NCBI GenBank assembly: GCA_965207705.1
Contig: OZ242292.1
Coordinates: 1,637,276 to 1,701,275 of the forward strand
DNA from: Gammaproteobacteria bacterium
GTDB lineage: Bacteria; Pseudomonadota; Gammaproteobacteria; CBDBNL01; JAAOII01
Direction: 5' to 3'
DNA length: 64,000 bases
The translations under genes were made by a program, and so were the position numbers. This document shows, in pieces, positions 1 through 64,000 of this stretch. Each line of letters starts with the position of its first letter. Positions within the stretch are counted from its first letter, which is position 1. The notes under the pieces were generated by a model. That model was not told where the DNA came from, did no database searches, and worked only from the letters and a program-made list of their open reading frames with translations.

Positions 1-162
1 CTCATTAAGTGCCGTTCGCTCCCCAGACGAACAGCTTTTGCCCTCAGCCGCAGTCCAGCAGTGTCATCGCGAAGGTAATCCGCTGGGGATTTGTGAATAA
101 TCCGTTGTTGGCAATAATACACTACTAATATACCAGGGGGGTATGAATGCTTGCTATACAGG

Positions 163-300
163 TTTGTAGGGGCGGAGGGCTTTGTTCATCCCCCCCTATA
201 TTCATCCCCCCCTATATTCATCCCCCCTGTATTCATCCTCCCTATATTCATTCTCTCTTGCTCCGCCCGCAAGATGCATAATACTCGCGACAAATCATCC
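163..300. repeat. REP-like palindromic element in which the hairpin loop is expanded by about 5 degenerate tandem copies of a 15-16 bp unit (TTCATCCCCCCCTATA)
   Basis: GTTTGTAGGGGCGGAG ... GCTCCGCCCGCAAGATGCATAATACTCGCGACAAA matches the REP core and tail found at about 9 other sites in this window. Between the two stem arms lies the unit TTCATCCCCCCCTATA repeated in tandem with decay. Confidence 0.8.
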
Positions 301-509
301 CCATGATTGCTTTGCCTGACTTATGCGTCAAACCTGTTCATAAGCTGTTTATAATCTGTGTAAAATCAACACAAATTTTGTCAATAACCTGTCAATAAAC
401 AATAAAAAATTGTTAATAGCTTGTTAGTATATGCTGCTAATGTTCAGCTAATACGCTGCTAATATGCTCATAATATAGCCCTTACACCCCCTCTTTGCGG
501 TATACCCCC

Positions 510-537
510 TTGATTTTTTGTAATTATTCACTATAAA
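510..537 (+). promoter_or_regulatory. putative sigma70-type promoter of clpB (TTGATT-N16-TATAAA) with RBS AAGAGGA at 546-552
   Basis: -35/-10-like hexamers with 16 nt spacing lie about 20 nt upstream of the clpB ATG, with a good Shine-Dalgarno. No convincing sigma32 -10 box (CCCCATNT) was seen. Confidence 0.35.
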
Positions 538-557
538 TAACAATAAGAGGAATTACT

Positions 558-3146
558 ATGCAAATTGAAAAATATACAGACGGATTAAAAGAGGCATTGC
601 AGCAGGCACAGTCGCTGGCAATAGAAAAGGATAATAGCGCTTTGGAGCCAGCGCATCTATTGGCTTCTTTGGTGGATAGCTCTGATAGCTTGTCACATCA
701 ACTATTAAGCAAGCAAAATATATCTTTGGAAGGACTAAACCAAAAACTTGATGGCTTGTTCAGCGAACTTCCTAAAGTTAGTGGTGGCGGCGCTGATAAT
801 CTTGGTGCTTCGCGTGACTTTATTAAGGTTATCAATAAAACCGAAAAATATGCTAAAGACAATGGCGATAGCTATGTATCAGGAGAATGGGTGCTACCAG
901 CTATTTTGGATGCAGGCGGCAAAGAGAAAGATATACTCTATTCGCTGGGGCTGGACAAACAGCGACTGCTGGATGATATACAAAGCATTCGTGGCGATAC
1001 CAAAGTAGACAGCAGCAGCGACCAAAGTGGCGAGGATGCCTTGTCCAAGTATACGATTAATCTTACCGAACGCGCTGCCAAAGGGGATCTGGATCCTGTG
1101 ATAGGGCGCGATGATGAGATTCGCCGCACAATTCAAGTGCTGCAAAGAAGGCGCAAGAATAACCCAGTCCTTATAGGCGACCCAGGAGTTGGCAAGACCG
1201 CTATATTAGAGGGCTTGGCGCAACGGGTGGTGAATCGTGAAGTCCCTCAATCAATGCAATCCAAACAAGTATTATCATTGGATATGGGTTCGTTGCTTGC
1301 TGGCACCAAGTACCGCGGCGACTTTGAAGAAAGGATGAAGGCGCTATTAAAAGAACTCAACAAAAAACAAGGCGAGGTAATTCTGTTCATTGATGAGCTT
1401 CACACTTTGGTGGGAGCAGGCAAGGCGGAAGGGGCAATGGATGCTGGCAACATGCTAAAACCAGCTTTGGCGCGTGGCGATTTGCACTGCGTGGGCGCCA
1501 CCACGCTTAACGAGTATCGCCAGTACATAGAGAAAGATGCGGCGCTTGAAAGACGCTTTCAAAAGGTGTTTGTTGGTGAGCCAAGCCGCGAGGATACAGT
1601 GGCAATTCTTAGGGGGTTGAAAGAAAAATACGAGGTTCATCATGGAGTGGATATTACCGACCCAGCGTTGGTCGCCGCGGTGCGCTTATCAGAAAGGTAT
1701 ATAAGTGATAGGCGTTTGCCAGATAAAGCAATTGATTTGATGGATGAAGCAGCCAGCCGTATTCGCATGGAGATGGACTCCAAGCCCGAAAAATTAGATA
1801 TAGCCGAGCGCCAACTGATTAAATTGAAGATAGAACTTGAGGCATTAAAGCAAGAAGAGGACCCTTCCTCTAAGAAGCGTCTAAAAGAAGTGGAGCAAAT
1901 AATCACAGAGAAAGAGCGTGAGTTTGCTAATCTCAACGAGGTGTTCAAAAAAGAAAAAGCCCACTTGCAAGTTGCGCAAGACATTAAGTCGGAACTTGAC
2001 CAAGCGCGCAGCGAACGAGAAAGCGCTAATCGTGATGGCAACTTAGCCAAGGTTGCCGAGTTGCAGTATGGCACTATTCCATCTTTAGAAAAACGGCTTG
2101 AAGAAAGTTTGAAAGAGGCAAGCAATAAATCCGATACTAACGGAGTGCAAATACGTAGCAAGGTTACAGAAAATGAAATAGCCGAAGTGGTTGCCGCCTG
2201 GACGGGGATACCTGTAGCCCGCATGTTAAAAGGCGAGAAGGCGCGTCTGCTTGATATGGAGAAGCAATTGCAGCAGCAGGTTATCGGACAGGAAGAAGCA
2301 ATTAGCGCTGTCTCTGATACGATTCGCCGCGCTCGCTCGGGGATGGCAGATCCTGAGCGTCCCAATGGTTCGTTTTTATTCCTTGGTCCCACCGGCGTTG
2401 GTAAAACAGAAATGTGTCGCGCTATGGCAGAGTTTCTCTTTGATAGTCGTTCGGCAATGGTGCGCTTGGATATGTCAGAGTTTATGGAAAAGCATAGCGT
2501 AGCTCGTTTAGTGGGGGCGCCTCCTGGTTATGTTGGCTATGATGAAGGAGGGCAATTGACCGAGGCGGTTAGGCGGCGTCCCTATTCTTTAATTCTGTTG
2601 GACGAAGTGGAAAAAGCTCATCCTGATGTATTCAATATATTGCTGCAAGTTTTAGACGATGGACGTTTAACTGATAGTCAAGGACGCACTGTGGATTTTC
2701 GCAATGCTATTATTGTTATGACTTCAAACCTCGGCTCGGATGATATTCGTAAGTTCAAAGATGAGGAGTATGATGTTGTGCATGACATAGTAATGCAACA
2801 TGTTAATAAGCATTTTCGTCCCGAGTTTGTGAATCGGATTGATGAGATTATTGTATTTCGCAATCTGAAGAAAGAACAACTTAAGGCAATTGCTGATTTA
2901 CAGATTAAGCTACTACAACATCGCTTGACAGAGCAATATGAGATTAAGCTGAGTATAGCAGATGCTGCCATGGATGCTCTGATTAATATGGGCTTTGATG
3001 AGGTGTTTGGGGCGCGTCCGTTAAAACGCACTATCCAGAAGAATATTGAGAATCTACTTGCCGCAAAAATATTAGGAGGTGAGTTACAGCCCGGCAGCAG
3101 CGTTAAGGTGGACTACCTTGACAAACATTTCGTTATAGCAAAATAA
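558..3146 (+). CDS. clpB: ATP-dependent chaperone ClpB (Hsp100 disaggregase)
   Basis: 862 aa with an N-domain and two AAA+ modules: Walker A GDPGVGKT and GPTGVGKT, a middle coiled-coil region, and a C-terminal small domain. Diagnostic ClpB motifs are present throughout. Confidence 0.97.
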
Positions 3147-3234
3147 CTCTCATAAATAATGTGCGGAGGCACAAGGTGCATGGGGACGCATACAAGCATA
3201 TATAGATTAAGTATTTTTGCTATATAATAACCAC

Positions 3235-4518
3235 ATGCAATTAAAAGCTAATTCTCATATTGACGACCTAAGCAAATATGTCGCCGATATCGCTTCAGCT
3301 GCTCGCACTGCGGCAGCAATTATGGCAGCTGCCCCTACAGCGCAAAAAAATCATGCTCTACTCATAGCGGCTGACCTACTTGAAAAACAACGCAATAATG
3401 TTCTTGCTGCCAATAGCAAGGATATGGATAATGCCCAAAGTAACAATCTCGCTACGCCATTGTTAGAGCGTCTGGCTTTAAATGATGAAACCATTAATTC
3501 CATGATAACTTCGCTTAAGCAGGTTGCATCCTTGGCTGACCCTATTGGCGCAATCAGCGAAATGAAGTACCTGCCAAGCGGCATAAGAGTTGGCAAGATG
3601 AGGGTTCCGCTTGGAGTTGTCGGCATTATTTATGAGTCGCGTCCTAATGTTACCACTGATGCCGCTTCGCTGTGTTTGAAGTCAGGTAATGCCTGTATTC
3701 TACGTGGCGGCTCTGAAGCAATTAATTCCAACATGGCAATAGCGGAGATTATGCAAAATGCCTTGACTAAGGCAGGCCTTCCAGCGGCAGCAGCTACTCA
3801 GGTGCAGTCCACTGACCGCGCTATTATTTCGCATTTAATTTCCACTACAGATTATTTGGATGTCCTAATACCGCGCGGTGGCAAAGGACTTATTGAAAAA
3901 ATTAGCAGCGAGTCGCAGGTGAATGTTATCAAACATCTTGATGGCAACTGCCACGTGTATGTTGATAAGGACGCCAATTTAGAAATGGCGTTGAAGATAT
4001 CAGTAAACGCCAAGACCAGACGTTATGGAGTGTGCAATGCTATGGAGAGTTTGTTGGTGCATAAGCAAGTTGCCGCAGATTTTCTGCCACAGCTGGCGGG
4101 TGAATTGCAGCAGCATAAAGTTGAATTACGCGGCTGTCCGCGCGCTTGCCAGATATTGGCAAATATTAATCAGGCAACTGAGGATGATTGGTCTGAGGAA
4201 TACCTGGCTCCTATATTATCAATAAAAGTGGTAGATGATCTTAGTGCGGCTATTACGCATATTAATCAATACTCCTCGCATCACACAGATGCAATAATCA
4301 CTGATATGCATCCCAGTGGTGAGTTATTTATAAGAGGAGTGGATTCAAGCTCAGTTATGTGGAACGCCTCAACATCTTTTGCCGATGGTTTTGAATATGG
4401 TCTCGGCGCTGAGGTGGGAATTTCCACCGATAAGTTTCATGCGCGCGGACCAGTTGGTTTGGAAGGGCTAACCTGCCAGAAATTCGTAGTGTTAGGCACG
4501 GGCGAAACCCGCAACTAA
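3235..4518 (+). CDS. proA: gamma-glutamyl phosphate reductase ProA
   Basis: Aldehyde dehydrogenase-fold protein with ProA-typical segments ([39 protein letters not shown], catalytic Cys region [11 protein letters not shown]). The ORF track starts at a TTG at 3217; the ATG at 3235 is the more likely start. Confidence 0.93.
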
Positions 4519-4583
4519 TCATCTAGCTGGGGATGGCGCATACACATCCTTATATTTGGCATTAATTTTTTATTCGTATACAC

Positions 4584-4611
4584 TTGACATTAATTATAAA
4601 GGTGGTATAAT
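4584..4611 (+). promoter_or_regulatory. near-consensus sigma70 promoter (TTGACA-N16-TATAAT) upstream of GLUG lipoprotein paralog 1
   Basis: Perfect -35 TTGACA at 4584-4589 and perfect -10 TATAAT at 4606-4611 with a 16 nt spacer, about 90 nt upstream of the ORF start. Confidence 0.6.
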
Positions 4612-4703
4612 TACTTGTGTTAGTGTAATTGTCACTAATAAGTGACGGTTGACTTATATTGTTTTACAGGTTGGTGAAATAGATAAGTAGATAACGAATC
4701 ACA

Positions 4704-6179
4704 TTGAGCTATGTTATGTATAATCTTTTTAGAAAGACGAATGTCTTAGGACGTTGCGTGTTTAATGGGGATGCCACTCAGGTAGAACAAACTACCTCAA
4801 CTAACCTTTATATTAACTGCTACATAAGAATCAGGCGATATATACTTTTTCTTGTTACCCCTATAATTCTCTTCTCTTTAATCTCTTGTACCTTAGATGT
4901 AGCTAGCACTGATGATGAGTCGCCAACATCACCTCCCTCCAGCTCTAGTAGTGTTACTGCCAAAGGGTTGAGTTCTAATTATGTAAGCATATCCTGGGAT
5001 AGCGTCTTGGGTGCCACATACTATCAAGTATATAGCAGCACAGGGTTATTAGTTGCCACTGTTTTCCTTCCTGTCACTAATTATATTGTCACAGGTCTTT
5101 TGCCCAATACTGAATACATCTACCATGTAAGAGCATGTAATGTATCGGGCTGTTCAGATTTGACCAGCGTCTCCGCAACTACTGAGACCCCACCCATTAT
5201 CAATGGTACCGCTGAAGTTCCGCCCATCATCGATGTTACCGCGGAAGTTCCACCTGTCATTAATGTTACTGCTGAAGTTTCGCCTGTCATTAATGTTACT
5301 GCTGAAGTTCCAACTATCATCAGCAATGCCGCTGAACTTGCGGCTATTGGCACTAATAGCTCCACTTTATCTGGCGACTATATTCTAACTGGGAATATAG
5401 ACCTATCCACGATATCCAATTGGCGACCCATTGGCGATAACCCATCTAACGGATTTACTGGCAGTTTTGATGGTAATGGCTATAGCATAAGCGGGCTAAG
5501 TAGTTCGGGTTATGAATATGCCGGTTTGTTTGGCTATGTAAAAGACGCCTATATAAGTAATATTGGAGTTATAGCTGGCAATATATCCTCTTCTAATACT
5601 TTCGCTTCTTCAGCAGGAGGATTAGTTGGCTATGCTTATTATAGTGATATTAGCAACTCTTATGCAGTAGTTACGGACGATATATCCGCTTATGATGGAG
5701 GAGGGTTGGTTGGCTATGCTTATTATAGTGATATTAGCAACTCTTATGCAATGGTTGCGGATGATATATCTGCTTATGATAATTATGGTTCTTCGGCAGG
5801 AGGGTTGGTTGGCAAATTTAATGATAGTAAGATTAGTAATTCTTATGCAGTAGTTGCAGGTGATATATCTGCTTCTGATGATTACGGTTCTTTGGCGGGA
5901 GGGTTGATTGGCTATTTTGTTTACAGCTTTATATCAGTGGATTACGTTAATAAGGGCGCTCCAGTTAGTAATTCTTATTACAGCGCTAGCCGTGAATATT
6001 CGCAAGGGAGTTTTAGTAACTCTTTTGGAACTTATCAGACAGTTGATGAACTGCGCGCCTTAACTGCTGTGTCTACTGGCTGGGATGGGGCTATCTGGAA
6101 TTTTGGCACTGATGCCGACCTGCCAATGTTGGTTGCTACTCCTCTTACTGTGCCTTTGCCAAGTATTTTCCATGAATAG
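4704..6179 (+). CDS. surface lipoprotein with an FN3-like domain, five 10-aa tandem repeats and GLUG-motif beta-helix repeats (paralog 1 of 3)
   Basis: Internal lipoprotein signal (RIRRYILFLVTPIILFSLISC lipobox) at aa about 45-63. An FN3-like segment is followed by TAEVPPIINV x5. Then comes the conserved PTIISNAAELAAI...YILTGNIDLS...WRPIG...FTGSFDGNGYSISGL module and repeated GGLVGYAYYSDISNSYAVV (GLUG-type) units. The true start is unclear: no ATG, GTG or TTG lies immediately before the signal peptide. Confidence 0.75.
   Translation: MSYVMYNLFRKTNVLGRCVFNGDATQVEQTTSTNLYINCYIRIRRYILFLVTPIILFSLISCTLDVASTDDESPTSPPSSSSSVTAKGLSSNYVSISWDSVLGATYYQVYSSTGLLVATVFLPVTNYIVTGLLPNTEYIYHVRACNVSGCSDLTSVSATTETPPIINGTAEVPPIIDVTAEVPPVINVTAEVSPVINVTAEVPTIISNAAELAAIGTNSSTLSGDYILTGNIDLSTISNWRPIGDNPSNGFTGSFDGNGYSISGLSSSGYEYAGLFGYVKDAYISNIGVIAGNISSSNTFASSAGGLVGYAYYSDISNSYAVVTDDISAYDGGGLVGYAYYSDISNSYAMVADDISAYDNYGSSAGGLVGKFNDSKISNSYAVVAGDISASDDYGSLAGGLIGYFVYSFISVDYVNKGAPVSNSYYSASREYSQGSFSNSFGTYQTVDELRALTAVSTGWDGAIWNFGTDADLPMLVATPLTVPLPSIFHE
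5190..5339 (+). repeat. 5 tandem 30-bp repeats (encoding TAEVPPIINV-like decapeptides) inside GLUG paralog 1
   Basis: ccacccattatcaatggtaccgctgaagtt repeated with a few substitutions five times. The last unit diverges into the conserved IISNAAEL module, so it is a possible VNTR or contingency repeat. Confidence 0.85.
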
Positions 6180-6321
6180 AATTATTATGGGCGAGGAGCT
6201 ATTTGCATCCCCCTGGTTCACCTCATTCTAGCCCCACATATATAAGAGATTTGTTATATAATAGGGCTATGCAACTTAAAGCTGGTTCTATTAGTGTAAC
6301 CCTCACAAGTCCTTTCCGCCT

Positions 6322-7104
6322 TTGAAATCATTTGCTTTTTTGGGTGGCGCCTTTGACCCTATTCATATAGGGCACTTAAGAATACTCATTGCGCTTAATG
6401 AGATTTTTAACTACACCAAACTATTCATAATGCCTTATGCTGTTTCTCCCACCGCTAAGGCATCGATTGCAGATGTCCCATCAAGGTTGGCGATGGCGGA
6501 GTTGGCGCTGAAAGGTTATAATAATTTTGCGCTGGAAAAAATTGAGGCAGCTTATGCCAACCGGGGGGACATAATGCGGGGGGATACAATAGATGCGAAC
6601 ACCAAGGAGGTAACTGCCAATTACACCGTAGATACTTTAACCCAACTGCGCCAACTTCATGGCGATGATTGTCATTTTAGTTTTATAGTGGGTGATGATG
6701 TTTATGCATCTTTGGATGAGTGGCATAAGTGGCAATCGTTATTTAACCTAACTAATATTTTGGTTATTAATAGACACGATACCTCGCCGAGCGCTGCGGT
6801 GATAAGTAACGAAAAGGGGAAGATTATTAGCAAGCAGATTGATGCGACTAAGTTATCCAATCCTAATAATTCCTCTAAATACTCACAAGATATAAACCAA
6901 GTCCATCAAGTAAACGACATGCTTAATCCGTGTGATGAGTTTATTTCCTGCCCTAATGGCGGTATAATAAAGGTTAAACTACCTGTGCTTGATATTTCCT
7001 CTTCTGATATTCGCGCTAAATTAGCGGCTGGCGAAGATACTTCATTCTTAGTTCCGCCACAGGTGTTTGAATATATTAAAATCAATCAACTATATAGAGG
7101 ATAA
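6322..7104 (+). CDS. nadD: nicotinate-nucleotide adenylyltransferase NadD (TTG start, with about 45-aa insertion)
   Basis: The N-terminus AFLGGAFDPIHIGHL is the (H/T)xGH nucleotidyltransferase motif typical of NadD, and the C-terminal SSSDIR motif is present. The gene sits in the conserved nadD-rsfS neighbourhood. At 260 aa it is longer than the usual roughly 215 aa because of a low-complexity insert. Confidence 0.85.
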   Translation: MKSFAFLGGAFDPIHIGHLRILIALNEIFNYTKLFIMPYAVSPTAKASIADVPSRLAMAELALKGYNNFALEKIEAAYANRGDIMRGDTIDANTKEVTANYTVDTLTQLRQLHGDDCHFSFIVGDDVYASLDEWHKWQSLFNLTNILVINRHDTSPSAAVISNEKGKIISKQIDATKLSNPNNSSKYSQDINQVHQVNDMLNPCDEFISCPNGGIIKVKLPVLDISSSDIRAKLAAGEDTSFLVPPQVFEYIKINQLYRG

Positions 7105-7461
7105 ATGGAAGATAAAAAACAGGATATGAATAGCAAGGATATAGCAAGTTTCCTACTTGCGGCAATGGAGGATATAAAAGCGGATAATCCAGTTTGTATG
7201 GATGTGCGCGAAATAACTGATATAACCGATTATATGCTGGTGGCAGCTGGTTCTTCTAGTCGTCATATTAAGGGTATATGCAGTCGCATATTAGAGGCGG
7301 CAAAACAGAATAATGTGGAAGTGTTAGGAGTTGAGGGTGAAGATAGTAAAGAATGGGTGCTGATAGACCTAAACTCAGTTATAGCCCATGTTATGTCTTC
7401 TGAGCAAAGGGAACTTTATCAGCTGGAATCATTATGGAGCGTCCCGCCTGAAAGCAAGTGA
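7105..7461 (+). CDS. rsfS: ribosomal silencing factor RsfS (Iojap/YbeB)
   Basis: 118 aa with an Iojap-like core (MLVAAGSSSRHIKGICSRILEAAK ... WVLIDLNSVIAHVM) in the conserved position after nadD. Confidence 0.88.
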   Translation: MEDKKQDMNSKDIASFLLAAMEDIKADNPVCMDVREITDITDYMLVAAGSSSRHIKGICSRILEAAKQNNVEVLGVEGEDSKEWVLIDLNSVIAHVMSSEQRELYQLESLWSVPPESK

Positions 7462-7522
7462 TGAAAGCGGACGATTATGTAATAAGCTATATTTGACTTA
7501 TTCCCATATATAATTACTAATA

Positions 7523-9379
7523 ATGGCATTTTTTTCAAGCAAGGCGATAAGAAACCAGGTAGAGGAGAATAGAATCTTCCGCGTCCGTATAGGAGTGCTT
7601 AGTTTCATGCTTCTGATAATGTTTGTCGTAATATTGTCAAGAGTTGCCTACTTGCAATTAATCAACTATGATGAACAGATTAGTCGCGCTGAGGATTACC
7701 ACATAAGATTACGCACCATAACCCCAGAAAGAGGATTAGTGTATGATGCCAAAGGACGGTTATTGGCGGGCAACATATTATCTTATGCTTTATATATCCA
7801 TCCTCTTAAGATAAAGAACACAGAGCTTCTTATAAAGGGGATTGGAAAATTGCTCCCATTGAAAGAAGAAGCACTCCAAAGTTTTTATAAAGAGCTGGCA
7901 AATGTCAGAAGACGTAATCAGCTAATCTTGCTGCATGAAGTCCTTACCGAAGAAGAAATTGCCAAATTAATGGTTAATCGCTATAGATTATCTGGCATTG
8001 ATATTCAGCCACATTTTCAGAGATTTTATCCACAGGGGGAGTTAGTGAGTCATGCGATTGGTTACACAGGAATAGTATCGGATAAGGATAAGCAGAATAT
8101 TAATCTTGAATATTATAGCGACCTGAACAGAATAGGTAAATTAGGACTTGAACGTTTTTACGAAAAGGAGCTAAGAGGTGTTCCAGGTGTAGAAGAAGTT
8201 GGAGTTAATGCTTATGGCAGAGTAGTGGAAGTATATCGTCAGGAAAGACCACAAAGAGGGCTTGATATGTCGTTATGGCTTGATATGAGTATTCAAGAAT
8301 TTGTGTGGGATGTGCTTGGAGATAAAAAAGGGACGATTATAGTTTTGGATGCTAATAGCGGCGGGATTGTTTCAATGATTAGCAAACCATCTTATGATAA
8401 TAACAAGTTTGTTGCGGGGATTAGTCGCGCCGAGTTTGCTAAGCTGCGCAATCAGAAGTCCGCTCCATTACTTAACCGCGCAGTTGCTGGCAGATACCCG
8501 CCTGGCTCAACAATTAAGCCATTTTATTCCATCATTGCTTTGAGCAATGAAGTGGTTACACCTAAAGATACTATATTTGATGAAGGATATTTTAGCCCGC
8601 CTAATAGTGATATTGTATTTCGTAATTGGAAGAGATCGGGGCACGGCGAGGTTAATCTAAAACGGGCTATACGAGTGTCTTCAGACACATACTTTTATAA
8701 TCTGGCAGCCAACATGGGCTATGATTTGATGAGAGAAGGTCTTGAGAGATTTGGCTTTGGTAAAAAAAGCGCTCATGATATCCATGATGAATTAACCTTA
8801 CCCCTACCGACCGAACAATGGAAAATGGAAAAGTATAATCTTCCTTGGTTTCCTGGCGATACAGTTAATATGGGAATAGGGCAAGGGTATTTTGTATCCA
8901 CCCCTATGCAGCTGGCAGCTGCAACTTTAATTTTGGTTAACAAGGGCAAGAATATTAGACCGCGTCTGGTTAAACAAATTGCAACAGAGGCAATGTATGA
9001 AGGATCTCCAGATATGGCAATTAGTTCCGATGAAAAGAATTGGGACTTGGTCTTCGCAGGCATGGAGGAAGTTATGCATCACAAAGAAGGAACTGCAAGA
9101 AGAGCGGGCTATAATGCCGCCTATAGAATGGCTGGAAAAACAGGGACCTCGCAAGTGATATCTCTTAAAATTATTGAAGCAGCAAAAAGTGAGGGGCGGG
9201 AAATAAGGGAAGAGTGGGAAGACCATGCTTCGTTCACTGGATATGTGCCAGCAGATGACCCTAAGTATATAGTCACAGTTGTGTTAGAAAATGGCGGTTC
9301 TGGTTCTCGTGCTGCTCTGCTTGCAAGAGAAGTGACGGATTATCTAATATTAGGAGAAGATAAAATTGGGTTGAAATAA
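7523..9379 (+). CDS. mrdA: peptidoglycan D,D-transpeptidase PBP2 (MrdA)
   Basis: 618 aa with an N-terminal TM anchor, a PBP dimerisation domain and a transpeptidase domain (STIKP active-site serine motif, SSD, KTGT), located upstream of rodA. Confidence 0.92.
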   Translation: MAFFSSKAIRNQVEENRIFRVRIGVLSFMLLIMFVVILSRVAYLQLINYDEQISRAEDYHIRLRTITPERGLVYDAKGRLLAGNILSYALYIHPLKIKNTELLIKGIGKLLPLKEEALQSFYKELANVRRRNQLILLHEVLTEEEIAKLMVNRYRLSGIDIQPHFQRFYPQGELVSHAIGYTGIVSDKDKQNINLEYYSDLNRIGKLGLERFYEKELRGVPGVEEVGVNAYGRVVEVYRQERPQRGLDMSLWLDMSIQEFVWDVLGDKKGTIIVLDANSGGIVSMISKPSYDNNKFVAGISRAEFAKLRNQKSAPLLNRAVAGRYPPGSTIKPFYSIIALSNEVVTPKDTIFDEGYFSPPNSDIVFRNWKRSGHGEVNLKRAIRVSSDTYFYNLAANMGYDLMREGLERFGFGKKSAHDIHDELTLPLPTEQWKMEKYNLPWFPGDTVNMGIGQGYFVSTPMQLAAATLILVNKGKNIRPRLVKQIATEAMYEGSPDMAISSDEKNWDLVFAGMEEVMHHKEGTARRAGYNAAYRMAGKTGTSQVISLKIIEAAKSEGREIREEWEDHASFTGYVPADDPKYIVTVVLENGGSGSRAALLAREVTDYLILGEDKIGLK

Positions 9380-10518
9380 TGAGTACTAATATTCTACGCC
9401 GTGACCGTTTTATAAAAAGGTCTTTTATTGCTCGGTTAACTCGTATTGAATCAACTAACCTTGATATCCCCTTAGTGCTGTTGCTTGCGCTCCTTATGGT
9501 TATTAGTTTGTTCACTATATATAGTGCCAGTGGAGGCAATATAATATTAGTATCCAAGCAAGCAATATTTTTTGTACTCGGCTTTGTTATAATGTTTACA
9601 GTGGCAAGGTTTGAGATATATCATTTTCGCAGATTTGCTTTTATTCTGTATATTGCCGGGCTATTTTTATTAATCCTAACGTTATTTATTGGGCCCGAGA
9701 TAAATGGTTCTAAACGTTGGATTAATCTTGGCTTGGTTAATTTTCAGCCAGCAGAATATATGAAAATAGTTCTGCCATTAACTATCTGCTGGCTGCTAAC
9801 CTACAAGCCCCTTCCCATTAGTTGGTATCAATTAGCTGCCATAATATGTGTAGTTTTTGTTCCAGTTGCTTTGGTGTTTTTACAGCCAGATTTAGGGACG
9901 GCGATAATCATAGTATCTTCCGCCGCCTGCCTCATTTTTCTTGCTGGCATACGGATGAAAATAGTTGTGCCTATGTTAATTATTTTTGCTGCGAGTTTGC
10001 CTTTGGCTTGGCGTTACATTTTGCTTGATTATCATAAGAAGAGAATACTTTCTTTTGTTGACCCAGATTCCGACCCATTGGGTTCTGGTTGGAGCTTAAT
10101 TCAATCCAAGATAGCTGTGGGAACTGGAGGGGTGTTTGGCAAGGGATGGGGTAATAGTGATCAAGCTAACTATGAGTTCTTGCCCGAGACCCATACAGAT
10201 TTTATTTTCTCAGTATTTGCGGAAGAGAATGGTCTTTTAGGGGTTTTGTTATTATTATCAATTTACTTTTTAGTTATTATTCGCAGCTTTTATATTGCCA
10301 TGCAAGCAAGGGATTCATTTGAAAAGCTATTCTGTGGAGGTTTGATTTTTATTTTTTCCAGCTATATACTTATTAATATAGGAATGGTTACAGGTTTGCT
10401 GCCCATAGTGGGAGTTCCCTTGCCTTTGATAAGTTATGGCGGAACTTCTTTGGTTACTGCTATGGGGGCGTTTGGTATCCTTATGTCGGTTGCAGTTCAT
10501 AGTCACAAGGTAACATAA
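9379..10518 (+). CDS. mrdB: peptidoglycan glycosyltransferase RodA (SEDS family)
   Basis: 379 aa polytopic FtsW/RodA/SpoVE-family protein immediately after mrdA, overlapping its stop. Confidence 0.92.
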   Translation: MSTNILRRDRFIKRSFIARLTRIESTNLDIPLVLLLALLMVISLFTIYSASGGNIILVSKQAIFFVLGFVIMFTVARFEIYHFRRFAFILYIAGLFLLILTLFIGPEINGSKRWINLGLVNFQPAEYMKIVLPLTICWLLTYKPLPISWYQLAAIICVVFVPVALVFLQPDLGTAIIIVSSAACLIFLAGIRMKIVVPMLIIFAASLPLAWRYILLDYHKKRILSFVDPDSDPLGSGWSLIQSKIAVGTGGVFGKGWGNSDQANYEFLPETHTDFIFSVFAEENGLLGVLLLLSIYFLVIIRSFYIAMQARDSFEKLFCGGLIFIFSSYILINIGMVTGLLPIVGVPLPLISYGGTSLVTAMGAFGILMSVAVHSHKVT

Positions 10519-10544
10519 ATTTACTTGTTCCTCTCTTGCGACGC

Positions 10545-10876
10545 AATTCTGGTATGTTGCTTGAATTCACGACGCATTTCTGGTATGGTGTTTGAACGAA
10601 CGATGATGGTCTGTAGGGGCGGAGCTGCGCTCCGCCCGCAAAATGCATAATACTCGCGACAAACCATCAGCATGCTCGCATCGCTCTGCCCGCAAAATGC
10701 ATAACACTCGCGACAAACCCTCGCTATGCTCGCGACCTTCTTATATGTGATGCATAAATTCTTGCGACACCCGTTTGATATAATGCATAAATTCTTGCAA
10801 CACAGGTCTGTAGGGGCGGAGCTGTGCTCCGCCCGCAAAATGTATAATACTCGCGACAAACTCTCGGCATGCTCGC
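10545..10876. repeat. composite REP cluster: two full hairpin cores (10608-10660, 10802-10855), one core-less tail unit and a 27-bp tandem repeat (10549-10604)
   Basis: GGTCTGTAGGGGCGGAGCTGCGCTCCGCCCGCAAAATGCATAATACTCGCGACAAACC occurs twice, with a partial copy in between. Direct repeats CGACGCAATTCTGGTATGTTGCTTGAA and CGACGCATTTCTGGTATGGTGTTTGAA are also present. A 112-aa minus-strand ORF here is an artefact of the repeats. Confidence 0.85.
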
Positions 10877-10924
10877 CTTATTTATTAATTTATTATTAAG
10901 AATTATTTTATAATAACTGTAGTT

Positions 10925-12208
10925 ATGAATATAAGAACATTATCCAAAGTCCCTAGTATTGGAGTAGCGTATGCAAGTAACTCTTTTATAAACAGCCCAG
11001 TTATAAACAGCTCGTCTCAAGAATCAGCAAAATATTTTTTACAAAATCAATTACCAAATGCTGAGTATCATCTTATTCCTAAGTCAGAGCTTATCAAAAA
11101 TAAAAGTGTTTTTATTGCTGAGGTGCTAGGTGATAGCATGGAAAAATTTAATATATATAGCGGTGATGCTGTTTTATTCGAAAAAAATAAAAAAGTAGAA
11201 AATGGTGATATCGTAATAATGGAAATCCAGGGTAATTTATTAATTAAACAGTACAAAGAAACTAAAGAATACATACATATATATTCTCATGACAAAGATA
11301 AAGTTAATAAAATTAAAAAAGATAGAGTTAAAATTATTGGTAAAGTATTTAATATTATTGAGTTGGCAGAAAGAAAAGAAGAAACAGCGCAAATCCCTAA
11401 ACTCGTAACAAATCAAATTGTTCATAGCGAAGCAATTAAATTTATGAAACAGCTGCCAGAACATTCAATTGATTTGACAGTAACATCTCCCCCTTATGAT
11501 AATTTACGCAGCTATGATGGCTATAACTTTGATTTTGAAGGCATTGCAACAGAATTATTTAGAGTTACCAATAAAGGGGGTGTGTTGGTTTGGGTTGTGG
11601 GCGACAAAATAAAAAATGGAAGTAAAACATTAACCAGTTTCAGGCAGGCAATTACTTTTCAAGAACTGGGGTTTTGTGTGCATGATATCATGATATATAA
11701 GAAGAAAAATACACCATTCATGCGTTCTAACGGATACACTAACTGCTTTGAATTTATGCTGGTATTAGGTAAAGGGAAACCAAAAACATTTAATCCAATT
11801 AAAATCAAGACAGTTAGACAAGGGTTAGAGTTACTGACTCATAACAAAGGTCCTGATGGTATAAATAAAAAAACCTTGGCTATGCTAAATAGCAAGAAAA
11901 CCAAAACTAATATTTGGGAATATGCTGTTGGCTTACATGGATCAACTAGTGATAAAGAGGCGTTTCAACACCCAGCCATATTCCCCGAGCAATTGGCAGA
12001 GGATCATATATTATCTTGGAGTAAGCCAGGTGACCTAGTATTTGATCCAATGTGCGGTTCTGGGACAACTTGTAAAATGGCAGCTAAGCATAAAAGACGC
12101 TATTTGGGATGTGATATTTCTTATAAATATGTGGCAATAGCAAGGAATAGAATAAAGGTAGTGGAGGATGCTTTATCTTTGTTTGATGAATTGGATGGCC
12201 CTTCTTAA
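10925..12208 (+). CDS. fusion protein of an N-terminal LexA/UmuD-like S24 peptidase domain and a C-terminal beta-class DNA N4/N6 methyltransferase (orphan; SPPY motif suggests N4-cytosine or N6-adenine)
   Basis: aa about 60-150 carry the S24 signature (VLGDSMEKF...GDAVLF...NGDIVIMEIQGNLLIKQYK...VKIIGKVFNI, with Ser in GDSM and Lys in LIKQ). aa about 170-425 carry DNA methylase N-4/N-6 motifs in beta order: motif IV DLTVTSPPY, then HPAIFPEQL, then motif I FDPMCGSGTT. The gene is strongly AT-rich relative to its neighbours, and no restriction endonuclease gene is adjacent. Confidence 0.7.
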   Translation: MNIRTLSKVPSIGVAYASNSFINSPVINSSSQESAKYFLQNQLPNAEYHLIPKSELIKNKSVFIAEVLGDSMEKFNIYSGDAVLFEKNKKVENGDIVIMEIQGNLLIKQYKETKEYIHIYSHDKDKVNKIKKDRVKIIGKVFNIIELAERKEETAQIPKLVTNQIVHSEAIKFMKQLPEHSIDLTVTSPPYDNLRSYDGYNFDFEGIATELFRVTNKGGVLVWVVGDKIKNGSKTLTSFRQAITFQELGFCVHDIMIYKKKNTPFMRSNGYTNCFEFMLVLGKGKPKTFNPIKIKTVRQGLELLTHNKGPDGINKKTLAMLNSKKTKTNIWEYAVGLHGSTSDKEAFQHPAIFPEQLAEDHILSWSKPGDLVFDPMCGSGTTCKMAAKHKRRYLGCDISYKYVAIARNRIKVVEDALSLFDELDGPS

Positions 12209-12261
12209 TATTTGTGAATCTTCATCAGTATAGTATATAAAATAGCAATGCAGGTTTTAAA

Positions 12262-12346
12262 CTTGCGACGGTGGTCTGTAGGGGCGGAAGCATATATACC
12301 CCCCTTGGCTCCGCTCGCATCGTACTTATGTATAATACTTGCAATG
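12262..12346. repeat. REP-like element, degenerate, with an insertion in the loop
   Basis: CTTGCGACGGTGGTCTGTAGGGGCGGAAGCATATATACCCCCCTTGGCTCCGCTCGC...TATAATACTTGC matches the REP core with a loop insertion related to the CTATATTCATCCCCC module. Confidence 0.7.
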
Positions 12347-12368
12347 TACTCTATTTACTACAACAAAT

Positions 12369-13014
12369 TATGAAAATACAACTATACTCAGACCGCACCC
12401 CCAACGGCTGGAAGATTGAAATAATGCTCAAAGAGTTGGGCATTGATTACGACTTCCACCATATTGACATAACCACAGGAGACCAGTTTGGCAAAGAGTT
12501 TCTGGCAGTAAGTCCAAACAATAAAATACCCGCTATTATTGATCCGCAGGGTCCTGACAATAAAGAAATATCTCTTTTTGAATCAGGCGCTATCCTCATA
12601 TACCTGGCAGAGAATTATAAAAGCCCTTTATTGCCACAAGAGCCGCGTCTAAAATACGAGACCTTAGTTTGGTTAATGTTTCAGATGGGTGGCATAGGTC
12701 CCTTTCTTGGTCAAGCCCATCATTTTATCCGCGCTGCCCCCCAGAAAATTGATTATGCAATTACAAGATATGTAAATGAGGCATCGCGTCTTTACAAGGT
12801 TATGGATAATCGCTTGGCGGAGCATCCGTATCTGGCTGCTGATGACTATACTATTGCAGATATTGCTTGTTTTCCTTGGATTTTCTCTCATCAATGGCAA
12901 CATCAGAATCTTGATGATTTCCCCAACCTACAAAAATGGTATACAGCCATTGAAAGCCGTCCTGCAGTTAGGCAGGTTTTTAAGGATATACCCCAACGTG
13001 AGTTAACCCCGTAG
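12369..13014 (+). CDS. yfcG: Nu-class glutathione S-transferase (YfcG/YghU-like disulfide reductase type)
   Basis: Collinear similarity to E. coli YfcG (TPNGWKI...SPNNKIPAIIDP...LFESGAILIYLAE...WLMFQMGGIGPFLGQAHHF...IADIACFPW). The ORF-track start at 12271 lies inside a REP element, so the ATG at 12369 (MKIQLY) is preferred. Confidence 0.85.
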
Positions 13015-13021
13015 GGGACAT

Positions 13022-13170
13022 TGTCGCGAGCTTTATACATTTTGCGGGCGGAGCGCAGCTCCGCCCCTACAGACCTATGTCGCAAGAATTCAAACAACAT
13101 ATCAAATGGGAGTCGCAAGAATTCAAACAACATATCAAATGGGCGTCGCAAGAATTTATGCGTCATAAAT
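13022..13170. repeat. REP element in reverse orientation followed by 2.6 tandem copies of a 33-bp unit
   Basis: GTCGCGAGCTTTATACATTTTGCGGGCGGAGCGCAGCTCCGCCCCTACAGACC is the reverse complement of the REP core. After it, GTCGCAAGAATTCAAACAACATATCAAATGGG(A/C) occurs twice, then a truncated copy. A 68-aa plus-strand ORF here is a repeat artefact. Confidence 0.85.
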
Positions 13171-13198
13171 CACCAAATATCTCGTATAATAAATCATT

Positions 13199-13870
13199 AT
13201 GAAGATATACGAATTAAGCTCTGCTGACGGCACACTGTTCAGCCCGCCATGTTGGCGCACTCGCTTGGCTTTGGAGCTATTGGACCTGGATTACCAGTCA
13301 ATGCCCATCCCATTCACCAAAATTAAGGATGTAGATGAAGGTCAATTTACTACAGTTCCTATTATGCAAAATGAATCTGTCATAATGAATGATTCGTTCA
13401 ATATAGCGGAATATCTTAATACTACTTATGCCATTCGCGCCAAACTATTCGCTTCTGCTGCTGAAAAGGCGCAAGCAATATTCATGCAAAAGATTATGGA
13501 CCACATCCATCAGCTAACTGGCAAGGCATTGTTGTATGATGTTTTTGAGGCGGTTGCTGATGAAGATAAGGAATACTTTCGCGCTTCACGTGAGAAGAAA
13601 ATAGGTAAAACACTTGAAGAGATTAAACCACTTAAGGACGCAACAATTGAGGCAATGCTAACTGCTTATGCCAACCTTGAAGGATACGCAGCGGGAAATG
13701 ATTTTTGGGGCGGGGACAAGCCAAACTATGCGGATATTACTATCTTGTCTCATCTACAACTGCCAGCGCAGATAGGCGGCACTAAAATCCTTGAGGCGCT
13801 GCCTAATATAAAAAGTTGGACTGAAAAATGCGCCAAACACCTGCCTTCGGTTGGGCTGTGGAATAAATAG
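13199..13870 (+). CDS. glutathione S-transferase family protein
   Basis: 223 aa with a thioredoxin-like GST N-domain (Cys-containing SPPCWRTRLALELL, VPIMQ) and an alpha-helical GST C-domain. The subclass is not assignable from the sequence alone. Confidence 0.6.
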   Translation: MKIYELSSADGTLFSPPCWRTRLALELLDLDYQSMPIPFTKIKDVDEGQFTTVPIMQNESVIMNDSFNIAEYLNTTYAIRAKLFASAAEKAQAIFMQKIMDHIHQLTGKALLYDVFEAVADEDKEYFRASREKKIGKTLEEIKPLKDATIEAMLTAYANLEGYAAGNDFWGGDKPNYADITILSHLQLPAQIGGTKILEALPNIKSWTEKCAKHLPSVGLWNK

Positions 13871-13954
13871 TTGAATAAATAGCGGAATAAATAATGAAAT
13901 CAATAATAGCATCAATAGTAATACCAGTAATAGAGACAAATTAATTTATCTTCT

Positions 13955-15178
13955 ATGGATTTAGCTTATATAGATTCGCATCGCAAGGATTATGTTAAAT
14001 GGAGGCATCATCTTCATCGCCATCCTGAGTTATCGTTTCAAGAACATAGTACCGCAGATTTTATTTGCGCTAGGTTAGAAGAGTTTGGCGTCTTATATCA
14101 TAGGTTAGGCAGCGCTGGATTAGGCATAGTAGGGGTGGTAAACAAGTCGGCGGGCGAAAATAATGTAGCGAATAACGCGGCTAACAATGCAACTAACAAC
14201 GCGGCTAACAATACACCTAACAATGCCACACAAGATGCTATAGGTTTACGCGCTGATATTGACGCTTTACCTATAGTTGAGAATAACACTTTTGCTCATC
14301 ACTCTGTAAACGAAGGAGTCATGCATGCCTGCGGACATGATGGACACACTGCGATGTTGTTGGGGGCAGCCCAATATGCTGCAGCGCATAGCGAGGAACT
14401 ACAACGTGACGTTTATTTCATTTTTCAGCCAGCAGAAGAGATGGGCGGCGGGGCTGCAAAGATGATAGAGGATGGTTTGTTTCAAAAGTTTAATATGCGC
14501 CAAGTTTATGGCTTGCATAACTGGCCTGGCTTGAATATAGGGGACTTTGCAATCTGTAAAGGACCTATTATGGCGGCAGTGGATTTCTTTGACATTACAA
14601 TAAGCGGAGGAGGCGGGCATGCAGCCATGCCGCAGCTGTTATCTGACACTGTGGTTACCGCAGCGCAGATTATAACTCAGCTACAAAGTGTCGTAAGCCG
14701 CAATACCGACCCAACCGATGCTTTGGTTATCAGCGTAACCTCAATTAAAGGAGGAGATGCATACAATGTCATACCTTCCGAGGTGCTTTTAAAAGGGACA
14801 ATCCGCTATTTCAATAAGGAGGTGCGCGAGCAAGCCCTGGAGAGAATACACGCGGTGCTTACCGCCAACTGCTCCTGCAACGGACTAAAGTTTGAGTTTG
14901 ATTCTCACACTACCACAGCTGCTACTATCAATCATGAACAAGAGGTTGAACTCGCAGCGCGGGCGGCGCAAAACATTAGTAAAGGCAGGGTATTGCGTGA
15001 CATTAGCCCTAGCATGGGAGGCGAGGATTTCGCTTATATGTTAGCAGAGAAACCAGGCGCTTATATTTGGATGGGTAATGGCGAGAGTGCATCTCTTCAC
15101 AACCCTAATTACGACTTTAACGATAATGCTTTAGTGCCAGGAGTTAAATACTGGCTTTCTGTTACAAACATCACATAA
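13955..15178 (+). CDS. M20D-family amidohydrolase (hippurate hydrolase / N-acyl-amino acid amidohydrolase type) with an Asn/Ala-rich insertion
   Basis: The HPELSFQE, MHACGHDGH and GGGAAKMIEDG motifs of the M20/M40 aminoacylase family are present. A low-complexity insert NNVANNAANNATNNAANNTPNNATQ lies at aa about 68-92. Confidence 0.85.
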   Translation: MDLAYIDSHRKDYVKWRHHLHRHPELSFQEHSTADFICARLEEFGVLYHRLGSAGLGIVGVVNKSAGENNVANNAANNATNNAANNTPNNATQDAIGLRADIDALPIVENNTFAHHSVNEGVMHACGHDGHTAMLLGAAQYAAAHSEELQRDVYFIFQPAEEMGGGAAKMIEDGLFQKFNMRQVYGLHNWPGLNIGDFAICKGPIMAAVDFFDITISGGGGHAAMPQLLSDTVVTAAQIITQLQSVVSRNTDPTDALVISVTSIKGGDAYNVIPSEVLLKGTIRYFNKEVREQALERIHAVLTANCSCNGLKFEFDSHTTTAATINHEQEVELAARAAQNISKGRVLRDISPSMGGEDFAYMLAEKPGAYIWMGNGESASLHNPNYDFNDNALVPGVKYWLSVTNIT

Positions 15179-15196
15179 AAATTTAAATTAAATACT

Positions 15197-16015
15197 ATGT
15201 CCTTCATTTATGGCTTCAGCTATCACTTTGCTCTTTATGGCATAACTTTATTATTTAGTATATTCGCCGCTTCTTTTTATTATTTTATTCCTTCATCTAA
15301 ACCATGGTTGATGCCAAAAGTCCACGGTTTTATTTGCTGGATGTTACTTGGGTCAGCAAGAGTAAAACTGGAAGTTCATGGCAAAGAACACTTTGATAAG
15401 ATGCAAGATGGCTCGTATCTTTTGGTATGTAATCATGTAACCACTATGGATCCGCCCATTCTTATGCACGCGCTGAATAAATATGATATGAGGTATGTTT
15501 ATAGTTTGAGAGCGGCGCACCGAATACCTGTTATAGGCAAGTGGATTGGTTTTGCCTTTGATGCTATGGGTTGGATTAGTATCAAACACGATGACTCAGA
15601 AGGTACGGCATTGAAAAAGGTCTTGAATGCAGGGCGTAGGCAACAACGTCAGGGGATACCTCTGCACATGGGTATTTTCCCCGAAGGAGTGAGGACTCAT
15701 GACGGAAAGATTAGTGATTTTCAGGATGGGGCATTTTATTTATCGTTGATGTTAGGGCTGCCAATAATACCTGTGATGCTACAAGGAGTTCATTCGGTGC
15801 ATCAATATCAGTCGTTAAAAATTAATCCTGGCACGATTGGAGTTCAGGTTTTACCACCGATACAACCGCCTAAGGTAGAGAAAGGGCACGGTAATCTAAG
15901 AAGACAAGCAACGCAACTACACGATGAAGTGGAGAAAATGTATAAAAGTGTTCCTAACCTCAATCATGATCCGAATGCTTACAGAAAATATAAAGGGGAT
16001 AATCCGGCTAACTAA
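15197..16015 (+). CDS. PlsC-family lysophospholipid (1-acyl-sn-glycerol-3-phosphate) acyltransferase
   Basis: It has an N-terminal TM segment, the HX4D motif (CNHVTTMD) and the FPEGVRT motif III. Confidence 0.75.
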   Translation: MSFIYGFSYHFALYGITLLFSIFAASFYYFIPSSKPWLMPKVHGFICWMLLGSARVKLEVHGKEHFDKMQDGSYLLVCNHVTTMDPPILMHALNKYDMRYVYSLRAAHRIPVIGKWIGFAFDAMGWISIKHDDSEGTALKKVLNAGRRQQRQGIPLHMGIFPEGVRTHDGKISDFQDGAFYLSLMLGLPIIPVMLQGVHSVHQYQSLKINPGTIGVQVLPPIQPPKVEKGHGNLRRQATQLHDEVEKMYKSVPNLNHDPNAYRKYKGDNPAN

Positions 16016-16020
16016 TTTAT

Positions 16021-17514
16021 ATGAATGACGATATTTCAACTGAAGAAAGCATAATTCAACAACGGAGAGAAGAATTACAAAATCTTAGAGAAAGTTCTTG
16101 GAAGTTTCCTAATGATTTTCGCCGCAATATAGCGGCGCAGGAATTACATACTCAATATGATGATTGCGACAACGAGCAATTACAGAAACAAGAAACACAG
16201 TATAAAATTGCTGGGCGCATAGTCCTCAAACGAGCGATGGGCAAGGCATCTTTTATTACCCTGCAGGATTATAGCGGCAGAATTCAGGCATATATCCGTC
16301 AGGATAGAATAGGGGAGGAAGCATATCAGCAAACTCAACATTGGGACTTAGGCGATATAGTTGGAGTTACTGGCAAGGTGTTTAAGACCAAAACCAATGA
16401 GCTGACAATTCAAGTTGAAGCAGTTAATATGTTGGTTAAGTCGCTGCGTCCATTGCCGGATAAGTACCATGGCTTAACAGATACCGAGCAGCGTTATAGA
16501 AAACGTTATTTAGATTTAATGCTCAATCAAGACAATGCTGATATATTTCGTGGACGCAGTAAAATCATTACTGCTATCCGCGATTTTTTTATAAGCAAAC
16601 AATTCTTAGAGGTGGAGACACCTATGATGCATACTATTGCTGGCGGCGCTCTTGCCAAACCATTTGAGACATTTCACAACGCGCTGGGGGTAAAGATGTT
16701 TTTGCGCGTTGCTCCCGAGCTATTCTTAAAACGGCTATTGGTGGGTGGCTTTGAAAAGGTCTTTGAAATTAACCGCAACTTTCGTAATGAAGGGCTTTCT
16801 ACCAGACACAATCCCGAGTTCACGATGTTAGAGTTTTATGAGGCATACGCAGATTACAATGACTTTATTCTACTAATTGAAGATTTGCTTAGCAAACTAA
16901 CCATTGAATATTGCGGCAAGGATAACATCATATATAAGAAGAATGAAATATCCATGAGTAAGCCGTTCACAAAGATTACGCACGAGGATGCAGTGTTGCA
17001 ATATAATAAAAACCTTAATAAAGATGACTATGCTTCGCAGGACAAGATGCGCGACTATGCCACAACCCTGGGAATTAAACCTGACAGCGACTGGACACTG
17101 GGTAAACTACAAAATGAGGTTTTTGAAAAGAGCGTTGAAGAGAAACTATTGCAACCAACTTTTATCACCCAATATCCAGCGGATATTTCTCCTTTAGCAA
17201 GACGCAATGATAATGACCCGCATATTGCTGACAGGTTTGAGCTGTTCATTGGTGGCGCAGAAATTGCCAATGGCTTTTCCGAACTCAACGACCCTGAAGA
17301 GCAAGCAAGAGTGTTCAAGATGCAAGCGGCGGCGAAAGAAGGCGGTGATGAAGAGGCAATGCACTATGACGAAGATTACATAACCGCATTAGAGTATGGC
17401 ATGCCGCCAGCTGCAGGCGCTGGTATTGGTATTGACCGTCTGGTTATGCTGCTTACTAATAGCGATGCTATTCGTGATGTCTTACTCTTTCCCCACCTCA
17501 GACCCAAAGATTAA
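16021..17514 (+). CDS. lysS: lysyl-tRNA synthetase (class II)
   Basis: 497 aa with an OB-fold anticodon-binding domain and class II motifs (FRNEG, GGAEIANGFSELNDP, GIDRLVMLLT). Confidence 0.96.
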   Translation: MNDDISTEESIIQQRREELQNLRESSWKFPNDFRRNIAAQELHTQYDDCDNEQLQKQETQYKIAGRIVLKRAMGKASFITLQDYSGRIQAYIRQDRIGEEAYQQTQHWDLGDIVGVTGKVFKTKTNELTIQVEAVNMLVKSLRPLPDKYHGLTDTEQRYRKRYLDLMLNQDNADIFRGRSKIITAIRDFFISKQFLEVETPMMHTIAGGALAKPFETFHNALGVKMFLRVAPELFLKRLLVGGFEKVFEINRNFRNEGLSTRHNPEFTMLEFYEAYADYNDFILLIEDLLSKLTIEYCGKDNIIYKKNEISMSKPFTKITHEDAVLQYNKNLNKDDYASQDKMRDYATTLGIKPDSDWTLGKLQNEVFEKSVEEKLLQPTFITQYPADISPLARRNDNDPHIADRFELFIGGAEIANGFSELNDPEEQARVFKMQAAAKEGGDEEAMHYDEDYITALEYGMPPAAGAGIGIDRLVMLLTNSDAIRDVLLFPHLRPKD

Positions 17515-17803
17515 AGGCAGGGGATATAGAAGGGGGGTGTATAGAGGCGGCATGTTCAACTCATAGCAGCCAATATAGTCAAAAATATAACTAATAAATT
17601 TAATCCTTTAATTTACTTATAAGGTTGTTTTTTTGTTATAATTACCAAACCGCCACATAAGTCGGTTTTCAGCCCAGCGTAGAATATTTGTTTTTATGTT
17701 TATACAAGTTCCTAATACCTGCATTTACAAGCATGTATTTGCAATAGGATATTAGTATAAACATAATTTGATTTATTTATAACCAATATAAGGTAAAGGA
17801 ATT

Positions 17804-19009
17804 ATGGAAAGTAAAAAAGTGTTATGCGTGCTATACGATGACCCTATCACAGGACATCCTAAAGAATATGCCCGCGACGATATCCCCGTCATAAGCAAGT
17901 ACCCTGATGGACAAACAGCGCCCAGCCCTAAGGCAATTGATTTTAAACCAGGCGAGCTTGTGGGTTCTGTATCTGGCGAACTCGGCTTGCGGCGGTTTTT
18001 AGAAGACAAGGGTTATTCGTATGTAGTCACCTCAGACAAAGATGGAAATGACTCTGAATTTGAAAAGAATTTGCACGATGCCAGCATAGTAATTTCCCAG
18101 CCCTTTTGGCCCGCCTATCTTACTGCGGAACGCATTAAGAAAGCTCCTAATTTACGTTTGGCAATCACCGCAGGAATTGGCTCTGACCATGTGGATTTAC
18201 AGGCGGCGATAGACAACAATGTAACTGTTGCTGAGGTAACCTTCTCCAATAGTATCAGTGTTTCCGAGCATGTAGTAATGATGATTCTCGCTTTGGTGCG
18301 CAATTATATTCCATCATATCAATGGGTGACACAAGGCGGCTGGAACATAGCGGACTGCGCTGCTCGCTCTTATGATGTTGAAGGAATGTCTGTAGGCACG
18401 GTAGCTGCTGGTCGTATTGGCTTGGCAGTATTAAAACGGATGAAACCATTTGACGTTAAGCTCCATTACACCGACCGTCATCGCCTCCCCAAAGCAATTG
18501 AAGGCGAGCTTGGACTCACCTTTCACGAAAGTGTGGAAGATATGGTCAAAGTATGCGATGTGGTGACTATAAACTGCCCCTTGCATCCAGAGACAGAACA
18601 TCTTTTTGATGAAGCAATGATTGCTAAGATGAAACGCGGCGCCTATCTAGTTAATACAGCGCGCGGCAAAATCTGCGACCGCAATGCCGTAGCTAATGCA
18701 TTGGAAAAAGGACAACTTGCCGGCTATGCTGGTGATGTATGGTTTCCCCAACCAGCCCCAGCAGACCATCCCTGGCGGACAATGCCTCATCATGCAATGA
18801 CTCCACATATCTCAGGCACCACATTATCTGCTCAAGCAAGATACACCGCAGGTACTCGAGAAATACTTGAATGTTGGTTTGACAATAAACCTATTCGTGA
18901 AGAATATCTTATCGTTGATGGCGGCAAATTAGCTGGAGCTGGCGCTCATTCCTATAGCGAAGGAGACGCAACCAAGGGCTCTGAAGAAGCGTCCAAATTT
19001 AATAAATAG
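17804..19009 (+). CDS. fdh: NAD-dependent formate dehydrogenase
   Basis: 401 aa with collinear similarity to the Pseudomonas sp. 101 / Moraxella FDH family (KVLCVLYDDP...GHPKEY, GxGxxG Rossmann AAGRIGLAV, PHISGTTLSAQARY). Confidence 0.93.
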   Translation: MESKKVLCVLYDDPITGHPKEYARDDIPVISKYPDGQTAPSPKAIDFKPGELVGSVSGELGLRRFLEDKGYSYVVTSDKDGNDSEFEKNLHDASIVISQPFWPAYLTAERIKKAPNLRLAITAGIGSDHVDLQAAIDNNVTVAEVTFSNSISVSEHVVMMILALVRNYIPSYQWVTQGGWNIADCAARSYDVEGMSVGTVAAGRIGLAVLKRMKPFDVKLHYTDRHRLPKAIEGELGLTFHESVEDMVKVCDVVTINCPLHPETEHLFDEAMIAKMKRGAYLVNTARGKICDRNAVANALEKGQLAGYAGDVWFPQPAPADHPWRTMPHHAMTPHISGTTLSAQARYTAGTREILECWFDNKPIREEYLIVDGGKLAGAGAHSYSEGDATKGSEEASKFNK

Positions 19010-19063
19010 CCCAATAATAATCGTTACAACAAGAGAGCATATATTAGTTAATATCAGTTAAAT

Positions 19064-20284
19064 ATGAACTTACCCTCCACTATACGGATTAAAAACGGGG
19101 AAAAGGCAAGACCTACCTTCTCCCCTGAAGAGTTCAAACAAAGACAACAAAACCTTCGGGCGCTGATGGCTGAAAATAATATTGATGCGGTGCTTTTTAC
19201 CTCAATCCACAACATTAATTACTTTAGTGATTTCCTCTATTGCTCTTTTGGCAGGCCCTATGGCTTGGTAGTTACCAGCGATAAGGTTGCCACTATTTCT
19301 GCCAATATTGATGGCGCTCAGCCATGGAGACGCACCGTAGGAGATGATAATATCATTTTTACTGATTGGCAAAAAGATAATTATTTTCGTGCTGTCCAAG
19401 AGCTGTTAGGAAAATCTACAAACATTAAAACCTTAGGTGTTGAATACGACCACATAACCAAAGAACGTCTTGATAAATTACAAGCCGCTTTCCCTAACGC
19501 TCAGATTTGCGATATAGGAGTCAAGTCCATGAGCTTGCGGATGCTTAAGTCACCAGACGAAATTGCTCTGATAACAAATGGCGCGTTGGTATCTGACACT
19601 GGCGGTTATGCCACAGTAGAGGCAATAGCCGAAGGAGCGCCAGAGTATGAAGTGGCTCTTCACTCAACCCAAGCGATGGTGCGTAAAATTGCCGAGCTGT
19701 ATCCACACGCAGAACTCATGGATACTTGGAGTTGGTTTCAGTCCGGGATTAATACAGACGGCGCCCATAATCCAGTTACGTCGCGCCAAGTTCAAAAAGG
19801 CGATATTCTTAGTTTAAATTGTTTTTCTATGATTTCTGGCTACTACACCGCTTTGGAAAGAACCCTATTCTTTGATAGTTGCGATGCAGCATCATTAAAA
19901 CTATGGAAAATAAATTGTGAGGTCCATGAGAAAGGGCTCTCTTTGATTAAGCCCGGCGTCCAGTGTAAAGAGATAGCGAAGGAACTTAATAAAATATACG
20001 AAAGTTATGATATACTTAAGTACAGGACTTTTGGCTACGGCCATTCATTTGGTGTCTTATCCCATTATTATGGGCGTGAAGCGGGATTAGAATTGCGCGA
20101 AGATGTTGAAACAGTTCTGCAGCCAAACATGGTTGTATCCATGGAACCAATGATTATGATTCCCGAAGGACAACCAGGAGCGGGCGGTTATCGTGAGCAT
20201 GATATTCTTGTAGTCACTGAAAGTGGCAGTGAGAACATCACTGGGTTTCCGTATGGTCCCCGGTCCAATATAGTTCCAATATAG
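19064..20284 (+). CDS. creatinase (creatine amidinohydrolase)
   Basis: 406 aa, collinear with Pseudomonas putida creatinase (TFS..E...RQ..LRA, NINYYSDFLYCSFGRPY, WFQSGINTDGAHNPVT, FGYGHSFG, PGAGGYREHDIL) and about the same length. Confidence 0.9.
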   Translation: MNLPSTIRIKNGEKARPTFSPEEFKQRQQNLRALMAENNIDAVLFTSIHNINYFSDFLYCSFGRPYGLVVTSDKVATISANIDGAQPWRRTVGDDNIIFTDWQKDNYFRAVQELLGKSTNIKTLGVEYDHITKERLDKLQAAFPNAQICDIGVKSMSLRMLKSPDEIALITNGALVSDTGGYATVEAIAEGAPEYEVALHSTQAMVRKIAELYPHAELMDTWSWFQSGINTDGAHNPVTSRQVQKGDILSLNCFSMISGYYTALERTLFFDSCDAASLKLWKINCEVHEKGLSLIKPGVQCKEIAKELNKIYESYDILKYRTFGYGHSFGVLSHYYGREAGLELREDVETVLQPNMVVSMEPMIMIPEGQPGAGGYREHDILVVTESGSENITGFPYGPRSNIVPI

Positions 20285-20313
20285 TAAAGGGATAGTTAGA
20301 ATAACAAGTCAAT

Positions 20314-21420
20314 ATGAATAAACAAGCAGATACTTTAGTATCATTTAAGTCAGTAAAAAAGAGCTACGATGGAAAAAGCTTAATCATCAAAGACCTTAAT
20401 CTGGATATAAACAGAGGAGAGTTTGTCACTCTTTTAGGTCCTTCGGGTTCGGGGAAAACTACTTGTCTGATGATGTTAGCGGGTTTTGAGTCGGTTACTG
20501 CTGGTGAAATTCAAATTGATGGCAAGCCAATTCAAAACATACCTCCCAATAAACGAAACCTTGGTATGGTTTTTCAGGATTATGCGCTTTTCCCTCACAT
20601 GACGGTTAAAGAGAACCTTGCTTTTCCGCTTGAAGTTAGAAAAAACTCCAATGATGAAATCAAACAAAAAGTTGATGAAGCGCTTAGCATGGTTGCCCTT
20701 AGCGGTTATGAGTCAAGACGTATAGGACAGCTATCAGGCGGGCAAAAACAAAGGGTTGCCGTTGCCAGGGCTTTAATATTTCGCCCCGAGATTATTCTGA
20801 TGGATGAGCCATTAGGAGCTTTGGATAAAAATCTGCGCGAAGAAATGCAATTTGAAATAATGCGCTTGCATGATTCGCTGGGCATAACCTTTATTTATGT
20901 AACCCATGACCAAAGTGAGGCAGTAACTATGTCTGACAGAATTGCGGTTTTTGATGATGGGGAGATACAACAATATGACTCTCCCACTCAAATATGGGAA
21001 AAGCCACAAAACGCTTTTGTCGCATCTTTTATTGGTGAGAATAATTGCCTGAAAGGTAAAATAGAAAAGATTAGCAAGGGTATATGCAGTGCCAAATTAG
21101 AAGATGGTTCGCTTATTAAGGCGCAGGCGGTTAATGTTTCACACGCAGGGGAGGATAGCACCTTGACAGTTCGCCCAGAAAGGGTAACTGTCGGCAAAGA
21201 TGCTGCGGCACTTAAAGGTAAGAATTATTCAAAAATAAAAGGTAGGGTACTGGAAGTCATTTATATGGGCGACCATATTCGTATCCGTATGAGGGTTGGA
21301 AATAGTGATTCATTCATTATTATGGTTGAAAACACTTCTGACCACCAACATTACAAACAAGGGGAGACGTTAAATTTGGCATGGAGAGCCGAGGATTGTC
21401 ATGCTCTTGATGCTACTTAA
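20314..21420 (+). CDS. ABC transporter ATP-binding protein, PotA/PotG-like
   Basis: Walker A GPSGSGKTT, signature LSGGQKQR, Walker B ILMDEP, and a C-terminal TOBE-like regulatory domain. Confidence 0.88.
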   Translation: MNKQADTLVSFKSVKKSYDGKSLIIKDLNLDINRGEFVTLLGPSGSGKTTCLMMLAGFESVTAGEIQIDGKPIQNIPPNKRNLGMVFQDYALFPHMTVKENLAFPLEVRKNSNDEIKQKVDEALSMVALSGYESRRIGQLSGGQKQRVAVARALIFRPEIILMDEPLGALDKNLREEMQFEIMRLHDSLGITFIYVTHDQSEAVTMSDRIAVFDDGEIQQYDSPTQIWEKPQNAFVASFIGENNCLKGKIEKISKGICSAKLEDGSLIKAQAVNVSHAGEDSTLTVRPERVTVGKDAAALKGKNYSKIKGRVLEVIYMGDHIRIRMRVGNSDSFIIMVENTSDHQHYKQGETLNLAWRAEDCHALDAT

Positions 21421-21445
21421 TTATTATTAACAATATATATATATT

Positions 21446-22552
21446 ATGACAAAACATACTATAACTAAAGCAATTGCAATTACTGCAGGCGCTACATTAT
21501 TAGCTGGTCTTGGCGTTGTATCTAATGCTGCTGGTTCCTTGAACATTGTTTCTTGGGGCGGCGCTTATACTAAAAGCCAAACCGAAGCTTATCACAAACC
21601 ATTTACCAAGAAGTCCAACGTTAAGATCAATAATATTGATCAAGGTTCTGCTTCTCCAGCTGGGCTGCGCGCTCAGGTGAAGGCAGGCAAGGTTACTTGG
21701 GATTTGGTTGATGTTCTTGAAGCAGATTCAGCTCGCTTATGCGATGATGGTATAGTCGAGAGAATTGACTATAACACGATTCTTGCTCCAGGCAAAGATG
21801 GCTCTAAACCCACCGATGATTTCGTTGGAGGATTGAACGGCTGTTTTATTCCACAGATAGTATACGCAACACTTTTTGGCTACAATACAGAAGTATTTAC
21901 AGGCAAAAGGGTTCCTAAAACTATCAAGGATGTATTTAATCTTAGAAAATTTCCTGGTAAAAGGGCATTTGAAAAACTTGCCGCCAATAACTTGGAATGG
22001 GCTTTGATAGCTGATGGAGTTAAGATTAAAGATGTCTATAAAGTTCTTGGCACTGAAAAAGGTGTTGCAAGAGCTTTTAAGAAGCTTGATACTATTAAGG
22101 ATTCAGTTATCTGGTGGGAAAAAGGCGCGCAACCGCCACAACTCCTGGCTGATAAAGAAGTTGTAATAGCCAGCGCCTATAATGGACGTCTGTTCAATGC
22201 TCAGTTAATTGAAAACCAACCCATTGCAATAATATGGGATGGACAATCAGTTGAGATTGATGGCTGGGTTGTCCCCAAAGGTAAACTTTCTAAAGAAATG
22301 AAGGACTATTTATATTTTGCTACCGACTCACAACGTTTGGCGGACCAAGCAAGGTATATTTCCTATAGCCCAGCGCGTAAATCCTCCGCTACTTTAGTAT
22401 CCACTTTAGCAGATAATCCAAGCATTCAAGTAGGACCTCACTTGCCTACTCATCCTGATAACTACTTTAACCCTTTGGTTAAAAGTGCAGAGTTCTGGAT
22501 TGATAATGGTGAGAGTTTAAATGAACGCTTTCAAGCATGGTTGGTTAAATAA
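21446..22552 (+). CDS. periplasmic substrate-binding protein, PotD/PotF family
   Basis: A signal peptide followed by an SBP fold with similarity to polyamine/opine-type binding proteins, encoded between the ATPase and permease genes. Confidence 0.75.
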   Translation: MTKHTITKAIAITAGATLLAGLGVVSNAAGSLNIVSWGGAYTKSQTEAYHKPFTKKSNVKINNIDQGSASPAGLRAQVKAGKVTWDLVDVLEADSARLCDDGIVERIDYNTILAPGKDGSKPTDDFVGGLNGCFIPQIVYATLFGYNTEVFTGKRVPKTIKDVFNLRKFPGKRAFEKLAANNLEWALIADGVKIKDVYKVLGTEKGVARAFKKLDTIKDSVIWWEKGAQPPQLLADKEVVIASAYNGRLFNAQLIENQPIAIIWDGQSVEIDGWVVPKGKLSKEMKDYLYFATDSQRLADQARYISYSPARKSSATLVSTLADNPSIQVGPHLPTHPDNYFNPLVKSAEFWIDNGESLNERFQAWLVK

Positions 22553-22567
22553 CCCTTCCTAATATTA

Positions 22568-22607
22568 CAAACCGAGTTGGGGGACTCGGTTTGTTTTTTT
22601 TATTTTT
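22568..22607 (+). terminator. Rho-independent terminator/attenuator between the SBP gene and permease genes
   Basis: AAACCGAGT-TGGGGG-ACTCGGTTT perfect 9-bp stem followed by TGTTTTTTTTATTTTT. Confidence 0.65.
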
Positions 22608-22626
22608 ATAAAGGATTAGTAAACTT

Positions 22627-23841
22627 ATGACACGGACAATAAAACAACAGTATCGTAAATCTCAAAATCGTCTGCGCTTACGCGCTTTGCTTTTGGTGTC
22701 TCCTTTATTGATATTCATCTGTGTGATGTTTCTTATACCTATCCTGCGGTTAATGGTAGTTAGTACCGATAATCAGGATATGTATGAGTTAGTACCTCAG
22801 ACCCGTGACATAATTCAAACTTGGGATGGCAGCGGCACCCCCAGCGAAGAAATATACGCCGCATTTCTGGCTGACTTAAAAGTAGCAAAAGAATCTCAAA
22901 GAATTGGGCAAATAGCCCGCAGATTAAACTATGAATTGCCCGGCGCTCGGACTTCTGTGAATCGTATGGGGCGGCGCTTGGATAGTATATCTCCCCCATA
23001 TAAAGAAGCGTTCGCCGAGGTAGATGAAAAATGGGATGGACCTGCCTTATGGAGTATTATTAAACGGGAAAGTTCTCTTTACACTGCCTCTTATTATGTG
23101 GCAGCCATTGATATGAAGTATTCACCTGAGGGAGGACTTGAGCCGCGTCCCGACTATCAACAGATCTATGTAAAATTATTCATTAGAACTATTATAATAA
23201 GCGCAATTATAGTTTTGTTGTGTTTCCTTTTAGGGTATCCTATTGCTTACCTGCTTTCCACTCTGCCAGTCAAGTACAGCAACTTACTAATGATATTTGT
23301 GTTATTGCCATTTTGGACTTCTTTGTTAGTTAGAACCACTTCTTGGATAGTGCTTCTTCAATCGCAAGGAGTGCTTAATTCTTTCTTTGTTTTGCTTGGT
23401 TTAGTTGATGATGAGAATAGAATTCAGATGGTTTACAACATGACTGGAACGATTATTGCTATGACTCATATTTTGCTGCCTTTTATGATTTTGCCCTTGT
23501 ATAGCGTAATGAAGACCATCCCGGCTAACCTGATGCGCGCTTCAATATCCATGGGTGCTAGTTGGATTTATTCTTTCTTTCGCGTTTATTTCCCCATGTC
23601 CTTGCCAGGGGTTAGCGCTGGCGGACTTTTAGTTTTTATTCTTGCTATTGGCTACTATATAACTCCAGCTTTGGTAGGCGGTAGTTCGGGACAATTCATT
23701 TCAAACCTCATTGCCTATCATATCCAATCATCACTTAACTGGGGGCTAGGCGCCGCATTAAGTGCAATGCTGTTGGGATGTGTTCTAATTCTTTATTGGG
23801 TTTATAATCGCCTTATTGGCATTGATAAGCTAAGCTTCTAA
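22627..23841 (+). CDS. ABC transporter permease, PotB/PotH-like, with a long N-terminal extension
   Basis: The C-terminal half is a typical 6-TM BPD_transp_1 permease (EAA-like loop). It has an extra periplasmic or N-terminal segment of about 130 aa. Confidence 0.8.
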   Translation: MTRTIKQQYRKSQNRLRLRALLLVSPLLIFICVMFLIPILRLMVVSTDNQDMYELVPQTRDIIQTWDGSGTPSEEIYAAFLADLKVAKESQRIGQIARRLNYELPGARTSVNRMGRRLDSISPPYKEAFAEVDEKWDGPALWSIIKRESSLYTASYYVAAIDMKYSPEGGLEPRPDYQQIYVKLFIRTIIISAIIVLLCFLLGYPIAYLLSTLPVKYSNLLMIFVLLPFWTSLLVRTTSWIVLLQSQGVLNSFFVLLGLVDDENRIQMVYNMTGTIIAMTHILLPFMILPLYSVMKTIPANLMRASISMGASWIYSFFRVYFPMSLPGVSAGGLLVFILAIGYYITPALVGGSSGQFISNLIAYHIQSSLNWGLGAALSAMLLGCVLILYWVYNRLIGIDKLSF

Positions 23842-23863
23842 GCATCTTATTTAGCATCTTGTT

Positions 23864-24706
23864 ATGAAATCATATTTAACTCCCGCAGAAAGAATAGGGC
23901 GCTGGACTTACCTGGTATTCTGTTGTTTGGTATTTATCTTTTTGCTATTCCCGCTTCTCGTAATAATTCCGCTGTCTTTTAATTCTATTCCTTACTTCAC
24001 CTTCACTAAAGAGATGCTTGCTCTTGACCCTGAGGGTTTTTCTTTGAGATGGTATAAAGATTTTTGGAGTAGTGAAGAATGGCGACTGGCTGTAAAGAAT
24101 AGCTTCATAATTGCCATATTTGCCACTTTATTGGCAACCTCCCTTGGCACCCTGGCGGCTCTTGGACTTTCGCGTTCCTATATGCCATTTAAGAATTTGA
24201 TTATGGGAATTCTCATATCTCCTTTGATTGTCCCTATTATCATATCCGCAGTTGGTATGTTCTTCTTTTTTGCTGATGTAGGATTAGCAAAAACATATCT
24301 GGGAGCTATTCTCGGTCATACAGTTGTGGGCACGCCTTTTGTTGTTATAACTGTGACTGCTTCGCTTAGTGGCTTCAATTATAATTTAGTTCGCGCGGCG
24401 CAGAATCTTGGCTCTAGTCATTGGCGCACCTTTAGGAAGGTTATTTTTCCGTTAGTGACGCCTGGGGTTATATCTGGCGCTCTTTTTGCTTTTGTTGCTT
24501 CTTTTGATGAGGTAGTAATAATTCTATTTGTTGGCGGCTTTGAGCAGCAGACCATAACTGTCCGTATGTGGTCGGGAATAAGAGAAGAGATTAGCCCAAC
24601 TATCCTGGCAGTGGCAACATTATTTTTAATTATTTCAGTATTCTTATTAACCACCATTGAGCTTTTGCGCCGCAGAAATCAAAAATTACGCGGCATCGTA
24701 GAATAA
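23864..24706 (+). CDS. ABC transporter permease, PotC/PotI-like
   Basis: 280 aa, 6 TM segments, with the EAA motif region ASLSGFNYNLVRAAQNLGSS. Confidence 0.82.
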   Translation: MKSYLTPAERIGRWTYLVFCCLVFIFLLFPLLVIIPLSFNSIPYFTFTKEMLALDPEGFSLRWYKDFWSSEEWRLAVKNSFIIAIFATLLATSLGTLAALGLSRSYMPFKNLIMGILISPLIVPIIISAVGMFFFFADVGLAKTYLGAILGHTVVGTPFVVITVTASLSGFNYNLVRAAQNLGSSHWRTFRKVIFPLVTPGVISGALFAFVASFDEVVIILFVGGFEQQTITVRMWSGIREEISPTILAVATLFLIISVFLLTTIELLRRRNQKLRGIVE

Positions 24707-24727
24707 ATTGGACATTACGACATAGTT

Positions 24728-24756
24728 TCTGTAGGGGCGTGAGCTGCGCTCCGCCC
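24728..24756. repeat. truncated REP core (hairpin only) between convergent operons
   Basis: TCTGTAGGGGCGTGAGCTGCGCTCCGCCC, followed by a second 11-bp-stem inverted repeat ATGAGGAGAGC-TA-GCTCTCCTCAT. Confidence 0.7.
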
Positions 24757-24792
24757 GATGAGGAGAGCTATGCTCTCCTCATAAAAAAACGA

Positions 24793-25758
24793 TTATTCCT
24801 CATCCATTGCTACAGCGCATCCCTTAAGCGCCGACAAATCTGACTTTATAATAAAAGTTGGTATTTCCCTCATATAGGAATCAAACCTGCCTTTATTTTC
24901 AAATCTACGCCTCAAGGAACTATTAATAAAATACTTATGGTGCTTGCTTACAATCCCTCCCCCTATGTATACTCCGCCAAATGCTCCTAACACTAATCCC
25001 AAATCTCCTGCCACATCTCCCAAAGCGCAAGCAAACATATCCATTGCTTCCATGCATGACTCATTCTTTTTGTTAATTGCCAACTCCGCTATCTTTTGTT
25101 CGTTAAAGTTTTCTATGGGCTGTCCGTTAATAGTGCATAGAGCATGATACAACCTCTGCAGCCCCTTTCCCGTAAGAACTCTTTCCGCCGAAATACGCGG
25201 CAGTTCGCTGCGCAGAATCTCCGCCACTAAAATCTCCCTTTCGGTTTGTGGAGCAAACGATATATGCCCCCCTTCACCTTGTAAGGGAATCCATGCGTTC
25301 TGTGCTCGCGCCCATATAAGCCCAGACATTCCCAATCCAGTTCCAGGTCCTAATACCCCTATAGGGGAATCTTTTGCCACTTTGCCAGAACCAAATTTAA
25401 TATAGTCATCGGGTTTTAGTAAAGGAACTGCCAGAGAAAGGGCAGTAAAATCATTAATTATTTTAAGTTGGCTAAGCCCTAATTCCTGTTGCAGCTTGGT
25501 GCGATAGAATTGCCAATGGCTATTGGTAAGTTGTATTGGATGAGTATGCACTGGACAAGCAACAGCCAGGCATGCTCTATCGGGCTGTTGTTGAACTTCT
25601 TGAAGGTATTTTGTTATAGCATCGCGTGGATGATTAAAATCGCTAACTTTATAAACCTTCTCTTTGGAGACAACTCCATTCTCAGCTATGCCAAAACGAG
25701 CATTGGTGCCTCCTATATCGGCTACAAAAATTGGGCTATTTGTTAAGTCGCGCTTCAA
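24793..25758 (-). CDS. glk: glucokinase
   Basis: 321 aa with a ROK-less Glk-type N-terminus (IFVADIGGTNARFGI) and collinear with E. coli Glk. Confidence 0.88.
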   Translation of the reverse strand: MKRDLTNSPIFVADIGGTNARFGIAENGVVSKEKVYKVSDFNHPRDAITKYLQEVQQQPDRACLAVACPVHTHPIQLTNSHWQFYRTKLQQELGLSQLKIINDFTALSLAVPLLKPDDYIKFGSGKVAKDSPIGVLGPGTGLGMSGLIWARAQNAWIPLQGEGGHISFAPQTEREILVAEILRSELPRISAERVLTGKGLQRLYHALCTINGQPIENFNEQKIAELAINKKNESCMEAMDMFACALGDVAGDLGLVLGAFGGVYIGGGIVSKHHKYFINSSLRRRFENKGRFDSYMREIPTFIIKSDLSALKGCAVAMDEE

Positions 25759-26725
25759 CTTCCTTTAACTTGGGTGAAGATTCCAACCCTCCCCGTTTGG
25801 TAACGGATAAGGCAGCGGCATGATTGGCAAAATTTAAAATATAGTGTAATTCTTCATCGGTAAGCGCAAACTTATTTTTATTATTAGTATAAATATTGGC
25901 TAAGTTATACAGCACTGCCCCTATAAAATTATCTCCTGCTCCTGTGGTATCAACTACCTTGCATTTAATCCCTGGCAGGTGTACAGGTTCGTTTTTCTGA
26001 GTAAAGGCGCTGCACCCCTTGCCGCCTCTGGTTATTAGTATTAGCTTACAGCCGAGTTCAAAAAGATTATCAACCACTGCTTTTTCTTTTGCATTAGGAA
26101 ATAAAAAATGCATTTCATCTTCAGAAAATTTTACTATATCGGCATGAGGAAATAAGCGATGGACGCTCATCGTTAATAGCTTATCATCCTCCCAAATCAA
26201 TGGTCTAATGTTCGGGTCATAACTAACCAGCACATTATTTTTTTGCGCCAGTTTCATTCCCCATTCGGTGGCTAGGTGGCTTGATTGGGTGGTCTGACAA
26301 TTGGAACCGCAATGAAATATTGCAGTATTTCTAAACCATTCTTCTTTCCAGTCATCTTTACGAAACGCCAGATCTGCGGCACAGTGAGAATCGCGATAAA
26401 TATCAAAACTTCTTTCTCCATCCTTATCATGACTAACAAAGGATATAGAACTCTTTAACCCATCTAATTGGTTGCAATAGTTCATTCTTATTCCTTTATT
26501 ATCCATATAATTCATCAGAAAATCGCCAAACGTATCTTTGCTTAGCTTGCCGACAAAATATGCCTTGCTGCCAAGCTCTGTGATAGCCGAAGCAACTATT
26601 GCTGGAGAACCGCCCGCATATTTGCTAAAGTGCTCTATGCCCTGCCTCTCCTCGTCCTTATTGTCCGTAAAGGAGAACATATCTATAAGAAGTTCGCCAA
26701 AACATATAATTTTTGATTGACTCAT
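25736..26725 (-). CDS. PfkB-family sugar kinase, probable fructokinase
   Basis: Ribokinase-family motifs are present (N-terminal GELLIDM, C-terminal DTTGAGDNFIGAVLY). The context, next to an alpha-glucosidase and glucokinase, suggests fructokinase. Confidence 0.7.
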   Translation of the reverse strand: MSQSKIICFGELLIDMFSFTDNKDEERQGIEHFSKYAGGSPAIVASAITELGSKAYFVGKLSKDTFGDFLMNYMDNKGIRMNYCNQLDGLKSSISFVSHDKDGERSFDIYRDSHCAADLAFRKDDWKEEWFRNTAIFHCGSNCQTTQSSHLATEWGMKLAQKNNVLVSYDPNIRPLIWEDDKLLTMSVHRLFPHADIVKFSEDEMHFLFPNAKEKAVVDNLFELGCKLILITRGGKGCSAFTQKNEPVHLPGIKCKVVDTTGAGDNFIGAVLYNLANIYTNNKNKFALTDEELHYILNFANHAAALSVTKRGGLESSPKLKEVEARLNK

Positions 26726-26763
26726 TTGTTAGGTATTAGATGGTTATATTTAAATATTTATAA

Positions 26764-27876
26764 TTAACTATTATACAGAATGCTCTCGCCAGATTGGTTA
26801 AATATATAACAGTCCGCTGCTTGAAAATATACGCTGACATTCTCTTTCGCCCCTTTAAATTCTTTTGCTTGACAGGTTATTACATTGTCTTTGCTTATCT
26901 CAATATATGCATAAGAGGTATTGCCAAGTTTCTCCAAAGTGATTAGCTTGCCGTCCACTTTAATGCTATTCTTATGTTCTTGTTTTATGCCTACATTTTC
27001 GGGGCGCACTCCTATGATAATCTTATCGCCTTTTTTGATTTGAGATGAACATTTCTTATTAAGGTCTATGGTTATTTCTTGCGAGTTATTAATCTTGCCT
27101 TTAATTGACATTGGAACTGATTTATCTGATACTGCGGTAACCTGGCAACTAATAAAGTTCATGCTCGGAGAACCTATAAAACCAGCAACAAATATATTAC
27201 ATGGTTTTTCATACAATTCTAATGGATGTCCAATCTGTTCCACCTTACCATCATTTAGCACGACTATACGGTCTGCCAGGGTCATTGCTTCCACCTGGTC
27301 ATGAGTTACGTAAATCATGGTAGTTTTTAGTTTTTTATGCAGCCGCGCCATCTCAATTCGCATCTGCACTCTGAGAGCGGCATCAAGGTTAGAAAGTGGC
27401 TCATCAAATAAAAATAGTTTGGGTTTGCGCACTATAGTTCTGCCAATAGCAACCCTTTGCCTTTGACCGCCCGACATATCCTTGGGCTTAGCATTCATAA
27501 GATGCTTTATTTGCAAAACATCCGATGCGCTATCCACACGCTGTTTGATTTCTTCTTCCGATATTTTAAGATTGCGCAAGCCAAACGCCATATTTTCATA
27601 AGTATTCATGTGTGGGTATAAAGCATACGACTGAAACACCATTGCCACATCCCGTTTTACTGGTGGCATGTCGTTTATTACATCGCCGTTCATTATCAGT
27701 TCTCCAGCTGTTATGTCTTCAAGTCCAGCAATAAGACGTAGTAAAGTGGATTTACCGCAGCCAGATGGACCAACGAAAACTATAAACTCACCAGTGTCTA
27801 CTTCAAAGCTAACATCTTGAAGTATATCTACATCGCCGAAGCTTTTGCATACTTTATTTAATTCTATACTGCTCAT
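26764..27876 (-). CDS. sugar ABC transporter ATP-binding protein (MalK/UgpC/MsmK type)
   Basis: Walker A GPSGCGKST, signature MSGGQRQR, Walker B LFLFDEP, and a C-terminal TOBE domain. Confidence 0.9.
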   Translation of the reverse strand: MSSIELNKVCKSFGDVDILQDVSFEVDTGEFIVFVGPSGCGKSTLLRLIAGLEDITAGELIMNGDVINDMPPVKRDVAMVFQSYALYPHMNTYENMAFGLRNLKISEEEIKQRVDSASDVLQIKHLMNAKPKDMSGGQRQRVAIGRTIVRKPKLFLFDEPLSNLDAALRVQMRIEMARLHKKLKTTMIYVTHDQVEAMTLADRIVVLNDGKVEQIGHPLELYEKPCNIFVAGFIGSPSMNFISCQVTAVSDKSVPMSIKGKINNSQEITIDLNKKCSSQIKKGDKIIIGVRPENVGIKQEHKNSIKVDGKLITLEKLGNTSYAYIEISKDNVITCQAKEFKGAKENVSVYFQAADCYIFNQSGESILYNS

Positions 27877-27880
27877 AATA

Positions 27881-29539
27881 TTATTTTAGTTCAATTAAAC
27901 ACACCCCATAAGGAGGCATGTTGATTATATCTGCGGTTAATTTTGTGTTGTTAAAAAAACTATGCGGAGTTATTTGCTTGCCTTGATAAGGAGTTTTAAA
28001 TTCCTTGTTATGTGGCGAATAATTAAATACGCATAATAATTTTTTATTATTATGTTCGCGCACAAACGCGAAAATATCCTTATCTGCTTCAACCAACTTC
28101 ATACTGCCTTGCTGAAGAACCGGCTCTTGTTTTCTCCATTGCAACATTGCCCTTGTAAACCAAAGCATTGATGACTTGTCTTTTTCTTGTAAATCAGCTG
28201 CCATTTTTAGATGTTGCTTGGGCACTGGCAACCAGGGCTTTTCTTGTGAGAAGCCGCCATACTTTTCATCAGATGTCCAGGGCATGGGTGTGCGACAACC
28301 ATCCCGCCCTTTATACTCGGGCCAGAACTGTTTGCCATAAGGATCTTGCAAATCCTCAAAAGCAATATCCGCTTCTGGCAATCCTAATTCCTCGCCTTGA
28401 TAGATGCAAGGGACGCCACGCATGGTTAATAACAAGGTCATCATAAAGCGGGTATAATCTGCTTGCAATTCGGGAGGGACTCCTTCCCCCTCATCACCCC
28501 CTCCATTATATCCCCCTCCATTATATCCCCCGCGGCTCGCCACCCGCGTCACATCGTGATTGCTAAAAGCCCAACACGGATAACCGTCTCCAAGGTTTTC
28601 ATCTAAATAGGTAAAAACTTTATACAAGTCGGCAGCATTAAATTCGCTTAGAAAGCAAAAGATATAAACCGAGTGCAATCTCTTGCCCGACTTAGTATAC
28701 AGGCACAAGGTATCAAGCTGCTCATTACCGCCAACTTCACCCACCATAAAACTACCAGGATACTTGTCTGCTACAGCGCGCAATTTTTCTATGAACGGCA
28801 GGTTTCTTTTATAATCAATGTCGTAAAGATGGTCTTGCATGAAGTATGGGTTAACCTTAGTCCCACCAAAAAAATTATCTTCCTTTACTGGCGGGTTGCT
28901 GCGCAGTTGCGGGTCTTGAGTATAGCAATGCGCGGTATCCAATCTAAATCCATCCACTCCTTTACTAAGCCAAAAATCAGCAACCTCAAGTATTGCCTTT
29001 TGCGTTTCCTCATTGTTAAAATTCAGGTCGGGCTGTTCCTTGAGAAACTGATGCAAGTAATACTGAGCGCGGCGCGGTTCCCATTGCCAGGCGCTGCCAC
29101 CAAAAATAGATAGCCAGTTATTGGGGGGAGAACCATCTGCTTGGGCATCCGCCCAGACATAGCGCTCATCTTTGCCTTGTTTAGCAACCGCCTGCTTAAA
29201 CCAATCGTGTTGATCCGATGTATGATTATATACTTGGTCAATAATTATCTTCATCCCCTGATTATGGGTTTGCTGGACTAACTCATCAAAATCCTTATTG
29301 CTGCCGAAAAGCGAGTCCACTGCGCAATAGTCCGCAATATCATAGCCGTAATCCTTCATGGGCGACTTAAAGAAAGGGGAAAGCCACAGCTTATCAATGC
29401 CAAGGTCTTTTAGATAGCCGAGTTTAGCGGTAATGCCAGGAAGGTCTCCAACTGCATCGCCGTTTGATGAAAAAAAGCTGCGTGGGTATATTTGATATAT
29501 AACCTCATTTTGCCAACTTGTATTTAGAACTGTTGTCAT
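27881..29539 (-). CDS. GH13 alpha-glucosidase (oligo-1,6-glucosidase / sucrose-isomaltulose hydrolase type) with a Gly/Tyr/Asn-rich insert
   Basis: GH13 subfamily signatures are present: QIYPRSF, DGVGDLPGI, GIDKLWLSPFFKSP, DQVYNHTS, GVDGFRLDTA, MVGEVG, and FSNHD at the final catalytic region. An unusual insert GGYNGGGYNGGGDEGEG is also present. Confidence 0.88.
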   Translation of the reverse strand: MTTVLNTSWQNEVIYQIYPRSFFSSNGDAVGDLPGITAKLGYLKDLGIDKLWLSPFFKSPMKDYGYDIADYCAVDSLFGSNKDFDELVQQTHNQGMKIIIDQVYNHTSDQHDWFKQAVAKQGKDERYVWADAQADGSPPNNWLSIFGGSAWQWEPRRAQYYLHQFLKEQPDLNFNNEETQKAILEVADFWLSKGVDGFRLDTAHCYTQDPQLRSNPPVKEDNFFGGTKVNPYFMQDHLYDIDYKRNLPFIEKLRAVADKYPGSFMVGEVGGNEQLDTLCLYTKSGKRLHSVYIFCFLSEFNAADLYKVFTYLDENLGDGYPCWAFSNHDVTRVASRGGYNGGGYNGGGDEGEGVPPELQADYTRFMMTLLLTMRGVPCIYQGEELGLPEADIAFEDLQDPYGKQFWPEYKGRDGCRTPMPWTSDEKYGGFSQEKPWLPVPKQHLKMAADLQEKDKSSMLWFTRAMLQWRKQEPVLQQGSMKLVEADKDIFAFVREHNNKKLLCVFNYSPHNKEFKTPYQGKQITPHSFFNNTKLTADIINMPPYGVCLIELK

Positions 29540-29549
29540 ATTATGTTAA

Positions 29550-30557
29550 TTATCCTTTAACTGCGCCAGCAGTGAGACCGGATATAATCCTCTTTTGAAA
29601 AATCAATACTAACACTACCAAAGGCACGGTTACTATTACTGATGCAGCCATTATGTCTCCCCAAGGAATCTCTTTATGGGATGCGCCAGAAAGCAATGCA
29701 ATGGCGACTGGGACAGTGCGCTGACTATCGCGCAGTATAAAAGTTAAGGCAAAAAGAAACTCATTCCAAGCAGCTATGAAAGCCAGCAGACCAGTGGTAA
29801 CTAATGATGGCCATAGTAACGGCATAAAAACTTTTGCCACAATGCGTAGGGGAGAGGCGCCGTCCATTATTGCTGCCTCTTCAAGCTCAATTGGAATTTC
29901 ACGCATAAAGGCAGTCAGAACCCACACAGTAAATGGCAGGGTGAATATCATATAGGAAAAGATTAATGACCCTAATGAGTTGAACAATCCAAAGAGAGAT
30001 ATTAATTCAAATAAACCAGAAAGAACTGATATTTGCGGGAACATTGACACGGATAAAATAGTTAATAATAGCAGCCCGCGCCCGCGAAAGCTTATACGAC
30101 TTAACGCATAGCTGGCAGTGACCGCCAGCGCTAATGAGATAGCTACTACCACAGTTGCCACTATAACCGAGTTCAGAAGGTTGCGCCCAAAAGAACCGCC
30201 CCTAAACACCGAAATATAGTTACTTATATCTATGGACTTTGGCAGATAATTAATTTCAAAAATAGCAGTCCCCGACTCAAATGAGGTTAGGATGGCATAA
30301 TAAAAAGGAAACACTGTAAAAAGTATGATGACACATATCATCCAAATTATCCACACCCTTAATGTCTGATTGAATAGATGACATACATAGCCAAAAGCCA
30401 ATCCCGCTAAAGCCGCCAACGCCTTACTGCCAAGCCCCCAGCTCATATCGGCGCTCTTGGCGATTAACGCCAATAGCAGCCATAATAATATTGCCTGCCC
30501 TATAATTTCCAGTCGTCTAAATAATGGAGGCATTTCCAGATTCATATATTTCGTCAT
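29550..30557 (-). CDS. sugar ABC transporter permease (MalG/UgpE-like)
   Basis: 6-TM BPD_transp_1 permease with an EAA loop (EAAIMDGASPLRI). Confidence 0.82.
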   Translation of the reverse strand: MTKYMNLEMPPLFRRLEIIGQAILLWLLLALIAKSADMSWGLGSKALAALAGLAFGYVCHLFNQTLRVWIIWMICVIILFTVFPFYYAILTSFESGTAIFEINYLPKSIDISNYISVFRGGSFGRNLLNSVIVATVVVAISLALAVTASYALSRISFRGRGLLLLTILSVSMFPQISVLSGLFELISLFGLFNSLGSLIFSYMIFTLPFTVWVLTAFMREIPIELEEAAIMDGASPLRIVAKVFMPLLWPSLVTTGLLAFIAAWNEFLFALTFILRDSQRTVPVAIALLSGASHKEIPWGDIMAASVIVTVPLVVLVLIFQKRIISGLTAGAVKG

Positions 30558-31474
30558 GACCCTAACTTAACCCTGCCAAGCTTTATATACAGTATGGTAA
30601 GGATTGAAATAATTAAGAATAATGCCGTGGAGGCACTGGCGCCATAACCGAACTTGGAAAAATCAAACATTTCAAGCTTGGCATAAACCGACATGCTCAT
30701 TGTTGCTTCATTGTTGGGAGTTAGCACATAAATCAAATCAAATATACGCAGTGAGTCCAAAGCGCGAAAAATTATTGCCACCATAAGTGGTTGTTTGATT
30801 AAAGGCAAGGTTATAAAGAAAAATCTTTTAATTGGGTGGATGCCGTCAACTTTCGCGGCTTCATACACTTCTCCAGGAAGCAATTGCAGAGCCGCCAAAG
30901 ATAACAATGTCATAAAGGGAGTGGTCTTCCAGACATCAGCTATTATGATAGCCACCATAGCTGTGTCTGGGGTTGCGGTCCAGGCAATTGGTTGGCTAAG
31001 AATACCAATTTGAATGAGAATATCATTAATTATTCCAAACTGGTCATTGAGCATCCAAGCCCACATCTTGGCGGATACTATTGTGGGAATTGCCCAGGGT
31101 ATGAGGATAGCAGCGCGCACGATAGCGCGTCCGCGAAATTGGACGTTGAGAGCCAGGGCGATTAGTAATCCTAAAACTGTTTCAATTGATACGGAAATAA
31201 CTGTAAAGTACAGAGTGTTCCAGACGGCTCGCCACCAGGAACTATTGGCGAATAAACCCCTTAGTTCGCCATTTTGATTAAGATGTAAGTAATTCTTAAA
31301 CCACACAAAATTATAATCGTCTTGTCCGAACTCCAATAAATCTGTGAAGCTAAAAAAGATAGTGCGTAGCAGGGGCCATGCCGCAGTAAAAGCTAGAACA
31401 GCTAACATGGGAGCCAAAAACAGCCATGCGGTCTTAACTCTCTGCTGTGTAAAAATACTTTGCTGACTCGGCAT
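30554..31474 (-). CDS. sugar ABC transporter permease (MalF/UgpA-like)
   Basis: 6-TM permease with an EAA loop (EAAKVDGIHPIKRFF), overlapping the downstream permease gene by 4 nt. Confidence 0.82.
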   Translation of the reverse strand: MPSQQSIFTQQRVKTAWLFLAPMLAVLAFTAAWPLLRTIFFSFTDLLEFGQDDYNFVWFKNYLHLNQNGELRGLFANSSWWRAVWNTLYFTVISVSIETVLGLLIALALNVQFRGRAIVRAAILIPWAIPTIVSAKMWAWMLNDQFGIINDILIQIGILSQPIAWTATPDTAMVAIIIADVWKTTPFMTLLSLAALQLLPGEVYEAAKVDGIHPIKRFFFITLPLIKQPLMVAIIFRALDSLRIFDLIYVLTPNNEATMSMSVYAKLEMFDFSKFGYGASASTALFLIISILTILYIKLGRVKLGS

Positions 31475-31496
31475 GTTTTACATTATACCTTACTCG

Positions 31497-31535
31497 TTAA
31501 ACAAAAAAGGGAAGTCAATGACTTCCCTTTTAAAA
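31497..31535 (-). terminator. Rho-independent terminator/attenuator downstream of the sugar-binding protein gene (minus strand)
   Basis: AAAAGGGAAGTC-AAT-GACTTCCCTTTT perfect 12-bp stem. On the minus strand it is followed by a UUUUUUGUUU tract. An adjacent 8-bp repeat AAATATTT x3 lies at 31533-31560. Confidence 0.65.
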
Positions 31536-31570
31536 TATTTAAATATTTAAATATTTAAAATGAACTAAGA

Positions 31571-32857
31571 TTACTGACCCCAGCCACTTCCTCTAAGCTC
31601 CTCAAGTTTTCTTTCCAAATTCTGCAAACTCGCTTCTGCGGATATGCTTTTGGTTAGAACATTATGAACCGCAGTCCAGAACTCCTTGGAAACCTCATTA
31701 TATTGTTTCTTAGTTGGAGCAGAAGGCCGTGGTACTGCTTGTTGTAAAACATCCAACCAATCAGCAAAGAATGGAACTGCTTCCAATACTTCTGCATCAC
31801 TATATAAAGAGGGAATTGTTGGCATCTTAGAACCGCGAATCGCATTGAACTTTTGCACTTCCTCGCTGGCGAGATACTTAGCAAGCTCAATGGCTTCATC
31901 TTGTTTCTTAGAATATGTGGATACTGCCAGATTCCAGCCACCCAAAGTAGCTGCTGAACCAGCGCCACCTGTAGGCAACGGAGCTACGCCAATTTTACCT
32001 TTAACTTTAGAGTCCTCGGCATTTTGTCCCAAAGAATAAGCATAAGGCCAATTGCGCATGAACACTGCATCGCCTCTTTGCCAGAGTCCGCGAGCTTCTT
32101 CTTCCTGGTAGGTTGTAACCCCTTGCGGAGATATACCACCAACCCAGCTGGAAGCCAATCTTAGAGCTCTTGCCGCATCGGGATTATTTACCGAGATGCT
32201 GCCATCCGCTTCAATGATTTGACCACCACCAGATGATTTTATCCATTCCAGGGCATCGCAGGTGAGTCCTTCATAAGCATTGCCTTGAAAGACAAAACCA
32301 TACATACCGTCATTTCCTTCATCTCTTTCGGAGTTCATTATGTACTCCGCAGTGTAAGTAAGGTCAAGCCAGGTCTGAGGAACTGGTTCATCGTATTTAT
32401 CCAACAAATCCTTACGATAATAAAGCGCTGGAGCATCGGTGAAAAAAGGCAAAGCAACTAAACGGCCATTTGATGTTTGCGATTGAATAATCGCGGGAAA
32501 GTGTTCTCCTGCAATATCGCTGGCAGCATCACTAAGGTCTACTAAATGATTGTCTATTTGTGGCGCCCATATAACATCTACAACATATATATCTATGTCA
32601 GAAGATTTAGAGTTCAGCCAAATTTTGAACTGGCCAAATATATCTGTAGTGGAAGCAGGCATTTGAACAATTTCAACTTCTTGTCCGGTTTCCTCTTGGT
32701 AGTCATCAAGAACTTCCCTCATTAATTCTATATCTTGCCCTACACTGCCATAAGCAATATGCAGAGTATCTGCCCCTTTGTTAGCACAGGACACTAGAAA
32801 TAACGAAGCAATAGTCAATAATGAAACCATTATGTTTGATAATTTAAAATATCTCAT
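31571..32857 (-). CDS. sugar ABC transporter periplasmic substrate-binding protein (SBP family 1)
   Basis: 428 aa with a lipoprotein-type signal (LFLVSCANKG) and a maltose/trehalose/sucrose-type SBP fold. It is the first gene of the minus-strand sugar operon. Confidence 0.8.
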   Translation of the reverse strand: MRYFKLSNIMVSLLTIASLFLVSCANKGADTLHIAYGSVGQDIELMREVLDDYQEETGQEVEIVQMPASTTDIFGQFKIWLNSKSSDIDIYVVDVIWAPQIDNHLVDLSDAASDIAGEHFPAIIQSQTSNGRLVALPFFTDAPALYYRKDLLDKYDEPVPQTWLDLTYTAEYIMNSERDEGNDGMYGFVFQGNAYEGLTCDALEWIKSSGGGQIIEADGSISVNNPDAARALRLASSWVGGISPQGVTTYQEEEARGLWQRGDAVFMRNWPYAYSLGQNAEDSKVKGKIGVAPLPTGGAGSAATLGGWNLAVSTYSKKQDEAIELAKYLASEEVQKFNAIRGSKMPTIPSLYSDAEVLEAVPFFADWLDVLQQAVPRPSAPTKKQYNEVSKEFWTAVHNVLTKSISAEASLQNLERKLEELRGSGWGQ

Positions 32858-32970
32858 AGTTTTGATTTATCTCTTGTTTAATAATAATAGTCGTTATTAT
32901 AAACTTAATTTAGTTATATGCTCCTTTCCACAAAATAATCGCAAAATAATTAAGATATAATAACCTACTT

Positions 32971-33576
32971 ATGGGAAAGAACGAACTAGAGAATAGAGAT
33001 AACTGGCAAACAGAAAGCGGCGCTAATGCACTAAATCTAGAAGAAATTTTCTTCTTAATATTTAAGAAAGAATTTCAAAAACCCGCCAATCTGAATTTTC
33101 AAATAAGAAAGAACCCCAAAGAATTTAAGAATATCTATAAAAATGTTAAACTCCCAAAAGGTGTTATTAAAGAAATATATAATCCTTCTAAAGATTACTT
33201 ACATGGCATCGCAATAGACTTTGCCATAGATAACCTACTAACGAATAAAACCTTATATATTGAAATAAAAAGACAAGATGGTTGGGTTGAGGGCATGCCT
33301 TCAAGTGCTGGCAGAGGGAACGCCCATGAAAGACTTTGTAAGTTTTTTACACCGGGATTACTAGGTGTTTTAAGAAAAGAAGGCAAGATAGATAACCTAC
33401 ACCTGCCTTTCTGGGCTGTTTTTGCTGGCAATATAACAAGAGATCCTAAAAGGGTAAGAGAGATAACTCTCTGGTTCCAAGGATATAATGATAATTTTTT
33501 TATGTGGCGTGATACAAAGAATAGTACCAAGCTTATCAATCATTTTAATAAAAAGTTAAAGCCCTTGCTCAGATAA
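32971..33576 (+). CDS. type II restriction endonuclease, EcoRI/MunI family (PD-(D/E)XK)
   Basis: 201 aa with the motif IDFAID ... LYIEIKRQDGWVEG ... SAGRGNAHER, which matches the catalytic D...E-x-K and the downstream GNAxER signature shared by EcoRI, RsrI and MunI. It converges on, and overlaps the 3' end of, an adenine methyltransferase gene, and lies in a very AT-rich island. Confidence 0.7.
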   Translation: MGKNELENRDNWQTESGANALNLEEIFFLIFKKEFQKPANLNFQIRKNPKEFKNIYKNVKLPKGVIKEIYNPSKDYLHGIAIDFAIDNLLTNKTLYIEIKRQDGWVEGMPSSAGRGNAHERLCKFFTPGLLGVLRKEGKIDNLHLPFWAVFAGNITRDPKRVREITLWFQGYNDNFFMWRDTKNSTKLINHFNKKLKPLLR

Positions 33577-34236
33577 TATATCTAGCCCCCAAGCGTCCCA
33601 GTCATCGTGCTCTTCTCTAGCAAATAATTCTATTTTATTTTGATTGGGGAATATTCTATTAATATTGTTTCTAACTTCAGCGGGCTTAGCGCTATGCTTG
33701 GTGCGAGGGACGTTTATTAACTGCTTAACATTTCTAGCTGCCCTTGTCGGTATTTTACCTCTCTTAAATAACAAACATAATTCACAATACGACATAGTAT
33801 ATTGTCCGGGATTATGCATCATCTTATTCCATACAAAGGCAACTGTTTTATACTTAAAGCCCCAAGCATTTCCTAACTTTATTGCTTGTTCTAAATGGGG
33901 GTTGGTAGTCCACATAAATAATATACAATTATCATCTGCGATGCCTCTCACTGGTATTTCCATCATCATATCCAATTTCATTGTAGGATATTTAAAACTG
34001 GCAGAACTCACGAATATTTTCTTCTGATAATCAGAGTTGATTTTCTTATTTAACGTATTATCAAATTGTAGCTTGCCATTATAATCCCAAGGAGGATCGG
34101 CATAAATAACTTCAAATTTTTTATTAGGGAATTTAGGGAACAATAAACCTTCATCATGCAAAGGGTTGGATTTCCTCTTTTCATGTTGTATAGGGTTATA
34201 TAAAGAATACCCTGAAATACTATTGCTGCTTGCCAT
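33556..34236 (-). CDS. MT-A70-family N6-adenine DNA methyltransferase (cognate MTase of the adjacent REase)
   Basis: 226 aa with the catalytic DPPW motif (VIYADPPWDY) and conserved MT-A70 blocks (ILFMWTT, AIKLGNAWGFKYKTVAFVWNK, KHSAKPAEV). Confidence 0.8.
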   Translation of the reverse strand: MASSNSISGYSLYNPIQHEKRKSNPLHDEGLLFPKFPNKKFEVIYADPPWDYNGKLQFDNTLNKKINSDYQKKIFVSSASFKYPTMKLDMMMEIPVRGIADDNCILFMWTTNPHLEQAIKLGNAWGFKYKTVAFVWNKMMHNPGQYTMSYCELCLLFKRGKIPTRAARNVKQLINVPRTKHSAKPAEVRNNINRIFPNQNKIELFAREEHDDWDAWGLDILSEQGL

Positions 34237-34366
34237 ATAAAATCAATCTTAATCTAATTATAAATTGTAAAGGAATATTCTAAATAATTCCAAGTAATTC
34301 TAAATAAATATTAATGCTTATAGGTAAAAATTAAAGTAGTATATAATTCCCTAATTATTTTAATAA

Positions 34367-34747
34367 ATGAATAAAATACTATCTAATCAACTGAACGTAA
34401 TAAAGCTTGTTTTGATAATGAGCATCTCTTATGCTGTTGTTGCGCTTGTTTTGGGACTAATAAAAGATATAACCATCGGTTTATCATTTTTATCTGGCGG
34501 CATTATTTATGCCGTTGCGATATTGATTTATGGTTTGATGTATTTTTCGCGGCGTGGTGCAATATCATCGCAACAGGTGCTGGTTTCCTTGGCATGGGGC
34601 ATCCTAATGAAATATTTAATCATTATTGTTTGTTGCTCACTCCTTTTGATATATACCCCCGTGCATAGTGGAGCATTTTTCAGCGCTCTGGCAATTGCTC
34701 ATTTAGCTTATATTGGGTTTATATCCCTGTATAATCGTTGGAATTAA
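34367..34747 (+). CDS. atpI: ATP synthase protein I (AtpI), small membrane protein preceding atpB
   Basis: 126 aa, 4 predicted TM helices, in the canonical position upstream of atpB. Confidence 0.6.
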   Translation: MNKILSNQLNVIKLVLIMSISYAVVALVLGLIKDITIGLSFLSGGIIYAVAILIYGLMYFSRRGAISSQQVLVSLAWGILMKYLIIIVCCSLLLIYTPVHSGAFFSALAIAHLAYIGFISLYNRWN

Positions 34748-34784
34748 AGCTATATTAAAATAATTATATATTGAAACAGGATAA

Positions 34785-35621
<837 letters not shown>

Positions 35622-35732
35622 AAACATTAGAAAGAGTAAAAACATCTTATAATAGGATAGAATGAAATAAAAATTTATGGGTAGAAATAACCCAAAGTTT
35701 ACAAGTTTATTAATTATTACAATTTGAGGTAA

Positions 35733-36462
<730 letters not shown>

Positions 36463-36463
<1 letters not shown>

Positions 36464-37026
36464 TGGAAACCATTGCTCGCCCTTACGCTCGCGCCGCTTT
36501 TGCTACGGCGCAACAGGCGCAACAAGTTCAAGATTGGTTTGAATTTTTTTGCGGACTGGAGAGGTTTATTCGCTCCAAGCAGCTTGTTGATACTTTGAAA
36601 AACCCTACCATTAGCAAGAAAGATAAAATGTCTTTGTTTCTTTCATTGTTTGCTGAAGGAGGGGAAGGAACAACATCCGCGGCAACGTTAGCATTGCCAG
36701 AACTGAAACAACCACAAAAGAACTTCTTATCTGTAGTTTTGGCTAACAGAAGGGTTGAGTATTTGCCCGCCATGAAAGAGTTATTTAATCAAATGAAACT
36801 TGCGGCTGAAAATACTATAAACGTCCAGGTTACTACCGCGTATAAGCTGGAAGAGAAGGAAAAATCTAATATAGCGCAGCTAATTGGTAAATTGACAGAC
36901 AAGAAGGCGGATATTATTGAAGAGGTTGATGCTTCTTTAATAGGGGGAGTGATTATTGAATGGGATGGAAAGACAATGGACCATTCTATTAAGGGTAAGC
37001 TAGACAAGCTAAGAACAAACTTATAA
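36463..37026 (+). CDS. atpH: F0F1 ATP synthase subunit delta
   Basis: 187 aa OSCP/delta family protein (C-terminal GGVIIEWDGKTMDHSIKGKL) with a short Gly/Glu/Thr-rich insert. Confidence 0.9.
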
Positions 37027-37051
37027 GTAATTAATATAGAAGATAGACATT

Positions 37052-38608
37052 ATGGAGAAACTTAATTCCACAGAAATAAGCGATATCATTCGCAAAAAAA
37101 TTCAAGATTTATCATTATCATCAGAAGCCGATAGCGAAGGGACTTTGATTGCCGTATCAGACGGCATTTTGCGGGTTCATGGACTACGTTCCGCCCAGTA
37201 TGGAGAGATGATAGAGTTGCCTCAAGGTGACACTGGAAACAGTTATGGCATGGTGCTTAATTTAGAACGTGACTCAGTTGGCTTGGTAGTTCTGGGCGAC
37301 TACGAGCACCTTAGAGAAGGAGACAAGGTTCGTTGTACAGGCAGAGTTTTAGAGGTTCCCGTAGGTGAGGGGCTATTAGGACGGGTAGTCAACCCACTCG
37401 GCGCTCCTTTGGATGGCGGCGGAGCTATCACAACCAAAGAAACATTGCCTATAGAAAGGGTTGCCCCAGGCGTGATAACCCGCCAATCAGTTTCTCAGCC
37501 AGTTCAGACCGGCTATAAAGCATTGGATGCTATGGTCCCTATAGGACGCGGACAGCGTGAACTTATCATAGGAGATAGACAAACTGGCAAAACCGCAGTA
37601 GCCATAGATGCCATTATTAATCAAAAGGGAACAGGAATTAAATGCGTATATGTTGCCATAGGACAGAAACAATCTTCAATTGCCAACATAGTTAGCACTC
37701 TTGCAGAGCATGGGGCGTTGGAGCATACTATAATTGTTGCGGCGCCAGCTGCAGCGCCAGCCGCAATGCAATTTATTGCCGCTTATTCTGGTTGCGCTAT
37801 GGGCGAGTTCTTTCGCGACCGCGGCGAGGATGCGCTAATAATTTATGATGACCTTACCAAGCATGCTTGGGCTTATAGGCAAATCTCTCTTTTGCTAAGA
37901 CGCCCACCAGGGCGCGAAGCATATCCTGGCGATGTTTTCTACTTGCACTCTCGTCTATTAGAAAGAGCATCGCGAGTTAATACCGCGTATGTTGAAAAGG
38001 CAACATCTGGCAAGGTAAAGGGACAAACAGGTTCTTTGACCGCATTACCCATAATAGAAACCCAGGCCGGCGATGTATCAGCATTTATCCCCACTAATGT
38101 TATTTCAATAACCGACGGGCAGATATATCTTGAGACAGATTTATTCAACGCTGGTATCCGTCCAGCAATTAATGCTGGTTTATCTGTGTCACGTGTGGGC
38201 GGCGCGGCTCAAACCCCCATCATCAAGAAGCTTGGTGGTAGCGTCCGTTTGGCGTTAGCGCAGTATCGTGAATTGGCAGCCTTTGCTCAGTTTGCCTCAG
38301 ATTTAGATGAGGCAACGCGTAAACAGCTGGAACTTGGACAAAGGGTTACCGAGCTAATGAAACAGAAACAATATAAGCCGCTTAGTGTGGCGTTTATGGC
38401 TTTTAGCTTGTTCGCCGCCAACGAAGGATTTTTGGACAAACTGGAAATCAAAGAAATAATTACTTATGAAGCAGCTATGCATGATTATATTCAAATTGAG
38501 CACAAGAAACTGGTTGATGAGATTAATAAAAATGGCGCTTACAATGATGACATTGCCAAGCAGATGCGCAGCGCTTTGGAGAGTTTCGCCACCAACGGCA
38601 GCTGGTAA
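37052..38608 (+). CDS. atpA: F0F1 ATP synthase subunit alpha
   Basis: 518 aa with Walker A GDRQTGKT and collinear similarity to F1 alpha. Confidence 0.97.
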
Positions 38609-38647
38609 TTTAGGGACGCAGCTGATAGAATTGCTAATAGATAAGTC

Positions 38648-39547
38648 ATGGCAGTAGGCAAAGAAATAAAGACCAAAATCCGCAGTATCCAAAGTACGCG
38701 CAAAATTACGAGTGCTATGGAGCTGGTGGCAGCCAGTAAAATGAAAAAGGTGCAGGAACGGATGGCGGCAACTCGTCCCTATAGCGCTAATATGATTGCG
38801 ATTATCCATCAGATAGCCGCATCCTCGTCAGAGTATCACCACTCTTTTATGGATGAAAGAGAAGTTAAGAATGTCGGCATGATAATTGTATCCAGTGACC
38901 GTGGTCTATGTGGTGGCCTTAACTACGCTTTGTTTAAGAAAACCCTACTCAGCGAAAAAGAATGGGAAGAAAAAGGCGTCAATACTAAGATGGCGGTGTA
39001 CGGCAGCAAAGGAGGTAATTTTTTCAAAGGGATGGGTAAGCACATGGAAGCGGCGCAAAGCAAATTGAGTGACCATGCCACTATGGATGAACTTGGTGGA
39101 GTGCTCAAGGTTATGTTAGACCTCTACCGCGATAAAAGCATAGATGCGTTGTACTTGGGATTTAACCGCTTTGTCAACACTATGGTGCAAGCCCCTACTT
39201 TACAACAGCTTTTACCCTTACCTTCGTATAAAGAGGAAGTTGCTGACGGTAAATACGAGATGCCTCAGCAAATACTACAAAGGAAGTATGCTTGGGACTA
39301 TCTTTATGAGCCAGATGCAAAAGAATTATTGGACAAGTTATTGGAAAGATATTGCGAATCTTCTTTATACCAAGCGGTGGTAGAAAATCTATCCTGTGAA
39401 CAGGCGGCAAGAATGATAGCAATGAAAAGCGCAACTGATAATGCTGGAGAGATTATTGAGGAATTACAACTCATCTATAATAAAGCTCGTCAAGCGGTTA
39501 TTACTCAAGAAATATCTGAGATAGTTGCAGGTTCTGAAGCACTTTAA
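38648..39547 (+). CDS. atpG: F0F1 ATP synthase subunit gamma
   Basis: 299 aa gamma-subunit family protein (N-terminal MAVGKEIKTKIRSIQSTRKITSAMELVAASKM). The expected atpD and atpC do not follow. Confidence 0.95.
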   Translation: MAVGKEIKTKIRSIQSTRKITSAMELVAASKMKKVQERMAATRPYSANMIAIIHQIAASSSEYHHSFMDEREVKNVGMIIVSSDRGLCGGLNYALFKKTLLSEKEWEEKGVNTKMAVYGSKGGNFFKGMGKHMEAAQSKLSDHATMDELGGVLKVMLDLYRDKSIDALYLGFNRFVNTMVQAPTLQQLLPLPSYKEEVADGKYEMPQQILQRKYAWDYLYEPDAKELLDKLLERYCESSLYQAVVENLSCEQAARMIAMKSATDNAGEIIEELQLIYNKARQAVITQEISEIVAGSEAL

Positions 39548-39658
39548 TTTATTGATAATTTATTAATAATTTATTGACTTCTTGATTTTTAGTTCTTTAT
39601 CTCTTTAGCGCTGATAAAATGAACTTGTGTTAAATGACACCAATTACGACTTTTAATT

Positions 39659-40537
39659 ATGGCTGATATATCATTTATAGGGTTAGGGGTTATGGGATTC
39701 CCGATGGCATCCCATCTTGCCAAAGCGGGGCATAGAGTTACAGTTTATAATCGCACTCCTGCCAAAGCTCAAGCATGGTTGGAACAGCATAAAGATTATT
39801 CCGTTGCTATGGCATCTACTCCAGCAGAGGCGGCGCGCGACAAAGATTTTGTCATGTCATGCGTTTCCAAAGACGAGGACTTATTTGAGGTCACCTTAGG
39901 AGCACAAGCAGCTTTCCATACAATGAAAAAGAGAGCAGTTTTTATTGACCACACCACCGCTTCGGCAGATGCGGCGCGCAAATTGGCGAGTGAAGCACAA
40001 AGAAGGGGATTTAATTTTATGGATGCGCCTGTTTCTGGCGGTCAGTCCGGCGCCGAAAATGGAATATTATCCATCATGTGTGGCGCGGAGAAGAGTGTTT
40101 TTGAACGTTGTTTGCCAGTTATGAGCGCTTATGGCAAGAGCATCCAGCTTATAGGGGATATCGGCTGCGGACAGTTAACCAAGATGGCTAATCAGCTATG
40201 TGTTTTGGGTTTAATTCAATCACTGGCAGAGGGTTTAACTTTTGCTAAGGCGGCTGGGCTTGACACAGAAAAGGTATTTGCTGCGGTATCGCAGGGAGCT
40301 TCGTGCTCTTGGCAAATGGAGAACCGTTGGAAAACTATGGCGGAAAACAAATTTGATTTGGGTTTTACCGTAAACCTGATGCGCAAGGATATTGGCATAG
40401 CTCTTGACGAAGCAAAAAAATTAGGTGTTACCTTACCAGTAGCCAAACAGGTGGACGACTTTTACGAGGAGCTACAAAAGATGGGTGACGGAGATTTGGA
40501 TACTTCATCATTAATCAAACTATTGAAAAAGTGTTAG
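39659..40537 (+). CDS. NAD(P)-dependent 3-hydroxyisobutyrate dehydrogenase / 2-hydroxy-3-oxopropionate reductase family oxidoreductase
   Basis: N-terminal Rossmann motif ISFIGLGVMGFPMASHL. It is a member of the 6-phosphogluconate dehydrogenase-like HIBADH family, with catalytic Lys region DAPVSGG. Confidence 0.85.
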   Translation: MADISFIGLGVMGFPMASHLAKAGHRVTVYNRTPAKAQAWLEQHKDYSVAMASTPAEAARDKDFVMSCVSKDEDLFEVTLGAQAAFHTMKKRAVFIDHTTASADAARKLASEAQRRGFNFMDAPVSGGQSGAENGILSIMCGAEKSVFERCLPVMSAYGKSIQLIGDIGCGQLTKMANQLCVLGLIQSLAEGLTFAKAAGLDTEKVFAAVSQGASCSWQMENRWKTMAENKFDLGFTVNLMRKDIGIALDEAKKLGVTLPVAKQVDDFYEELQKMGDGDLDTSSLIKLLKKC

Positions 40538-40581
40538 TGAAAAAATGCTAATAAAGTTTTATACACATTTTTATACACACT

Positions 40582-40659
<78 letters not shown>

Positions 40660-40664
40660 ATTTT

Positions 40665-42026
40665 ATGAGGATATGTTTTGCTGGCATATTCTTCATTCTA
40701 TCCACATCATTTTCTGCGAGCGCTGTTTCTGCTTTGCCTGATATAAGCGCTGGCACGCGCATATCTTCCGAGCAAGAAAAGCAGCTTGGACGCAATTGGC
40801 TTAGAAGCAACTACAGGATATTGAAGGCAGTGAATGATATTGCGCTGCAATCTTATGTTGAAGAATTAGTGCGCAGAATTAAGCAAGGACCAGAACTCTC
40901 CAAGTATGATATGAATATCGTCCTTATGGATAACCCCAATTTTAATGCTTTTGCTGTTCCTGGCGGGGTTATGGGTATTAATCTTGGCGTGCTGCAATTA
41001 GCGGAAAGCGAAGGAGAATTTGCCTCAGTTGTAGCGCATGAGTTGGCGCATCTTAGCCAAGACCATTTTATTAGACGGGTGGAAAGGGCAAGGACTACAA
41101 ACAGCGCCGCGCTTGTTTCAGTATTCACTGGCATTGGCTTGTTGCTGAGTGGAAATATTCCGCTGGCAGCGCTTGCCATTTATGGTGGAGCTAATTATCA
41201 ATTAGAATCATATCTTAGTTTATCGCGTCGTTTTGAACGAGAGGCGGATAGTCAGGCAACGGTATTTTTACGCAATAGTAATTTTGATTTATCCGAGATG
41301 GCAAATATGTTCTCCCGCTTAAACGCCCTTAGCGGTAATCAAGAGATTGCTGGATATGCCAGCACTCACCCCCTTACTATAGACAGAGTTAACTATGCAT
41401 TATTAAGAGCAGGGCAGCAACGTAGTCAAAAGTTCTATACTTCTGGCGATTATAGTTTTGTTCGGCTGCGCGCTCGGGCTATATTAGGAACTCTGCCGAT
41501 TATCTCAGGTTATGGAGCGGATGGCGATTATACCCGAGTTTTACAATTACAAAAACGTAATAAACACCTGCAAGCCAGCAAGATATTGAAAGCGCTGTAT
41601 AAGGATTACCCATTTTCGGTGATTATCTACTGCTCCTATCTTGAATCTATGATTGCATCAGGACAAACCGAAGAGGCAATCGCCAGTATAAATTACAAAT
41701 TACGCTATTCTTCTCGTGAAGGGTTTTTATATTATTTTCTTGCTCTTGCTTATGCCAAGCAGAAAGATTACACCAAGGCAGCGGCACAGATGGAAAAGTT
41801 GGCTTCCGCCACACCAGAGAATCCTGATGTGTGGCTTAAACTTTCTTTTTACTACAATAAATTAGAGGATAAATTTAATATATTTCGTTCCCGTTCTGTC
41901 TATCAACTATTAATTGGGGCTAAAAGAGAAATGCGCGAAAGCATACAGTTAGCCAAAGAAGAGGCAAAAGATGATGAGATTCTATTAGTTCAGTTGGATA
42001 ATCTGCACCAACGATTAATTAATTAG
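40665..42026 (+). CDS. bepA: BepA-like periplasmic M48 metalloprotease with TPR domain
   Basis: A signal peptide, the HEXXH motif (VVAHELAHLSQDH) with downstream Glu, and C-terminal TPR-like helical repeats. The ORF-track start at 40545 runs through the tRNA, so the ATG at 40665 is preferred. Confidence 0.8.
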   Translation: MRICFAGIFFILSTSFSASAVSALPDISAGTRISSEQEKQLGRNWLRSNYRILKAVNDIALQSYVEELVRRIKQGPELSKYDMNIVLMDNPNFNAFAVPGGVMGINLGVLQLAESEGEFASVVAHELAHLSQDHFIRRVERARTTNSAALVSVFTGIGLLLSGNIPLAALAIYGGANYQLESYLSLSRRFEREADSQATVFLRNSNFDLSEMANMFSRLNALSGNQEIAGYASTHPLTIDRVNYALLRAGQQRSQKFYTSGDYSFVRLRARAILGTLPIISGYGADGDYTRVLQLQKRNKHLQASKILKALYKDYPFSVIIYCSYLESMIASGQTEEAIASINYKLRYSSREGFLYYFLALAYAKQKDYTKAAAQMEKLASATPENPDVWLKLSFYYNKLEDKFNIFRSRSVYQLLIGAKREMRESIQLAKEEAKDDEILLVQLDNLHQRLIN

Positions 42027-42047
42027 TGGGGTATTATTATATAATGC

Positions 42048-42076
42048 TTGACTTTATACAACTAATTACTTATAAT
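42048..42076 (+). promoter_or_regulatory. near-consensus sigma70 promoter (TTGACT-N17-TATAAT) upstream of GLUG lipoprotein paralog 2
   Basis: -35 TTGACT at 42048-42053 and perfect -10 TATAAT at 42071-42076. Confidence 0.55.
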
Positions 42077-42084
42077 TAACTACT

Positions 42085-43986
42085 ATGGATGTATATGATA
42101 CTGGTACCTATTTAATAGGTAAGAAATCAGGAGGTATAATTGGAGCTACAACTGGAGGCGATATTGTCAGCAATAATCACCACGGTTTTATATTCAAAAG
42201 AATATCCCCACTGCTACTTTTACTAACCTGCGTTTTGCTTCTAACTGCTTGTGCAAGTGGTAAAAGTGGTGAAAGTAATCCTGTTACAGATATTATGGAA
42301 GATGCTCCAAATTTTGAAGATTCTCCAAATTTTGAAGATGCTCCAAATTTTACTGCCTCTGTTTATAGTTTTGTAGCCATCTCCATTGATTTAGAAGGTA
42401 AAGTATTAGGCAGAGTTGAGGCAACAATTAGTGCGAATAACTCTAACCAAGCCGCTCCCAACTACGCTTATGCTGCGGATAATGGCGCAGCCGATGATAT
42501 TTTTACCCTTAACCCCACCACTGGAGACATTGCATTAAAACGCTCGCTTGTTACTGCGGATACAGGGGATTATGTTTTTGCTGTCATAGCTAAACAAAGG
42601 GGAAATTCTGCTGAAGGACGCGCTAATGTTACTGTAAAGATATTAGATATAGAAGGAGATGAGGATATGGATGGCTTCATGAATGCTTATGATGTAGCGC
42701 CAATGAATAGGACAGTTAATGTCAGCGGTACTGGCATTCCTGGCGACCCTTATATTATTAGCAATATCTATCAGCTGCAGGCAATTGACGGAGTGGATCA
42801 TAAACATAGATATCTTAACAGAACCTCCCTCGCTACTAATGGTCAGTGGTTATATGGCGCTAACCGCACTGCTCAGTTACAAAGTAGTTATCAGCTCAGC
42901 AATGATATAAATGCAAAGGTAACGCGCGACTGGAATGGAGGTGAGGGCTTTAACCCGATTGGTGATTGCGGCGGCACTTCATGTTATGCTACTCCAATAA
43001 ATCCTTTCAGTGGGGTTTTTAACGGTGCTGGTTTTACGGTGGATAATTTATTTATAAATCGCACAGAAGATGGTGAGATGAGAGGCAATATCGGCTTATT
43101 CGCTTTAACTGGTAATGCTAAGATAATGAATTTGGGGCTGGAGAATTTGAACATAACCGTGTCAGTTCTTGCTAGAGAACTTGCTACGGGAATTGGGGGA
43201 TTGATAGGAGGAACGCGAGAGGAATTACAGCAGTTAGCCGCTAATTTAAATCATGTTTATGTGACTGGGAATATACAAGCTATAGACAAGTCACCTAATT
43301 CAAACAATTCCATATATGTAGGCGGGTTAATCGGTGAGGCAATAATTAATATAGATATTAAAAATTCTTATACAATTGTTAATCTTATTGGAGGCAGCCA
43401 CCAAGGAGGTTTATTGGGGGTAAATCTTGCTAATACAAAGGTATTTAAATCATATTCACTTAATAGAATAAGTGGAACTGGGACTGGAGGAGGGTTGTTA
43501 GGAGCTGACAGGCTTAGATTTTCTCCCACTGCCTCTTATACAGTGAGTTATGCAAATACTTCTGATGATGTATTCAGCTTGGTGGGTTTGAAGGTTACAG
43601 GCAGACCAGTAGATAGCAATACCTCTTATTGGCAGAGTGAAATGGAGGGAGGGATGGTTAAAGGGGTAGTAAGAAGCTTAGATGGCACTGCGTCTAAGGG
43701 ATTAAGTGTGGCGCAACTGCAGAATTGTGAATTAGATGGGGTTATGATTGATGGCACATCTGCAGGAGTTTGTGCTGGGCTGTTTGCTGAAGGTACGGAT
43801 GCCGATCCTCTGTGGGGCGATCAAACTGAGGATGGAGTTACCACTGGTTGGGACTTTTTACCTGTTGGTGAATATCCCTATCTGTTTGCCAACGATGACG
43901 AAGGCAGAGACCTATTGCCAACAGTTGCTGAACAAAGATGCCAACGCAATAAAATTTTCTACAACCTCCCCTGCGCCACCGAATAA
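42085..43986 (+). CDS. surface lipoprotein with calcium-binding Asp-rich motifs and GLUG-motif beta-helix repeats (paralog 2 of 3)
   Basis: An internal lipoprotein signal (FKRISPLLLLLTCVLLLTAC) is followed by an EDAPNF x3 repeat. Then comes the conserved DPYIISNIYQLQAI...WNGGEGFNPIG...FSGVFNGAGFTVDNL module and G-G-L-I/L-G repeats. Confidence 0.75.
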   Translation: MDVYDTGTYLIGKKSGGIIGATTGGDIVSNNHHGFIFKRISPLLLLLTCVLLLTACASGKSGESNPVTDIMEDAPNFEDSPNFEDAPNFTASVYSFVAISIDLEGKVLGRVEATISANNSNQAAPNYAYAADNGAADDIFTLNPTTGDIALKRSLVTADTGDYVFAVIAKQRGNSAEGRANVTVKILDIEGDEDMDGFMNAYDVAPMNRTVNVSGTGIPGDPYIISNIYQLQAIDGVDHKHRYLNRTSLATNGQWLYGANRTAQLQSSYQLSNDINAKVTRDWNGGEGFNPIGDCGGTSCYATPINPFSGVFNGAGFTVDNLFINRTEDGEMRGNIGLFALTGNAKIMNLGLENLNITVSVLARELATGIGGLIGGTREELQQLAANLNHVYVTGNIQAIDKSPNSNNSIYVGGLIGEAIINIDIKNSYTIVNLIGGSHQGGLLGVNLANTKVFKSYSLNRISGTGTGGGLLGADRLRFSPTASYTVSYANTSDDVFSLVGLKVTGRPVDSNTSYWQSEMEGGMVKGVVRSLDGTASKGLSVAQLQNCELDGVMIDGTSAGVCAGLFAEGTDADPLWGDQTEDGVTTGWDFLPVGEYPYLFANDDEGRDLLPTVAEQRCQRNKIFYNLPCATE

Positions 43987-43991
43987 ACCAC

Positions 43992-44250
43992 GCATAAATA
44001 CTTGGTATATAGGTCTGCTGTAGGGGCGGAGCCAGGGGGGATGAATATAGGAACCGCCCGCAAAATGCCTAACTCTCGCGATGTACCATCGGGATACTCG
44101 CAACATACCCCTGGTATGATGCATAAATACTTGCATTGTACTTATGTTCGGTGCATAAATACTTGGTATATAGGTCTGTAGGGGCGGAGCTGCGCTCCGC
44201 CCGCAAAATGCCTAAATCTTGCGATGTACCATCGGGATGCTCGCGACACC
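43992..44250. repeat. REP pair: one element with the 15-nt module inserted into the hairpin loop, one canonical element
   Basis: The first copy is GGGGCGGAGCC-AGGGGGGATGAATATAG-GAACCGCCCGCAAAATGCCTAACTCTCGCGATG, whose loop carries the reverse complement of the CTATATTCATCCCCC unit seen at 163-300. The second copy is canonical: GGTCTGTAGGGGCGGAGCTGCGCTCCGCCCGCAAAATGCCTAAATCTTGCGATG. Confidence 0.85.
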
Positions 44251-44254
44251 GAAA

Positions 44255-45280
44255 TTAAAACTGTTCCCTAATATCCGATGTAATCGTATCCACAGAAACC
44301 TCCAACGACCGCTTAAACGGCTCTTGCCTAATCGGACATTTCTTCACTTGACAATGAGGGCACATAATCGGACGGCAAGGGTCAAAATGAAGTATAACCT
44401 CACCATTGCCTTGAGGGATTAAGAGTTTGGTAACATCTTCGTTTATCTGATGCAATTGTTTTGCATCATAATAAGAAGGGACTACTAGGTGCGCATCCAC
44501 ATAAAAAGAATAGCCCGACTTCCAGCTACGCAAATTATGAAAGTTTATCCAATGCGGCTTGGAGTGCTTAGTCAAGGATTCTGTAATACTCTGCAGCTGT
44601 CCTTCATCTGCAGTATTCATTAACTGATTTACCGCATTTTTTGTTACACTCCATCCAGTATAAAATAAAAGCAGTGAAACCAAGATTCCGATAATCGGGT
44701 CTATAATCGCCCAATCGGTAAAGTGAACTATAGTCAAGCCCACCAAGATTCCCACCGAAGTCCAGACATCAGATAACACATGCTTACCATCCGCAACTAA
44801 AGCTAAGGAGTCCAATCGCTTTCCCTGACGAATTAAATAATAGCCCAGCACCCCATTAACCACACTGGCGCCTAAAACTATAATAAGCCCTATTTCCAAG
44901 CGATAAATTGAGGGACCTTCTATGAGCTGTCCAACACTTTCAATAACAATAATGATTGCCGCCATGATAATCATGGCTCCTTCTACGCTGGAAGAAACAC
45001 CCTCCACCTTGCCATGCCCATAAGGATGATTCTTATCTGCGGGGGCATTGGCTATTTTAATTGACCATATAAGTATGATAGCTGCAACTAAATTAACTAT
45101 GGATTCCAAAGCATCGGATAAAACAGCTACTGAACCAGTTATGAGATATGCGGCAAACTTGGCGACTAACAGCAGCAATGCCACTGCCAAAGAAATTAAA
45201 GCGCAATTTAATCTCTGACGAGATTTTTGCTTGGATTGAGAGTTAGGCAACCCCCTGTTGGGAATGTTGTTTGTCTGCAT
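44255..45280 (-). CDS. cation diffusion facilitator (CDF) family divalent-metal efflux transporter with a Cys-rich C-terminal tail
   Basis: 6 TM helices with CDF signature regions and a cytoplasmic C-terminal domain ending in a [15 protein letters not shown] cluster. The start is uncertain, and the gene overlaps the 3' end of lipA by about 40 nt. Confidence 0.8.
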
Positions 45281-46217
45281 GGTAAGAAGAACGAACCAAA
45301 GGACCAGAAGCCACATTCATAAATCCCATTTTATCACCAAGTGCGGCATAGTATTGAAACTCACGCGGATGAACATAACGGGCAACTGGAAGATGAGATA
45401 AACTGGGTTGTAGATATTGTCCTATGGTTACCATGTCCACCTTATGTTGACTCAGGTCAAAAAGCATCTGTTCAACTTCTTCCATTGACTCGCCTAATCC
45501 CACCATTATGCCCGACTTAGTAGGGATGTTAGGACGTCTTTCCTTGAATAAACGCAACAAACGTAAAGACCATGAGTAGTCGGAACCAGGACGAGCTTGA
45601 CGATACAGCCGTTCTACCGTTTCCAGATTATGATTAAATACATCGGGCGGGGTTTCCTCTAAGAGTTTTAATGCAACCTCCATTCTGCCACGAAAATCGG
45701 GGACTAATATCTCTATTTTAATGTTGGGGGATTTGGCGCGAATTGCTGTAATACATTTAGCAAAGTGGTCAGCGCCGCCATCCAACAGGTCATCGCGGTC
45801 CACTGAAGTTACCACCACATACTTGAGATTCATATCGGCAATAACTTTGGCAAGATTTTGCGGCTCTTCCTCATCAAGTGCTAAGGGGCGTCCATGAGCT
45901 ACATCACAAAAAGGACAACGGCGTGTGCATATATCTCCCATAATCATAAAGGTAGCAGTTCCGCCGCTAAAGCACTCGTTCAAATTGGGACAAGATGCTT
46001 CCTCGCATACGGTGTGAAGATTATGACTACGCAGCACCTGTTTAATCTCTTCTACCTTTGGGTTTAAAGAAATCTTAATCCTGATCCAATCTGGCTTGCG
46101 GATAGGGTCAGTGGTTGGTAGTATTTTAATGGGAATACGCGCCATTTTTTCGGCAGCGCGTAGTTTAACCCCGCTGGCTAGCGGTGTTTTGCTGCGTGTA
46201 ATAAGATTTTCAGCCAT
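45243..46217 (-). CDS. lipA: lipoyl synthase
   Basis: Radical-SAM CxxxCxxC (CTRRCPFC), the additional N-terminal Cys cluster ([12 protein letters not shown]) and the C-terminal RSSY motif. Confidence 0.96.
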
Positions 46218-46419
46218 AGGGGGTATTATAACCTATATATTGTTGCGAGCATTCTGATTGTATGAACCGATAAGTACGACATAAACTGGATAGTTTGCTA
46301 CGGAAGTTAGGGGGAGGTTAGCAATGGGTGGGATAATGCCAAACTAATATAAGGCGAGCATTTTGTGGGCGGAAAAGTTGCCCTGCCTCACGGAAACTAT
46401 GTTGTTTGTTTATGTACGC

Positions 46420-46989
46420 CTATCCTGAAACGCTGACTTTCTTATTAATAAACTCCAATTCCTCTACTTCTTTATTTCTTACCTCAATATCCTCAAAACA
46501 GCTAATCGCTTCAGGTTCAGTCGTAAATGGCTTCCATCCAAGCAGCTTTTTTATTCTTTCTTCTAGCCCAGCATCAGGATATTTCTCATTTATCATATAA
46601 GCTGCTGCCAGCTTTTCCAACCTACCAATTTTTTTATCTAAAAACCAGCCAGCAATAAAATTGATTTCATCTTTGAACTTGTAATTATCTTTTTTTGCTT
46701 CAACCCACTTTTCGACATCTTCATAAAAATCATAAGCACATCCATAGCCAACTGGAGGGAAGCCCTTACTCAGTATAAAACTATCATTTAACATACGTAT
46801 CTCATCTCTTAAGTCAAAAGCATAAGGACCGTAAATATCCTGTATAAATTTGTAATCTAAAGGAACACCTAACATTCGCTGTGCAATATAACATCCTTTT
46901 TGTAAATGAATCATCCCTGCCCAACCATTTTTATCTTTTAGTGCGCCGAGCAAAAAACAAATAAAATTAACTCTATCCTTTTCTTCCAT
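46420..46989 (-). CDS. hypothetical protein; N-terminal region resembles a Panacea/DUF4065 (SocA-like antitoxin) domain
   Basis: 189 aa. aa about 25-75 (HLQKGCYIAQRMLGVPLDYKFIQDIYGPYAFDLRDEI) fit the KLQKLLY...G.PL...F..W.YGPV pattern of Panacea domains (recalled from memory, not verified). It is AT-rich and transcribed directly downstream of the HD-domain gene. Confidence 0.35.
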   Translation of the reverse strand: MEEKDRVNFICFLLGALKDKNGWAGMIHLQKGCYIAQRMLGVPLDYKFIQDIYGPYAFDLRDEIRMLNDSFILSKGFPPVGYGCAYDFYEDVEKWVEAKKDNYKFKDEINFIAGWFLDKKIGRLEKLAAAYMINEKYPDAGLEERIKKLLGWKPFTTEPEAISCFEDIEVRNKEVEELEFINKKVSVSG

Positions 46990-47078
46990 AATATACCTCT
47001 TTAATAATAACTTATATATTCTATATTAAATGTTAATAAAATATAGAAATCAATTAAACATTGTAATAACTTTTAGTA

Positions 47079-48512
47079 TTACATCTCATTAAGTAGAATC
47101 TTATCTTTATTATTCTTAATCCACTCCTTAATATCACCGCTCTTATCTGGTTTTGCAAAGATATAACCATAATCAAAATCTGTTGAAATTATATGATTAA
47201 ATATATTAGAGCAATTCTTCGCTTCCTTTATAGTTCCATCTTCTAATTTTACAGGGAAATCTAAGTTCTCATCTTTGTCAGTACTTTTGCCAATATTTTT
47301 AATAATTTCTTCAGAGAATTCCTTTAAAATTTTACTATATATTAGCTCTGTAGGAGTAGATAAATTTAACCTTTGTAGAGAATCATCTTGGATTGTTGTT
47401 TGCGCCAAATGTTCTGTAAATATCTTTTTATCATCAATATTTTGTTTGTATACTAATCTAAATCTATACTTTCTTTCTAGCAATTTATTAGCGTGATTAT
47501 GTAAGCGATGTTCGGAATTATCTTGTATCATAAATAGTTCCCTTAATATGTCAGAGTCCGTACATCGTAAATACCCTTCTGGCTTATCCTCATTAACTTT
47601 AAAATTCTCTTCTTTCATAAGTTCCTTAAGAAAACCCTGTAAATGCTCATCATATATCTTGCGGGTAGGATGCTGGTAAACCTGACTATACATCCAATGA
47701 CGAGACATTAATAAAGATTCCACCAATGGTAAATCTTTTTCATGAATACCTAAAGGAATGCTATCATTATTATCATTTAAAGGTATATCTAGGATACGTA
47801 ATGAGCGCACTAATCTATCTTTATCCACCAATCCATAAGGCACTCCAATATGACATGAATCTCTTAATAAATAGTCCATTCTGTCGGCTCCAAAAAGGTC
47901 GCTTGTTATGATACTACTCAATATTTTTTTCCAAAGCTCTTCTGGATTTTCTTCTGTCGTAAATTTAGCAGTTGCTATTGAGGATATTATTTTAGGATCT
48001 AATGTTCTGCTTCCATCGGGCGCATTAACCGGTATCTGTTCAAAAAACTCAATCATTTTTCCAGTGATTAATTCACGAGTTAGATCTTCATGATTTATTC
48101 CTTCTAATATTTTTTCTCCCGTGTGTGAAAAAGGTAAATGTCCCACATCATGACACAATGCTGCCATGCGTAATGTCTGGCGCCAATATTGCTTGTCGCG
48201 CAATTGCTCTTGAAATACTTCTCGGGATCTCTTGGTTAAATTATCGTCATCCATAACAACATCAAATATATTAGTGGCGAGTTCCATAACGCCCAATGAA
48301 TGTTCAAAACGTTTATGGCTGGCCCCTGGATAGATGAGATAGGTCATAGCAAGCTGATGAATATCTCGTAAGCGTTGAAATTGAGGGGAATCAATAACTA
48401 CTTTTTCTTCGTTAGTATAACTAACAAATTTGTGTATAGGATCACGAACTATGTGATTATTTTTCATTACATTATCTACTTTATTAAATATATACGCGCT
48501 TTTCCTTAACAC
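47079..48512 (-). CDS. SAMHD1/dGTPase-like HD-domain dNTP triphosphohydrolase
   Basis: 477 aa. The N-terminal region DPIHKFV...VIDSPQFQRLRDIHQLAMTYLIYPGASHKRFEHSLGV ... LCHDVGHLPFSH is highly similar to the HD core of human SAMHD1 and bacterial Dgt (the H...HD...D metal ligands are present). The gene is AT-rich and lies between core genes lipA and dprA. Confidence 0.8.
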   Translation of the reverse strand: MLRKSAYIFNKVDNVMKNNHIVRDPIHKFVSYTNEEKVVIDSPQFQRLRDIHQLAMTYLIYPGASHKRFEHSLGVMELATNIFDVVMDDDNLTKRSREVFQEQLRDKQYWRQTLRMAALCHDVGHLPFSHTGEKILEGINHEDLTRELITGKMIEFFEQIPVNAPDGSRTLDPKIISSIATAKFTTEENPEELWKKILSSIITSDLFGADRMDYLLRDSCHIGVPYGLVDKDRLVRSLRILDIPLNDNNDSIPLGIHEKDLPLVESLLMSRHWMYSQVYQHPTRKIYDEHLQGFLKELMKEENFKVNEDKPEGYLRCTDSDILRELFMIQDNSEHRLHNHANKLLERKYRFRLVYKQNIDDKKIFTEHLAQTTIQDDSLQRLNLSTPTELIYSKILKEFSEEIIKNIGKSTDKDENLDFPVKLEDGTIKEAKNCSNIFNHIISTDFDYGYIFAKPDKSGDIKEWIKNNKDKILLNEM

Positions 48513-48605
48513 AGTACTTCTTATTGTTAATATTCTTTATAAGGGCTTTTATTATTAATTCAAGATGTAAATTAGCTTAGTTTTGTTTATGGGGTGAATA
48601 TTTTA

Positions 48606-48848
48606 CGGGCGTAGCAAGAATTTGGACGTCATGCAGGAGTTCATCGCGAGCATGGTTATGATTTATCGCAAGAGTTAGGCATTTTGCGGGCGGAGCGCAG
48701 CTCCGCCCCTACAGACCTATATACCAAGAATTTAAGTATTATACCAAGGGTGTTTTGCAAGAATTCTGATGGTTTGTTGCGAGAGTTAGGCATTTTGCGG
48801 GCGGAGCGCAGCTCCGCCCCTACAGACCTATATACCAAGAATTTTTAA
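48606..48848. repeat. tandem pair of REP elements (reverse orientation) with shared flanking modules
   Basis: GCGAGAGTTAGGCATTTTGCGGGCGGAGCGCAGCTCCGCCCCTACAGACCTATATACCAAGAATTT occurs twice about 120 bp apart, immediately downstream of the dprA stop. Confidence 0.85.
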
Positions 48849-50041
48849 TTTCGGTGGTAGAGGTTATTTTCTTGGTATATTAGCTGGCTCAGTTCAAGCT
48901 CAATCAGCGCCGAGTTGATACTACTGACTGGTTCTTTAGTAAGTTCAGCTAACTGGTCTGCATATAAGGGTCCTTTATCCAAGACCAGGAGTATCTGCTG
49001 ACTGACGCCAGGCAGCCCCTCAGGATGCTTGCCAGGATGCCCATCGGGCGGTTTGCCAGGATGCTCATCAGCTGCTCCCGAAGCCACCTCCTCAAATAAA
49101 CCCCCAGATAATTCGCCACTCTGGCTACTTCTCGCAGTTCCTCCCCCAGCATCATTCCTTGCTGCACTCCCAACACTTCCAGCCAGCTGATACTTAATTG
49201 CCATTCCATAGCTTTGATACACTGGCTCCAGATGCTTGATTATATCTTGGTGATTTGTGGTTAGATTAGCGCCATCTTGTATCATCTTGTTGGTGCCTTC
49301 AGATAATGGCGAGCGAATAGAACCAGGTATGGCAAAAACCTCGCGCCCCTGCTCAGCGGCGAGCCGCGCCGTTATCATAGCGCCGCTTGCCAAGCCGGCT
49401 TCCACTACCAGCAACCCGAGTGTAATCCCACTAATGATTCTGTTGCGTTGAGGAAAGTTTTGTCTAAGCGGTTGCACAGAGCGCGGAAAGATTGAAACAA
49501 TAGCCCCGCCATTATCAACTATTTTGTTGGCAAGGGTGTGATGGGCGCGCGGATAGGTTATATCAATACCAGTCCCTATAATCGCAATTGTTTTGCCTCT
49601 TTTATCTAATGAATTAATATGAGCAGTCGCGTCTATGCCATAAGCCAAGCCACTTACAATGCAGATGCCATAGTCCGCCAGAGACGAGCTAAACGCAGCA
49701 GCATTCTGGACGCCTTCACGCGTGGGCTTGCGTGAGCCAACTATGCCAAAAAGCGGGAAACGTAAAAGCGTAGGGTCGCCGCGCACAAAAAGAAGCGCCG
49801 GCGCTCCTTTAGTTTGTTTTAGTAAGACAGGGTAGCGCTCATCTTCATAAGATATAAGATGATTATGCGGGCTGCTTTGCTCCCAGCAAAGATCCTGTTG
49901 GATAGTTGCGGCTAAGTAATCCTTATCCGCGGAAGATGAATATTGAGGTAAATCCTGCGACGGATAAGCCAAAGCCCGCGCCGCAGTAATACCGCAATGA
50001 AAGTAAGTTAGCCAATCCTCTATTGGTATTGGCGTTGGCAC
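48845..50041 (-). CDS. dprA: DNA processing protein DprA (Smf)
   Basis: Rossmann-like DprA core (GIVGSRKPT, SGLAYGIDATAH, GREVFAIPGS) and a C-terminal DML1-like winged-helix domain. A low-complexity insert HPGKPPDGHPGKHPEGLPG is present. Confidence 0.88.
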   Translation of the reverse strand: MPTPIPIEDWLTYFHCGITAARALAYPSQDLPQYSSSADKDYLAATIQQDLCWEQSSPHNHLISYEDERYPVLLKQTKGAPALLFVRGDPTLLRFPLFGIVGSRKPTREGVQNAAAFSSSLADYGICIVSGLAYGIDATAHINSLDKRGKTIAIIGTGIDITYPRAHHTLANKIVDNGGAIVSIFPRSVQPLRQNFPQRNRIISGITLGLLVVEAGLASGAMITARLAAEQGREVFAIPGSIRSPLSEGTNKMIQDGANLTTNHQDIIKHLEPVYQSYGMAIKYQLAGSVGSAARNDAGGGTARSSQSGELSGGLFEEVASGAADEHPGKPPDGHPGKHPEGLPGVSQQILLVLDKGPLYADQLAELTKEPVSSINSALIELELSQLIYQENNLYHRN

Positions 50042-50046
50042 CGCAG

Positions 50047-50628
50047 CTATTTTAACAAGCTAGCGACAATTTCCCAATTAACTATATTCCAGATTGATTT
50101 AAGATATTCAGGACGCCTATTACGATAATCTACATAATAAGCATGTTCCCAAACATCTACTCCGAAAAGAGCATTCTTGCCATGCCTCAACGGGTTATCT
50201 GCATTTGAGCAGCTCATAAGTTCGAGCCCGCCCTTATCATTTTGAGCTAGCCATGCCCAGCCAGAACCAAAAGTATTGGCTCCGCATAGCTCAAATTGTT
50301 CTTTAAACTTATCAAAAGAACCGAAGTCAGAATTAATCAACTCAAGTAATTTTGTTGGCGGTTCGCCGCCGCCATTAGGGCTTAGCAGCTGCCAGAACAT
50401 AGAGTGATTCCAGTGTTGTCCTCCGTTATTAAACATAGGACCATCAGGACACTTACGCACAATATCATCCAATGATGCATCTGCAAATTCTGTGCCTTTG
50501 ATAAGGTCGTTTAGTTTAGTTACGTAGGTTTGATGATGTTTGCTGTGATGAAGAGTCATCGTCTCTTCAGAGATATGAGGAGCTAATGCTCCATAATCAT
50601 AATCCAATTTAGGTAATGTATGTTCCAT
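50047..50628 (-). CDS. sodB: Fe/Mn superoxide dismutase
   Basis: 193 aa, collinear with Fe-SOD (LPKLDYDYGALAPHIS, metal ligands His and Asp in DVWEHAYY). Confidence 0.95.
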   Translation of the reverse strand: MEHTLPKLDYDYGALAPHISEETMTLHHSKHHQTYVTKLNDLIKGTEFADASLDDIVRKCPDGPMFNNGGQHWNHSMFWQLLSPNGGGEPPTKLLELINSDFGSFDKFKEQFELCGANTFGSGWAWLAQNDKGGLELMSCSNADNPLRHGKNALFGVDVWEHAYYVDYRNRRPEYLKSIWNIVNWEIVASLLK

Positions 50629-50680
50629 TTCGTATATTCTGTAAAATTAAATATTGTAGCCCATTATAGCATAATAAGAA

Positions 50681-51430
50681 TTAGTGGGCGAGAATTTGTT
50701 CCAAGAATAGCTTAGTCCTATCACTTTTTGGTTTCTCAAAGAATTGCTTAGGCGGGCTTGACTCCACAATCTCGCCTTTATCCATAAAGATAATACAATC
50801 GGCAACTCGGCGGGCAAATCCCATCTCATGGGTTACTACAACCATAGTCATTCCTTCATCCGCAAGCTCTATCATTACGTCCAACACCTCGGAAATCATT
50901 TCGGGGTCTAACGCAGATGTCGGCTCATCAAACAGCATGACATTTGGATTCATACATAAGCTGCGCGCTATTGCAACCCTTTGTTGCTGCCCTCCAGACA
51001 ATTGACCAGGATACTTATCGGCTTGCTCGGGTATCTTCACCCGTTCCAAAAACTTCATTGCAGTCATTTCTGCCTCCTTCTTGGACTCTTTGCGCACCCA
51101 TATAGGCGCCAGGGTTAGATTCTCCATAATAGTTAAATGGGGAAAAAGATTGAAATGCTGAAACACCATCCCCACCTCGCGTCTCACCATATCAATATTC
51201 TTAATATCATCGGTCAACTTTATGCCATCAACCATTATTGTGCCGGACTGATGTTCTTCCAGTTTGTTTATGCATCTTATGAGGGTTGACTTACCCGAGC
51301 CAGAAGGACCGCAGATAACTATCTTCTCTCCTTTTCTAACCGTCATATTTACGTCTCGCAGAACGTGCAATTCGCCAAACCATTTGTTCAAATTGACGAT
51401 TTCTATAATATTCTCTTGTGATTTTTTCAT
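50681..51430 (-). CDS. aapP: polar amino acid ABC transporter ATP-binding protein (AapP/GlnQ type)
   Basis: Walker [10 protein letters not shown], signature LSGGQQQR, Walker B LFDEP, and H-loop. Confidence 0.9.
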
Positions 51431-51465
51431 AATAATAATTCTCTTAGTTAATTTTGCTAATTTAG

Positions 51466-52581
51466 CTACTTGTTTTGTCGCGTGGATAGCTTACGTTCTA
51501 TTGCTTGGCTGTAACGCGACATGGCGAAGCAACAAATCCAGAACACCAATGCGGCGAAAGCAAGCCCTTCAATGGCATATTTCAACCACTCGGGGTTGCG
51601 CGTTGCGCCATAAGAGGAGTGCAATAAATCCCACATGCCTATGATGTATACCAATGAAGTATCTTTGAATAAGGCAATTAAAGTGTTCACTATTCCAGGG
51701 ATAACTAAGCGTAATGCTTGAGGCAAAATAATCATGGATGTTTTTTTCCAGTAAGTGAGCCCTAAAGCATCTGCCGCCTCATATTGCCCTTTGTCTATGG
51801 CTTGTAAACCGCCGCGAATTACCTCCGCCATATAAGCGGATTGAAATAGGGTGATGCCTATAAGAGCGCGCGCCAATTTATCAAAATCTGTTCCTTCAGG
51901 AAAGAATAAAGGAAGCATAACCGATGCCATAAATAGCACGGTGATGAGCGGAACTCCGCGCCAGAACTCAATAAAAATAATACAAACCATTTTGATAAGC
52001 GGCATATTATCTGCGCGCCTACCAAGTGCTAATGCAATACCAATAGGTAAAGAGGCAACCATTCCCACACTGGCAAGCACTATCGTTAGCATAAATCCGC
52101 CCCATCTATCGGTGGGTATTACTGGGTCAAGCAGCTTTATGCCGAATAATGAACCATGGATAATGGCGTAAGAAAACACTGGAAAGATGACCAGCAGAGT
52201 AACTCCCAAGTACATCTTTATCTTAACCGGAATAATCTTGAGGAAGAGGGGAATCGCTAAGAGGACTCCAATCAAGCCCGCTAAAGTGGGACGCCATACA
52301 AAATCCTGCGGATAGAAGCCGAAACTTATAAACAGGAAGTTTTGTTTAATAAACACCCAACAGGCGCCTGATTTAACGCAATCTTCTCCAGTGGTGCCGC
52401 TCCAGTTGGCATTTACCAGCCCCCAGGAAATGACATTATAAAATATAGTATATAGAAGCCATGCTCCAATTAGAGTAAGCACTATGTTCAATGGTGATGA
52501 AAAAAGATTACGATAAGCCCAACCAACAGGACCTTGGTTGGTTTGTAATCTCATTATCAAAGTTCTTTTGTTATTTTCCAT
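51466..52581 (-). CDS. aapM: general L-amino acid ABC transporter permease (AapM type)
   Basis: 371 aa His/Glu/Gln/Arg/opine-family permease with the conserved EAA-like loop. Confidence 0.85.
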
Positions 52582-52585
52582 AATA

Positions 52586-53794
52586 TTACCTTTCTATTAT
52601 TGCTACTTTCTTGTTATACAAATTCATCAAGGCAGAGGTTGATAAACTAAGTATTAGATACACCAACATAGTCATGGCGATTATCTCCACCGCCTTGCCT
52701 GTTTGATTGAGGGCGGTTCCCGCAAAAACAGCGACTAAATCTGGATAACCTATCGCAGTTGCCAAAGATGAGTTTTTAGTCAGGTTGAGATACTGACTTG
52801 TTTGTGGCGGGATTATCACTCTCAGCGCTTGCGGAATAATCACCAAACGCAAAGTTTGCCAGCGATTTAATCCCAACGAATATGATGCCTCGGTTTGTCC
52901 ATGAGACACTGCCAACACGCCGCCTCTGATATTCTCTGCTATGAATGCCGCAGTGTATATTGATAAAGCAAACACCAATGCGGTAAGCTCAGGTATAAGG
53001 TTTAACCCACCCTTGTAGCTAAATTTATCTGCCACTGGCATTTCAAAAAAGAGAGGAGTAGCCAGAGCAAAATATGCTATTAGCGGCAAGGATACCAAAA
53101 TTCCTAAGACGGGGAGGGCGATTGGCAATTGTTTGCCTGTTGCTGCTTGCACCCGTTTTGCCCGACGTCTGTATATTATTGATATGACTATGCTAATTGC
53201 CAATGCGGCAACTATATAAATAAAACCGCTTTCTATGATGGGTTGCGGAAAGAATAACCCCTTTTTATTAAGAACCACAGCGCCATTGAACAGGGTGCCA
53301 CTTTCTTGAACGTGCGGCAGAAAGGGAATCAGAATTGCAAAATACCAGAACATTATCTGCAATAGCAAGGGAATATTACGAAAAATTTCAATATACATAT
53401 TCGCCAGCTGTGATATTAACCAGTTACTGGAAAGACGAGCTAACCCGACAACAAGCCCAATAATAGTTGCAAATATTATCCCTAAAACGCTTATTAGAAT
53501 CGTATTCAGCAACCCGATAAAGAAGGTGGTGGCATAAGAGCTTACTCCTGTTTTATATTCAATAAAAGGACTAAAGAGTATGGGAAATCCTGCCTCAAGC
53601 CCAAGAAAGCGAAAGCCAGTTTGTATCCCTCTTTTATCCATATTATGGAGAGTGTTGTTGAATATAGACCAGAAAAAGAACAGGACTATAGCAATCAAAA
53701 TTATTTGATAAAACAATCCACGCAATCTTTTATTGCGATAAAAAGGAGTGCTGCTATCAAATAATTTAGTGTTGCTTATTTTGTTAAGTTTCAT
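52586..53794 (-). CDS. aapQ: general L-amino acid ABC transporter permease (AapQ type)
   Basis: 402 aa polar-amino-acid permease family protein in J-Q-M-P gene order. Confidence 0.85.
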   Translation of the reverse strand: MKLNKISNTKLFDSSTPFYRNKRLRGLFYQIILIAIVLFFFWSIFNNTLHNMDKRGIQTGFRFLGLEAGFPILFSPFIEYKTGVSSYATTFFIGLLNTILISVLGIIFATIIGLVVGLARLSSNWLISQLANMYIEIFRNIPLLLQIMFWYFAILIPFLPHVQESGTLFNGAVVLNKKGLFFPQPIIESGFIYIVAALAISIVISIIYRRRAKRVQAATGKQLPIALPVLGILVSLPLIAYFALATPLFFEMPVADKFSYKGGLNLIPELTALVFALSIYTAAFIAENIRGGVLAVSHGQTEASYSLGLNRWQTLRLVIIPQALRVIIPPQTSQYLNLTKNSSLATAIGYPDLVAVFAGTALNQTGKAVEIIAMTMLVYLILSLSTSALMNLYNKKVAIIER

Positions 53795-53941
53795 AACTTA
53801 CTTATGCTTATTTTATTAAGTTTCATACTAAATTATTTTGTTAGATAAAAAAACAAGGGCTGCTGTATTGCGACAAAATTGCGACAAAATTGTGGCAAGA
53901 TTGTAACAGAGCAGCCCCCGTTTATATCATATTAGAAAATA

Positions 53942-55003
53942 TTATCTAATAGGAGGCGCATACATTATGCCGCCTCTGCTCCATAGAGCATTTACGCCGC
54001 GAGGTAATTCCAAAGCGGAATCTGCTCCAACATTTCTGTCAAACATCTCGCCATAGTTGCCAACTTGGCTAACTATGTTATAGCCCCAATCATCACTAAG
54101 ATCTATGCCTTTGCCTGTTTCACCTTCGGTGCCTAACAAACGTCTAACATTAGGGTTATCACTGTCGCTTCTCAAAGAGTCAACATTATATGAGTCAATG
54201 TCATATTCTTCGGCATTTACCAAAGCATACATTACCCACTTAACCACATTAAACCAAGCGTCATCGCCTTGGCGAACAACTGGTCCTAATGGTTCTTTTG
54301 AGATAACTTGACCTAAGATTTCAGCGCTACTTGGGTCAGCAAGCTGTGTTCTGATGGCAGCCAGCTGAGATGTATCACTTGTGAGAACTTCGCATCTTCC
54401 TGTATCAAAACCTTCTTTGGTTTGCACGGAAGTATCATAAGTTATGGCATTATATTCCATGTTATTAACGCGAAAGTAATCAGCTAAGTTAAGCTCAGTA
54501 GTTGTCCCTGCTTGGATGCATACGGAAGCGCCATCAAGTTCAAGCGCATCATCAACTCCAAGAGATGTTTTAACCAAAAATCCTTGGCCATCATAGTAGT
54601 TAACACCAGCGAAGTTAATTCCCAATGTGGAATCACGGGTTATCGTCCAGGTGGTGTTACGGACTAGAACGTCTATTTCACCAGAAGCCAAAGCGGTGAA
54701 TCTTTCTTTGGCAGTCAATGCAACAAAGTTTACTTTGTCAGCATCACCAAGAACAGCAGCTGCTATAGCGCGGCAAGTATCGGCATCTAAGCCAGACATT
54801 CTGCCATTGGAATCAGGAGCTGAAAAACCGGGCAGACCACCGTCTACACCGCAGATTAAAGTTCCTCTTTCTCTAACAAGATCCAAAGTTCCTGTTGCTT
54901 CGGCTGCTTCTTCACCTGCTTGTTGTTTTGGCGCGCAGCCAATTACAAAGGCGGCGGTAACAACGCTAAGAAGCAAACCTTTTGTTAGTTTATTTATATT
55001 CAT
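53942..55003 (-). CDS. aapJ: general L-amino acid-binding periplasmic protein (AapJ type)
   Basis: 353 aa with a lipoprotein-like signal (VIGCAP) and a family-3 SBP fold. Confidence 0.85.
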   Translation of the reverse strand: MNINKLTKGLLLSVVTAAFVIGCAPKQQAGEEAAEATGTLDLVRERGTLICGVDGGLPGFSAPDSNGRMSGLDADTCRAIAAAVLGDADKVNFVALTAKERFTALASGEIDVLVRNTTWTITRDSTLGINFAGVNYYDGQGFLVKTSLGVDDALELDGASVCIQAGTTTELNLADYFRVNNMEYNAITYDTSVQTKEGFDTGRCEVLTSDTSQLAAIRTQLADPSSAEILGQVISKEPLGPVVRQGDDAWFNVVKWVMYALVNAEEYDIDSYNVDSLRSDSDNPNVRRLLGTEGETGKGIDLSDDWGYNIVSQVGNYGEMFDRNVGADSALELPRGVNALWSRGGIMYAPPIR

Positions 55004-55324
55004 AACTAATTTTATGGTTGATATAAAAATAAGATGATTATTTACTTAGTTCTGCTATCAATAGTAAACAGTTAATAAGTAACATACACATCATTCTTTA
55101 TACTAAGTATTGCCTCAATCAAACTCGTATAACTCTCTTACGAGTTATGAGTAAGATTCAAGCCCCACTAGTATTCATTTACGCAGTATTTACGTACCAC
55201 ATAATTATAGCATAACGAATAAGTTATAGAATATTAAAAGAACTTAACTTTCATATATCTATTATTCCGTTTTATAATAAACACTGCTATATAAGCAGCG
55301 GGATAAGCAGCGGGAGCAAGCAAA

Positions 55325-55398
55325 CGGGGTATAGCGCAGCTTGGTAGCGCGCCTGCTTCGGAAGCAGGAGGTCGTAAGTTCAAATCTTGCTACCCCGA
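55325..55398 (+). tRNA. tRNA-Pro (anticodon CGG)
   Basis: Acceptor stem CGGGGTA/TACCCCG, D-arm GCGC-AGCTTGGTA-GCGC, anticodon stem CCTGC/GCAGG with loop TTCGGAA, T-arm GTAAG-TTCAAAT-CTTGC, and discriminator A. CCA is not encoded. Confidence 0.85.
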
Positions 55399-55437
55399 AT
55401 TTTGATTTTATTAACTTATATATAGTAGAGGTAAATT

Positions 55438-55911
55438 ATGAAAGGAGATAAAGAAGTCATATTAATGCTGAATAATTCTTTGAGCGGAGAATTGTTTGCA
55501 ATAAATCAGTATATGCTACATCATAGCATTTTAGAAAATATAGGTCATCCTAAACTGGGTGAGCTTATAAAAAAGCAGGCAATTGACGAGATGCGTCACG
55601 CAGAGAAGCTTATTGGCAGAATATTATTTTTGGATGGTGACCCACTTATGGGTTCTAACGAAGAATGTAAGCTGGAGAAAGAACCGCCGGCGATATTGGA
55701 GACGCAGCTCAAACTTGAGCAATCTGCAATTGATATGTATCGTCAAGCGGCGGGTGTAGCTGATAAGGCGAATGACTATGTAACTCGCGCCCTATTTGAA
55801 GAAATTCTTGCTGAAGAAGAATTACATTATGATTGGCTGGAAACTCAGTTGGGCTTAATCAAACGACTGGGCTTTGCCCATTATGAAGCATCACTTAGCG
55901 CTTCGCTATAG
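55438..55911 (+). CDS. bfr: bacterioferritin
   Basis: 157 aa with ferroxidase-centre ligands and heme-binding Met (LNNSLSGELFAINQYMLHH ... DEMRHAEKLIGRILFLDG). Confidence 0.93.
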   Translation: MKGDKEVILMLNNSLSGELFAINQYMLHHSILENIGHPKLGELIKKQAIDEMRHAEKLIGRILFLDGDPLMGSNEECKLEKEPPAILETQLKLEQSAIDMYRQAAGVADKANDYVTRALFEEILAEEELHYDWLETQLGLIKRLGFAHYEASLSASL

Positions 55912-55973
55912 TTGTAATCAAGCTTTAATAGGGCTGAATTTGTAATCTGAATCTGTAATATAGCTTAACTAAC

Positions 55974-56177
55974 ATGACAGGCGATTTTGTAGAAGCAGTT
56001 AATCTTGCTGCAGCAGGACTTACTTATGTATTTATATTTTTAGGAGTTTTAATTCTCCTATTAATGACATCATCATGGGTTTTTTCCTTTTTTAATAAAG
56101 AAGCAGCAGAGGAAGATGAACTACAGCTAGCAGCTGTAACTGCGGCAGTGCAACATCATAAAATATCAAAGAAGTAA
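55974..56177 (+). CDS. oadG: oxaloacetate decarboxylase gamma subunit
   Basis: 67 aa single-TM protein immediately upstream of oadA. Confidence 0.65.
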   Translation: MTGDFVEAVNLAAAGLTYVFIFLGVLILLLMTSSWVFSFFNKEAAEEDELQLAAVTAAVQHHKISKK

Positions 56178-56185
56178 CAATTAAC

Positions 56186-58117
56186 ATGAACTCCCATAAA
56201 AGTAATTCGCAGCAGGGTCAGCAACAGCACCCGATAAAACACCCGCAAAAACACAAAGTATCTATAACTGAATTAGTATTTCGCGACGGGCATCAATCAC
56301 TGCTTGCCACCAGAATGCGTCTGGATGATATGTTGCCTATAGCTGATGCGCTGGATAAAATCGGCTATTGGTCTATGGAATCCTGGGGCGGGGCGACTTT
56401 TGATTCTTGTATTAGGTTTTTAGGCGAAGACCCGTGGGATAGAATCCGCCAAATAAGCAAGGCGATGCCAAACACCCCACAGCAGATGCTATTGCGCGGA
56501 CAAAATATTCTGGGCTATCGTCATTATGCCAATGATGTTGTGCGTAAGTTTGTTGAACGTTCTGTGGCAAACGGCGTCAAGGTTTTTCGTGTATTTGATG
56601 CATTGAATGATTTGCGCAACCTTGAGACGGCTATTAAAGCAGTGTTGGAGTTTGAAGGGCATGCCCAAGGGACACTTTCTTATACCATTAGTCCTGTTCA
56701 TACTTTAGACACTTGGGTTAAGCAAGCAAAAGACCTTGAAGGGCTGGGGGTTAACTCCATCGCCATTAAGGATATGTCTGGGTTGCTAACCCCATACACC
56801 GCCTATGAACTGGTGAAGAAAATAAAAAGCGCCACTCAATTAAGAGTGCATATTCACTGCCACGCCACTACTGGATTATCCACTGCAACCGCAGTTAAGG
56901 CAATTGAAGCAGGGGCTGATACCATAGATACTTCCATCGCCTCAATGAGCATGACTTATGGACACACGGCAACAGAATCAATGGTGGCTATCTTGCAAGG
57001 GACTCCTTATGATACAGGGCTGGATATTGACAAACTTATTGAAATAAGCGATTACTTTCGTCCCGTGCGTAAAAAATATGCCAAGTTTGAGGGCGCCTTA
57101 AAAGGAGTGGACCCGCGCATCTTGGTGGCGCAGGTACCAGGCGGAATGCTCACCAACATGGAAAATCAATTGCGCGAGCAAAATATGTCTGATAAGATTG
57201 ATGAGGTTTTACAAGAAATTCCCAAAGTCCGCAAGGAGCTTGGCTATGTTCCTTTGGTTACCCCAGCATCTCAGATAGTGGGAGCGCAGGCGATAATGAA
57301 TGTTATGAGCGGTGAGAGATATAAAACCATAACCAAAGAAACCGCCGGTATATTTAAGGGCGAATATGGCAAGACCCCAGCAGCAGTGGATGAAGCGCTG
57401 CAAAAGAGAATCTTGGACGGAGAGGAAGTGTCTCCTTATGACCCAGCAGGCAAGAAGGATGAGCTAGCCCAGCTTACCGCTGAATTAAAGGCGGAAGCAA
57501 AAAGTGGAGGGTTTGCGCTGGCAAAAAATGAGATTGATGATGTGTTGGCTTTTGCCTTATTCCCGCAAGTTGCCCTAAAGTATTTTAACAATCGTGATAA
57601 TCCCGCCGCTTTTGAGGCAGTGCCGCAAGAGGGCGAGACAAGCGCGGCAGGCGCGGCAGGAGATGGAGGCGAGGGCGCGGCTACAGCGTCAGCATCATCC
57701 CCAACATCATCAATGCCCGCCACCTATAGGGTTAAGGTTAACAACAAAGAGTTTATGGTGGAAGTTGATGCTGCAGGTGGATCCATAGATGGCAAATCTA
57801 TCAAACCTACTGGAGAAGCAAGCCCCACTATGTCGGCGCCCGCCACGCCCACACCTGCTACAGCGCCAAGTCCAGTATCAGAGGCGGCATCTGGCAATGA
57901 GCAAGTAATTACCGCGCCCTTAGCTGGCAATGTATTCAAACTTGCGGTTGAACAAGGACAAGAAGTTAAAGAGGGCGATGTTTTGATGGTGCTGGAAGCA
58001 ATGAAGATGGAATCTGAAGTTCGCTCGCCTTACAATGGCAGAGTATCCAGCATCCATATTCGCCAAGGGGATAGCGTGGCAGTTGGCGCTAAGATTATGA
58101 GCTTGACTACGCAATAA
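56186..58117 (+). CDS. oadA: oxaloacetate decarboxylase alpha subunit (carboxyltransferase + biotin carboxyl carrier domain)
   Basis: An N-terminal pyruvate-carboxylase-type carboxyltransferase TIM barrel, then an Ala/Pro/Ser-rich linker, then a C-terminal biotinyl domain with EAMKME. Confidence 0.92.
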   Translation: MNSHKSNSQQGQQQHPIKHPQKHKVSITELVFRDGHQSLLATRMRLDDMLPIADALDKIGYWSMESWGGATFDSCIRFLGEDPWDRIRQISKAMPNTPQQMLLRGQNILGYRHYANDVVRKFVERSVANGVKVFRVFDALNDLRNLETAIKAVLEFEGHAQGTLSYTISPVHTLDTWVKQAKDLEGLGVNSIAIKDMSGLLTPYTAYELVKKIKSATQLRVHIHCHATTGLSTATAVKAIEAGADTIDTSIASMSMTYGHTATESMVAILQGTPYDTGLDIDKLIEISDYFRPVRKKYAKFEGALKGVDPRILVAQVPGGMLTNMENQLREQNMSDKIDEVLQEIPKVRKELGYVPLVTPASQIVGAQAIMNVMSGERYKTITKETAGIFKGEYGKTPAAVDEALQKRILDGEEVSPYDPAGKKDELAQLTAELKAEAKSGGFALAKNEIDDVLAFALFPQVALKYFNNRDNPAAFEAVPQEGETSAAGAAGDGGEGAATASASSPTSSMPATYRVKVNNKEFMVEVDAAGGSIDGKSIKPTGEASPTMSAPATPTPATAPSPVSEAASGNEQVITAPLAGNVFKLAVEQGQEVKEGDVLMVLEAMKMESEVRSPYNGRVSSIHIRQGDSVAVGAKIMSLTTQ

Positions 58118-58166
58118 TAATCCTATATATAAGCCACTAAATAGAAGCCACTAACAATCACTAAAA

Positions 58167-59297
58167 ATGGAATACGTAAACATAATCTGGGAGGGCACGG
58201 GGATACGTAGCATAACCGCAGGGCAGGGGATAATGATATTAATATGCATACTATTGCTGTATCTGGCAATATTCAAAAAGTTTGAACCCTTACTGCTGCT
58301 CCCCATTGGCTTTGGCGGCTTGCTCGCCAACGCGCCGATTATAGACATGGCAGGTCCTGGCGGAATCCTCTATTACTTTTATTCTTTTGGTATTCAAACC
58401 AGCATTTTCCCTTTGATAATTTTTATGGGCGTCGGGGCGCTAACTGATTTCTCCCCTATGTTGGCAAACCCCAAAACTCTGCTGCTTGGGGCTGCAGCTC
58501 AGTTTGGCATATTTGCCACTATGTTGGGAGCAGTAGCACTTAGTAATGTTGGCATCTTTGACTTTACGCTAAGAGAGGCGGCGGCTATTGGGATTATTGG
58601 CGGCGCTGATGGTCCCACAGCAATTTACCTCTCTAATATACTGGCGCCGGATTTATTAGGTCCCATAGCAGTTGCCGCCTATTCTTATATGGCGTTAGTG
58701 CCATTAATCCAACCGCCTATAATGCGCCTGCTAACCACTAAAAAAGAACGTGGCATAGTTATGCACCAGTTGCGTCAGGTCTCTAAGGTTGAGAGAATAA
58801 TTTTTCCTATAATCCTGCTGCTTTTGGTTATTATGTTCCTACCTGATGCCACTCCATTACTGGGAATGTTCTGCCTTGGCAATCTCATCCGTGAGAGCGG
58901 AGTGGTGGATCGCCTAAACGACACATTGCAGAACTCTTTGATTAATATAGTTACAATTTTATTAGGAATTGCTGTCGGCTCTAAACTAAGCGCCGCTGAA
59001 TTTCTGGAAGAAAGGACTATCGCTATTTTGCTATTGGGCGTTGTGGCTTTTGCTTTGGGCACTGCTATGGGAGTGCTGATGGGCAAGCTACTAAACAAGG
59101 TTAGTAAGACGCCGATTAATCCATTGATTGGCGCGGCGGGTGTTTCCGCAGTTCCAATGGCGGCGCGAGTAGCCAATAAGGTTGGCAATGAAGAAAACCC
59201 GCATAACTTTTTGCTTATGCATGCTATGGGACCAAATGTAGCGGGAGTAATTGGTTCTGCAGTTGCCGCAGGAGTTATGATAAAGTTCCTAGGGTAA
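58167..59297 (+). CDS. oadB: oxaloacetate decarboxylase beta subunit (Na+-pumping membrane subunit)
   Basis: 376 aa polytopic OAD_beta family protein completing the oadGAB operon. Confidence 0.92.
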
Positions 59298-59317
59298 CAC
59301 TTGCGCCGTATTTATGT

Positions 59318-59450
59318 ATGCATTTTGAATTCTTGGAACGATGGTCTGTAGGGGCGGAGCTGCGCTCCGCCCGCAAGGTGCTCAATACTTGCGACACGCT
59401 ATCCCCATGCTCGCGATAACACTATTGCCATGCTCCGCCCGCAAAATGCC
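59318..59450. repeat. REP element (full core + tail, and a second core-less tail)
   Basis: GGTCTGTAGGGGCGGAGCTGCGCTCCGCCCGCAAGGTGCTCAATACTTGCGACACGCTATCCCCATGCTCGCGA followed by TGCTCCGCCCGCAAAATGCC. Its 3' end supplies the -35 TTGACT of the downstream promoter. Confidence 0.85.
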
Positions 59451-59478
59451 TTGACTTTAATTCATAATCATTTATAAT
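59451..59478 (+). promoter_or_regulatory. near-consensus sigma70 promoter (TTGACT-N16-TATAAT) upstream of GLUG lipoprotein paralog 3
   Basis: -35 at 59451-59456 and -10 at 59473-59478. The ORF-track ATG at 59477 overlaps the -10, so the lipoprotein start at 59510 is favoured. Confidence 0.55.
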
Positions 59479-59509
59479 GTTATATATGAATATATCCAGA
59501 TTTATACCA

Positions 59510-62332
59510 ATGAAAACATCAGCGCTACTATTTTCGCTAATTTGCATCTTGACGCTGGCTGCCTGTGCTGGCGGAGGCGGCGGTGGCGGAGGTAGCACAC
59601 CAGGAGGCAAACCTAATCCCCCTCCCGCTGGAATTGGCGTATTAAACTTACGGGTTATCCCTGATGAAACCAACGCTACTCTTATATGGAATAACCCTGA
59701 TGTGAATATAACCAGCATTAATATAACCTACCACAACAAAAGTACCCCTGATGCTTTACAATACTTCCCTTTAATAACAGAGGAAGATAGCATTAGCTCC
59801 AATGCAACAAACGTAACTAAAGTGATAACTAATTTAGAAGAGGGGTCAATCTATATCTTTAATGTTCGTTTGGAACTGGGCGGTGCCGATGAAAATAAAA
59901 CTGTGAATAGAGAATTATCCGAAACCCGCTTAATTGGTCCCAACCTTGACCAAGACGAATATGCGGATGCCGACCTTCTTGAAACGGATGAAGATGGAGA
60001 TGGCGTCAATGATAATCTGGATGCTTTCCCTCGCAATACCACTTTGTCCGCCTTTGCGGTTACAGAATTATCCGCACGTCCTGGCAACGGCGAGGTCACC
60101 CTTAGCTGGAATAATCCAGTTGCAGAAATAGCCAGCATTAGTATAAGCTACCAAAGAGATGATTTTGTTGGTCAACTTATGATGAATAGCAGCGCTCAAA
60201 TAACCTCTGGCGAACAGAATGTGCAAGAAACCATAGAAGGACTAACCAACGGACAATCCTATACTTTTAATGTTACCTTGACATTAACTGGCGATGATGC
60301 TGCTAAGAAAGTAATGGTAGCATCCACTACTGCAACTCCTGGCGCCTTTTCAGTAATAGATTTAGCAGCGTCTCCTGGAGCTGGCAATGTAACTCTTAAC
60401 TGGAATAATCCAGATGCAGATATAGCCAGCATTAGCATAAGCTATGAAGTTACTGGTTCTGGCATGTCCACAACAGTGGGAGCTAGCAACACTGGCAGAG
60501 GTGCGAGTGTGGAACAAACCATAACTGGACTAACCAACGGACAATCATATACTTTCAATATTAGCTTAACATTGCAAAATGATGATGCTGGCAGGGAAGG
60601 CATGGCGGTATCTGACACCGCAACTCCTAACGTCTTTGCAGTAACAGATTTAACAGCGATTCCTAACGACAGCAGCGTCACTCTTAGCTGGATAAATCCA
60701 GATGCAGATATAGCCAGCATTAGTATAAGCTATTATGAAGTTACTGGTTCTGGTGCGTCCACAACAGTGGGAGCAAGCAACATTGGCAGGGAAGCGAGTG
60801 TGGAAGAAACCATAGATGGCTTAGATAACGAAGTATCCTATAACTTCACTGTTAGTTTAACTTTAGGTGGTGACATCTATGCTGGCAGGGAAGGACCTGC
60901 GTTATCTATTATTGTGGGTATTGGACCCAATTTAGATGGAGACGAATATGCTGATTTTGTGGATAATGACGTTGATGGCGATAGTTTTATCAATGCTGAT
61001 GACGTAGATGATGACGGCGATGGCCTGATAGAGATTGCCACTGCGGCGCAACTTGACCAGATTCGCTATAATCTATTGGGCAGTAGTTTGAATACAAGCG
61101 ATGGAGTAGCCGGCGATGCCAGCGGTTGCGGCGGGCTAAACGACATCAGCGAATGCAACGGCTATGAGCTTACACATAATATATCCCTTGACGGCTATCC
61201 CAACTGGGTGCCAATTGGCAGCTGCGGAGACTTCGAGGGTACTGGCGAGAATCCTTGTACTACTGTGAGTTCATTATTCAGCACTACTTTTGATGGCAAT
61301 GGTTGGACAATTAGCAATCTTACTATAACAAACCCTGCTGCCCCCTACAACAACGCGGCAGGATTGTTTGGTGCAATCAGCCCTGATTCTATTCTGCGTA
61401 ATGTTCATATACGATCTGCCAACATTAGCGGTGGTGACAGTAATGTGGGGCTGTTGGTTGGTTATGCACAAAGAGCAAGAATTAGCAATAGTTCCGCAGA
61501 AGGAGAGGTTATGGCTACTGTGAGTGGGAAGAAGGTCGGCGGTCTGGTTGGTGATGGGGCGAACGCCAATATAACTTCATCTTATGTGACTGGCGGGTCT
61601 ATCAGCGGGCTTAGTAGTATTGGTGGTCTGATTGGTGCTGGAAATTTTGCCGTGATTACATCATCTTATGCGATGAATATTACTGTCCTTAGTGATAACA
61701 ATAATGCTGGCGGTCTGGTTGGTGCTGGAAATTTTGCCATCATTACATCATCTTATGTGGTTGGCGGGTCTGTCATCGGGCTGGATAGAGTTGGCGGTAT
61801 GGCTGGTAATGGGGAGAGCAGTACCAAGATTACTTTGTCTTATGTGGGGGACTTGTTTATCAGTGGAAGGAGTAATATTGGCGGCATGGTTGGGGGTGGT
61901 AATAGCATAATCACTTCGTCTTATGTGGGAGGTGGTGTTGACATCATAGGTACCGGTAGGAACATCGGCGGTATGATTGGTTCTGGGGATGGCGCTACCA
62001 TCAAATCGTCTTATGTTGCGGCTGATACTATCAGCGGGACTAGTCATTTCGGCGGTATACTTGGTTTTGGGACTCTTAATGCTGCCAGCTCCAACTCCTA
62101 TTGGAATAACGAGACGAGCGGTATAACTGGTGGAAGTGTGGCCGGTAAAAGCGAAGGCAAAACCACTGATGAATTGCGGAACCCAGAAATGTTTGTAGGG
62201 AGTATTTATGCAACTTGGGAGGATGATATGTGTGGTGGCGATGATGACTCCATTGCCTGGGATTTAGGCAACTCAACCCAATACCCCGCCCTCAACTGCA
62301 CTCCCGGCGGCAAAGATGCCCAGCGTCCATAA
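59510..62332 (+). CDS. large surface lipoprotein with a poly-Gly linker, four FN3-like about 97-aa repeats, thrombospondin-type-3-like Asp-rich Ca-binding motifs and about 8 GLUG-type beta-helix repeats (paralog 3 of 3)
   Basis: Signal MKTSALLFSLICILTLAAC (lipobox), then GGGGGGGGS. Repeats LSWNNPDADIASISISY...TGSG...TITGLTNGQSYTFN occur four times. GPNLDGDEYADFVDNDVDGDSFINADDVDDDGDG follows. Then comes the conserved IEIATAAQLDQIRYNL...WVPIG...FDGNGWTISNL module and repeated IGGLIGAGNFAVITSSYV units. Confidence 0.8.
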   Translation: MKTSALLFSLICILTLAACAGGGGGGGGSTPGGKPNPPPAGIGVLNLRVIPDETNATLIWNNPDVNITSINITYHNKSTPDALQYFPLITEEDSISSNATNVTKVITNLEEGSIYIFNVRLELGGADENKTVNRELSETRLIGPNLDQDEYADADLLETDEDGDGVNDNLDAFPRNTTLSAFAVTELSARPGNGEVTLSWNNPVAEIASISISYQRDDFVGQLMMNSSAQITSGEQNVQETIEGLTNGQSYTFNVTLTLTGDDAAKKVMVASTTATPGAFSVIDLAASPGAGNVTLNWNNPDADIASISISYEVTGSGMSTTVGASNTGRGASVEQTITGLTNGQSYTFNISLTLQNDDAGREGMAVSDTATPNVFAVTDLTAIPNDSSVTLSWINPDADIASISISYYEVTGSGASTTVGASNIGREASVEETIDGLDNEVSYNFTVSLTLGGDIYAGREGPALSIIVGIGPNLDGDEYADFVDNDVDGDSFINADDVDDDGDGLIEIATAAQLDQIRYNLLGSSLNTSDGVAGDASGCGGLNDISECNGYELTHNISLDGYPNWVPIGSCGDFEGTGENPCTTVSSLFSTTFDGNGWTISNLTITNPAAPYNNAAGLFGAISPDSILRNVHIRSANISGGDSNVGLLVGYAQRARISNSSAEGEVMATVSGKKVGGLVGDGANANITSSYVTGGSISGLSSIGGLIGAGNFAVITSSYAMNITVLSDNNNAGGLVGAGNFAIITSSYVVGGSVIGLDRVGGMAGNGESSTKITLSYVGDLFISGRSNIGGMVGGGNSIITSSYVGGGVDIIGTGRNIGGMIGSGDGATIKSSYVAADTISGTSHFGGILGFGTLNAASSNSYWNNETSGITGGSVAGKSEGKTTDELRNPEMFVGSIYATWEDDMCGGDDDSIAWDLGNSTQYPALNCTPGGKDAQRP
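60052..60920 (+). repeat. three tightly similar tandem repeats of about 290 bp (FN3-like modules) inside GLUG paralog 3; a fourth diverged copy lies at about 59640-59950
   Basis: Units start at about 60052, 60347 and 60634 (TTTGCGGTTACAGAATTATCC, TTTTCAGTAATAGATTTAGCA, TTTGCAGTAACAGATTTAACA) and share long near-identical stretches, for example AGATGCAGATATAGCCAGCATTAGTATAAGCTAT. Confidence 0.85.
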
Positions 62333-62338
62333 AGGGTC

Positions 62339-62447
62339 CTGCGACGCAGGTCTGTTGTAAGGGCGGAGCCAGGGGGAATGAATATAGTTTCCGCCCGCAA
62401 GATGTCTAAAACTTGCGACGGACTGTCGGCATACTCGCGATAACATA
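62339..62447. repeat. REP element with the 15-nt module inserted in the hairpin loop
   Basis: GGTCTGTTGTAAGGGCGGAGCC-AGGGGGAATGAATATAG-TTTCCGCCCGCAAGATGTCTAAAACTTGCGACGG...CATACTCGCGATAAC has the same architecture as the first copy at 43992-44250. Confidence 0.8.
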
Positions 62448-62449
62448 AT

Positions 62450-63553
62450 ATGACAGACAGAGGTTTTCTAACACTGGCAGATGGCGCCAACCGTTATAAA
62501 CGCAGCGCCTACTATGTGCAAATGGCGAAGGGACTTATCCGCTCCATTAAACAATATGATACTAATGACACCAACTTCCCCGTTGCCATTATCAGCGATA
62601 GCCAGGATAAAGAACTGGCAAGCATGGCTGATGCTGTCATCAAACCAAAATCCGAATATGGGTTGGGAACTGTGCACAAACTATTTATTGATGCTTACAG
62701 CCCCTTCCAAGAAACCATATTTATTGAAGCGGACTGCCTTCTCTACACCGAACCACAACTACTATGGCAGATGATGACTGCGGATAATCTGCCCGTAGCA
62801 ATCCAACGTCAAGGGACAAAAGAGTTTGTCAGCGGTGATGGTAATTTTGCCATTGAAGACGTTACTCATTACCTTAACAAGTGCGGAATTACTAAGTTCT
62901 CCCACACTATAGGGGGTCTAATGTACTTTAATAGGAGCACCAAAGCACAGCAGGTTTTTGCCACAGCGCGAGAGCTATACGAAAAGCGTCAAGAAATTGG
63001 CTTGCGCCCTCTACAACAAATACCTGTCGCCGATGAAACAGTATTTGCCACTGCTTTAGCCATGCATAATATTCCTACACTACCCGCAGATAAAGTGCTG
63101 CTACAAGAAGAGTTCCGCATAATTAAGCGAAGGGGCTATAGCAAGCTAAACGTCTTGGTAAAGGGCGGCGCCCTTGTAACCCACTCTGGAGCTCCTCAAA
63201 CCTTGGTAGGACATTATTCGGCATTGGATAAGTTTACATTTGTATATATAAGAGAGTTGCAAAGATTGGCGCTATATAACAAGCTGAAACCATTACTTGG
63301 TGACACTGGTGACTCTGGTGATTCGTCAAAGAGTGAGTATACAAGAGTTGATTCATCAAGAGGGGATGCGCCAGACGATGCAACTCTATTCTTGATAACC
63401 CTACTGGCTACACTAACAGCAATTCCAACATTTTTAGTAATGAAAAAACGCAGGATTGCTTATTTGCTTTCAATGCTTTGGGGCAGATACAAAGTTGAGG
63501 GGATTAAGGGCTTAGTACCAAACAGAATTAAACCTAAAATTAAACCAAAATAA
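62450..63553 (+). CDS. hypothetical membrane-anchored protein, possibly a GT8-like nucleotide-diphospho-sugar transferase (GT-A fold)
   Basis: The N-terminus FLTLADGANRY...AKGLIRSIKQY......FPVAIISD and a later IFIEADCLLY (DxD-like) resemble the glycosyltransferase family 8 layout. A C-terminal hydrophobic helix (LFLITLLATLTAIPTFLVM) and a basic tail are present. The assignment is weak. Confidence 0.35.
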   Translation: MTDRGFLTLADGANRYKRSAYYVQMAKGLIRSIKQYDTNDTNFPVAIISDSQDKELASMADAVIKPKSEYGLGTVHKLFIDAYSPFQETIFIEADCLLYTEPQLLWQMMTADNLPVAIQRQGTKEFVSGDGNFAIEDVTHYLNKCGITKFSHTIGGLMYFNRSTKAQQVFATARELYEKRQEIGLRPLQQIPVADETVFATALAMHNIPTLPADKVLLQEEFRIIKRRGYSKLNVLVKGGALVTHSGAPQTLVGHYSALDKFTFVYIRELQRLALYNKLKPLLGDTGDSGDSSKSEYTRVDSSRGDAPDDATLFLITLLATLTAIPTFLVMKKRRIAYLLSMLWGRYKVEGIKGLVPNRIKPKIKPK

Positions 63554-63557
63554 AACT

Positions 63558-64000
63558 ATGATAACCATGATAACCATGATAATTAGGAACAAACCTATAT
63601 TTTACTTTTTATTTATATCGTCTTCTCTGCTATTAACTCCATTGAAACTTATGGCTGACAACCTTGTAGCTAAAGACGCGCCGCACGGCAATTATGTTGT
63701 GAGCATCAAACCGCTACAATTAATAATGGCGTCCCTCATTACTGACAAGGATAAACTTGAGCTAATTATTCCTCCTACAAGCTCACCCCATACTCATCGC
63801 TTAAAACCATCGGACATAGTGAGGATGAAACAAGCAAATATGGTCGTCTGGGCAGGCAAGGATTTGGAAAGTAATTTAGTCAAGCCACTGCGCAATGTTA
63901 AGCATACTCTGGAACTTATCAAAGAACTAGGACTCAAAGAAGGAAGCAAGGAAGCAAAAGAAGATGACCACGATGACCATGATGAGCATGAAGCACACGA
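63558..64000 (+). CDS. znuA: zinc ABC transporter substrate-binding protein ZnuA (5' partial, runs off window end)
   Basis: A signal peptide is followed by the ZnuA/TroA family-9 SBP N-lobe (SIKPLQLIMASL, PPTSSPHTHRLKPSDIVRMKQANMVVWAGKDLE) and the characteristic His/Asp-rich loop DDHDDHDEHEAH. It is not in the ORF track because no stop codon is reached. Confidence 0.8.
   Translation, partial: MITMITMIIRNKPIFYFLFISSSLLLTPLKLMADNLVAKDAPHGNYVVSIKPLQLIMASLITDKDKLELIIPPTSSPHTHRLKPSDIVRMKQANMVVWAGKDLESNLVKPLRNVKHTLELIKELGLKEGSKEAKEDDHDDHDEHEAH

Follow-up and report, generated by a model that had tools for sequence, protein, structure and literature searches.

The stretch of DNA analysed here (64,000 nt, hereafter the window) belongs to a gammaproteobacterial lineage with genomes of 1.8-2.2 Mb and about 41% GC. 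It opens with the 3' end of a gene whose orthologues in the related loci L105-L113 encode a large surface protein of the cadherin/Glug type, as judged from Cadherin and Glug Pfam matches, and continues with clpB. A REP hairpin is located between the two genes, 66 nt beyond the upstream stop codon and about 290-300 nt ahead of the clpB start, and its loop is filled by a tandem array of five short units. The coordinates of these features are collected in Table 1, together with the other REP copies of the window and the array states observed at the same site in the relatives.

Table 1. Features of the clpB-upstream site, REP copies in the window and alleles of the array in related genomes
Feature	Position	Strand	Basis or remark
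3' end of upstream gene, frame ...PLGICE, stop codon 98-100	window 1..100	+	reading frame; gene runs off the window
Module-like CCAGGGGGGTATGAATGC, reverse orientation, outside any stem	window 133..150	+	resembles the 12288-12310 loop variant
REP head GTAG (166-169) and left stem arm GGGCGGAG (170-177)	window 166..177	+	sequence reading
Tandem array in the loop, forward orientation, five 15-16-nt units	window 181..257	+	TRF and sequence reading
Right stem arm CTCCGCCC	window 261..268	+	sequence reading
Asymmetric REP 3' tail GCAAGATGCATAATACTCGCGACAAATCATCCCCATGATTGCTTTGCCT	window 269..317	+	common to other copies
clpB, downstream gene	window 558..3146	+	NCBIfam TIGR03346, 1291.7 bits
Canonical REP (GTAG, 9-bp stem, TGC loop)	window 10613..10637	+	first in a head-to-tail cluster downstream of rodA
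Canonical REP with TGT loop	window 10810..10834	+	
REP with variant forward-type loop module AAGCATATATACCCCCCTTGGCT	window 12278..12316	+	mutated right arm CCGCTC
Canonical REP	window 13046..13070	-	
Imperfect REP, GGGGCGTGAGC...GCTCCGCCC	window 24731..24756	+	1-nt insertion in left arm; without family tail
REP with single reverse-orientation module, loop AGCCAGGGGGGATGAATATAGGAA	window 44020..44059	+	
Canonical REP	window 44178..44202	+	
Canonical REP	window 48688..48712	-	
Canonical REP	window 48799..48823	-	
Canonical REP	window 59348..59372	+	right-arm-only partial unit after it, ~59424-59440
REP with single reverse-orientation module, loop AGCCAGGGGGAATGAATATAGTTT	window 62357..62396	+	head GTAA
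Allele without REP	L108 (the MAG), L112		
Allele with 1 unit	L107		
Allele with 2 units	L111		
Allele with 4 units	L106		
Allele with 5 units	window, L113		
Allele with 6 units	L105, L110		

The element at 166-268 reads GTAG-GGGCGGAG-GGC-(TTTGTTCATCCCCCCC / TATATTCATCCCCCCC / TATATTCATCCCCCC / TGTATTCATCCTCCC / TATATTCATTCTCTC)-TTG-CTCCGCCC and is followed by the tail GCAAGATGCATAATACTCGCGACAAATCATCCCCATGATTGCTTTGCCT, which is missing along with the hairpin in L108 and L112. The loop unit is CTATATTCATCCCCCC. By reading, the units span 181-196, 197-212, 213-227, 228-242 and 243-257, the last two being decayed, and Tandem Repeats Finder (TRF) reported a repeat at 185-251 with a period of 15, 4.3 copies and 92% matches, in agreement with the original prediction of a forward unit repeated about five times with decay at 163-300. 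The module-like sequence upstream of the element, CCAGGGGGGTATGAATGC, was compared with the reverse complement of the 12288-12310 variant (CCAAGGGGGGTATATATGC), from which it differs at two aligned positions and by a 1-nt indel. A shorter form of it, AAGGGGGGTAT, is kept in the REP-less allele of L108, and the sequence at 133-150 is probably a relic of an earlier REP with a module at the same place.

Scans for promoter-like and terminator-like signals gave nothing above shuffles over the element at 166-268; a conserved promoter-like region, CCCCCTTGA...CACTATAAAT, was found at about 500-540, upstream of clpB. Rfam and ARAGORN searches of the 64-kb window returned two tRNAs and nothing else. 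A reading of the element as an IHF site or an intrinsic terminator was dropped, as neither the consensus nor a terminator-like signal was found there.

Thirteen oriented REP copies were counted in the window, every one intergenic. One of them is overlapped by a GTG ORF at 12271, whose homologues and NCBIfam match begin about 34 codons later. The canonical hairpin GGGCGGAGC-TGC-GCTCCGCCC occurs exactly at 10617, 13046 (-), 44182, 48688 (-), 48799 (-) and 59352 and with one loop mismatch at 10814, so that seven copies with at most one mismatch are present, against zero in shuffles of the window. Besides the module-bearing REPs, ten window copies consist of the canonical 9-bp stem with a 3-nt loop or are partial. 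The 15-nt module CTATATTCATCCCCC was found exactly at 196 and 212 (+) and at 44036 (-) and with one mismatch at 62373 (-); allowing three mismatches, 15 matches were observed in the window where 2.05 were expected. The earlier description of the family was right, with positions off by 0-12 nt: six canonical sites were recovered as exact copies, while the copy placed at 10802 (10814) has a TGT loop and the one placed at 24728 is imperfect. The reverse-complement units announced for the loops near 44 kb and 62 kb are single modules, and the related insert expected in the 12262-12346 copy is GCATATATACCCCCC, at 12288-12310.

Nearly all oriented stems in the window and its relatives are headed by GTAG, with a few variants (GTAA, ATAG), and the copies have a common asymmetric context, ...GGTCTGTAG / hairpin / GCAARATGCMTAA..CTCGCGAC...ATGCTCGC. 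Since both loop orientations were defined against the same flanks (5' GGTCTGTAG, 3' GCAARATGCATAA...), the difference between them is real and is not produced by reading the other strand. TRF also detected periodicities of 54 nt and 33 nt in REP clusters of the window (10628-10733 and 13079-13156). At 28497-28531, within a long minus-strand ORF (27881-29539), lies a perfect 15-nt tandem repeat, CCCCCTCCATTATAT x 2.3, which has a C-run and an AT-rich part like the loop module.

The module was followed through 319 kb of DNA, comprising the window, pieces of a related metagenome-assembled genome (MAG) and the related loci; eight clpB loci (L105-L108 and L110-L113) were reached via ClpB homologues at 98-100% identity and L109 via the RAYT homologue P0121. 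The oriented census of these 319 kb returned 45 canonical copies, 11 copies with the module in reverse orientation (R), all single, and 7 with a single module in forward orientation (F), and arrays were confined to the clpB site, besides one two-unit copy at L105 5357. With up to two mismatches the module core occurs in REP loops only, save one match at the atpF ribosome-binding site; it thus recurs at other loci and in other genomes and is not restricted to the sites first noted. The match at atpF lies at window 35985-36000, where AGGAGGATGAATAT, which covers the start of the ATP synthase B gene together with its ribosome-binding site, resembles the reverse module GGGGGGATGAATAT, and is probably due to chance.

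The two classes differ in more than the direction of the module. The F consensus is GGGGCGG-AGGG-CTATATTCATCCCCCC-TTGCT-CCGCCC and the R consensus GGGGCGG-AGC(C/A)A-GGGGGGATGAATATAG-GAA-CCGCCC, so that a loop block of about 20 nt, GG-CTATATTCATCCCCCC-TT in F and its reverse complement in R, stands where canonical copies have three nucleotides. A 27-nt block, CTATATTCATCCCCCC-T(T/G)GCT-CCGCCC, which corresponds to the module plus one arm, is common to F and the reverse complement of R. F copies have the junctions GGAGGG...TTGCT and R copies AGCCA or AGCAA...GGAA, GTAT, GTTT or GGAT; the other junction, outside the common block, is class-specific, being GGAGGG in F versus GGAA, GTAT, GTTT or GGAT in R. 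On account of these differing far junctions, the idea that F and R are linked by plain inversion between the arms was rejected. The 3-nt loops of the canonical copies (TGC, CAT, CGT, TGT) are never inverted in the 319 kb, and no strictly orthologous copy with a flipped loop was seen among the loci compared. Class-specific junctions and the lack of inverted canonical loops suggest that F and R are old, separately propagated subfamilies and are not the product of the ongoing flipping hinted at in the original prediction; from their sequences we infer that the hairpin was rearranged long ago, once or a few times, to give the two classes. The R loops are strongly conserved across loci, with seven identical copies, which could reflect selection instead of recent spread. 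F and R are placed alike relative to the genes upstream of them, which makes a single strand-specific role of the module less likely.

The spacers that carry REPs are very plastic. Downstream of rodA, the number of hairpins is 0 in L107 (18200-18300) and L108 (22220-22400), 2 in the window (10500-10925), 5 in L105 (21250-21840) and 6 in L106 (18160-18920). The MAG locus L072 is not a flipped-loop orthologue of window 1-320: the clpB-upstream region of the MAG is L108, without a REP, and L072 is a separate locus orthologous to L110 3628 and L111 3218.

A GTAG head, a perfect GC-rich stem and a 3-nt loop make up the architecture of the GTAG REPs associated with RAYT/TnpAREP proteins (PMC3733652, PMC8266576). 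A scan of 185,579 species genomes with the head and stem pattern TGTAGGGGCGGAG...CCGCCCGC returned, among the matches listed, Acidobacteriota, Chloroflexota, Clostridia and others, mostly unrelated phyla, indicating that the hairpin type is widespread. In the loci L001-L104, a stem of GTAG + GGGGCGGAG...CTCCGCCC, mostly with a CTTGCC or CTTGTC loop, was repeated across phyla, the taxa including Acidobacteriota, Thermoanaerobaculia, Anaerolineae, Clostridia and Elusimicrobium; these sequences point to a REP type of very wide distribution, perhaps tied to one RAYT lineage. Among the matches listed, the module and the family tail were found together in one genome, the 1.86-Mb MAG OZ242303.1, named 'Gammaproteobacteria bacterium'. 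A literature search for this accession found no paper, and scans of the JGI metagenome collection with the module plus arm and with the hairpin plus tail gave no match, the lineage being absent there.

A transposase gene was found in the relatives. On the minus strand of the MAG piece L006, an ORF of 199 aa (1919-2518) contains the motifs HIH and YIKYNP; this ORF and that at L109 10001-10507 scored 31.2 bits on Pfam Y1_Tnp (cut-off 23). The best match of P0121, a homologue 95% identical, was NCBIfam REP_Tyr_transpos with 62.6 bits, under the cut-off of 80 bits, and more distant homologues bear the JGI name RayT. Searching the PDB with the RAYT sequence yielded nothing but a spurious match. The gene is flanked by inverted REPs: in L109 by 9850 (+) upstream and by 10592 (-) and 10704 (-) downstream, and in L006, where it is on the minus strand, by an F-type copy at 2593 (-) on its 5' side and by 1839 (+) on its 3' side. 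Thus, a search for a RAYT, suggested in the original prediction, succeeded in the relatives, whereas none was found in the 64-kb window. The RAYT cluster at 90% identity has 12 members, located on four of the large related contigs and fragmented on one of these; no member was seen on the 2,057,196-bp contig bearing an identical ClpB (P0001, 100%). On the 1,793,685-bp contig, the genome of L107 with its single-unit allele, the cluster is represented only by fragments of 91 aa and 58 aa, which suggests that the RAYT gene is degraded there.

A rival reading takes the loop for an active cargo: module-bearing hairpins would be mobilised as RAYT substrates, and their two orientations would result from repeated hairpin-mediated inversion of the loop, the stem arms recombining or serving for a template switch, in the manner of chloroplast minute inversions. 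Small inversions associated with hairpins are known in plastomes, and both loop classes occur here at several unrelated loci with near-identical loops. The F-type copy of the MAG directly adjoins its RAYT gene (L006 2545-2593), the first position downstream of rodA is canonical in L105 and R-type in L106 and L113, and L110 3628 and L111 3218 are single-module F copies where the orthologous L072 has a single-module R copy and a canonical copy. Nevertheless, we regard such an active process as unlikely, because a simple arm-to-arm flip would not interconvert two classes with class-specific junctions, the canonical loops are never inverted and the module weakens the predicted stem. Some F copies, moreover, probably spread with the duplicated 3' end of a surface-protein gene. 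RAYTs acting on perfect palindromes with 3-nt loops tolerate no mutation at certain loop positions in vitro (PMC8266576), and by analogy the module-bearing copies may be poor substrates, although the F copy that flanks the RAYT gene of the MAG counts against this reading.

The copy number of the array was compared at the orthologous clpB-upstream site of nine genomes, the window and eight relatives that are 92-98% identical to it in the DNA they share. The site is polymorphic, with 0 to 6 units (Table 1). All multi-unit alleles have the same first unit (TTTGTTCMTCCCCCC; TTTGTTCMT...) and the same last unit (TATATTCATTCTCTC), while the number of inner units differs from allele to allele, and in L105 and L110 they have been homogenised to TGTATTCATCCCCCC. 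Conserved edge units and variable or homogenised inner units point to slippage or unequal exchange within the array; we infer slippage as its mechanism, in line with one of the two routes proposed originally. Over 11 kb, L111 and the window share 98.4% identity, yet they have 2 and 5 units, so the array evolves far more quickly than the DNA around it. A VNTR or minisatellite is marked by a unit repeated head to tail and by a copy number that varies at an orthologous site, and both were found here.

Several of the relatives are long-read contigs of 3x-9x coverage, in which homopolymer lengths and single-base differences may be unreliable. It is, however, hardly credible that the array and its copy-number differences were produced by long-read errors in a low-complexity, C-rich region. 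C6 and C7 run lengths do differ between units and alleles, but the array is present in at least seven independent assemblies, including complete contigs of 2.0-2.2 Mb, and its alleles differ by whole 15-nt units with common edge units. Homopolymer errors neither create nor remove 15-nt units, and whole-unit differences are unlikely to be artefacts.

The sample ERZ25069764, from which L108-L113 derive, contains at least six related contigs with 3x-24x coverage, showing that several strains or species of the lineage co-occur in one sample. Five of these contigs bear distinct ClpB alleles with four array states (0, 2, 5 and 6 units), and the sixth (L109) bears the RAYT locus. This variation within a single sample would be expected of a contingency locus, in which a functional VNTR tunes the 3' end of the surface-protein mRNA, its stability or read-through, or transcription into clpB, and gives heritable expression diversity among co-resident strains. 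F-type copies are found preferentially just downstream of paralogous surface-protein genes, and the G-runs of the minus strand would be compatible with a long-loop G-quadruplex on the template strand. On the other hand, about 300 nt separate the array from the clpB start, whereas the promoter-like region lies at about 500-540, no promoter or terminator signal above shuffles overlaps it, and two relatives are entirely without a REP at the site. To our knowledge, contingency repeats are located in promoters or coding regions and not in the loops of 3' intergenic hairpins. A role of this kind seems quite improbable to us.

Large paralogous surface proteins are encoded at several places in the window (4704-6179, 42085-43986 and 59477-62332) and in many copies upstream of clpB in L105-L113. 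They carry cadherin, fn3 and Glug domains and internal DNA repeats of 30-288 nt, and the number of their genes upstream of clpB differs among relatives. The conserved 3' ends of these genes often directly precede forward-type REPs, which makes it probable that some REP copies spread by gene duplication. The window also contains an ORF (10925-12208) in which a LexA/S24-peptidase-like N-terminus is joined with an N6/N4 DNA methyltransferase domain and a MunI-type restriction endonuclease gene (32971-33576). The order of the methyltransferase gene and the neighbouring GST gene varies among relatives.

The effect of the module on the hairpin was evaluated by folding calculations. The canonical hairpin, folded as single-stranded DNA, gave -13.2 kcal/mol (z = -3.8), with 0 of 200 shuffles as good, and single-module R (-8.2) and F (-9.9) copies were no better than shuffles. 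In the predicted fold of the five-unit copy (166-268), the REP stem that characterises GTAG REPs is missing, the partner of the G-rich left arm being the first C-run and not the right arm. According to these predictions the module weakens the REP stem and the array replaces it, and such a pairing would disable the REP hairpin. An RNA fold including the upstream G-run (135-141) reached -47 kcal/mol (z = -2.7). Covariation of the stem was observed in five copies adjoining RAYT genes, which have GGGGCGA...TCGCCC, a two-sided change from G-C to A-T with pairing kept.

The L113 orthologue of the element (9567-9680), on a contig of only 7x coverage, shows a C-to-G change of the first C-run (CCTCCGCCCC) and a G-to-C change of the original right arm (CTCCCCCC), so that the left arm and the first unit form a new perfect 10-bp stem. 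These paired changes look as if two similar direct sequences had been swapped by templating or conversion, and the 10-bp stem fits the alternative pairing of the left arm with the C-run.

The minus strand of the array contains four G-runs, three of 6-7 Gs and one GGG, spaced 9-12 nt apart. Moreover, the F and R modules are perfectly complementary over 16-20 nt and have the same orientation downstream of genes, so that F (C-rich) and R (G-rich) transcripts could pair loop to loop. If this were true, the REP family would be a built-in sense/antisense network joining the 3' UTRs of surface-protein and housekeeping genes, and the clpB-upstream array of 1-6 units would act as a multivalent, strain-variable sponge or target. 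Such pairing in trans, or a long-loop G-quadruplex roadblock formed by the G-rich strand, is in our estimation very improbable.

The family resembles the GTAG REPs and REPtrons, in particular REPSm of Stenotrophomonas maltophilia (group 3), in its GTAG head, its perfect GC-rich stem of 8-9 bp with a 3-nt loop, its many extragenic copies, mostly downstream of genes and in head-to-tail clusters, and, in the relatives, a Y1 HUH transposase gene between inverted REPs (PMC3733652, PMC8266576). It differs from them in that about a third of the copies have the block of about 20 nt for the 3-nt loop, in two mirror-image classes, one copy having turned into a tandem array, and in that the hairpin is embedded in a longer asymmetric unit. 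Several loop types within one family and genome, with long loops tolerated, are known from GTAG-3 of enterobacteria and GTAG-14 of Bradyrhizobium, whose loops reach 27 bp (PMC3733652). The long loops of these families are self-complementary extensions of the stem (PMC3733652), whereas the block described here is not self-complementary, occurs in both orientations and has been tandemly amplified. Copies with unusual loops were discarded in that survey (PMC3733652). The claim that such loops are not typical of REPs holds for the expansion into a tandem array and for the existence of two mutually inverted loop classes, which are unusual, but not for loop variants as such.

The array behaves like bacterial VNTRs and minisatellites, which change by slipped-strand mispairing, in its 15-16-nt unit, its 0-6 copies among close strains, its diverged edge units and its homogenised inner units; unlike VNTRs of promoters or coding sequences, it is placed within the loop of a mobile-element-type hairpin. 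Chloroplast minute inversions offer another parallel, one short sequence in either orientation between inverted-repeat arms, but here each class has junctions of its own and repeated flipping at a single locus was not observed, so that F and R look like the outcome of one old event followed by the spread of both forms. BIMEs and REPINs likewise combine REPs with other conserved motifs in clusters of strain-variable unit number. In BIMEs, however, the accessory motifs are located between REPs and not within the loop, and REPINs are inverted REP doublets, whereas the clusters described here are mostly head-to-tail.

Taken together, the data are best explained by placing the element in a REP family of the RAYT type with a GTAG head. 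The canonical form of this family, a 9-bp GC stem with a 3-nt loop, is part of an asymmetric unit of about 100-150 nt, often found in head-to-tail clusters. A minority of the copies make up the two subfamilies, with the block of about 20 nt replacing the 3-nt loop; these may have been born of one or a few old rearrangements and then have spread or been homogenised like other REPs. The F copy between the surface-protein gene and clpB would have gained a duplication of its unit, and since then the array would have evolved as a minisatellite, replication slippage or unequal exchange leading to 1-6 units in strains that are 92-98% identical. We consider neutral slippage in a hairpin thereby deprived of its REP fold to be the probable course of events. 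The array is most likely selectively neutral, and on present evidence it reveals no new mechanism or function.

Most work regards REP hairpins as small and rigid, with short loops, and copies whose loops are odd are left out of surveys. The results reported here indicate that a conserved 20-nt loop block, in two forms that mirror each other, is tolerated within one REP family and that a REP loop can seed a fast-evolving minisatellite. Repeat-finding pipelines with a fixed loop length will therefore undercount REP families. The canonical, single-module F, single-module R and array-bearing copies constitute a natural test set for how strictly a RAYT reads the loop, and the array could serve as a marker for typing the coexisting strains of this uncultured, host-associated lineage of Gammaproteobacteria.

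Follow-up and report, generated by a model that had tools for sequence, protein, structure and literature searches.

A variable proA-nadD locus in an uncultured gammaproteobacterium encodes a predicted GLUG β-helix lipoprotein with a putative extended signal

The stretch of DNA analyzed here (the window, 64 kb in length and 41.8% G+C) derives from an uncultured gammaproteobacterium, the closest species representative being OZ242303.1. An ORF scan of the window returns a 491-aa ORF with a TTG start at 4704-6179, flanked by ORFs of 433 aa (3217-4518) and 260 aa (6322-7104). As called in sister genomes, the neighbors are an aldehyde-dehydrogenase-family (proA-like) gene and a CTP_transf_like (nadD-like) gene, and the wider gene order is clpB - proA - X - nadD - rsfS - PBP2; the ORF, referred to below as paralog 1, thus sits in the proA-nadD interval. 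The TTG at 4704, from which the initial annotation had started the protein, is only the mechanical start of the ORF, and we take the ATG at 4716 in its place, which gives a 487-aa product identical to the public sequence P0002. The corresponding Met occupies the same aligned position in all nine aligned homologs (the ORF of one of these, P0007, is open further upstream), and the frame is closed by a stop codon 24 nt before ATG 4716. No Shine-Dalgarno sequence precedes this codon; given that even a weak one is found for only ∼10 of the 42 long ORFs in the window, and that such sequences are rare genome-wide, its absence is no argument against the start at 4716. The features of the locus and of its two relatives in the window are as follows.

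4584-4611, + strand: sigma-70 promoter of paralog 1, TTGACA-16-TATAAT, TG-extended, 12/12; predicted transcription start near 4618
4626-4651 and 4652-4688, + strand: two adjacent predicted stem-loops in the 5' leader (MFE fold, z = -2.0)
4704/4716-6179, + strand: paralog 1, with FN3 domain, repeat stalk and GLUG module
4716-6179, + strand: coding sequence of paralog 1, 487 aa, ATG start, TAG stop
4716-4823, + strand: N-terminal extension, aa 1-36, MYNLFRKTNVLGRCVFNGDATQVEQTTSTNLYINCY, preceding the classical signal
4824-4889, + strand: classical lipoprotein signal, aa 37-58, with n-region IRIRRY, h-region ILFLVTPIILFSLI and lipobox L-I-S-C (Cys58)
4932-5165, + strand: fibronectin type III (FN3) domain
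5190-5339, + strand: five tandem 30-nt repeats, 10-aa unit PP(I/V)IN(G/V)TAEV (repeat family search and TRF)
5319-6176, + strand: module W, comprising head, GLUG rungs (predicted right-handed β-helix) and C-terminal cap
42048-43986, + strand: paralog 2, with promoter at 42048-42076 (sigma-70, 11/12) and coding sequence at 42085-43986; cadherin-like domain, GLUG-type head and helix
59451-62332, + strand: paralog 3, with promoter at 59451-59478 (sigma-70, 11/12) and coding sequence at 59486-62332; four FN3 domains, full GLUG module

The three ORFs had been proposed to form one family, and they are indeed mutually homologous by BLASTP (paralogs 1 and 3, E = 3e-18; paralogs 1 and 2, 1e-6; paralogs 2 and 3, 6e-5). 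Using a profile built from 42 relatives of paralog 1, hhalign gave a probability of 98.9% against paralog 2, over the head module, and 99.95% against paralog 3, over the head, rungs and C-terminal cap. The conserved head motif and the GGL[VI]G rungs can be read in all three translations. Pfam bore out the assignment to the GLUG and fn3 families in part: paralog 1 matches Glug (31.4 bits against a cutoff of 20.5, E = 1.9e-7) as well as fn3, while paralogs 2 and 3 do not match Glug at E up to 0.1, paralog 2 matching Cadherin only and paralog 3 matching fn3 only, four times. NCBIfam returned no meaningful family, the sole match being Mep72 for paralog 3 at 13 bits against a cutoff of 645. The start of paralog 3 had been placed at 59510; the Met there is Asn in sister strains, and the start is the ATG at 59486, from which a 948-aa product is present in public data. 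The subfamily of paralog 2 retains both the Met at 42085 and the TYLIG motif. A tblastn search found no fourth copy in the 64-kb window. P0008 is a fourth paralog in the window's own genome.

Sequence searches and structure prediction show the putative precursor of paralog 1 to consist of a 58-aa signal, a Ser/Pro-rich linker, an FN3 domain, a five-repeat stalk and a β-helix module of the GLUG/M26-N type with its cap. The head of module W reads ISNAAELAAI..YILTGNIDLS..WRPIG..FTGSFDGNGYSISGL, and the cap reads SNSYYSASRE..ELRALTA..WD..IWNFGTDADLP. The AlphaFold2 model derived from the alignment of 42 sequences (mean pLDDT 80, with values of 90-98 over residues 200-400) has a long helix at residues 29-56, within the signal, followed by a disordered linker, an FN3 sandwich at 80-155, a disordered segment at 165-194 (pLDDT below 50) that coincides with the five 30-nt repeats, and the anticipated right-handed β-helix at 200-402 with a small cap. 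The predicted helix resembles the solved GLUG domain 3n6z; structural matches are confined to the helix, ∼245 residues, and while phmmer of the module against PDB sequences found nothing, a profile search does find 3n6z. Paralog 1 is thus a member of the GLUG β-helix family both by its score above the Pfam threshold and by its predicted fold. The repeat array, disordered in the model, forms a stalk and is the likely substrate for module recombination.

Near-consensus sigma-70 promoters had been noted upstream of all three genes, and these stand up to a count of comparable sites. Both strands of the 64 kb hold five sites scoring at least 11/12 (Markov expectation 2.8 ± 1.5), of which three directly precede the three paralogs, so that the association is not one of chance; the 12/12 site of paralog 1 is the best-scoring of the whole window. 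Judging from its promoter, paralog 1 is probably strongly transcribed. This promoter is unchanged in the orthologous loci L039 and L040 and differs by one spacer base in L002; taken together, promoter and leader (∼97 nt) show 96% identity across four orthologous loci. The left edge of the conserved cassette can be placed from L039, whose sequence departs from that of paralog 1 ∼7 nt ahead of the -35 box. The -10 boxes of paralogs 2 and 3 end 8 and 7 nt, respectively, before ATGs that are conserved in orthologs, a leaderless-type layout, whereas paralog 1 has a structured leader. We also considered the TATAAT just after ATG 4716 as an internal leaderless promoter and rejected it, as no in-frame ATG follows within 6-10 nt and the hexamer is unconserved in the other subgroup; a -10-like TATATT within the TNLY block (described below) was dismissed on the same grounds.

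All 26 base pairs of the two leader stem-loops are kept in three distinct orthologous sequences, with two compensatory double changes and three one-sided ones, and each substitution among the orthologs either keeps pairing or falls in a loop. In a shuffle control, 119 of 500 shuffles did as well, which is not significant, and with so few distinct sequences (three) the covariation is suggestive only. A search of Rfam with the leader gave a sub-threshold chance match and no family, known riboswitch and leader families included. Possible roles are stabilization of the mRNA by the 5'-proximal stem-loop and, for the palindrome, service as an operator.

All three paralogs carry a lipobox of the pattern [LVI][ASTVI][GAS]C after a basic n-region and a hydrophobic h-region, as the initial annotation had read from the translations: LISC in paralog 1 (IRIRRY-ILFLVTPIILFSLI-SC), LTAC in paralog 2 and LAAC in paralog 3. 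The lipobox Cys lies at residue 58 in paralog 1 and at residue 56 in paralog 2, far past the usual range for lipoproteins (∼15-35 residues). In paralog 1, the in-frame extension of ∼45 aa before the signal peptide that had been pointed out earlier is present, with no canonical start codon (ATG, GTG or TTG) beside the n-region. The close homologs (P0001-P0009) all have a Met at the same aligned position, then a variable stretch and a near-invariant T-Q-T-N-L-Y-T-N-C-Y-R-K-I-R-R-Y-I-S-F-F-I-T-P-I-I-L-S-S-L-I-A-C, the extension having the consensus M-x-N-F-I-K-K ... F-N-x-D-A-T ... T-Q-T-N-L-Y-T-N-C-Y ahead of RKIRRY, the h-region and LIAC; the lipobox LI[AS]C does not vary within the family. Substitutions in the signal proper fall mostly at third codon positions, an excess that indicates purifying selection. 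The n-region is not of the Tat type: the S/T-R-R-x-F-L-K motif is absent, no Tat model of Pfam or NCBIfam matches, the RR of IRIRRY is KR in one subgroup, and the h-region is strongly hydrophobic. Scanned against Pfam with E values up to 10, four N-termini matched no family, the ESPR (PF13018) and Tat models included. An HMM profile of extension plus signal, run exhaustively over 1.84 billion cluster representatives, matched only 14 clusters (E = 6e-18 or better), every match being N-terminal and the proteins 434-7014 aa long; motif counts for nine of the clusters gave GLUG proteins of 2-11 modules in every case, and one such protein is the product of a 5780-aa gene beside P0009. Two neighboring paralogs at a further locus (L036) are 82% identical over a 5' cassette that spans about -120 to +194, counted from the ATG; downstream of it, identity is 64-69%.

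The family had been described as diversifying, with a comparison of copy and repeat number across related genomes proposed, and that comparison agrees: the orthologous proA-nadD locus holds one, two or three modules of four types, and both the module sets and the number of 10-aa repeats differ between related strains. The four module types and the following alleles emerged when the orthologous proteins were divided at their head motifs; synteny is confirmed for L002, L039 and L040.

Window and P0130, 487 and 477 aa: [W]
P0001, 768 aa: [M2-W]
P0131, 913 aa: [W-M3]
L002, 1238 aa (from the ATG): [M1-M2-M3]

Modules of the same type are 92-100% identical across strains and modules of different types 61-76%. 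A 10-aa repeat array, variable in copy number between strains, precedes every module. The N-terminal 157 residues show 11-13 differences in the same strain comparisons in which W shows 1-2 over its 286 residues, a mosaic pattern that points to recombination. The simplest explanation of the alleles is probably that the repeat arrays recombine, either unequally or between strains.

We favor a reading, to which we assign a probability of roughly 0.6, in which paralog 1 is an allele of a hypervariable locus and encodes a lipid-anchored, stalked GLUG β-helix protein with an extended signal and an adhesive or coat role. The allele would be one of several at the proA-nadD locus in an uncultured Gammaproteobacteria MAG of roughly 2 Mb. 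Transcription would proceed from the full-consensus, TG-extended sigma-70 promoter through the ∼97-nt leader with its two stem-loops, and translation would begin at ATG 4716. The precursor is predicted to be exported by Sec and cleaved by signal peptidase II, leaving a lipid anchor at Cys58; the Thr at position +2 would favor the outer membrane, and the stalk would hold the helix away from it as a binding or adhesive element of a coat, with no enzyme activity. The same 5' cassette of promoter region, leader and extended signal stands in front of at least 14 GLUG protein clusters (434-7014 aa) in this lineage, and unequal recombination at the pre-module repeat arrays would account for the observed alleles [W], [M2-W], [W-M3] and [M1-M2-M3]. 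What we infer overall is an envelope-anchored adhesin or coat protein, transcribed at a high level and varied through recombination of its modules.

Several other explanations have to be weighed against this one, beginning at the N-terminus. The extension might be untranslated, with initiation at a non-canonical codon such as the invariant Ile (ATC/ATT) of (R/K)-I-(R/K)-R, which would give a signal of ∼20 aa, M-RRYILFLVTPIILFSLIS-C, and leave the upstream block as a 5'-UTR element. An Ile start would indeed yield a signal of canonical length where ATG, GTG and TTG are lacking; in close pairs, changes within the first ∼34 codons of the extension are spread evenly over the three codon positions, without third-position bias, and this part is weakly constrained at best; DNA conservation between subgroups begins only at 4788 (codon 25); and most indels are 9-nt duplications, which stay in frame even in noncoding sequence. 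However, frame 0 is free of stops over 38-44 codons in all eight DNA copies and open in at least 17 protein sequences, whereas the other frames contain 1-6 stops, and the eight copies have an in-frame stop 24-48 nt ahead of the conserved Met. The block TNLY(T/I)NCY, which lies upstream of the Ile, keeps its amino acids while its codons change synonymously (Leu as CTT, CTA or TTA, with the Cys codons TGC/TGT and the Tyr codons TAT/TAC varying likewise), which argues for selection on the peptide. Starts at ATC or ATT are moreover very rare, and there is no Shine-Dalgarno sequence to direct one. We consider a noncoding extension quite unlikely and translation of the extension from ATG 4716 very probable, in which case the family would have a lineage-specific extended lipoprotein signal of 58-65 residues.

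Where the mature protein resides is a second point on which accounts differ. A surface-exposed lipoprotein in a gammaproteobacterium needs a dedicated route, the default Lol pathway delivering lipoproteins to the inner leaflet of the outer membrane, and no surface-lipoprotein exporter was seen in the unannotated ORF list of the window. Paralog 1 might then be a periplasm-facing outer-membrane lipoprotein or a structural element of the envelope, and not a surface adhesin or antigen. Against this, family members of 4474-7014 aa with up to 11 modules are implausible as periplasmic residents, module shuffling and mosaicism at the strain level are typical of exposed surfaces under selection, and the FN3 and cadherin spacers and the stalk repeats suggest projection from the membrane. 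A periplasmic location appears unlikely, though not remote; the family is probably adhesive and would be displayed at the surface. It is also conceivable that the β-helix belongs to an envelope-anchored carbohydrate-active enzyme (a lyase, hydrolase or epimerase), an account to which we attach very little weight; neither Pfam nor NCBIfam finds a protease or other enzyme domain in paralog 1.

The favored reading, that of a lipid-anchored β-helix protein displayed on a stalk, can be set beside several known systems. The solved example of a GLUG protein (PF07581) is BACOVA_03286 of Bacteroides ovatus (PDB ID: 3n6z), deposited as a 'putative immunoglobulin A1 protease'. In contrast to it, paralog 1 is a predicted lipoprotein of a gammaproteobacterium, in which a putative 58-aa extended signal is followed by an FN3 domain and a stalk of repeats, and its family joins 1-11 complete modules. 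The M26 IgA1 metalloproteases of Gram-positive bacteria (S. pneumoniae, G. haemolysans; PDB IDs: 6xja, 7jgj and 7uvk; PF05342 and PF07581) offer a comparison to paralog 1 in their N-terminal β-helix domain. The window proteins differ in having neither the middle and C-terminal protease domains nor HExxH, LPXTG or G5, and in a predicted anchor of lipid instead of the cell wall. Paralog 1 has no Pfam peptidase domain and ends after the helix cap at residue 487; with the catalytic domains absent, it is not an IgA1 protease. In the pneumococcal enzyme, the helix is a small, smooth, mobile gate beside the substrate (PMC7695701), and the fold can thus act as a protein-contact element.

The closest parallel to the extension is the ESPR (PF13018), found in signals of more than 50 residues on large β-helical type V cargo and thought to slow or condition export (PMC8151025, PMC2805444). 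Both systems combine an N-terminal extension with a canonical signal to exceed 50 residues, serve large β-helical cargo and are phylogenetically restricted. The extension of the paralog 1 family is longer (36-44 aa, compared with ∼25 for the ESPR), is followed by a lipobox for signal peptidase II cleavage and is most conserved at its C-terminal end (TNLYTNCY). Pfam detects no type V barrel or TPS domain in any of the three paralogs, and the AlphaFold2 model of paralog 1 contains no barrel; with neither barrel nor ESPR profile match, paralog 1 is not an ESPR-bearing type V protein, and since the extension matches no Pfam model, the likeness is one of speculated function. By this analogy, the extension may modulate targeting or translocation of the large β-helical cargo. 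A bolder proposal, which we put forward tentatively and at somewhat less than even odds, is that the 36-44-aa pre-signal extension defines a novel type of extended signal peptide on lipoprotein precursors and is a functional analog of the ESPR, having arisen in one uncultured gammaproteobacterial lineage for the export of large to giant β-helix proteins (434-7014 aa), and that, together with its promoter and leader, it forms a 5' cassette that can pass from one paralog to another.

The organization of the family also recalls the Vlp and Vsa proteins of Mycoplasma, variable surface lipoproteins in which the 5' region and the signal peptide are conserved and the repeats are size-variable. Both are multigene families with a common 5' cassette (promoter region, leader and prolipoprotein signal), divergent mature regions and repeat-based size variation. 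They differ in phylum and fold, the promoter of paralog 1 has no phase-variable homopolymer tract, and the variation described here is between strains.

GLUG β-helix proteins are very widespread in genomes and metagenomes and hardly studied, a full-text search of the literature turning up two papers that mention the motif. What is new here is the extended lipoprotein signal cassette, as predicted, and the series of module alleles, both restricted to one uncultured lineage. The locus constitutes a natural allele series of gain, loss and exchange of whole modules at one syntenic site, which could model coat variation in small-genome uncultured bacteria. A lipoprotein signal of 58-65 residues with a family-restricted extension would test ESPR-like export control outside type V secretion. 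The compact promoters, strong in type and both leadered and leaderless-type in layout, occur in a genome largely without Shine-Dalgarno sequences. The locus does not overturn current understanding, and its functional side is something that we infer.

A REP-like family with the core GTAGGGGCGGAGC is present in 11 copies in the window, compared with 0.6 expected. Further copies adjoin unrelated genes, and the elements consequently have no specific tie to the GLUG family. The initial annotation had placed REPs at the boundaries of all three genes; this does not apply to paralog 1, as none of the 11 copies falls within 4400-6400, and is correct for paralog 2 on its 3' side (44020 and 44178) and for paralog 3 on both sides (59348 and 62357).

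A Shine-Dalgarno match, even a weak one, was found for only ∼10 of the 42 long ORFs of the window. At 13 of 45 gene starts, a -10-like hexamer ends 5 to 10 nt 5′ of the ATG, and nine of these 13 hexamers are a perfect TATAAT. The scarcity of Shine-Dalgarno matches, together with these closely placed hexamers, suggests that many mRNAs of this 'Gammaproteobacteria' MAG are leaderless. Example ATGs with the leaderless-type layout include the starts of the GLUG paralogs 2 and 3:

3235
7523
10925
13199
32971
34806
42085 (paralog 2)
59486 (paralog 3)
30554, minus strand
45243, minus strand

For paralog 3, the Met at 59510 is replaced by Asn in sister strains, so that 59486 is the conserved start; the sister-strain n-region (window region 59486–59566) carries a 12-aa insertion (MNIYTTSSRIAINNQSRFIPNK...). 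Paralog 2 likewise has a long signal, its Cys being residue 56 (N terminus, 42085–42255). Relative to the compared members of its subfamily, in which the Cys lies at residues 32 to 36, the N terminus contains an insertion, SGGIIGATTGGDIVSNNHHGFIF, of ∼20 aa, which resembles a GLUG rung, and the N-terminal motif M-x-x-x-x-T-x-TYLIG is kept throughout the subfamily. Just upstream of paralog 2 lies an ORF for an M48-type (HExxH) TPR protein, whose true start is probably an internal Met (MRICFAG...):

40545–42026, mechanical ORF of the M48-type TPR protein
40582–40659, tRNA-Arg(CCG), inside this ORF

Shortly 3′ of paralog 1, the promoter and 5′ end of proA recur as a copy of ∼45 nt, which would drive a leaderless mini-ORF of 18 codons. 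The TTG start of nadD overlaps the TGA stop of this mini-ORF, and this arrangement could serve nadD as both promoter and translational-coupling device:

within 6250–6325, proA promoter/5′-end copy, TTTG-TATATAAT-6 nt-ATGCAA.T.AAAGCT
6269–6325, mini-ORF
6322–6325, TTGA overlap

The window also contains a REP-like palindromic family, GGTCTGTAGGGGCGGAGC-TGC-GCTCCGCCCGCAAAATGCATAATACTCGCGAC, whose copies are frequently clustered, either in tandem or inverted. A partial REP arm lies immediately next to TTGACT (59451), the -35 box of paralog 3. REP-like sites are located at:

138–315
10561–10881
12250–12352
13021–13170
43989–44249
48598–48877
59296–59450
62348–62443

In L039, a sister-strain locus with the GLUG-module allele [M2-W], an insertion (L039 520–2689) separates proA from the GLUG promoter and carries genes for a 387-aa protein and a D12-class DNA methyltransferase; homology to the window restarts after the insertion, ∼7 nt 5′ of the -35 box. 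The genome of the window encodes at least five paralogs: P0002 (the paralog 1 product), P0008, P0133, P0134 and P0145. In related genomes, small family members adjoin clustered GLUG, FN3 and cadherin genes of 1222 to 6418 aa:

L036 4575–7305
L037 1–2776 and 5148–7857
L038 1–2746 and 5114–8166
L001 6155–9841

In a spirochaete MAG (OZ242290.1, Leptonemataceae), a gene product of at least 1454 aa (L004 142–4506 and L005) has a GLUG module that is 57% identical, C-terminal cap included, to W, the sole module of paralog 1. This module is closer to W than any other match from outside the lineage, which suggests from sequence comparison that a GLUG module has passed across phyla, between bacteria that may co-occur; the spirochaete accession neighbors that of the closest species representative, OZ242303.1.

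Follow-up and report, generated by a model that had tools for sequence, protein, structure and literature searches.

Between rodA and a GST gene, the 64,000-nt stretch of gammaproteobacterial DNA analyzed here (the window) carries a single open reading frame (ORF) that joins a peptidase S24 domain to a DNA methyltransferase (MTase) domain (Table 1). Both domains exceed their Pfam gathering cut-offs: Peptidase_S24 (PF00717) matches aa 42-142 with 65.5 bits (cut-off 23.3), and N6_N4_Mtase (PF01555) matches aa 182-407 with 144.8 bits (cut-off 26.7), covering model positions 1-220 of 221. In the MTase domain, which also has a PADLOC oMTase/MTase_II match of 270 bits and retains 133 of the 154 family-conserved columns, SPPY (motif IV) precedes FDPMCGSGTT (motif I), the order of the beta class. 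Direct reading of the S24 part reveals GDSM at aa 69-72 and LLIKQ with Lys108, and no helix-turn-helix (HTH) model of Pfam or NCBIfam matched the ORF. A preliminary description of the locus had proposed a fusion, in one 427-aa ORF, of a complete MTase with an S24 domain that bears a Ser/Lys dyad (Ser71 and Lys108) and has no HTH DNA-binding domain, and had called for profile searches with the two Pfam models. In these respects it proves accurate: the fusion is real, the MTase match is nearly full-length with both motifs present, the dyad is in place, and both halves pass the cut-offs of the models named.

The gene is also, as had been remarked, more AT-rich than its neighbors, with a GC content of 33.1% (26.7% for the part encoding aa 1-145 and 36.4% for that encoding aa 146-427) against 38.2% for rodA, 42.3% for the GST gene and 41.8% for the window. 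The REP elements reported on both sides of the gene are borne out by the repeat families and by an excess of the REP core GTAGGGGCGGAGC, which occurs 11 times in the window versus 0.62 expected. A 72-nt REP unit is present in three copies at 10608-10876, in one copy at 12256-12352 and in inverted copies at 13021-13170.

Table 1. Features of the S24-methyltransferase locus, in window coordinates.
Feature	Position	Strand	Remarks
REP cluster between rodA and the cassette	10534..10876	+	repeat families D1-D4, D8
Left cassette edge and AT-rich leader	10869..10924	+	homology of L001 versus L002/window begins at 10869
S24-methyltransferase ORF, 427 aa	10925..12208	+	ORF list; M gene of Hpy99I-type Type II R-M cassette
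N-terminal tail, aa 1-45	10925..11059	+	probable remnant of LexA HTH wing, linker and former cleavage loop; predicted disordered
Peptidase S24 (LexA C-terminal-type) domain, aa 42-145	11048..11359	+	Pfam
Beta-class N4-cytosine-type DNA methyltransferase domain, aa 163-411	11411..12157	+	Pfam PF01555
Motif IV, SPPY	11486-11497	+	aa 188-191, read in sequence
Motif I, FDPMCGSGTT	12041-12070	+	aa 373-382, read in sequence
R gene remnant: stop codon and 16 codons, 51 nt, overlapping the M 3' end	12173..12223	-	equals L002 7249-7299
Junction of 577-bp deletion (L002 7300-7876)	12223..12224	.	blastn and direct reading
REP copy between deletion junction and GST gene (ATG 12370)	12256..12352	+	families D2, D4

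In two sibling strains, L002 (methyltransferase gene M 100% identical) and L001 (98%), a convergent 193-aa gene adjoins M and overlaps its 3' end. The encoded protein is a clear homolog of the endonuclease R.Hpy99I (PDB 3fc3, E = 9e-48; PADLOC REase_II, 1.5e-47), including both beta4-alpha2 zinc repeats, and all five base-contacting residues (N83, Q84, R94, D162 and R170) as well as all three catalytic residues (D148, H149 and N165) of R.Hpy99I are identical in it. By blastn and direct reading, the window sequence equals that of L002 minus 577 bp, the junction reading ..GTGAATCTTC joined to ATCAGTATAG.. when set against L002. This deletion took the R gene (7249-7830 of L002, minus strand, in its full 193-aa form), the region upstream of R and the right edge of the cassette, which is common to L001 and L002 and falls at L002 7867. 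The window is consequently without the adjacent cognate R.Hpy99I-like endonuclease that is present in L001, L002 and nearly all related loci. The earlier statement that no endonuclease gene is present is literally true for the window, except that the 3' end of that gene survives on the minus strand within and just beyond the end of M.

In a third strain, L093, R was lost by a different deletion, and a fourth strain, L091, has no cassette. The ORF is open in four strain variants, two of them without R; in its S24 part, the between-strain substitutions (0 synonymous, 2 non-synonymous) are too few to gauge constraint. M is best read as having been orphaned recently by loss of the nuclease gene, and the solitary m4C methyltransferase left by the deletion is probably still active. 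The architecture, which had been taken as neither a standard restriction-modification (R-M) system nor an orphan MTase, is instead that of M in a Type IIP cassette of the Hpy99I family, whose R is kept in siblings and deleted here.

In this regard, M.Hpy99I (jhp0756 of Helicobacter pylori J99) is a beta-class enzyme that forms m4C in CGWCG, and R.Hpy99I (PDB 3FC3/3GOX) has the same target. Judged by the description of M.Hpy99I, the window M resembles it in being of the beta class, with an N4C-type SPPY. The window system departs from Hpy99I in the 160-aa N-terminal extension with S24, in the missing R gene, and in a gammaproteobacterial host combined with nearest kin in Patescibacteria. The structures nearest to the window MTase are 8s9m/8s9n (N4C MTase), 2zie and CcrM. 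The choice between N4 and N6 leans toward N4-cytosine, because of the SPPY motif, the N4C MTase as nearest structure and the m4C made by M.Hpy99I, and we predict m4C at CGWCG for the window enzyme. CGWCG occurs 14 times in the window versus 32.6 expected (ratio 0.43, z = -3.3), and the control CGSCG 118 times versus 114.7 expected. The depletion of CGWCG is moderate, and four of the 14 sites lie inside REPs. AGNCT was considered as a target and rejected, since the strain without the cassette avoids it to the same extreme degree and R keeps the residues that read CGWCG.

The S24 domain of the window protein keeps Gly69-x-Ser71-Met72 and Lys108, with Ser71 and Lys108 aligned to the columns of LexA Ser119 and Lys156, and is otherwise strongly diverged. 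Of nine positions with 90% or higher conservation among diverse S24 proteins it retains eight, and its beta fold, as modeled by AF2, matches the LexA C-terminal domains 3k2z, 6a2q and 1jhf. The A/G site and the LxPxN motif are lost. The protein scores 53.8 bits on the LexA model (NCBIfam TIGR00498), below the equivalog cut-off of 110.95, and 45.1 bits on the UmuD model (NCBIfam PRK10276), below the cut-off of 110. With these near-universal residues kept and a LexA-like fold predicted, the core does not resemble a product of random decay and may still be under selection for some activity.

The N-terminus reads differently. Residues 4-45 align, weakly by BLASTP, with aa 56-98 of a Patescibacteria fusion (L026), FINSPVINS-SSQESAKYF facing FVSVPLIGTITAGEQIEMF, with INSSSQES at the place of the cleavage loop. 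The scissile A/G columns correspond to Gln32 and Ser34 or, by the BLASTP alignment, to 'S-SS'; neither AG nor CG occurs as a dipeptide in aa 1-60, where the sole Gly is part of Ile-Gly. AF2 pLDDT is below 50 across aa 1-52, and L093 carries a 5-aa in-frame deletion in the N-terminal loop, between 9-bp direct repeats (ATAAACAGC) located at 10988-10996 and 11003-11011. A remnant of an HTH was sought 5' of the ATG without any recognizable trace; the open frame extends upstream by just 36 nt, and 56 nt separate the ATG from the cassette edge. With both the DNA-binding head and the self-cleavage site gone, the window protein does not amount to a functioning DNA-damage switch of the canonical kind, and canonical RecA*-gated self-cleavage is unlikely for it. 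The earlier proposal of a DNA-damage-gated, self-cleaving MTase is not supported for this protein, which has no scissile Ala-Gly or Cys-Gly, no DNA-binding head to release, as a LexA-type switch would require, and a LexA score less than half of the cut-off.

In Patescibacteria, the methyltransferase is as a rule joined to a complete LexA: hundreds of homologs are full LexA-methyltransferase fusions, comprising winged HTH (wHTH), Ala-Gly site and S24, and are paired with an R.Hpy99I-type nuclease; M and R are paired in nearly all of about 90 loci. All matches that reach into the S24 part and bear a phylum-level name are from Patescibacteria, and the relatives L003, L005 and L085 reach 170-191 bits on the LexA model, above its equivalog cut-off. 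A split form, lexA + M + R, is found at L085, which implies that the LexA module moves together with the cassette. HTH-M forms (L032, L034 and L071) and MTase-only forms also occur, and the nearest relatives of the window MTase domain are from Paceibacterota (L009 and L014, 73-75% identity); for R as for M, the closest kin belong to Patescibacteria. A search for a detached LexA in the nearest MTase-only kin yielded only a conserved ORF of 176 aa located 5' of L009 and L010, which is without a Pfam match and does not resemble the window N-terminus. In phage and plasmid collections the MTase domain alone was matched, with no fused form, and a homology search with a two-sequence S24 alignment gave 119 candidates, none of them significant. 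The GC content of 33% against 42% for the host, together with the MTase kin in Patescibacteria, points to a foreign origin and horizontal acquisition of the cassette, for which the donor would have been a member of Patescibacteria.

Upstream of the fusion genes, a TGTGGATAA box is conserved in 23 of 28 distinct genes, and half-sites, repeated or palindromic, that span the -35/-10 region represent candidate operators; one such candidate region contains a TGTGGATAACT box and TTCTAG, TTTCGGT and TTTCGAT repeats. No TGTGGATAA-type box lies within 400 nt upstream of the window gene, and comparison of the upstream regions revealed none of the other operator-like elements there. For the full-length Patescibacteria fusions, RecA*-gated self-cleavage is plausible. 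The LexA-MTase arrangement of this phylum is apparently undescribed: neither fusions of LexA or S24 to a methyltransferase nor control of R-M systems by LexA-type proteins turned up in a literature search, outside of which the work of Sanchez-Osuna et al. (2017) on the Patescibacteria SOS network falls, and LexA and S24 are both absent from a review of R-M regulation published in 2025.

Taken together, we consider it likely that the window protein is the M subunit of a decayed Hpy99I cassette and that its S24 domain is a structurally intact leftover with no LexA-type switch. In the model that we propose, a 1.9-kb Type IIP Hpy99I-family cassette would have been taken up horizontally by an uncultivated gammaproteobacterium with a genome of about 2 Mb, entering a REP-rich hotspot downstream of rodA. 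By analogy with the HTH of M.SsoII and M.Ecl18kI, the ancestral LexA module would have been a built-in repressor of the M promoter, and RecA*-stimulated self-cleavage in the Patescibacteria fusions could raise methylation during chromosome cutting. The window lineage would then have lost the HTH, the Ala-Gly site and the operator region, keeping a diverged S24 core and an intact methyltransferase. The S24 remnant may still aid dimerization, its function as a LexA-type switch having presumably been lost. The 577-bp deletion of the endonuclease gene would be the final step in the window strain.

Truncation of an ancestor of the HTH-S24-M type is not proven against an independent fusion, in view of the S24 similarity and of the position of the MTase in the tree. 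According to this alternative, which we regard as somewhat unlikely, an MTase-only Hpy99I-type gene was joined to an S24 gene of another lineage, UmuD-like or similar to P0276. The window S24 is 28% identical to that of 28 fusions (69% in the MTase domain), compared with 39-42% to P0276 (39%) and P0274 and as much as 42% to unrelated LexA-like proteins, and the Hpy99I-family fusions are absent from the 150 best S24 matches. P0274, the stand-alone LexA-like protein closest to it, sits on a 1-kb contig that offers no context. In a quick neighbor-joining (NJ) tree without support values, the MTase domain is sister to MTase-only genes; this domain and its C-terminal tail SLFDELDGPS group with the MTase-only L009 and L014, and the two halves of the gene differ in GC content as given above. 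Against an independent origin, all S24-MTase fusions found, P0276 excepted, belong to this M family, the split form shows a LexA module traveling with the cassette, and the window N-terminus can be aligned, if weakly, to a fusion over its HTH wing, linker and cleavage loop; the MTase grouping itself comes from a tree that has no support values.

P0276 (L094) deserves separate mention as an S24-HEAT-N6_N4_Mtase protein paired with a CfrBI-family endonuclease. Like the window protein, it starts with an S24 domain that lacks an HTH and continues into a beta-class methyltransferase with SPPY, the M partner of a convergent Type II R-M pair; unlike it, P0276 belongs to another MTase family (26% identity) and is associated with another nuclease family, has a HEAT-repeat insert and keeps Ala-Gly at residues 14-15. 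The presence of an HTH-less S24-MTase in this unrelated R-M pair hints at a recurrent functional architecture.

In line with this notion, the S24 domain could have been kept for a non-proteolytic job, either MTase dimerization on the near-palindromic CGWCG or binding to host LexA or to the RecA filament by way of an interface of the LexA C-terminal type. The C-terminal domain of LexA is its dimerization domain, and such a role would agree with the conserved core residues, the fold predicted to be intact, the open ORF in strains with and without R, and the recurrence in P0276. However, the closest MTase relatives, L009 and L014 (286 aa), do without any N-terminal module, the S24 part is far more diverged than the MTase part and exceeds the rest of the gene in AT content, and the intact ORF is uninformative on S24 function because translation of the MTase needs an open frame anyway. 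We hold this reading to be unlikely.

A broader reading would see LexA/S24 modules on Type II MTases as an undescribed layer coupling modification to DNA damage, with the window protein still an active sensor; taken as a whole, it appears to us quite improbable. Breaks arising from self-restriction or induced by phages would lead to RecA*, upon which the module would be cleaved or re-partnered and the expression, stability or activity of the MTase would shift, the window protein sensing damage either by cleavage at a non-canonical site or by contact with the LexA or RecA of the host. The modules in question are the full LexA fusions across Patescibacteria and the HTH-less S24 domains of the gammaproteobacterium and of the CfrBI-type system.

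The narrower proposal that the window S24 is an active autoprotease, making the MTase RecA*-activatable or self-cleaving by way of a non-canonical scissile bond or in trans, seems very doubtful. The Ser71/Lys108 dyad and the other near-universal S24 residues are kept, the predicted fold matches the LexA C-terminal domain, the short N-terminal arm followed by S24 recalls the layout of UmuD (with a sub-cut-off PRK10276 score), and P0276 retains Ala-Gly near its N-terminus. These features are outweighed, in our opinion, by the absence of Ala-Gly or Cys-Gly from aa 1-60, where the loop reads as described, by the 5-aa deletion inside this loop in L093, by the loss of LxPxN, by the predicted disorder of aa 1-52 and by the lack of a DNA-binding domain that cleavage could release. 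Lastly, a sequencing frameshift or an assembly chimera joining two genes, against which the preliminary description had advised a check, is ruled out for practical purposes: the fusion recurs in independent assemblies, with an ORF identical or 97-98% identical to that of the window in L002, L001 (both 427 aa) and L093 (a 416-aa allele), and its domain order is common to hundreds of related fusions.

Under the preferred reading of a decayed cassette, the ancestral fusions invite comparison with known regulators. M.SsoII, M.Ecl18kI, M.EcoRII and M.MspI are regulatory methyltransferases with an N-terminal HTH, and in SsoII and Ecl18kI auto-repression operates through sites overlapping the M promoter. 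The Patescibacteria fusions likewise carry a DNA-binding domain ahead of a Type II MTase in one polypeptide and likewise show repeated or palindromic sites, putative operators, over the M promoter. The M.SsoII-type enzymes, however, methylate cytosine to m5C, and their HTH is a short Xre-type domain (about 70 aa) that comes without a protease domain, whereas the regulator of the Patescibacteria fusions is a whole LexA (wHTH, cleavage loop and S24); the window protein, in turn, has neither the HTH nor the conserved upstream elements. With LexA, UmuD and phage CI the window protein shares the S24 fold, the Gly-x-Ser-Met nucleophile motif and the general-base Lys, but it is fused to an enzyme and lacks both an HTH and an Ala-Gly or Cys-Gly site. 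As for the Type II R-M systems with C proteins, such as PvuII, the Patescibacteria loci L005-L008 have an HTH_3 gene of 73 aa immediately before R, a classical C-R arrangement, whereas the gammaproteobacterial cassette has no C gene; C would act on R, and the LexA module sits on M.

By itself, the window illustrates the decay of an R-M cassette that was acquired, twice independently lost its nuclease gene and kept the methyltransferase, and the locus resembles a case of gene flow between Patescibacteria and a gammaproteobacterium. Beyond the window, Patescibacteria have a widespread R-M system of the Hpy99I type in which a bona fide LexA is fused or directly adjacent to the MTase and conserved operator-like DNA precedes the gene. 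The idea of damage gating put forward in the preliminary description may still hold for these ancestral full-length LexA-MTase fusions. If the LexA module acts as its sequence suggests, the SOS signal would be tied to the balance between modification and restriction and, if true, such SOS-linked modification would be a plausible safeguard against autoimmunity.

The S24-methyltransferase ORF combines in a single reading frame the two domains attributed to it in the preliminary description: the HMM search proposed there matched Peptidase_S24 and N6_N4_Mtase above their Pfam cut-offs, and the GDSM, LLIKQ, SPPY and FDPMCGSGTT motifs are all present. The description was also accurate in reporting no HTH, since no Pfam HTH model matched the protein; the NCBIfam LexA and UmuD models score 53.8 and 45.1 bits against cut-offs of 110.95 and 110, covering the S24 part only. 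Its account of an AT-rich gene bracketed by REP elements likewise holds, with 33.1% GC for the gene and just 26.7% for aa 1-145, compared with 41.8% for the whole window, and REP copies on both sides (11 in the window vs 0.62 expected).

Features and locus architectures (window positions unless a locus is named; M, methyltransferase gene; R, Hpy99I-like endonuclease gene; cassette, M plus R)
Feature	Position	Strand	Remarks
S24-methyltransferase ORF	10925-12208	+	427 aa, ORF list
Peptidase_S24	aa 42-142 of window protein		Pfam, 65.5 bits (cut-off 23.3)
N6_N4_Mtase	aa 182-407 of window protein		Pfam, 144.8 bits
Nuclease gene remnant	12173-12223	-	last 16 codons and stop
Interval holding the REP cluster	10519-10876
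Strain locus L091			rodA-SLT_2-GST (inverted)-GST2, without cassette
Strain locus L002			rodA-M-R-GST-GST2
Strain locus L001			rodA-GST-M-R-GST2
Strain locus L093			rodA-SLT_2-GST-M-GST2, R removed
SLT_2 gene, L091	5271-6221
SLT_2 gene, L093	9158-10144
P0276 gene and CfrBI-family nuclease gene	L094 5001-7571		convergent
C-protein-like gene	L005 6955-7176	-	73 aa, HTH_3
Split form, L085			202-aa lexA and M gene 1 nt apart, followed by convergent R
L032, L034, L071			HTH-M, without S24
Archaeal MTase-only loci			L038, L039, L041, L042, L046, L048, L051, L053, L054, L056, L057, L072, L087

An exact-sequence look-up recovered an identical copy of the protein at L002 and a 98% identical copy at L001, on a 2.24-Mb contig. 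In both sibling strains the 3' end of M overlaps by 36 nt with a convergent gene of 193 codons, whose product carries His_Me_b4a2 and Endonuclease_7 domains, aligns over its full length with the solved R.Hpy99I structure (E = 9e-48) and matches the PADLOC Type II REase model (1.5e-47). Taking residue roles from the Hpy99I structure paper and mapping them through the HDHNH anchor (chain numbering = paper numbering + 10), we found the catalytic Asp148, His149 and Asn165 (3/3) and the base-contacting Asn83, Gln84, Arg94, Asp162 and Arg170 (5/5) to be identical in the sibling-strain nuclease. The window corresponds to L002 minus a clean 577 bp (L002 7300-7876), with the junction at 12223|12224; the M gene thus owes its orphan state solely to the recent deletion of its partner. 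The reported lack of a REase gene is correct for the window, where only a 51-nt 3' remnant is left; in L001 and L002 the partner gene is present. The notion of an architecture outside R-M biology has to be abandoned, as this is the M gene of an R-M cassette and became an orphan only secondarily.

The host, an uncultivated gammaproteobacterium, has a genome of ~1.8-2.2 Mb; its LysRS reaches 98% identity only with those of MAGs and is 58-64% identical to those of named Gammaproteobacteria. Since arrangements differ among its strains, the cassette is mobile or variable; the segment common to L001 and L002 begins at window 10869 (56 nt before the ATG) and spans 1,923 bp. The deletion that removed R in L093 differs from that of the window, as the region upstream of R is kept and the last residues of M are changed. 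R has consequently been lost at least twice independently, and the M frame is open each time. In addition, the stretch between rodA and GST2 is a hotspot of REP-associated rearrangement: L091 and L093 carry a lytic transglycosylase gene (SLT_2, 316-328 aa) after rodA, a gene that the window, L001 and L002 lack, with a REP cluster in its place; the GST gene is inverted in L091 and otherwise lies left or right of the cassette depending on the strain; and L001 carries a 46-bp fragment of the GST 5' end beside R.

M.Hpy99I (jhp0756) is a beta-class Type IIP enzyme producing m4C at CGWCG. The window MTase has an N4C-type SPPY motif and keeps 133 of 154 family-conserved columns; by sequence and predicted fold, its nearest structures are the N4-cytosine MTase 8s9m/8s9n, followed by TTHA0409, CcrM and M.MboIIA. 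CGWCG is moderately depleted in the window (14 sites, 4 of them inside REPs, vs 32.6 expected; z = -3.3, rank 11-12 of 1008 pentamers), whereas the CGSCG control is not (118 vs 114.7), a pattern in keeping with past CGWCG restriction. By far the strongest avoidance of all pentamers is that of AGNCT, with 5 sites in 64 kb (33216, 33331, 38278, 43510 and 61228) vs ~134 expected (observed/expected 0.03-0.05); AGCT (266 sites) and AGNNCT (210 sites) are both common. AGNCT is scarce in all strains (also L091, L093, L001 and L092), and because the avoidance is seen in the cassette-free L091 (1 vs 51.6 expected) it is unrelated to the Hpy99I-type system, pointing to another long-resident, very effective restriction activity or to other selection in the species.

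The AlphaFold2 model of the window protein (mean pLDDT 61.5) shows disorder over aa 1-52, an S24-type beta fold over aa 63-145 and a confident MTase core, and Foldseek matched the S24 part to the LexA C-terminal domains 3k2z (rmsd 2.1 A, 102 columns), 6a2q and 1jhf. Among 139 diverse S24 proteins chosen by similarity to the window domain, nine positions are at least 90% conserved, eight of which are kept (Gly69, Ser71, Met72, Ile77, Gly80, Asp81, Lys108 and Gly139); the Ala/Gly positions and the LxPxN motif are lacking. In BLASTP against L026, a Patescibacteria HTH-S24-MTase fusion, the alignment reaches window residue 4 and places aa 4-45 on the HTH wing, linker and cleavage loop, with the scissile Ala-Gly replaced (FINSPVINS-SSQESAKYF vs FVSVPLIGTITAGEQIEMF); no AG or CG dipeptide occurs within aa 1-60. 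The catalytic core is therefore retained, but the protein has lost both its canonical substrate and the segment that would be set free by cleavage. L093 carries, relative to window 10988-11011, a 15-bp in-frame deletion between two 9-bp direct repeats (ATAAACAGC), so the former cleavage-loop segment tolerates the loss of five residues.

Sibling strains aside, the protein is matched best by hundreds of proteins of 456-484 aa (55-59% identity) that combine LexA_DNA_bind, Peptidase_S24 and N6_N4_Mtase domains. Among species-representative genomes, all phylum-named matches reaching into the S24 part are Patescibacteria (Moran-, Nealson-, Lipton-, Woese-, Nomura-, Magasanik-, Vogel-, Falkow-, Buchanan-, Yanofsky- and Amesbacteria, Paceibacterota and MAGs labelled Saccharibacteria), and the MTase-only form is spread over Bacteria and Archaea. 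By the curated NCBI standard, a complete LexA makes up the N-terminal 200 aa of the fusions (170-191 bits vs 110.95, model positions 4-202/203), with the Ala-Gly site (IAAGQP), Ser and Lys present; split, HTH-M and MTase-only architectures were also found. An Hpy99I-like nuclease gene adjoins M in nearly all bacterial loci, mostly convergent and abutting. Marine group II archaeal MAGs (Thalassarchaeaceae, Poseidoniales) encode MTase-only homologues, 66-70% identical, which are apparently solitary because no such nuclease was detectable in their flanks.

Upstream of 23 of 28 distinct Patescibacteria fusion genes lies the box TGTGGATAA(CT) (11-mer TGTGGATAACT), at ~4917-5000 in L005 and also in L016, L019, L021, L022, L025, L037, L047 and others, against a background of 0.017 per 110 nt and presence at 4 of 48 MTase-only genes. 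Downstream of it, -35/-10 hexamers alternate with repeated half-sites (TTCTAG, TTTCGGT, TTTCGAT), which in L005 and L037 make a perfect palindrome, TTCTAGTATACTAGAA, over the -10; these operator-like elements are absent upstream of the window gene. Read as the reverse complement, the first 9 bases of the 11-mer match the DnaA-box consensus TTATCCACA, and the 11-mer could be a DnaA box, part of a LexA-module operator or a cassette boundary. By analogy with M.SsoII and M.Ecl18kI, which auto-repress the M promoter, the LexA module of the fusions would act as auto-repressor of M, and RecA*-stimulated self-cleavage would detach the DNA-binding head. Loci L005-L008 carry a C-protein-like gene directly upstream of R, the classical C-protein position; such cassettes would be under dual regulation, R by a C protein and M by the LexA module.

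With regard to origin, the more economical reading derives the window protein from an HTH-S24-M ancestor by truncation. Independent fusion of an S24 part to the MTase seems doubtful, albeit conceivable. Identity of the window protein to 28 fusions is 28% in the S24 part and 69% in the MTase domain, a ratio of 0.41 vs 0.78 +/- 0.17 (minimum 0.51) for fusion pairs. A rapid NJ tree of MTase domains, which carries no support values, places the window protein with the MTase-only Paceibacterota genes L009 and L014. When aa 1-160 were searched exhaustively against 1.84 billion representatives, no close relative emerged (best match 68 bits, 29% identity; only two matches below 1e-10); the leading matches are proteins of ordinary LexA/CI size, and no Patescibacteria fusion ranks within the best 150. 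The most similar S24 domains are those of P0274, a stand-alone LexA-like protein (42% identity), and P0276, a complete 557-aa protein running from S24 through HEAT repeats to an SPPY N6_N4_Mtase, without HTH. P0276 starts MNFSPFPFYGEVLAGSP, with Ala14-Gly15 intact, and belongs to a Type II R-M pair unrelated to that of the window; an HTH-less S24 on an R-M methyltransferase has arisen at least twice. Locus L094 harbors a further MTase and HinfI-family pair 3 kb away. The distant S24 relatives P0359, P0278 and P0380 are unusual fusions: UvrD-type helicase, HSDR_N and C-terminal S24 (813 aa); UvrD-like and S24 (611 aa); and caspase (Peptidase_C14), two S24-matching stretches and LexA HTH (733 aa).

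Taken together, the best-supported reading is a structurally intact S24 leftover on an otherwise ordinary m4C methyltransferase. That the S24 core was kept for a non-proteolytic role, such as dimerisation or partner binding, is unlikely. The DNA-damage-gated methyltransferase first envisaged is not supported: the in-cis requirements of a LexA/UmuD-type switch are missing from the protein, and canonical gating is improbable.

In the literature searched we found no description of LexA/S24-methyltransferase fusions or LexA-type R-M control, and an earlier mention in work on the Patescibacteria SOS network is possible; HTH-fused regulatory MTases are covered by a 2025 review of R-M regulation, in which neither 'LexA' nor 'S24' occurs. 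Public databases list the fusions as, for instance, 'transcriptional repressor LexA' or 'modification methylase', and the phage and plasmid collections contain no fused form. The window feature is classed as a decayed regulatory methyltransferase from a known Type II R-M family, and the Patescibacteria family with its full-length proteins offers the more interesting lead.

Follow-up and report, generated by a model that had tools for sequence, protein, structure and literature searches.

Within the 64,000-nucleotide window (the whole stretch of gammaproteobacterial DNA analysed here), two full-length genes face each other between a sugar locus and the atp operon (Table 1): R, which by profile and structure matches belongs to the MunI family of type IIP restriction endonucleases (PF11407), and M, whose product is a predicted N6-adenine DNA methyltransferase (MTase). 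An earlier note, made from the letters of the DNA alone, had described two converging genes with a 3' overlap of about 20 nt, and the measured overlap is 21 nt. R starts 113 nt from its neighbouring gene and M starts 130 nt from atpI. The placement of the pair between a sugar locus and the atp operon, also proposed earlier, agrees with both flanks. On the left, the minus strand carries the sugar-binding-protein gene and genes for two permeases, an alpha-amylase-family enzyme, a MalK-type ATPase, a PfkB kinase and a glucokinase; on the right, the atp genes begin with atpI, atpB and atpE. These flanking genes were assigned from the Pfam labels of collinear relatives together with ORF sizes. A terminator scan returned no terminator-like hairpin between R and M, and Rfam returned no RNA families in positions 32500-34900.

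Table 1. Features of the restriction-modification (R-M) locus and its flanks, in window positions.
Feature	Position	Strand	Basis
SBP_bac_1 sugar-binding-protein gene, left neighbour	31571-32857	-	
Inserted island (R-M cassette and its own short flanks)	32911-34351	.	empty-site homology, GC drop
TATAAT box, putative -10 element, 10 nt before the R start codon	32956-32961	+	direct reading
R gene, MunI-family type IIP restriction endonuclease, 201 aa	32971-33576	+	ORF list, profile and structure matches
3' overlap of R and M (tail-to-tail), 21 nt	33556-33576	.	ORF coordinates, terminator scan
M gene, predicted MT-A70 / M.MunI-like N6-adenine DNA methyltransferase, 226 aa	33556-34236	-	ORF list, profile matches
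M promoter-like site TTTAGA-16-TATAAT, 10/12 matches, ending 21 nt upstream of the M start	34257-34284	-	consensus scan
TATAAT box of the resident atpI upstream region, kept at the right junction	34342-34347	+	empty-site comparison
atpI, right neighbour; then atpB, atpE, atpF, atpH, atpA, atpG	34367-34747		

The block is AT-rich, as had been claimed. GC content is 32.8% in 32911-34351 against 42.0% in the remaining window, and 400-nt windows ranged from 26 to 38% GC over 32600-34600, compared with 38-50% in the flanks. This contrast is less extreme at the codon level, because the GC content at third codon positions (GC3) of R (0.31) and M (0.34) lies near that of the adjacent sugar-binding-protein gene (0.34) and atpI (0.35).

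Similarity of R to EcoRI/MunI-family nucleases in profile searches, on which the earlier reading had been made to depend, was readily detected. R matched the Pfam family PF11407 (RestrictionMunI) at 3e-58 (197.2 bits; cutoff 25), with residues 9-194 spanning profile positions 8-191 of 193, and the PADLOC REase_II model at 2e-64. The crystallised MunI chain (PDB 1D02) matched at E=9e-62 over residues 1-200, with 52% identity, just two short gaps and coinciding residue numbering. The motif pattern previously read from the 201-aa protein, D...E-I-K followed by SAGRGNAHER, was recovered as D83, E98-I-K100 and residues 112-121, the last of these identical to MunI. In an alignment of 38 family members, D83, E98, K100 and G114-R121 were all invariant; for MunI, D was put in at position 83, the PDB chain having an A83 that we take to be the D83A crystallisation mutant; natural sequences were used for the other 37 members. 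D83, E98 and K100 reportedly form the PD-(D/E)XK active site of MunI, in which R115 is said to read the outer G:C pair and the GNAHER segment the inner AATT. Assignment to an EcoRI/RsrI/MunI group, as proposed earlier, held for MunI but not for EcoRI: the EcoRI Pfam family gave no match to R at E<=1, and EcoRI was absent from the PDB matches to R at E<=10. R is therefore best described as a MunI-family member that shares just the GNAxER motif with EcoRI. None of the NCBIfam models matched R or M. At least 2,537 family homologues are present in the protein collection, and homologues have already been labelled 'MunI family type II restriction endonuclease' by NCBI and JGI; both exact proteins are already in public databases.

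The partner protein M matched PF05063 (MT-A70) at 4e-21 (76.1 bits; cutoff 23.9), with residues 41-218 on profile positions 1-171 of 172, and the PADLOC MTase_II model at 7e-62. Solved structures in the PDB matched by M were ciliate MT-A70 DNA m6A methyltransferases and METTL3. A DPPW motif at residues 47-50 precedes the rest of the fold (circular permutation), and a conserved ELFAR...W..WG segment lies at the C-terminus. Comparison with 23 homologues, full length and 59-70% identical, left 75 invariant columns, including D47-P48-P49-W50. These features point to a beta-class, circularly permuted N6-adenine MTase that is probably M.MunI-like, a likeness drawn from the literature and from the conserved adjacency to a MunI-family R. 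M.MunI has been grouped with the circularly permuted N6A-MTases, relatives of the Ime4/MT-A70 clade (Iyer et al. 2016, PMC4738411), and the MT-A70 family has been described as derived from bacterial M.MunI-like MTases (Wang et al., PMC7145601; PMC4738411). The DPPW/MT-A70 class given in the earlier note thus stands on both the profile match and the motif, but its presentation as a departure from a gamma-class partner does not, since an MT-A70-type MTase is canonical for MunI (PMC7145601, PMC4738411).

Exact matches to the ATP synthase c subunit identified nine collinear sister loci in the ENA assemblies ERZ25069759, -60, -62 and -64. Six of these (L003, L004, L005, L006, L007 and L010), which come from ERZ25069759, -62 and -64, carry an empty site, with about 120 bp between the sugar-binding-protein gene and atpI. 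As the site is uninterrupted in these sister strains, the insertion is recent, and the cassette represents a recent horizontal acquisition by one strain, in agreement with what had been suggested from base composition. By BLAST and direct reading against the six empty sites, the left junction falls after position 32910 (...AAACTTAATT). The right junction lies at 34339/34340 by eye, at the start of the shared TATATAATT, or at 34351/34352 by BLAST, with BLAST-level homology to the empty sites resuming at 34352-34359. The resulting bounds, 32911 to 34339 or 34351, are close to the block of 32860-34360 delimited in the earlier note. A stretch of 48 bp in the empty sites is missing from the window (in L007, ACTCACATCA...GAGAATAA); a cassette of 1.43-1.44 kb has replaced 48 bp of divergent promoter region, and the DNA upstream of the retained atpI TATAAT box is now that of the island.

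At the junctions we found no target duplication, and the window ORF list contained no integrase, transposase or recombinase ORF linked to the cassette. Convincing terminal repeats were likewise absent, the sole terminal inverted repeat, a 28-nt AT-rich pair with 79% complementarity, being one of 62 such pairs in the region. Restriction-break-mediated insertion was also considered (AATT precedes the left junction, where CAATTA stands in some of the empty sites) and was dropped as unsupported. R-M units have been described as mobile elements, and their polymorphisms sorted into categories, by Furuta, Abe & Kobayashi (2010, PMC2853133); the window cassette fits the substitution/simple-insertion kind. 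It resembles those units in its presence in one strain with a collinear empty site in others, and in the rearrangements found nearby in sister strains, but has no long target duplication, transposon-like long inverted repeats or linked integrase or transposase. Among the sister loci, L006 carries a different R-M-like pair between atpI and atpB, consisting of a large N6_N4-MTase and a ResIII-helicase, and atpI is inverted in L002 and L008. The lineage is an uncultured gammaproteobacterial one with genomes of about 1.8-2.2 Mb (sister chromosome OZ242303.1), several strains of which co-occur in one sample.

The sister genome ERZ25069760 has a second copy of the cassette elsewhere, at a locus (L001) unrelated to this one; over window positions 33303-34277 the two are 92.5% identical. 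In this second copy the M gene has suffered a 5-nt and a 1-nt deletion (two frameshifts), because of which the gene call is just 138 aa, and its R gene lacks the first ~110 codons and reads SAGRWNAHER. A dispersed GC-rich repeat lies just past the break in this copy. The decayed copy indicates that the cassette moves and decays within the lineage.

Avoidance of CAATTG, raised in the earlier note, was not observed: the window holds 32 sites, where Markov-3 and Markov-4 models predict about 25, and the pooled sister loci without the island hold 51 against 40 expected. None of the window's sites lies inside the island. In contrast, CATATG does not occur in the window (13-23 expected) or in the pooled relatives (37 expected), and TCGA, GGCC, GATC, CCGG, CTAG and GTAC were found at 0.11-0.51 of expectation. 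These depletions indicate a lineage long shaped by R-M specificities other than CAATTG, and the undepleted state of CAATTG fits a recent or sporadic acquisition.

To place the gene arrangement within the MunI family, we sampled 83 loci: the R alignment retrieved 80 from metagenomes, and the other three (L091-L093) encode the closest R homologues. R and M were convergent and tail-to-tail in 69 of the 83 loci and in tandem in two; M was not seen in the remaining 12, several of which lie on contigs whose length does not allow a decision. Of the 69 convergent loci, about half have overlapping 3' ends, and values of -20/-21 nt recur. The count of controller (C) genes was limited to the 74 loci in which 260 nt or more were available upstream. 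A small ORF lies directly upstream of R on the same strand, typically 14 nt off, in 44 of these, and is absent in 30 (about 40%), including the three closest relatives. The small ORFs fall into two sequence types, both matching HTH_3 (1e-18 and 8e-13), the signature of R-M controller proteins. No C-protein ORF was found near the window's R, either in the ORF list or by tblastn with the two C-protein types over 31471-35700, consistent with the earlier observation that no C gene was visible. The window's system is a member of a common C-less sub-architecture. The idea that it represents a new variant (no C gene, 21-nt overlap, MT-A70 partner) was rejected, because convergence, overlap and the C-less state are frequent in the family and the MT-A70 partner is canonical for MunI.

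The three closest relatives (R 62-68% identical, M 65-71% identical) are pairs of MunI-family and MT-A70 genes from metagenome-assembled genomes (MAGs). They share with the window's system the convergent tail-to-tail order, the C-less state, a low GC content (27-35%) and a position between housekeeping genes, and differ in host and insertion site. With the nearest relative just ~68% identical, no close donor was identified; a scan of species-representative genomes with R yielded no relative, and thus neither a donor nor a named cultured host. Searches of sequenced plasmids did not detect the module, and a phage search returned just one unannotated fragment (51% identity).

The R start has no recognisable Shine-Dalgarno sequence, and its TATAAT box was left uncalled by the consensus scan because the -35 region is poor, a combination that would give a weak R promoter and a near-leaderless R mRNA. 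The same scan called the promoter-like site upstream of M; as the region contains 11 such sites against 8.8 in shuffled sequence, which is no excess, this predicted promoter counts as weak evidence. As the system has no C protein, a pair of opposed, weak and AT-rich constitutive promoters presumably sets expression. With no terminator either, head-on transcription through the partner gene appears unavoidable, and this could shift the balance in favour of M. For EcoRI and Eco29kI, antisense and convergent-promoter control has been documented (PMC3874152).

Considering all of this evidence, we judge it probable, at roughly 78%, that the block is an intact MunI-family type IIP R-M system, most probably directed at CAATTG and newly acquired as a bare two-gene cassette. 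CAATTG is the likeliest target because MunI and R have an identical DNA-contacting segment; this most likely specificity is read from the 52% identity together with the identical contact residues, whose roles are those reported for the MunI structure. M would then use S-adenosylmethionine to place an N6-methyl group on one adenine per strand of the palindromic target, most probably CAATTG, and R, as a homodimeric PD-(D/E)XK enzyme (D83/E98/K100), would in vivo cut unmethylated sites on incoming phage or plasmid DNA. The cut would be expected as C^AATTG, leaving 5'-AATT ends. Any lapse of methylation would expose the host chromosome to cutting and so confer an addiction-like stability; the host, carrying some 32 CAATTG sites in every 64 kb, would be wholly dependent on M. 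The bare 1.4-kb cassette was taken up by one strain and inserted between the sugar-binding-protein gene and atpI, where two facing weak promoters would drive it and each transcript would run into the other gene.

The closest characterised counterpart is the MunI system of Mycoplasma sp. (R.MunI, PDB 1D02; M.MunI; C.MunI), which has the specificity C^AATTG and of which MfeI is an isoschizomer. R (201 aa, against 202 aa in MunI) aligns with R.MunI end to end, with the same catalytic triad and the identical SAGRGNAHER, and M probably falls in the M.MunI-like/MT-A70 lineage. The two systems differ in host (a gammaproteobacterial MAG here, a mollicute there), in that the specificity here is predicted, and in that the window's system has no C gene, whereas C.MunI is an experimentally characterised controller (PMC2632904). 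With EcoRI and RsrI (G^AATTC), R shares the GNAxER motif that reads the inner AATT, and would also share the alpha-branch PD-(D/E)XK fold and 5'-AATT overhangs (PMC4081073). EcoRI differs in its 277 aa, in its gamma-class MTase in tandem orientation and in its regulation by reverse promoters and antisense RNA (PMC3874152).

Other readings of the locus concern its target, its integrity and the reason for its persistence. The MunI fold could serve a different specificity, such as another NAATTN or a shorter AATT site, given that the EcoRI/MunI/MluCI group combines a common central AATT readout with a differing outer base pair, that the group is possibly mosaic according to a review (PMC4081073), and that identity to MunI is no more than 52%. 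The complete identity of S112-R121, including R115, to MunI, the invariance of G114-R121 across the family and the lack of an EcoRI Pfam match nevertheless make such a deviation improbable. In MunI, R115 reportedly reads the outer G, the very position at which the specificities of the group diverge. A decayed system, in which R would be inactive by missense or unexpressed and M would be a de facto orphan methyltransferase nearing loss, seems unlikely to us, as both window ORFs are full length and retain every family-invariant residue, and the three closest relatives are likewise compact and intact. Such a ruin does exist in the sister genome, with its twice-frameshifted M, truncated R and SAGRWNAHER; R in the window also shows neither a Shine-Dalgarno sequence nor a good -35, and the sequence would not reveal a missense change that inactivated R.

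Compatible with the main explanation is a further, tentative view, in which the unit would be mainly a selfish addiction cassette, kept by post-segregational killing rather than phage defence. We regard this as possible without favouring it: the present data fit defence and addiction alike, and type IIP systems typically do both. The view draws on the bare two-gene organisation without mobility genes, on the occurrence in one strain of a multi-strain population, on the position of the cassette next to essential genes and on the decayed copy elsewhere, and R-M units are known as mobile selfish elements (PMC2853133, PMC3874152).

More speculatively, the interval from the sugar-binding-protein gene through atpI to atpB might be a recombinase-independent hot spot for R-M cassettes, and C-less members of the MunI family might form a subclade that times restriction solely via head-on overlapping transcription and a near-leaderless R mRNA. 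This combined proposal is rather unlikely; its first part was prompted by the four states seen in the interval, namely the MunI-type pair, the N6_N4-MTase and ResIII-helicase pair of L006, the inverted atpI of L002/L008 and the empty site. If it were true, co-existing strains would gain, swap and lose different R-M cassettes at this position.

The intact MunI-family system that we favour is one more predicted R-M system of the CAATTG type, in a family whose metagenomic members number in the thousands. What is most useful beyond the system itself is that alleles were recovered in filled, empty and decayed form, alongside the inverted atpI and the R-M-like insertion nearby in sister strains. A filled site, several empty sites and a decayed second copy in one population make a clean natural example, and a further R-M-like pair has inserted within a few hundred bases of the site in the same population. 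This material may be used to study the spread and decay of bare R-M cassettes in an uncultured and probably host-associated bacterium whose strains co-exist, and the means by which convergent systems without a C gene spare a new host.

Several sister strains differ from the window in the arrangement of the ATP synthase genes next to the MunI-type cassette. In two of them (loci L002 and L008), the atpI segment lies in the opposite orientation, next to extra sequence that includes three copies of GTTTTAATTCCA, one of which is the atpI 3' end, together with a GC-rich hairpin element. Given this inversion, atpB must have its own promoter, and both the position and the orientation of atpI appear to be dispensable. 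In a third sister strain (L006), atpI is separated from atpB by about 6.2 kb of extra DNA, which lies within a few hundred bases of the point where the MunI-type cassette is inserted in the window. The inserted genes encode a 1,032-aa N6_N4_Mtase protein and a 1,018-aa ResIII/DEAD helicase-nuclease-like protein, a restriction-modification (R-M) pair other than the MunI type that is type III- or IIG-like.

Downstream, the atp cluster of the window ends with atpG (gamma subunit), and the same end after atpG was found in all sister loci. As atpG is followed by dehydrogenase and M48 peptidase genes, atpD and atpC, coding for the beta and epsilon subunits, must be located elsewhere in the genome. 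ARAGORN additionally called a tRNA-Arg(CCG) in this region; the call falls wholly within a 493-aa open reading frame (40545-42026), the counterpart of which in relatives is an M48 peptidase, and is probably a false positive.

The GC-rich element, a dispersed, hairpin-forming sequence of about 55 nt (…GGTTTGTCGCGAG…CTTGCGGGCGGAGC…GCTCCGCCCCTACAGA…), is an intergenic, REP/MITE-like repeat family, and several rearrangement junctions carry it. Strain diversity was also apparent within a single sample: at least six contigs of ENA ERZ25069764 (L003, L005, L007-L010), with coverage of 2x to 24x, encode ATP synthase c subunits of the same sequence, yet they are not alike in the region around the ATP synthase locus. 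The sample therefore contains many co-existing, closely related strains.

Coordinates of features in the window and in sister-strain loci
Feature	Location	Remark
Inverted atpI segment	L002 8483-8879; L008 8472-8869	Counterpart: window 34352-34748
L006 insertion	L006 2820-8987 (ENA ERZ25069760 contig_1)	Matches window ~34771/34783
atpG	38648-39547	
NAD-binding dehydrogenase	39659-40537	Next after atpG, then M48 peptidase gene
tRNA-Arg(CCG)	40582-40659	ARAGORN call, probably false
GC-rich repeat copies	Window 259-299, 10615-10668, 10683-10719, 10812-10861, 48763-48821, 59350-59381, 59427-59444	
GC-rich repeat copies outside window	L001 ~11100-11160; L002 8405-8457	
Decayed MunI-type cassette	L001 9960-10928 (ENA ERZ25069760 contig_1, 1.18 Mb)	

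A second, decayed copy of the MunI-type cassette resides in a sister genome at a locus (L001) unrelated to the window site, neighbored by cadherin-like giant proteins, two rve-family IS transposases and a D12-class methyltransferase. Its M gene carries two frameshifts, and its R gene is truncated at the 5' end and encodes a G116W substitution.

Palindrome counts indicate that several other R-M specificities have long exerted pressure on the lineage of the window and the sister loci. CATATG, an NdeI-type site, is absent from the window (positions 1-64000; 13-23 copies expected) and from the pooled sister loci L002-L009 (0 versus 37 expected), and TCGA, GGCC, GATC, CCGG, CTAG and GTAC occur at 0.11-0.51 of the Markov expectation.

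Across the metagenomic loci with MunI-family R genes (L094-L173), the C proteins encoded ahead of R fall into two distinct types, both HTH_3: one found in most loci ('...GVHRTYIGMIERAEKNITL...') and one in about eight ('...TQSHISKVEAGQRRIDI...'). Such a split points to two or more controller incompatibility groups in the MunI-type R-M family.
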